A stretch of DNA of 20,000 nt, from IMG/VR virus record IMGVR_UViG_3300015263_000377. The stretch is one strand, 5' to 3'. Positions 1 through 20,000 of this stretch are shown here, one piece after another (within the stretch, counting starts at the first letter, position 1; each line of letters begins with the position of its first letter). A program made the position numbers and the translations under genes. This DNA is from an uncultured virus (IMG/VR IMGVR_UViG_3300015263_000377) (lineage: Duplodnaviria; Heunggongvirae; Uroviricota; Caudoviricetes). A model generated the notes under the pieces. The model ran no database searches, was not told where the DNA came from, and was given only the letters and a program-made list of their open reading frames with translations.

Positions 1-1
1 G

Positions 2-948
<947 letters not shown>

Positions 949-962
<14 letters not shown>

Positions 963-2970
963 GTGGGTGGTCCTAGAGTTGTCCCCTCAAGGGGAGGATG
1001 AGGACCCCGAAGTCCTCTCCTCAGCCCTTGTGCGTCTGATTCGAGACAAGGCGGTCGAGATTTTCATCCCGGCTTCAATTTCGATTCAAGGGGACAGTCG
1101 AGTCATCCACAAGCTGATCGACAACTATGTGTTCATCCGTAGAACACTACCAGACAACGCCTTCCTCCGTCTGGAAGGCACGAAGTACATCTCCTCTGTC
1201 TTGACGATCGCCCGCTCCGACAAGAAGACGACGGTGCGGGAGATGGCCTGCGTCCAAGACTCCGATATCGAGCGGATGCGAAAGCAGATCCACGTCGAGA
1301 CGGAGCAAGGGATCGAAGTCGGGGACGAAGTCCAGGTGATGAGCGGCGCCTACAAGGGCATCAACGGCCGTATCATCGAGGAGATCCCGGAGAACGACAG
1401 CGTTCAAGTATTCATCAAGCTCAGGTCGAAAGAGGCCATCGTCACCCTCCCGAGGAGCTTCCTTCGGTTCGTTTCCAAGGATCAGTCGGATCTCCCGACC
1501 TTCTCTCCGTTCCTCACCAAAATCGAGAGGATCCGCGATTGGGTTCGGGCCGTGCGACCCCTTTTGGTCTGGGATCCGCTCAGCATTCAACCCTTGGAAC
1601 ACGCCATCAAGAGGTACGCGAACGTTGAGCTGGCGATGCGGTGGTGGCACCGCCGAGACCCCCTCCTAGAGCAGATGCGGCTCATTGAGCGTGTACGTCA
1701 AACCCCTGACGCTGACCTAGCGCCCCTGCTCCGCAAACACGAGGAGTTTAGTCTCGTAAACGGGTGGCTTCGCCAGGATCGGAGCCTGGTCTTCCTTGGG
1801 ATCAAGACACGTCATGAGCGCGTGAAGCACATGACCTCGATCATACAAAAGAACCCCGGCTTCTTCTACTCCGTGTCTACGGACCCCGTGGTGAGCCAGT
1901 CTGAAACGCAAATTCTAAACGGGTTCAACGAGCGGGTAAAGACGAAGCAACGCGAGACCCAATGGCTTCAAGACGTTGTGCGGCGACTTGACTCCATCGC
2001 TAGGGACCTGGACAACATCGAAGCGCTCACGTGGAGGAGACCGGACATGTTCGAGAACATCATCATCGACGGGCACAACCTCGCCTACCGAGTCGCCAAC
2101 GCTCTGGGTGTGATGAAGACCCCCCTCACGGACTCCGATGGCAACCCAACCGGGATGGTCTTCGGGTTCCTCAAAAGCCTTACCAGCTACAAGAAGCGGT
2201 TCCCAAACGCGAAGGTCTACGTGGTTTGGGATGGATCACCCCAACGCCGCATTGAAATGTTCCCAGGTTACAAATTGAAGCGTCGCCAAAAGCGGGCATC
2301 CAACGGCGCAACGACACCTGATAACCAAATGACCCGACTCAGGAACATCCTTCCGACACTGGGGGTCACTCAGGCGTTCAACAAGGACGAAGAGACCGAC
2401 GACATCATTGCGTGTCTGGTCAGGGGAAAACTCAAAGGACAACGCAACGTTATCGTCTCCACGGACCAAGACTTCCTACAACTGGTGACACTTACCGATA
2501 TTGTGCTAGCACCCAAGGTCGGAAATCGACAAGAGACCCTTTACGACCGGGATAAAGTCGTGGAAGAATATGGGGTCACGCCTGAATCTTTGGTCCAGCT
2601 TCGGGCGTTGCTGGGTGACACTTCGGACGAGATACCGGGCATCCCTATGGTGTCCGACAAAATCCTCACGGGGCTCTTGAAGAACTACGGCACTGTTGAA
2701 GACATGTTGGCATCGAACCTGTCGGGAACCACCCCGAAACAGTATGCCAAGATCCGTTCAGCGGGGGACCAAGTTCGTCTCAATTTGAAACTCATGACGC
2801 TCCTCACGGACCTTCCGTTCGAGGAGATCCCGCCAACCCCCGATGCGAAGACAGCCTCCGAGACCATAGGGGGTCTCAACATCCAGGCTGACCCGATCGT
2901 GGACCCGTTCTTCCAAACTTCAGTTGGTTTCGTGAAGCAGCAACAAGGGCAGTTCAATTTCGAGAGCTGA
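949..2970 (+). CDS. Fusion protein: N-terminal NusG-like transcription factor (NGN + KOW), helical linker, C-terminal 5'-3' exonuclease/flap endonuclease (PolA N-terminal type)
   Basis: NGN-like: WVVL...VEIFIP...KLIDNYVFI. KOW: IEVGDEVQVMSGAYKGINGRI. Exonuclease motifs from Met at 2047: IIIDGHNLAYR, PTGMVFGF, VVWDG, FPGYK, ETDDIIA, IVSTDQDFLQL, ALLGDTSDEIPGIP (H3TH). Confidence 0.85.
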
Positions 2971-2987
2971 CGGGAGGAGAGGGCATC

Positions 2988-3623
2988 ATGAGCGGTGGCT
3001 ACGTCTTTTCGGTCGATCCGGCAGAACTTGCCAACCGATTCGCAGCCCCCGATGAGCCCTTATTCGACGAGTTGGAAGAGGAGGAAGAGGGTGACGACGC
3101 CCAGCCCTTGCTCTCAACGCTCAGCTTCGAGAACGAGATCAAGCCGCTACTCGACCGGATTCCGGAACGCGAAGCGGACTTGATTGACCTGTACTACATC
3201 CAAAAGAAGCGTCAGGCGGACATCGCCGAAATCTTCGGGGTGACGCAGGCGGCTATCAGCTACCGACTCGACCGAGGACTCCAGCGAATTCGATTCCTCC
3301 TGTCTATCCCCCAAGTCAGCGAGGAGGAGATGCGCCGCGACCTCCCCGACGTACCGTTCAAACCCATCGACGTGAACATCTTGGTCGGCATGTGGCAGAC
3401 CACGTGTCAGTCAGAAGTCGCTAGTCGGCTCGGTCTTACGCAGGGCAGAGTTCGGCACCGCTTCTTTGGCGCCGTGACCACGCTGGAGAAACGAGCTGGG
3501 GAGGATTCTCGGTTCTCTCGGTACAGCAAGGTCTTCTCTTCGATCGCGTCCAAGAAATTCAACATCTTGCGCGAGGTCAAATTGCCCCAGTGGTCGAACA
3601 GGGGTGGGGACGGGTGCTTCTAA
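2988..3623 (+). CDS. Sigma-70 region-4-like HTH protein with two HTH units (putative phage transcription regulator)
   Basis: LDRIPEREADLIDLYYIQKKRQADIAEIFGVTQAAISYRLDRGLQRIR is a typical sigma region-4 pattern. A second HTH is present (CQSEVASRLGLTQGRVRHRF). Strong SD (GGGAGGAG) upstream. Confidence 0.75.
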   Translation: MSGGYVFSVDPAELANRFAAPDEPLFDELEEEEEGDDAQPLLSTLSFENEIKPLLDRIPEREADLIDLYYIQKKRQADIAEIFGVTQAAISYRLDRGLQRIRFLLSIPQVSEEEMRRDLPDVPFKPIDVNILVGMWQTTCQSEVASRLGLTQGRVRHRFFGAVTTLEKRAGEDSRFSRYSKVFSSIASKKFNILREVKLPQWSNRGGDGCF

Positions 3624-3636
3624 GCTAAGAGCCCGT

Positions 3637-3648
3637 TTCTTCTTATGG
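3637..3648 (+). promoter_or_regulatory. Candidate late-promoter motif TTCTTCTTATGG
   Basis: Lies just downstream of the 3623 stop and 22 nt before ATG 3671. An identical 12-mer occurs at 18381-18392, and variants at 8391-8404 and 15947-15960. Confidence 0.45.
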
Positions 3649-3670
3649 CGTGCGGTTCAAGAGGAACCGC

Positions 3671-4573
3671 ATGCCGCTTGTCTCGAACCTTCGGGCACAC
3701 GACCACAAGTTCGAGTTTGCCACGGCCGCTGGTAAGTGGGAGTGGACGACTCGGTTGGACGTGTCGCAATCGAACCCCCTCTACTCGGTTCGGGACATCA
3801 AGTCACCGTACGGGTTACTGAGGGACTCCATCCCCATCCCCGGCGAGGTTGTCTCGGCGATGGCCGAGTCGATCGACGAGTTGAAGTCCAACTTCGCTCC
3901 GAACATCCTGCTCGGACCTCCGACGTTGCTCAACTTCACGGTCGACGAAGGACGTGGTTTTGCCGAGCCCGAGGTGGTTCTCATCACCAACGACGGAGTC
4001 TACGGCTCGCTTCTAGGGGTCACCCTCACCACATCGGCGGCGTATGTTCGGGTAACCCCAGCGAACGTTGGGAACCTCGCCCTGAACGAGTCCGGTCAGT
4101 TTCAAATCGAGGTGGATGCGACGGATCTGCTTGCTACCAGCAGCCCGTACAACGAAACCATCGCGATTCAAGACCCCTCAGCGACCAACAACCCGCAGAC
4201 GTTTCCTGTCACCATCACGGTTCGGCCGAAGGCAACCATCTACACGAACCCAACGGTACTCAACTTCAGTGTTGTCAAACCGTTGTCCGGGTCCTTCCCG
4301 TCGATCCCGACCCAAACCTTCACGGTCCAAAACACTGGGTTGGTAGGATCGGTTCTGGACTTCCAGGTTCAGAAGCTCACGGGGCTCTCCGACTGGCTCA
4401 CGAGCTTCCTTCCGTCTTCGGGCACGCTTCTCTCTAGCGAGTCGACCGATATCACGGTCACGGTCGTACCCCCGGACAACCTGTTGCAAGGGACCTATTC
4501 GGAGAAGCTCCGCGTTTCTGGTTACAGCTCCAACAGCTACCAGGACGTTGAGATTGTCCTTGTCGTAACGTGA
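3671..4573 (+). CDS. Probable virion protein with two tandem Ig-like (BACON-like) beta-sandwich domains
   Basis: Two repeats of P.xLnF....... .I/V.N.G..GS.L....... .P...G.L...ES....i.V ... Y.E.i.i; rich in Thr/Ser/Val beta strands. Start placed at ATG 3671 (GAGGA SD) instead of GTG 3650. Confidence 0.6.
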   Translation: MPLVSNLRAHDHKFEFATAAGKWEWTTRLDVSQSNPLYSVRDIKSPYGLLRDSIPIPGEVVSAMAESIDELKSNFAPNILLGPPTLLNFTVDEGRGFAEPEVVLITNDGVYGSLLGVTLTTSAAYVRVTPANVGNLALNESGQFQIEVDATDLLATSSPYNETIAIQDPSATNNPQTFPVTITVRPKATIYTNPTVLNFSVVKPLSGSFPSIPTQTFTVQNTGLVGSVLDFQVQKLTGLSDWLTSFLPSSGTLLSSESTDITVTVVPPDNLLQGTYSEKLRVSGYSSNSYQDVEIVLVVT

Positions 4574-4580
4574 GGTCAGG

Positions 4581-4853
4581 ATGAGTAACAAGGACTTCGA
4601 CATCGGCTCCATGTTCCAGGTCCAAGCCTCCCACGGCCTGGACGCCTTCTTCGCTCGTGAGCCTCAAATGGTCACCCCAACGGGGCGTCGGAAGGTGGCA
4701 TCGATCCAAGACCTCGCCTCGTTCACGAGGTTGAGCAACGACACGCTCATCCACAAGGCCGAGAAGGACTTGTGGGCCATCAAGCGTGAGGCGGACGGCT
4801 CGATGGTCATTGAGCGCCAGTTCGACGACAACGGAAAGCCTCTCCGGTACTGA
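4581..4853 (+). CDS. Hypothetical protein (90 aa)
   Basis: SD-like GAGGT before the ATG; packed tightly between neighbours; codon usage matches flanking genes. Confidence 0.7.
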   Translation: MSNKDFDIGSMFQVQASHGLDAFFAREPQMVTPTGRRKVASIQDLASFTRLSNDTLIHKAEKDLWAIKREADGSMVIERQFDDNGKPLRY

Positions 4854-4863
4854 GGAGGATCCC

Positions 4864-6351
4864 TTGAGTACCCAGCAAAAGGTCCGGCTGATCATCGCCA
4901 AGTCTGGCGGGTTCTTCAAGAGCGAGGATGACGACTCCCCGTCCCCGCCGCCGCCCTTTATCGGGGGATCGGATGGCCTGAAACGGAACATCCCCAAGAA
5001 CCACGACTTCGACCCCAAGGCCCTGAAGCCGCTCGCGAGGATGCTCTTCTCGTCCAGCGTGTCGCTCGGACATGCGGTCGCTGCCTACAAGGAATTCACC
5101 CGGCTCAAGTCTGCCCGAATCTCACCGGACGGAATGCTTGGTGGTCGAGGTTACGTCACCAAGGTCAAGGACATCCGCAGCAAGCTCCAGCAGGCTTGTG
5201 AGCTGCTCTCTTCGATTACGGATACGGTTCACGACGAGATCAACGCCCCTCACTGGCAACCGAGCCTAGCTGAGCTTGGGGCGAACGATGCCGAGGACGT
5301 GACCGAGTTCATGGAGGAGGCCGAGGAGGTTCTTGAGGACCCGGAGGCGTTTGGGGAGAAGGAAGTCCAAGAGATCGAGAAGAAGAACGATGGCCCAGGG
5401 GGTACGCCGAACACCAAGCCCAAGCCCAAGTCGAAGTCGAAGACCAAGACGAAGGACAAAAGCTCTGAGCTGCCTGGCGGTGGGGATGCCGGCAACGAAG
5501 CTATCCCTCAAGGGGAGTCTTTCAAGCAGCATGTGAAGAACGCCATGCAGAAGCAGGCGAACAGCTCTGTTTCCCCAGCCACCCTCCCAGGCCCTCGGGT
5601 AGACCACCTCGACCGAGGAGAGCAAACGGGGCCGTACGGGTCATACAACCGGGATGAGCCTCTCACGGAAGATGCGTGGGGTCTCAGCGAAGGGGTAGAC
5701 GACGAGTACGACTACGAATCGGACTTCTCCAACAACTTGCTCGACAAGACTGGTCTTGAAGCATGGGGGGAGTCAGCGATCCCTGACGCGACCAGCGACC
5801 CCACGGAGACGGAAGGGCGGGACTTCGGCATCGGTTACGGAGCCAAAGGACGAGGCACCGAGGGTTACGGCACCAAGTCGCCAGACGGCCGAGGCGTTTA
5901 CGGCCCCTCCAGCGACCTCCCGAACGATCCCGGCGCCCCCACCCGAGATACGGAAGAGGGGGCCGGTCCGTATCTGGACGGCGTCGAGCGTAACGTTTGG
6001 GCGGGTTGTGGGTGCGGGCCTCAAGCAGAATCCAAGCTCCCGTTTGACGGCCCGGATCCAGTCGCTAGGTCGGACTACTTCGAGGGTAACAAGGGCAACC
6101 AATTCAACGTGACCCACCAAGGGGAGCACGTTCATGATTGGCGTATGTTGCCGGATGACGGGTCGTCGAGGGTGCCGGGCGACCAAGTGCCACCCCTCTA
6201 CAACTACGACCGAGATTTGATGGACGTTGGGCAGAGTCTCGAACACCAAGACCCTCCGTACGTCAAGTACGACTGGACCACGCACAACTACCGCAACGAC
6301 ATTCAAGATGTCTTCCGGCACGAAGACGATGACAGAGGTTCCAATGGCTGA
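4864..6351 (+). CDS. Hypothetical acidic, Gly/Pro/Asp-rich protein (probable head-associated or internal protein)
   Basis: Long ORF. Start moved to the in-frame TTG at 4864 behind the SD GAGGAGG. Helical N-terminal domain followed by a low-complexity acidic region. Confidence 0.7.
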   Translation: MSTQQKVRLIIAKSGGFFKSEDDDSPSPPPPFIGGSDGLKRNIPKNHDFDPKALKPLARMLFSSSVSLGHAVAAYKEFTRLKSARISPDGMLGGRGYVTKVKDIRSKLQQACELLSSITDTVHDEINAPHWQPSLAELGANDAEDVTEFMEEAEEVLEDPEAFGEKEVQEIEKKNDGPGGTPNTKPKPKSKSKTKTKDKSSELPGGGDAGNEAIPQGESFKQHVKNAMQKQANSSVSPATLPGPRVDHLDRGEQTGPYGSYNRDEPLTEDAWGLSEGVDDEYDYESDFSNNLLDKTGLEAWGESAIPDATSDPTETEGRDFGIGYGAKGRGTEGYGTKSPDGRGVYGPSSDLPNDPGAPTRDTEEGAGPYLDGVERNVWAGCGCGPQAESKLPFDGPDPVARSDYFEGNKGNQFNVTHQGEHVHDWRMLPDDGSSRVPGDQVPPLYNYDRDLMDVGQSLEHQDPPYVKYDWTTHNYRNDIQDVFRHEDDDRGSNG

Positions 6352-8359
6352 TCTCGGCGATCTCACCAACTTCTTGAAAGAGGGCTCCGTCGCCGACCTC
6401 GATTGGCTCGATGTCGATGAACAGCAGTATCGGGACCTGGACAAGCTCCCGAAGCAAAACCTCGACATCTCCCCGGACCTCCAGGCCATGTGGGATCACA
6501 AGGACCAGCCGGCAGGGGCTTATCTCGTCCCGAACAAGGACAAGGTTCCGTCGCTGTCTGCCTTGAGCGAGGCTCACCAGGGTAAGCAAGCGGCAGTGGA
6601 GCAGGTCATCAAGGTGGCTCGCTACACGCTCATGCAGACGACCAACCTGGGGCAGTTGAAGCAGGCGCTCACGTCCAGGTTCGATACGGACCTCATCACG
6701 AACGCCAAGACCGCTCTTGCCTCGGTTCTGCGGGAGCGTGGGCTACTTGGTCGGTACTACGTGTCGGCCGCCGACTTCACCAACTGCGCACAGTCGTCGA
6801 AGACGTTGACCACGTTCGTCAGGCGTTACGCCGCTGACGCCCGTTTCGTGGTCGCCAAGAGCGATTGCCAAGGGTGCATCCACAATTCCGCCGACACATG
6901 TGGAGTCTTCAAGAAGAAGATCGTTCTGGAGGTTCCCTACACGCCTGAGTTGGCTGACGCGGTCGAGCGTTCTCAGTCGGCCAAGGGGAAGCAAGTTCAG
7001 GCGTCCTCCACAGATCCCCGTGGTCGTATTCAGGCGGCGTATCTCGCCAAGGATGTGACTGTTGCGGGGTCGGTAGAGACCCCGAAGCCCGTGGTCGATC
7101 CGGCTCGCCAACTCCGCCAAGCGTCGGCTCCGGGCAAGGTTCACCTCCCTGTTTTCCAGACCGAAGCGCAACGCCTTCTGGCCTCTGAGCAGGCGTGGCA
7201 GCCTCCGACCCCCGAGGGAAAGACGGCTGGGGTCAAGACCGGGGAGGACCGGACGGCCTTTGAGGTCACGTCGCTTCTTCGTCGAGAGATGCTCAAGGGG
7301 CGTAGCGTCCCCGAGCTGGTTCATGCTCTGAAGCTCTCCTTCTCGGTTTCAGACCTCAAGAACACGGCCTCCCATTGGCGGCCCTTGATCGATCAAGCGG
7401 GCCTCTACGGGACCGTCTACGCTACGCAGGACTCCTTTGACGACTGCGGGGTTGGAGCAGACTTCTTCGCGAAGCATAACCCCACCGTCAAGGCGATCGT
7501 GGCTGGGGGTAAGTGCAACGGGTGCATCTACAACAAGATGTCCCGCTGCCTCATCTACGGCCGCCCCCTCGCGGCGAACACCGAAACCCCCCTGACGGAT
7601 GAGACCGTCAAGCAAGTCATCTGGGAGCACCGTCTGGCGGGCAAGCTGGAGACGGGTGCGGAGAAGATCGCTTGGGGTCCGACGCCCAAGGAAGCCCTGA
7701 AGGCCATCTACAGGGTCGCCTCTCAGGTAGGTAAGGCTGACTCTACGCCAATGCGATCATACGTCGAGCAAGCCTTCCGTGGTGCAGATCATGGGCACGT
7801 CACGGCGGGCCTCACGAAGCGGGAAATCGTCAAGACGGCCGCCCGATACTTGAACGAGGGCCTTTACGGCACCCAACTTGGGGCGGTCCTCAAGCGCCAG
7901 TTCGATCCCCGAGACATCAAGGCGGCGGCTCCGGAGTTGAAGACCATCTTGGCGGAGCAAGGTCTCCAGGGGATCTACTACGTAGATCCGATGGTCTACG
8001 GGGACTACGCGAAGGGTTGCGAGGAAGGGGCAAGGCTCCACCGTTCGCGTCTCGTCCCCTACGTCAAGTTGGGGTCCAAGTGCTCTAGCTGCGTGCTTCA
8101 AACGAAGGTCGGCTACTGCTCCAAGTACAACAAGGATCTGGTCAACGAGCCGCCGTACGCCGACAAGAAGGCTCAACAGCAGGAGATCCTCTCCTCGGGT
8201 CAATCGACGGAGATCAACCTCGCCAGCCTCATGCAAAACACCAAGTCAATCGTCGCGGAATTCGGCATGAAGTCCGGGATTGAGATCGACTTGAACCCGG
8301 AGCCGACGAAGGCTGCTCCGGTCTCTGTCGAGCTGGGGGGTCACAAGATCGACCTGTAG
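6344..8359 (+). CDS. Hypothetical protein with three repeated Cys4 (C...CxxC...C) domains
   Basis: Start at ATG 6344 (SD GAGG; overlaps the upstream stop). Three homologous units, each containing GL.G..Y followed by C...CxxC...C. Confidence 0.75.
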   Translation: MADLGDLTNFLKEGSVADLDWLDVDEQQYRDLDKLPKQNLDISPDLQAMWDHKDQPAGAYLVPNKDKVPSLSALSEAHQGKQAAVEQVIKVARYTLMQTTNLGQLKQALTSRFDTDLITNAKTALASVLRERGLLGRYYVSAADFTNCAQSSKTLTTFVRRYAADARFVVAKSDCQGCIHNSADTCGVFKKKIVLEVPYTPELADAVERSQSAKGKQVQASSTDPRGRIQAAYLAKDVTVAGSVETPKPVVDPARQLRQASAPGKVHLPVFQTEAQRLLASEQAWQPPTPEGKTAGVKTGEDRTAFEVTSLLRREMLKGRSVPELVHALKLSFSVSDLKNTASHWRPLIDQAGLYGTVYATQDSFDDCGVGADFFAKHNPTVKAIVAGGKCNGCIYNKMSRCLIYGRPLAANTETPLTDETVKQVIWEHRLAGKLETGAEKIAWGPTPKEALKAIYRVASQVGKADSTPMRSYVEQAFRGADHGHVTAGLTKREIVKTAARYLNEGLYGTQLGAVLKRQFDPRDIKAAAPELKTILAEQGLQGIYYVDPMVYGDYAKGCEEGARLHRSRLVPYVKLGSKCSSCVLQTKVGYCSKYNKDLVNEPPYADKKAQQQEILSSGQSTEINLASLMQNTKSIVAEFGMKSGIEIDLNPEPTKAAPVSVELGGHKIDL

Positions 8360-8390
8360 GGCTGAGAATCTAGCGATCGGGGCGGGTTGA

Positions 8391-8404
8391 TACTCTTGTT
8401 ATGC
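8391..8404 (+). promoter_or_regulatory. Candidate late-promoter motif variant TACTCTTGTTATGC
   Basis: Intergenic, 12 nt before ATG 8417; resembles the motif at 3637 and 18379. Confidence 0.4.
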
Positions 8405-8416
8405 CTGCTCTAAGGC

Positions 8417-9040
8417 ATGTCCCTCGCCTTGATCGCCCGTGTGGCAGCCCGATTCACCCTCCCACGGGAATCGTACTTACCGAAAGAGGTACGGGGTACG
8501 CCCCCCAACGTTGACCCTCAAGGGACGGACTTGGCGATCTGGACGTACGAGTCTCCCAATGTGCGGACGGGAGAACCCCTCCTTCTAGCCATCGCGTTTG
8601 CCGCCAAGCAGAACAAACCGATGTTCCACAACTCGTTTCGGAGCGAGGCGAGTAGGCAGGCGGCTATCAGGGATGCCATCGACTCGCGTAAACGGGTCCT
8701 TGAGTACAAGCAAAAGCAGCTTGAGGAGCGCCGTAACTACCAACACGGCATCCAAGTCGGAGAGATTTACAACACCTCTTGGGGTTACGACCAGACCAAC
8801 GTGGACTTCTACGAGGTGGTCGAGATCCGGGGGAAGGACATCCTTGTTCGTGAGGTCGCGAAGCGCGAGGTCAGCACGGACAAGAATGTCACCATGGTTG
8901 CCCCCCAGCAGGGCAAGTACGTGAGCGGTCCGGTTCGGGCTCGCCCGACCCCTGGGGGTTCCTTCAAGGTGGATGGTCACAACGCTCACAAGTGGAGCGG
9001 GAAGCCTGTCTACGAGACGACCTCTGGTTGGGGGCACTGA
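8417..9040 (+). CDS. Conserved hypothetical phage/plasmid-type protein (SWGYDQTNVDFY motif) with an N-terminal RVAARF tag
   Basis: VGEIYNTSWGYDQTNVDFYEVV is a motif I recall from uncharacterised mobile-element proteins. The N-terminus reads MSLALIARVAARF. Confidence 0.7.
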   Translation: MSLALIARVAARFTLPRESYLPKEVRGTPPNVDPQGTDLAIWTYESPNVRTGEPLLLAIAFAAKQNKPMFHNSFRSEASRQAAIRDAIDSRKRVLEYKQKQLEERRNYQHGIQVGEIYNTSWGYDQTNVDFYEVVEIRGKDILVREVAKREVSTDKNVTMVAPQQGKYVSGPVRARPTPGGSFKVDGHNAHKWSGKPVYETTSGWGH

Positions 9041-9042
9041 AC

Positions 9043-9429
9043 GTGTCCGACGCCCTCATCCTTCGGGTAGCAGCCCGGTTCCTCCACGCCGACCAGCCTC
9101 CTGGCCAGCGTAAGAAGGACAAGGACTTGGTGAAGCCTGTCAACCGACCCAAAGGCATCGACCGCTCCATCGTCAAGGAGCACGGCAAGCCAATGGATGA
9201 AGGCCATGATGAAACCGTCTCCCCCAACCGAAGAGACCTTCGACCCGAGGATGTATTCAGCCCTAAGCCCGACCAAACCAGTGTCCGCAACTTGGCTGAA
9301 ACTGGCAAAGACCTAGCCGAAGTCATCAAGAAGCAAATTCCCAAAGACAAAGGCTATGCTACTGTAAAGAACCTCTCCCAATACCTCATTGAAACTGAGG
9401 GTGGGGGCGGCACTAAATCGGTGAAGTGA
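9043..9429 (+). CDS. Hypothetical basic protein with an N-terminal RVAARF tag
   Basis: In-frame GTG at 9043, 2 nt after the upstream stop, gives MSDALILRVAARFLHA and removes the overlap present in the 8992 ORF call. Confidence 0.65.
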   Translation: MSDALILRVAARFLHADQPPGQRKKDKDLVKPVNRPKGIDRSIVKEHGKPMDEGHDETVSPNRRDLRPEDVFSPKPDQTSVRNLAETGKDLAEVIKKQIPKDKGYATVKNLSQYLIETEGGGGTKSVK

Positions 9430-9436
9430 GGAGACC

Positions 9437-10027
9437 ATGAAGAAGGACGGAACAGAGCGCGTGGAAGCGGTGCTTCACTTGCTCCCGGAGCAAGACGCTC
9501 CTCACGGCGCCGACAGTCATCGTCTGGAGGGGGTCAAACGAGGTCGAGGTCGACCCCGCAAGATCGAGCGCAAGCCGACCACGAGCGACCTTGAGTACCA
9601 CGCGGAGATGACGCGGGCTCGGGAGGCGTTCATCTCTTCGGACCCGGTCCTCAAGAAGATCGAGGAGCACGGGGATGCCCTGGACGTTCTCTTCCTCATC
9701 AAGAAAGAGGTCGCAGCGGAGGCAGCAAGCCTTCACTTCGAGCGGATCGAAACGCAGAAGCGAGGCAAGGAGACGGGGCAAGTCTCAACTCGTCGCATCG
9801 AAGCGCTCAAGAAGATCGCCGACATCGAGTTGAAGATCAAAGAGATCGACTCGGAGTCCATCAACCTGAGCAGCGAGCGCATGCAGAAGCTCTTCACCAT
9901 GTGGGTCGAGACGATGCGTGAGGTAGCACAGGAGACGCTCCCGGAAGAGGCTATGAACCTCTTTTTCAACCGCTTCGCCTCCGTGATGGAAGGGTGGGAG
10001 GAACGAGCTACGAACACCTTGAGGTGA
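9437..10027 (+). CDS. AT-hook/helical DNA-binding protein, candidate terminase small subunit
   Basis: AT-hook KRGRGRPRK (9536-9562); helical/coiled-coil body; directly upstream of TerL; SD GAGGAG. Confidence 0.5.
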   Translation: MKKDGTERVEAVLHLLPEQDAPHGADSHRLEGVKRGRGRPRKIERKPTTSDLEYHAEMTRAREAFISSDPVLKKIEEHGDALDVLFLIKKEVAAEAASLHFERIETQKRGKETGQVSTRRIEALKKIADIELKIKEIDSESINLSSERMQKLFTMWVETMREVAQETLPEEAMNLFFNRFASVMEGWEERATNTLR

Positions 10028-10031
10028 CCTC

Positions 10032-12035
10032 GTGGCTCGCGAAAAGAAGCAACAGTCCAACCTAGCCCATATGATCCGTAGCGCCGGGCATCGTGCCCGT
10101 GCGCTTACGGAGACGGCGGCTGTCAATGGGGTTGACCTAGCTACCGTCACGGTCAACGGTCGGACGCAACGTATTTTCAACGTGCTTCAGTATGTCGAGT
10201 CCCCGTGGGGGCTCAACATGAAGCTGTTTCCAGTACAGCGGTTCATCGTAAAGCTGTACTACCACATGCCTCTGGATGACACGCTCCCGGAGGACGAGAA
10301 TCGTCGGATCAAAATCTCCGACATGTTCAACACGAAGACGTTGTACACCTTCACTGAGAAGGAGTACCTGCACTACCTCTACAACGAAGGTCGGTGCAAC
10401 ATCGGGGAGCAGGACCACCTCCGTAGACAGCTCACCCTCCCCATCGGTCGCCGTGCTGGGAAGACCACCCTATCGGCTGTTTTTGCGAGTTACGAGCTTT
10501 ACAGGCTCCTCTCGTTGGGCAACCCGCAAGCGTACTACGGGCTCCCCAACGGCAACCGAATCCAAATCATCTCGGTCGCCACGGACAAGGACCAGGCGGG
10601 TCTCCTCTTCAATGACGTGACCTCGCACATGGCGAAGTGCGAGTATTTCCAGCCGTACATCGCCAACAACACGCTCTCCTACGTCCAGCTCCGAACCCCC
10701 TACGACATTGAGAGGTTCGGGCCTACGGTCCGTCACTCGGACGGTAAGTTCACTTCGTTCAACGGCAAGGCGAGCATCCGCGTCACCTTCAAGGCCAGCA
10801 TTTCAAAGGGTCTTCGAGGGTCCGGTAACATCGTCATCATCCTCGACGAGATCGCCCACTTTCAGGACAAGGGTAAGTCGAGCGCCAAGGACATCTACGA
10901 CGCCATCACGCCGTCAACCGCTGCCTTCTCCCCAAAGGACCCTGCAACGGGGCTCCCTATCAATGGATCGGCAACGGAGTCCGAAGCTCGAATCATCTGC
11001 ATCTCCTCGCCTCTAAACAAGGCGGGTAAGTTCTACGAGCTGTACCACCTCGGCATGAGCCGAGGGCCTGGCTCGGACAACATGCTCGTCATCCAGGCGC
11101 CGACCTGGGAGGTCAACCCGACCGTCCCAACGAGCTACTACAAGGAGAAGTACCACGAGGACCCCTCCGTCTTCATGACGGAGCACGGTGCCCTCTTCTC
11201 CGACCGCGTTCGTGGTTGGATCGAACGTGAAGCGGACCTCATCGAGTGCATCCAAAAGGAGCTTCGTCCCAAGACGTACGGACCTCCGCGCTTCCCTCAT
11301 CAAATGGGGATCGACGTAGGGCTCATCAACGACGGTACGACCGTCGCGATCACTCATACCGAGGGTGCCAACATCATCCTCGACTACCACGAGGCTTGGT
11401 ACGCAGGCATGTCGTGGAGGGAAGCCAACCCCCACCTCACCTCTCCTTTCACTGACTACGCCAAAACCCTGGAGAACGTAGAGCGACTTGACTTCGAGGA
11501 GATCGCCAACTGGATCCACCTCCTCACCAAGAAGTTCTACATCTCGGCTGGGTTGTTCGACCGTTGGAACGGGCTCCCGCTCGAAGAGGCGCTCCACAAG
11601 AAGGGCTTGAAGCAGTTCAAGAGTGAGTTTTTCAAGCCTGATACGACGAGCAAGATGTACCAGGCGACGAAGCTACTCATGTTCGACAAGCGCATCACGC
11701 TCTACGACTATCCGCTACCTTCGCAAGCGGAGGCTCAATCCAAGCACTCGCCGCTCATCGAGGAGATCCTCAGTCTCCAGGCTACGCAGCGGGCTAGGAA
11801 CCAGATCATCGTAGAGGCTCCTCAGATTCAAGGGGCTCATGATGACGTGACGGACGCCCTTGTACGAGCCATCTGGCTCTCTTTGGAGCGGATCAGCAAC
11901 CTCAAGATCACGGCCCCTCGGAACTACCCGACCCAACCGAGGGGGCCGGCTTCTATGACCCACTATCAGCGGGCTAGGATGCGCCAGCACGGGGTTCATA
12001 GGGATCGTCTTGTACCGAGGGTAAGGTCAAGATGA
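10032..12035 (+). CDS. terL: Terminase large subunit
   Basis: Walker A GRRAGKTT (10446-10469), Walker B IIILDEIAHF, motif III ISSP, and RNase-H-like nuclease acidic motifs GIDVG and HDDVTDA. Confidence 0.9.
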   Translation: MAREKKQQSNLAHMIRSAGHRARALTETAAVNGVDLATVTVNGRTQRIFNVLQYVESPWGLNMKLFPVQRFIVKLYYHMPLDDTLPEDENRRIKISDMFNTKTLYTFTEKEYLHYLYNEGRCNIGEQDHLRRQLTLPIGRRAGKTTLSAVFASYELYRLLSLGNPQAYYGLPNGNRIQIISVATDKDQAGLLFNDVTSHMAKCEYFQPYIANNTLSYVQLRTPYDIERFGPTVRHSDGKFTSFNGKASIRVTFKASISKGLRGSGNIVIILDEIAHFQDKGKSSAKDIYDAITPSTAAFSPKDPATGLPINGSATESEARIICISSPLNKAGKFYELYHLGMSRGPGSDNMLVIQAPTWEVNPTVPTSYYKEKYHEDPSVFMTEHGALFSDRVRGWIEREADLIECIQKELRPKTYGPPRFPHQMGIDVGLINDGTTVAITHTEGANIILDYHEAWYAGMSWREANPHLTSPFTDYAKTLENVERLDFEEIANWIHLLTKKFYISAGLFDRWNGLPLEEALHKKGLKQFKSEFFKPDTTSKMYQATKLLMFDKRITLYDYPLPSQAEAQSKHSPLIEEILSLQATQRARNQIIVEAPQIQGAHDDVTDALVRAIWLSLERISNLKITAPRNYPTQPRGPASMTHYQRARMRQHGVHRDRLVPRVRSR

Positions 12036-13102
12036 GGTTCCCTCCGCTCGACTCGATCTCGCTCCGGGTGGCCGCGAGGTACAAGTCCAAAAAGAAGGTC
12101 AAAACTCGCGCCGGGGACGAGATGACCGTCTACGAGTACGGGCCTCGTCAGGTTGCGAACCGCAACAACCAGAAGGCGGACCGAGTCGAGAAGCTCCGGA
12201 CTTCCATGGGAAAGCTCCGGACGAAGGTGAAGTCTGACCTGAAGTCCAAGGACTTGCACACGAAGCTGACGGCCCTTGCCGTCGCCCTCATCGATCACAC
12301 GTACGAGCGGGTCGGAAACGACGAATCGGCGGATGACGGGCACTTTGGCGTCACCGGGTGGCAGCGGGGCCACCTTTCCTTCGGGAAGGGTTCGGCCACT
12401 GTCAAGTACGTCGGAAAGTCAGGGGTCAAACAAGAGAAGAAGGTCTCGGACGCACAGATCCTCAAGGCTCTTCGTGAGGCGTACAACTCCACCAAGGGAA
12501 AAGAGGACTGCATCTTCGCCTATGACGGTGGGTGTGTGGATGCGAAGGCGGTCAACGGGTACCTCAAGGACTTCGACATCACAGCTAAGGACATCCGGGG
12601 TCTTCATGCGAACCGGGAAGTCCAAGACCGACTCAAGAAGATCCGTTCTGCCGGACCGGAGCTACCACGCGAGCGTAAAGCCAAGGACAAGATCCTGAAG
12701 GCTGAGTTCAAGAAGGCCGTAGCGGAGGCTGCCGAGGCGGTCGGTCACGAGCCCTCTACGCTACGAAGCCAGTACCTCGTACCAGCGATGGAGGAAGCGT
12801 ACCTCCATGATGGCTCGGTCATCGACAAGCTGAATGCCAAGGCGGCTTCGTTCGACTGCACCCCTGAGCCCCCGCTCCTCTTTGGAAACCGCATCATCAA
12901 GCAGCTCGTGGACCACATGCTCGGGGATGAGCTGGTTGTGGAGGATCGCGACTTCAACGTGATGCGTTTGGTGTTTCGTCAACAGGGAGGGTCTTGGGAG
13001 AGGCTCCTCAATGGCGACCCCGTGCAGAACGAGCTTCTCAAGACGGTCGTAACGACTTGGGGGAAGATGCCGGGGCGCAAGCAAGAGCCGGAGAAAGCCT
13101 GA
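12032..13102 (+). CDS. DNA topoisomerase IB (bacterial/poxvirus-like catalytic domain) with an N-terminal RVAARY tag and an extra C-terminal domain
   Basis: Catalytic pentad appears intact: R93 (RVGN), K129 (GKSG), R189 (KDIR), H239 (VGHEP), Y248 (LRSQY). ATGA overlap with the terL stop. Confidence 0.85.
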   Translation: MRFPPLDSISLRVAARYKSKKKVKTRAGDEMTVYEYGPRQVANRNNQKADRVEKLRTSMGKLRTKVKSDLKSKDLHTKLTALAVALIDHTYERVGNDESADDGHFGVTGWQRGHLSFGKGSATVKYVGKSGVKQEKKVSDAQILKALREAYNSTKGKEDCIFAYDGGCVDAKAVNGYLKDFDITAKDIRGLHANREVQDRLKKIRSAGPELPRERKAKDKILKAEFKKAVAEAAEAVGHEPSTLRSQYLVPAMEEAYLHDGSVIDKLNAKAASFDCTPEPPLLFGNRIIKQLVDHMLGDELVVEDRDFNVMRLVFRQQGGSWERLLNGDPVQNELLKTVVTTWGKMPGRKQEPEKA

Positions 13103-13638
13103 TGCCTACCGAAATTGTACGAGGGCGTGATCTCATCCTCTTCCGGAAGGGCGACAACCTCCCGGTAACGATCGACGAGGCGATGGCTCAAGGCGGGTGG
13201 GCCGGGGGTCAGGGTGTGAAGTGGGCCGACTCCACGAAGGACGAGTTTCTCGTCACCTACGCCGATGGGGTCTGCTCAGGCTTCCTTGTCTGGGGCTCCG
13301 ATGAACCGGCCGACAAGTTCACCTCCATCACGGGCCACCAACCTCACTACCGCTTTGGAGTCATGCTCAGCGGCGGGTGTTTCTTCTCGACCTCCTCTTT
13401 CGAGACGTACACCTGGACGTCTCGACAGGGCGGGCCGTTGGTTCCAATTACCTACAATGCCAGCGATTTCCTATACATATCCCTTCGCGGCCTGTGGACG
13501 AAGGAAGATGAGTGGGATTTGTCTGGTGACCCGCGAGGGCCTCTTGCCGACGCCCCGTTTTTGGGGGGTTTGGTCGGTATGGTCATCCAACCCCCCAAAG
13601 CCGTGAACAACAACTTCATGACCATTCAGACCTTGTAA
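13102..13638 (+). CDS. Hypothetical beta-rich protein, possibly a virion structural or head-decoration protein
   Basis: ATG 13102 overlaps the Topo IB TGA (TGATG). Gly/aromatic-rich, beta-type composition; lies between terminase and portal. Confidence 0.6.
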   Translation: MPTEIVRGRDLILFRKGDNLPVTIDEAMAQGGWAGGQGVKWADSTKDEFLVTYADGVCSGFLVWGSDEPADKFTSITGHQPHYRFGVMLSGGCFFSTSSFETYTWTSRQGGPLVPITYNASDFLYISLRGLWTKEDEWDLSGDPRGPLADAPFLGGLVGMVIQPPKAVNNNFMTIQTL

Positions 13639-13680
13639 CCTGTTGATAACGAGCCCCTTGTGCTCGCCGAGAAAATGTAG

Positions 13681-14136
13681 ATGGAAAAAACACTTGGACA
13701 CATGACCGTGGATGAGTTGGTCGCGGAGGGGGGTCGTACCCACGCCGAGATGCTGGCTTTGGCCGAACGAGCCCAGAGGATCTACGACCTTCTGTACCAT
13801 CGGGCGAAGAAGAACCCCAATGCGGCCACCTCCGCGTATCTCAACCTTGCCAACGGTGGGAAACGGATAGCGGGCCTGATGAGCCAGGGGCTCAAGCGAG
13901 CCCAGGTCTTTGAGCGGATGCTGGCCAACATCAAGACGGAGATGGAGATCACGGAGCGTGAACAGAGGGAGAAGCAAGAGCGCAAGGCAGCGAAGGCGGC
14001 CAAAGACGGTCACGCCCCGCCCCGCGATCTTCTCTCGGAGCTGTTTGGGCCAGACACGGAGACCTCTTCTATGCTCGACGTTGCAAATGTAGGGAACGTA
14101 GCGGACATCGACGACCTCTACGGGGGAGAAATCTAA
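13681..14136 (+). CDS. Hypothetical helical/coiled-coil protein
   Basis: ORF abuts the portal start; charged helix EITEREQREKQERKAAKAAK; acidic tail. Confidence 0.65.
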   Translation: MEKTLGHMTVDELVAEGGRTHAEMLALAERAQRIYDLLYHRAKKNPNAATSAYLNLANGGKRIAGLMSQGLKRAQVFERMLANIKTEMEITEREQREKQERKAAKAAKDGHAPPRDLLSELFGPDTETSSMLDVANVGNVADIDDLYGGEI

Positions 14137-15942
14137 GTGGCTTCCGAGCGGTTCACCAACGCGTCAAGTAGCGTCGTTCTGAATACTCAGATCGGCCGGT
14201 GGACCCATGCTCCCTACTCATCCAAAGGCAAGGTGTCGAACCTTACCGAGAAGGAGCGCTTGGCGCGTCGGGTAGCCGCATCCAACAAGACGGCGATGGG
14301 GTCGTTCCCCACGAACGCTATCTCAGGGGCGAACACGACCCTTTCCGGGACGAGCCCGTTCTTCTCCCCGCAGCTCTCGACAGACTTTCTGGAGCTGCCT
14401 CAATCTCTCCGCGAGAAGCGGGAGATTTACAGGCACTTCTACAACACCGACCCCATTGTAGGTCAAGCGATCGACCTCCACACAGAGCTACCTCTGTCCA
14501 AGGTCCGGTTGGCCAAGCCGACTCCCCGCACCTACCCGGAGCGCTTCAAGGACGCCAACGACTACGGCAAGTACATCCTCACGTTCTTTCAACGTATGTG
14601 CCAAAGGATCAAGCTGTTTCAACGCTTGATTACAGCCGCCCACCACTACAACCTCGACGGTAACGTCTTCCTGTTCGCGGAGGATGGTTCGGTGGATGTG
14701 CCTGCAAACGTAGGACACAAGATTGACAAGAACGTCAAGTCCACCCTCGATGAAGAGGGGAACGGGCATGAAGAGGTTGAGGAATCCATCACGGAGATGG
14801 AGGACCGGGAAGACCGGGAGCTAGCCTACTACCAAGAGCACTACAAGGGCTGGGACAAGCTCATCATCCTCCCTATCGACCAAGTGCGGCTGGCTTCATT
14901 CAGCTTCACGGACAAGGTTACGCTCGACCTGATCCCTTCGGATAGGGACCGTGCTCTCATCGAGCAAGCAAAGGCCGGGGACGACAAGGCTTCGCAAATG
15001 GCGGAGGAAATCCCTCAAGAAGTGAGGGACTACATCGAGTCCGGGAAGCTCATCCCGCTCGGTACGGACCCGGATGAGGGTTCGTTCTGCTACCACTTGG
15101 CGGCCCGTCGTGGGGCTGGTGAGGAGCTTGGTGCCAGCCTCCTCGACCGCTGCCTTCGCATCCTCTACTACCGCGAGAAGCTCCGGCAGGCCCAGACCCT
15201 CATCGCCGATCGAGCGATGACCCCCAAGCGACTGGTTTGGGGTGAGAACCTCTCTGACGTGGATACGGATGACCTACGTGAACAGGTCGACCTCGCCCTT
15301 GTGGATCCGGACTACTCGATCGTCACCAACTACGAGGTCCACTGGGAGGAGATTGGCGCTCGGGATCGTCTGCTCGACTTGTCTTCGGAGTACGACATCA
15401 CGGACAAGCAGCTCTACGCCGGGCTAGGGGTTACCGAGTCCCTCCTCACGGGAGAGAGCACGTTCTCCGGGGATCGCGTCAAGCTGGAAGTCCTCAACAC
15501 CCGTTACCTCCTCTTTCGGGAGATGCTTCAAGAGTACGTCGAAGAGTACCTCTTCAAGCCCGTGGCCCGACGAAAGGGCTTCGTCGAGAAGGATGAGTGG
15601 GGTGACGAGGTCGTCCTCTACCCCCGTCTGTCGTTCACCCGTCTCGCTTTGCGGGACAGCCAGGATACGTACGACGCCCTCTTCAACCTGTACCAGAAGG
15701 GGTCGATCAGCATCGACCTCATTCTGGAGATGTTCAACATCGATCCGCAAGACACCAAAGAGAAGATCGAGCGGGACATGTTCTCGGTCAACGACTCGAC
15801 CTTCAACGAGGTTATCCGAGGCATTTACGGCGAGGTTGGTCGGATGTTGGCGGAGAAGACGGACATCATGGACAAGATCGCCAAGTACCTGGATCTCAAG
15901 GTCAAACCAGAGCCGGCTCCCGAGGAACAAGGTCGCTTCTGA
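14137..15942 (+). CDS. Probable portal protein
   Basis: 601 aa, downstream of terL. Portal-like segments: YRHFYNTDPIVGQAIDLHTELPLSKVRL, YNLDGNVF, GASLLDRCLRILYYREKLRQAQ, LYAGLGVTESLLTGE, EEYLFKPVA. Confidence 0.75.
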   Translation: MASERFTNASSSVVLNTQIGRWTHAPYSSKGKVSNLTEKERLARRVAASNKTAMGSFPTNAISGANTTLSGTSPFFSPQLSTDFLELPQSLREKREIYRHFYNTDPIVGQAIDLHTELPLSKVRLAKPTPRTYPERFKDANDYGKYILTFFQRMCQRIKLFQRLITAAHHYNLDGNVFLFAEDGSVDVPANVGHKIDKNVKSTLDEEGNGHEEVEESITEMEDREDRELAYYQEHYKGWDKLIILPIDQVRLASFSFTDKVTLDLIPSDRDRALIEQAKAGDDKASQMAEEIPQEVRDYIESGKLIPLGTDPDEGSFCYHLAARRGAGEELGASLLDRCLRILYYREKLRQAQTLIADRAMTPKRLVWGENLSDVDTDDLREQVDLALVDPDYSIVTNYEVHWEEIGARDRLLDLSSEYDITDKQLYAGLGVTESLLTGESTFSGDRVKLEVLNTRYLLFREMLQEYVEEYLFKPVARRKGFVEKDEWGDEVVLYPRLSFTRLALRDSQDTYDALFNLYQKGSISIDLILEMFNIDPQDTKEKIERDMFSVNDSTFNEVIRGIYGEVGRMLAEKTDIMDKIAKYLDLKVKPEPAPEEQGRF

Positions 15943-15946
15943 CCGA

Positions 15947-15960
15947 TACTCGTCTTTTGA
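15947..15960 (+). promoter_or_regulatory. Candidate late-promoter motif variant TACTCGTCTTTTGA
   Basis: In the 33-nt gap between the portal stop and ATG 15976, 15 nt before the start; two mismatches to the TAYTCTTCTTATG consensus. Confidence 0.3.
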
Positions 15961-15975
15961 CGGACCCCGAGTGGG

Positions 15976-18900
15976 ATGGACTTCCTCGGTACGAAGGACC
16001 ACGGCGAGCGAGAGGACGAAGAGGCGGAGCGCCTCGTTCGTCCTCTACCCAAGAAGAAGCCGCCTCGTAAGGACCGTCGCCGCGAGGAGATGCAGACGGA
16101 TCGCGACCCCGATACCGATGGGGACACGGACCTCAAGAACGATCCGGACATGTCCCTCAACTACAAGAACGTTGGGGGCTCCCTCGTCTTGGTTCGTCGT
16201 GTTGTTGCTCGCTTCAAGAGGGCGGAGTCAGGCCCCAAGAAGTACGTCTCGGTTTCCGACTCCGAGCAGGGTGGGAAGGTCGTTTCAGTTCCGGAACAGA
16301 CCGCCAAGAACAACCCTTCGCGCTACAAGCCCGTCAAGGACAAGGAGCGTTCGGAGCGTGAGTCCCCTGGAGCCAAGAAGCCGGAGGGTCCGAAGGAAGA
16401 GTCCAAGGGTGAGGAGTCCAAGGGTGAGGAGTCCAAGGGTGAGGAGTCCAAGGGTGAGGAGCCCAAGGGTGAGGAGCCCAAAGCTGAGGAGCCCAAAGCT
16501 GAGGAGCCCAAAGCTGAGGAGCCCAAAGCTGAGGAGCCCAAGGCTCCCGAAGAGAAGAAGGCTCCCGACTCCTCTTCTGAGGAGCAGATGGCCGCTCGTG
16601 TCCGGGAGCGGTTCAAGGCGAAGAACTACCAGAACCACCCGGAGTTCAAGGAATACACCCAGAACCTCCCTACAACCGACGACTCCGGCAACTTCTATGA
16701 CCCTAAGTCGAAGAAGCGTGTCCCTTGGGATCAGCTCGACCCCAACGAGCAATCGCGACTGATCAATGACTTCGCTACGAAGAAGAAGCGGAAGTCTCTT
16801 GACTCCAAGCTCGATGCCTTAGACCCCAAGGTCAAGGCTGCGATTCAATCCCTGGCTGACCCCAAAAGTGAGCTGTCCAAGAAGCTCGACCAGTACAAGA
16901 AAGATGGGCACCCCATCGAGGGGATCCCGCCCGAAAAACTAATCCCGGCCCTCAAAGGTCTGAACCTCCCTGCCAAGTCGATTGCGGACCTTCAAGGGGC
17001 TGCCTCAGACCTTACGAAGCGAGAGACGACCAAGGCCGAACAAGAGAAGGCTCAGGCCGCTGAAAAGAACCAGAAGGAGCTGGAGGAGGCGGCCCGCAAG
17101 GCTCAGAGCGCCAAAGACTTCAAGCCCCCGAATCGAAAGCCGCCCACCGAGGAGGAGCGGTTGGAGGTGCTTAACGCCCTCTGGGACATGGATCCGCCCC
17201 TCCCTTCGGAAATTCAAGTTCGCCTTGGGTCTCTTCATCCGGAAGACGCCAAGCTCGCCCTCTCTTCTTACACGAAGTTCAACGCCCTCGATCCCCCCAA
17301 GAACCTCAAACGAGAGATCCAAGAAGCCGGACGGAATTACGTGTCGGACCCACTAGAGGTCACCTCACTTCCCAAGTATGGGGTGGTCAAGGTCCAAGAA
17401 GACGGCAAGGAAGTTGAGAAGAAACTCACCTTTGACAAGTTGACCCCAGGCCAGAAGCAACAAGCGGTTCACGAGCACCGTATGAAGTTGCTGGGAGCCA
17501 GCTTGGCCTCAAGGTCTCGCGTTGCGAAAGCGTTGGTAGGGAACGGGATCCCCAAGCACCTATCGACCTCGTTGGCCCACGCGACGCTGTCAGCGGGGTC
17601 CTTGTCGGAGTCCGAGAGAAAGAAGAAGGTCAAGACCTGGGCTACCAATCTCTTCACCCAGTCCTCGTCTGGTTACGGGAAGCAGGAAGAGAGCGACGGG
17701 CGGTTCGGTCACGTGGTTCGCACCACAACTAGACCAACTCTCAGCGACAAGGACCGGACCAAGTTCATAGAGGCGATCAAGAAGTTGGACCCCGTGGGTC
17801 AACAGGTTGCGGTTGCTGCTCTTCAAGGTGAGGACTACCGGGAGGCCAAAGCTCGATTTTTGGATCCGAAGTCCGGGGATGCGATTCGACCTACGGATGA
17901 CCCCGAAGACGTCGCTCGGAAGCTAAGTCAAGCGCAAGACATGATGAGCAAAGCGGGTAAACGCTACCCGTCCGAGTTGTCTGTCATTGATCCAGCTACG
18001 ATCCTCAAGGTCCAAACCCTCAAAAAACTCCGCGACCAAGATCCCGCCAAAGCTCGTCAGGTGGTGACCCATATCCGGGAAGACGAGGTCAAGCGCTACC
18101 ACGCGAAGCGATCAGAGTGGGAGAGCAAGGACAAAGAGCACAAGACGAAGCAGAAGGCGGCTCAGAAAGAACACGACGCTTGGGAGAAGCGGAAGACGAA
18201 GCACGAAGCGAAGTACGCCAAGGACCCCTACCGGGCTCCCCCGTTCGACGAGCCTGAGCCTGAGTTGCTTCCGGATCTTGAGCCTCCGAGACCACCCATC
18301 GGGTACTTGCGCAAGCTCAGTGAGAAGGATCGGGAGAAGGCGAAGCTAGACCTCAAACAGCTTCGTCGCGCTTCTCTCTATTCTTCTTATGGGCTCCAAA
18401 AATGGCAGATGGGTACCACTCCGCCTTCCAATCGGGACCGCACCGCCCTGTATCACGGGGTGGAGCCTTATCCGAAGGGTCACGAGGGTTTCGCTCCTTA
18501 TACCAAGTGGAACCAACCCCATCGTTGTGACCTCGGGGCGTCGGACTTCGACGCCATCCTGAAGTCCGCCAAGGAATGGCTCAAGTCCCCTGTGTTGGCC
18601 AAAGACATCGAGGGGATGGTTCCGGACGCCCGGTTCCGAGCGGCGTTGGACCTCGCGATCCACGCGAGTCGATACAACAGGGCGATCTCGCCCCCGCTTT
18701 ACAACATGATGCTCGCCAAGCTCGCTTCGCAACCTGCGGACGAGACGTTGTTGACCGTCCACGCGGCGACCGACCGTGTGGCTTTTTCAACCGAAGAGAC
18801 AGAGGGAAACGCCATGACCGTCAAGTTCGCCAAGGACCAAGCCAACGCCATTCTGGGTCGTCTCGACAAGGCGGCCGGGTTCATCCAAGAGAACTACAAG

Positions 18901-19215
18901 AAGTTCGGGATGGACTTCGATACGGCCAAGGCAATCGTGAACGACCTCGACAAGACCGCCGATGAGATCGAGGCGGCTGCCTTTGGTGAGGCTTCGCTCC
19001 TCAAGCGGCAGACCGAGGTGCTCGCGGCTTCCAACCCGAAGCTCGCCAAGGTGCTCCAGCAGGACTCCGATGAGAAGTACATGGGTACGTTCAACGCGCC
19101 CATGGCCCCTCACCAGACGGACGCCGACGAGAAGTACATGGGCCAGTTCAAGGACGACCAGTCTGAGGCGGTCCACGAGGGCAAGTCGACGACCGGCAAG
19201 CCGCTCGCCCCCTGA
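15976..19215 (+). CDS. Large Lys/Glu-rich composite hypothetical protein (1079 aa) with probable internal starts at 18409 and 18814
   Basis: Uninterrupted ORF with highly charged low-complexity segments and RVVARF/RVRERF tags. In-frame ATG 18409 follows the promoter-like motif; in-frame ATG 18814 follows SD-like GAGGG. Confidence 0.75.
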   Translation: MDFLGTKDHGEREDEEAERLVRPLPKKKPPRKDRRREEMQTDRDPDTDGDTDLKNDPDMSLNYKNVGGSLVLVRRVVARFKRAESGPKKYVSVSDSEQGGKVVSVPEQTAKNNPSRYKPVKDKERSERESPGAKKPEGPKEESKGEESKGEESKGEESKGEEPKGEEPKAEEPKAEEPKAEEPKAEEPKAPEEKKAPDSSSEEQMAARVRERFKAKNYQNHPEFKEYTQNLPTTDDSGNFYDPKSKKRVPWDQLDPNEQSRLINDFATKKKRKSLDSKLDALDPKVKAAIQSLADPKSELSKKLDQYKKDGHPIEGIPPEKLIPALKGLNLPAKSIADLQGAASDLTKRETTKAEQEKAQAAEKNQKELEEAARKAQSAKDFKPPNRKPPTEEERLEVLNALWDMDPPLPSEIQVRLGSLHPEDAKLALSSYTKFNALDPPKNLKREIQEAGRNYVSDPLEVTSLPKYGVVKVQEDGKEVEKKLTFDKLTPGQKQQAVHEHRMKLLGASLASRSRVAKALVGNGIPKHLSTSLAHATLSAGSLSESERKKKVKTWATNLFTQSSSGYGKQEESDGRFGHVVRTTTRPTLSDKDRTKFIEAIKKLDPVGQQVAVAALQGEDYREAKARFLDPKSGDAIRPTDDPEDVARKLSQAQDMMSKAGKRYPSELSVIDPATILKVQTLKKLRDQDPAKARQVVTHIREDEVKRYHAKRSEWESKDKEHKTKQKAAQKEHDAWEKRKTKHEAKYAKDPYRAPPFDEPEPELLPDLEPPRPPIGYLRKLSEKDREKAKLDLKQLRRASLYSSYGLQKWQMGTTPPSNRDRTALYHGVEPYPKGHEGFAPYTKWNQPHRCDLGASDFDAILKSAKEWLKSPVLAKDIEGMVPDARFRAALDLAIHASRYNRAISPPLYNMMLAKLASQPADETLLTVHAATDRVAFSTEETEGNAMTVKFAKDQANAILGRLDKAAGFIQENYKKFGMDFDTAKAIVNDLDKTADEIEAAAFGEASLLKRQTEVLAASNPKLAKVLQQDSDEKYMGTFNAPMAPHQTDADEKYMGQFKDDQSEAVHEGKSTTGKPLAP
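16396..16545 (+). repeat. Coding tandem repeat, 10 x 15 bp (EESKG x4, EEPKG x1, EEPKA x5)
   Basis: Units GAGGAGTCCAAGGGT / GAGGAGCCCAAGGGT / GAGGAGCCCAAAGCT read directly from the sequence. Confidence 0.95.
18379..18392 (+). promoter_or_regulatory. Candidate internal late-promoter motif TATTCTTCTTATGG
   Basis: 12/12 identity with 3637-3648; AT-rich patch inside a GC-rich ORF; 16 nt before the in-frame ATG 18409. Confidence 0.45.
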
Positions 19216-19262
19216 AGGCACGGGGTTCTCAAAGACAACCCTTCACCCTTTGTGGGGCTAAC

Positions 19263-20000
19263 GTGATCGACTACTGGAAGCTGACGAAGGACTACTCCCA
19301 AGGTGACTCGGTCCAAAAGATCAACGTCACTACTGGGGAGCTGTCCCCTTACGTCGGATGCGTGACCGCTGTTCTTCGGGGCATTGGGTGCCTCGATGTA
19401 CAGTGGCCGTTCGGTAACGAGCGCGTCTTCCCAGACGACGTCGTGAAGGTCAGCCCGGAGTTCCTCCGGTACCTTCCTCCAGCATTCGATCAGAGCTACT
19501 CGTCGGTCGAGATCGAGAAGGCGCGGAAGGCATCCGCACCCCTCTGGCGGAGCGCTCAGTTCCAGCCCTCGGTCTACATCGAGCTTGCTCGACAGTGGCA
19601 CAAAGGAGCGAGTGAGGTCATCGCCTACGACGACCTCTATCGGGCCTTGGCTCCCAATGTTGACGACGAAGCTCTCCGGGATGAGGTGAGCAAGCTCTAC
19701 AGGCTTGCTCGCAACGCCGGGGAGCTTCGGATTCAACAGGCGATGGAGAAGTCTGGGGCCTACTGGGTGGCTCAGAACCGTCAGTACCGGGCCACGGGGG
19801 AGGACATCAGGGCTGGCAAGCCGGCTTGCCCCAAGTGCGCTACGCGGATGCGTCAGTCCACGTACAAGATGCACAAGGGAGCGAAGCACAAGGTCTTCGC
19901 TTGCCCCAAGTGCCTCTACTTGATCGACCCTCAGTCGGTTCTCGGGCCGAGCGGGCAGCCTCACAACTGGTTTGGCGTCGCCCCTGTGGCTCCCCCGGTG
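19263..20000 (+). CDS. Hypothetical protein with a C-terminal zinc ribbon (CPKC...CPKC); 3'-truncated and absent from the supplied ORF track
   Basis: Manual translation from GTG 19263 is open to the window end: MIDYWKLTKDYSQGDSVQK...DVQWPFGNERVFPDDV...AYWVAQNRQYRAT...PACPKCATRMRQSTYKMHKGAKHKVFACPKCLYLID... Confidence 0.8.
   Translation, partial: MIDYWKLTKDYSQGDSVQKINVTTGELSPYVGCVTAVLRGIGCLDVQWPFGNERVFPDDVVKVSPEFLRYLPPAFDQSYSSVEIEKARKASAPLWRSAQFQPSVYIELARQWHKGASEVIAYDDLYRALAPNVDDEALRDEVSKLYRLARNAGELRIQQAMEKSGAYWVAQNRQYRATGEDIRAGKPACPKCATRMRQSTYKMHKGAKHKVFACPKCLYLIDPQSVLGPSGQPHNWFGVAPVAPPV

Follow-up and report, generated by a model that had tools for sequence, protein, structure and literature searches.

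Genes and features of the locus

The window analysed here, 20,000 nucleotides in length, is part of a 72-kb virus record, with dnaX upstream of the reading frame described below and genes for a terminase, a type IB topoisomerase and a portal protein downstream (Table 1). A single uninterrupted frame of 673 aa runs from a GTG at 949, which overlaps the 3' end of dnaX, to the TGA at 2970. Pfam matches over cut-off were found along this frame for NusG (residues 6-110, E 1e-4), KOW (residues 124-155, E 1.5e-5), 5_3_exonuc_N (residues 371-542, E 3.8e-28; 98.7 bits) and 5_3_exonuc (residues 543-625, E 2.9e-16; 60.2 bits). An earlier note, made from the sequence of the stretch, had described an NGN and a KOW domain, a helical linker and a PolA-type nuclease following one another with no intervening stop codon; the open frame, the Pfam matches and the predicted structure of the linker, here called the arm, all bear this description out. 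The full-length structure model has a pLDDT of 83.6 and, with a pTM of 0.55, does not support a fixed geometry between the parts of the fusion protein.

Table 1. Positions of the features discussed in the text, numbered from the first letter of the window
Feature	Position	Strand	Basis or remark
dnaX, 3' part (clamp-loader gamma/tau)	1..962	+	interrupted in the window by 32 C residues at 591-622
Fused ORF, 673 aa: NusG-like NGN and KOW, helical arm, 5'-3' flap nuclease	949..2970	+	ORF calling, Pfam
NGN domain, residues 4-119; all 64 aligned relatives share W6, P20, P41, L56, Y60 and F62	958..1305	+	Pfam, alignment, fold
KOW domain, residues 120-176; loop LRSK	1306..1476	+	Pfam, alignment
Arm, residues 181-362, built of amphipathic Trp-bearing helices whose number varies	1489..2034	+	structure model, dN/dS
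Ribosome-binding site GGAGGAG inside the frame, with the in-frame ATG 2047 as predicted start of a free nuclease	2033..2049	+	anti-SD pairing, relatives
PolA/FenA-type 5'-3' flap nuclease, residues 367-655; active-site residues intact	2047..2913	+	Pfam, fold match, alignment
C-terminal QFNF, resembling a sliding-clamp-binding motif	2950..2961	+	motif likeness
Sigma-region-4-like double-HTH protein lacking region 2, 211 aa	2988..3623	+	profile search, relatives

An artefact, or the one-off loss of a stop codon, was considered as the source of the fusion. An artefactual run of 32 C residues does sit 330 bases upstream of the frame in the window, and the contigs of two sequencing runs do not span the fused frame. 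However, the contig exists in another copy, L001, in which the fused ORF is identical, and of the 120 best homologues 117 align over 92% of the query or more, with identities of 37-100%, on contigs of up to 513 kb. This conservation refutes an artefactual origin, to which we give practically no weight, and the maintenance of the fusion down to 37% identity rules out the one-off stop loss for which the earlier note had left room. On the comparisons of sequence, the fusion is a real and old domain architecture assembled from two known families. At the site of the C run, L001 has ordinary Pro-rich coding and a continuous dnaX of 508 aa; the run is thus an artefact of this record, and a programmed frameshift in dnaX at this point was considered and rejected.

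The gene order immediately around the fused ORF is strict. In all 70 loci with 1.5 kb of upstream sequence dnaX precedes it, and in all 80 with 0.5 kb of downstream sequence a sigma-region-4-only double-HTH gene follows; both counts include the distant group of relatives described below. The sigma-4-like protein is strikingly conserved across the clade, always directly after the nuclease, and is a candidate phage transcription activator acting on the host RNA polymerase (RNAP).

Several further genes were observed. At 10032-15942 of the window lie the terminase large subunit, a type IB topoisomerase (PF01028, E 4e-25) whose gene overlaps the terminase stop codon, and then the portal. Several structural-region ORFs at 4786-9429 gave no family match, nor did a 1079-aa ORF at 15976-19215 that holds a run of 5-residue repeats (EESKG / EEPKA). 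Upstream of the window, a 413-aa ORF (L001:218-1456) matches a PHROG processivity factor (E 0.0024) and has no Pfam or NCBIfam match; it may be a divergent sliding clamp. Judging from translations, the record also appears to encode EF-Tu-like and GroEL-like proteins (G000 C1 5663-6922, 27962-29626).

The nuclease part and the replication genes of relatives

The residues D374, E482, D484, D485, D506, D508, D557 and D560, together with K442 and R445, are present in the query and kept in 66/66 fused genes, as is Y441; D428, likewise present, is kept in 65/66. We take these residues to make up the two metal-site carboxylate sets and the Lys/Arg of the arch. The best fold match of the model is FenA of M. 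smegmatis (TM 0.79 on the target, E 5e-17), and the same fold with the full catalytic acid set is shared with the PolA 5' nuclease, T5 D15 and SPO1 gp32.85. The DNA polymerase I model matches over its positions 4-249 of 889 only; there is no polymerase domain on the fused chain, and the family-A polymerase has a gene of its own.

Five relatives of 435-513 kb, 94-100% complete, were used to view the gene in the setting of an almost entire genome. Each has one PF02739 match, which is the fused gene, and each encodes a family-A polymerase (PolA, 5/5) without a 5' nuclease of its own; PolB, PolC and RNase HI were each found in 0/5. With a sole 5' nuclease and a polymerase lacking one, the fused gene would supply the polymerase's missing activity. 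Stand-alone flap nucleases have this pairing with a nuclease-less family-A polymerase in common with the present gene, whereas here the nuclease is joined to a transcription factor and not to a polymerase. Neither RNAP beta nor beta-prime was found in any of the five, so that the NusG part has only host RNAP to act on. Sigma region 2 matches occur in 2/5.

The NusG half

The N-terminal half folds as NusG (Foldseek E 1e-9 to 1e-7 to NusG and RfaH), its sequence and fold matches being the NusG proteins of T. maritima, A. aeolicus and E. coli, and RfaH. With NusG/Spt5, RfaH, LoaP and UpxY it has in common an NGN domain followed by one KOW domain; unlike NusG, RfaH, LoaP and UpxY, it is phage-encoded, falls below every curated cut-off and carries in addition an arm and a nuclease. 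The scores lie far beneath the thresholds in each case: 41 bits against 135.7 for housekeeping NusG (TIGR00922), 26.7 against 144.5 for RfaH, 29.7 against 125 for LoaP and 37.5-38.6 against 100 for UpxY. The loop of the KOW domain reads LRSK in the fused clade and xSRE in distant relatives, as against IFGR in housekeeping NusG. The IFGR loop of NusG serves S10 and Rho binding, and its replacement by LRSK makes both activities doubtful here.

Fusions to sigma-70 or HTH domains occur among distant members of the phage NusG family (3 of 40 scanned): P0236 is joined to a full sigma-70, and P0235 and P0245 to HTH domains. Joining to unclassified repeat domains was also seen among P0236, P0235, P0245, P0246 and P0253.

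Residues P41, L56, Y60 and F62 align with the LFPGYVF motif of T. maritima NusG, and presumably form the hydrophobic patch through which NGN touches the beta-prime clamp helices. Membership of the NusG family and the conserved NGN residues together predict tethering to RNAP, with the NGN domain binding the beta-prime clamp helices of the host enzyme. The part of a NusG review drawn on here states that all NGN domains contact these helices, and that NGN and sigma occupy adjacent sites on them and compete (PMC7819879).

The helical arm and the C terminus

The arm is predicted to be all-helical, with pLDDT in blocks of 44-87, and ranges from 100 to 190 aa in 66 relatives. Its median identity to the query is 26%, compared with 47% and 51% for the two domains. 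No match was found for it in Pfam, PHROG or NCBIfam, and fold searches with the N-terminal half returned NusG/KOW proteins only, the arm matching no fold; leucine-rich-repeat matches of an arm profile (A2) were weak and taken as composition noise. The arm is shown by its substitution pattern to be under purifying selection (dN/dS 0.07-0.21 in those 8 of 12 pairs that were not saturated).

The protein ends in QFNF, which we liken to a sliding-clamp-binding motif. A clamp-like C terminus of this kind is present in 13/14 distant stand-alone nucleases, in 5/66 fused genes (the query included) and in 0/4 split genes, counts that are descriptive, the pattern having been defined after the C-termini were viewed. 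The motif's rarity in the fused genes looks as if the mode of recruitment had changed.

Distribution of fused and separate forms

The protein search returned 218 relatives among 7995 candidates of similar length; many of the relatives had been auto-named "5'-3' exonuclease/transcription antitermination factor NusG" by JGI. The 236 loci that were fetched comprise 140 with both domains, 93 with the nuclease only and 3 with NusG only. Bacterial genome matches account for 79/93 of the nuclease-only loci, and 79/80 loci in bacterial genomes are of this type. The single fused bacterial locus, L157, has the gene order seen in the phages, and its contig was assigned to an actinobacterial MAG; it is probably a binned phage contig and not by itself a host clue. 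Among cultured phage records, 0/206 matches cover 80% of the query, and all match the nuclease part only.

The earlier note had contrasted a conserved fusion with a pair of genes in relatives. The fusion holds in 115/140 two-domain loci and does not in 25/140, which are not one frame; full-length queries favour fused matches, and these proportions should be read with that in mind. The 25 fall into two kinds: six close relatives in which NusG with its arm ends at, or overlaps, the start of a nuclease in another frame, and 19 distant relatives in which a short NusG is a separate gene before the nuclease. Dereplication at 90% identity left 66 fused, 5 split and 15 distant loci (n=86).

Fusion and fission

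In a quick tree, the distant two-gene group forms one side of a branch with support of 100, and the split forms fall inside the fused set at two places. AU tests on 68 rows, with L157 left out, rejected both a single fused clade (p 1.4e-8) and a single split clade (p 1.3e-6). With the distant group as root, the simplest reading of these trees is one fusion followed by at least two later fissions. At the split locus L063 the two halves overlap translationally (ATGA).

Proteins pointed the same way. A search with the N-terminal half gave 15 matches without nuclease among the best 120, and 14 of these are true NusG-plus-arm proteins in the L004 clade; P0151 is a truncated fusion, not a split form. 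Among the best 67 representatives at 50% identity, 14 are without nuclease and 11 of these end at the end of the arm. A protein tree of the representatives, in which rows P0157, P0201 and P0231 were disregarded for carrying the wrong domain segment, suggests about five fissions.

These numbers can be set against a rough neutral estimate, in which 35-118 stop gains are expected in the four codons before the internal start on a fused tree of 25.8 substitutions per site, the constraint from the overlapping SD being ignored. Two fissions are confirmed by DNA and about five are suggested by proteins; since these are far fewer than the neutral stop gains, and at least two nevertheless occurred, the link between the domains appears favoured yet dispensable. 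Split forms retain the whole arm, which argues for a role of the arm on its own, and the split NusG ends in a basic tail.

A predicted internal start for a free nuclease

The earlier note had pointed to a GGAGG and an in-frame ATG ahead of the nuclease and proposed that two products may be made. Both elements are there (GGAGG at 2033-2037, ATG at 2047), and with an anti-SD pairing of -9.3 kcal/mol this ATG is the strongest of 43 internal in-frame starts, the next reaching -6.5. Comparison across relatives supports the proposal, with the qualification that the internal start has disappeared from some lineages. Among the 66 fused genes, the position seven codons ahead of the first catalytic Asp holds ATG in 25, GTG in 12 and TTG in 2 (39/66); where it encodes Val, GTG is used in 12/15, whereas in the rest of the ORFs 31% of Val codons are GTG (binomial p 1.3e-4, uncorrected for kinship, the codon and SD counts alike being phylogenetically non-independent). 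Anti-SD pairing before starts at offsets 6-8 has a mean of -5.6 kcal/mol (n=46), while the remaining in-frame starts average -2.4 (n=2615); the means for true starts are comparable to the former, with -5.9 for the gene that follows (n=56) and -4.8 for nusG itself (n=62). The SD pattern persists at 75% dereplication.

No start at offsets 6-8 is found in 20/66 fused genes, 13 of them in one subclade, where the nearby ATGs mostly have weak ribosome-binding sites. The extreme case is L132, in which none of the codons at distances of 4 to 19 upstream of the first catalytic Asp is ATG, GTG or TTG, so that its only nuclease is probably the fused form. Most lineages thus likely make two products, while others are likely fusion-only; where the start is kept, we infer that both the long and the short product are made.

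Nested in-frame starts are known from T7 gene 4A/4B, infB and clpB. These have in common with the present gene, as predicted here, a long product and a short one made from an internal SD and start; the internal start of the fused gene differs in looking like the leftover of a once-separate gene and in having been lost in some lineages.

The retained start is compatible with co-expression that involves no working tether. NusG with its arm would then work on host RNAP as an antiterminator of the phage, and the nuclease, made from its own start, would act alone, the link fixing only the order and amounts of the two. The distant relatives that keep nusG and nuclease as separate neighbours (19 loci), the retention of the internal start itself, the repeated fission with translational overlap as in L063, and the split NusG that keeps its arm and ends in a basic tail are all in keeping with such an arrangement. 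It sits poorly, however, with fissions so far below the 35-118 neutral stop gains estimated, with the 20/66 fused genes that lack a start at offsets 6-8 and with L132, which has none at offsets 4-19; we regard it as possible though rather unlikely.

What the fused protein may do

The reading that we prefer, tentatively and at slightly less than an even chance, is that the gene provides a free nuclease for primer and flap removal together with a long form that works on host RNAP at transcribed, replicating DNA. The short product would remove lagging-strand primers and flaps for the phage family-A polymerase. The long product would bind host RNAP through its NGN domain, and its helical arm would carry the nuclease to RNA:DNA hybrids and 5' flaps at points of encounter between transcription and replicating phage DNA; that such hybrids and flaps are its substrate follows by inference. 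We count in favour of this reading the prevalence of the fusion, the intact active site, the NusG fold of the N-terminal half, the gene content of the five near-complete relatives, the signals of an internal start, the purifying selection on the arm and the low number of fissions beside the neutral estimate, as well as the state of L132, whose nuclease would probably be fusion-only, and the rarity of the clamp-like motif in fused genes. Against it we count the repeated fission, the nuclease-less relatives, split forms that also lack the clamp-like motif, an NGN domain far below the nusG, RfaH, LoaP and UpxY cut-offs, and the pTM of 0.55. The retained internal start also speaks against this reading, because it makes the supply of nuclease independent of the tether.

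Of the roles that the earlier note had suggested for a long form, torpedo-like termination, in which the tethered nuclease would degrade nascent RNA 5' to 3' and dislodge RNAP, is the least likely. A 5'-3' nuclease on an elongation factor would have the right polarity, but sequence and fold group this nuclease with the structure-specific enzymes FenA, PolA and T5 D15. Nucleases of that type act at duplex junctions, unlike XRN2, RNase J and FttA, which act on free single-stranded RNA, and we consider a torpedo role very unlikely.

The tether might also run in the reverse direction, in a manner resembling phage T4: the nuclease, held at nicks and flaps or by the clamp, would bring NusG to host RNAP together with the sigma-4-only protein, and late transcription would thereby be restricted to DNA in the course of replication. 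Several observations are consistent with this. No phage RNAP was found (0/5) and no sigma region 2 match in 3/5 of the near-complete relatives; the sigma-4-only gene follows in 80/80 loci and dnaX precedes in 70/70; and among distant family members a full sigma-70 is the fusion partner in one and HTH domains in two. The NGN and sigma sites are adjacent on the clamp helices, according to the NusG review (PMC7819879), and there is a precedent in T4, which couples late transcription to its sliding clamp through gp55/gp33 (PMC7892883). However, NusG proteins are elongation and not initiation factors, split lineages exist, the clamp-like motif is present in 5/66 fused genes only and the identification of the clamp gene is weak (a PHROG match at E 0.0024, none in Pfam or NCBIfam); we hold this reading to be improbable.

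Taken further, the dnaX - nusG/nuclease - sigma-4-only operon could be a new phage transcription switch, with NusG on the sigma site of the RNAP clamp, the sigma-4-only protein on the flap and the nuclease anchoring the complex to nicked replicating DNA; this would give replication-coupled late transcription by a route unrelated to that of T4, a proposal that we would grant a slim chance. Such a system would have in common with the late transcription complex gp55/gp33/gp45 of T4 (PMC7892883) a phage without its own RNAP and a replication component hypothetically linked to host RNAP. There is no homology between the two; in the present case a NusG-like domain would bind RNAP, and the component from replication is a nuclease.

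Significance for very large phages

To our knowledge, no transcription factor other than NusG/Spt5 is conserved universally, and the breadth of its regulation derives from the partners that it binds through KOW. No description of a fusion of NusG with a flap nuclease was found in the open-access literature, although the supplements of huge-phage surveys may list the gene; the words "fused" and "nuclease" are absent from the part of the NusG review drawn on here (PMC7819879). If our preferred reading is true, a phage NusG carrying a replication nuclease would represent a new means of placing an enzyme at the elongation complex, and the DNA repair and replication of the phage would be tied physically to the host transcription machine. 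The fused, re-split, start-less and ancestrally separate versions are natural controls, small enough for assay with laboratory RNAP, and the family would offer a handle on transcription-replication conflicts or late-gene coupling in very large phages without an RNAP of their own.
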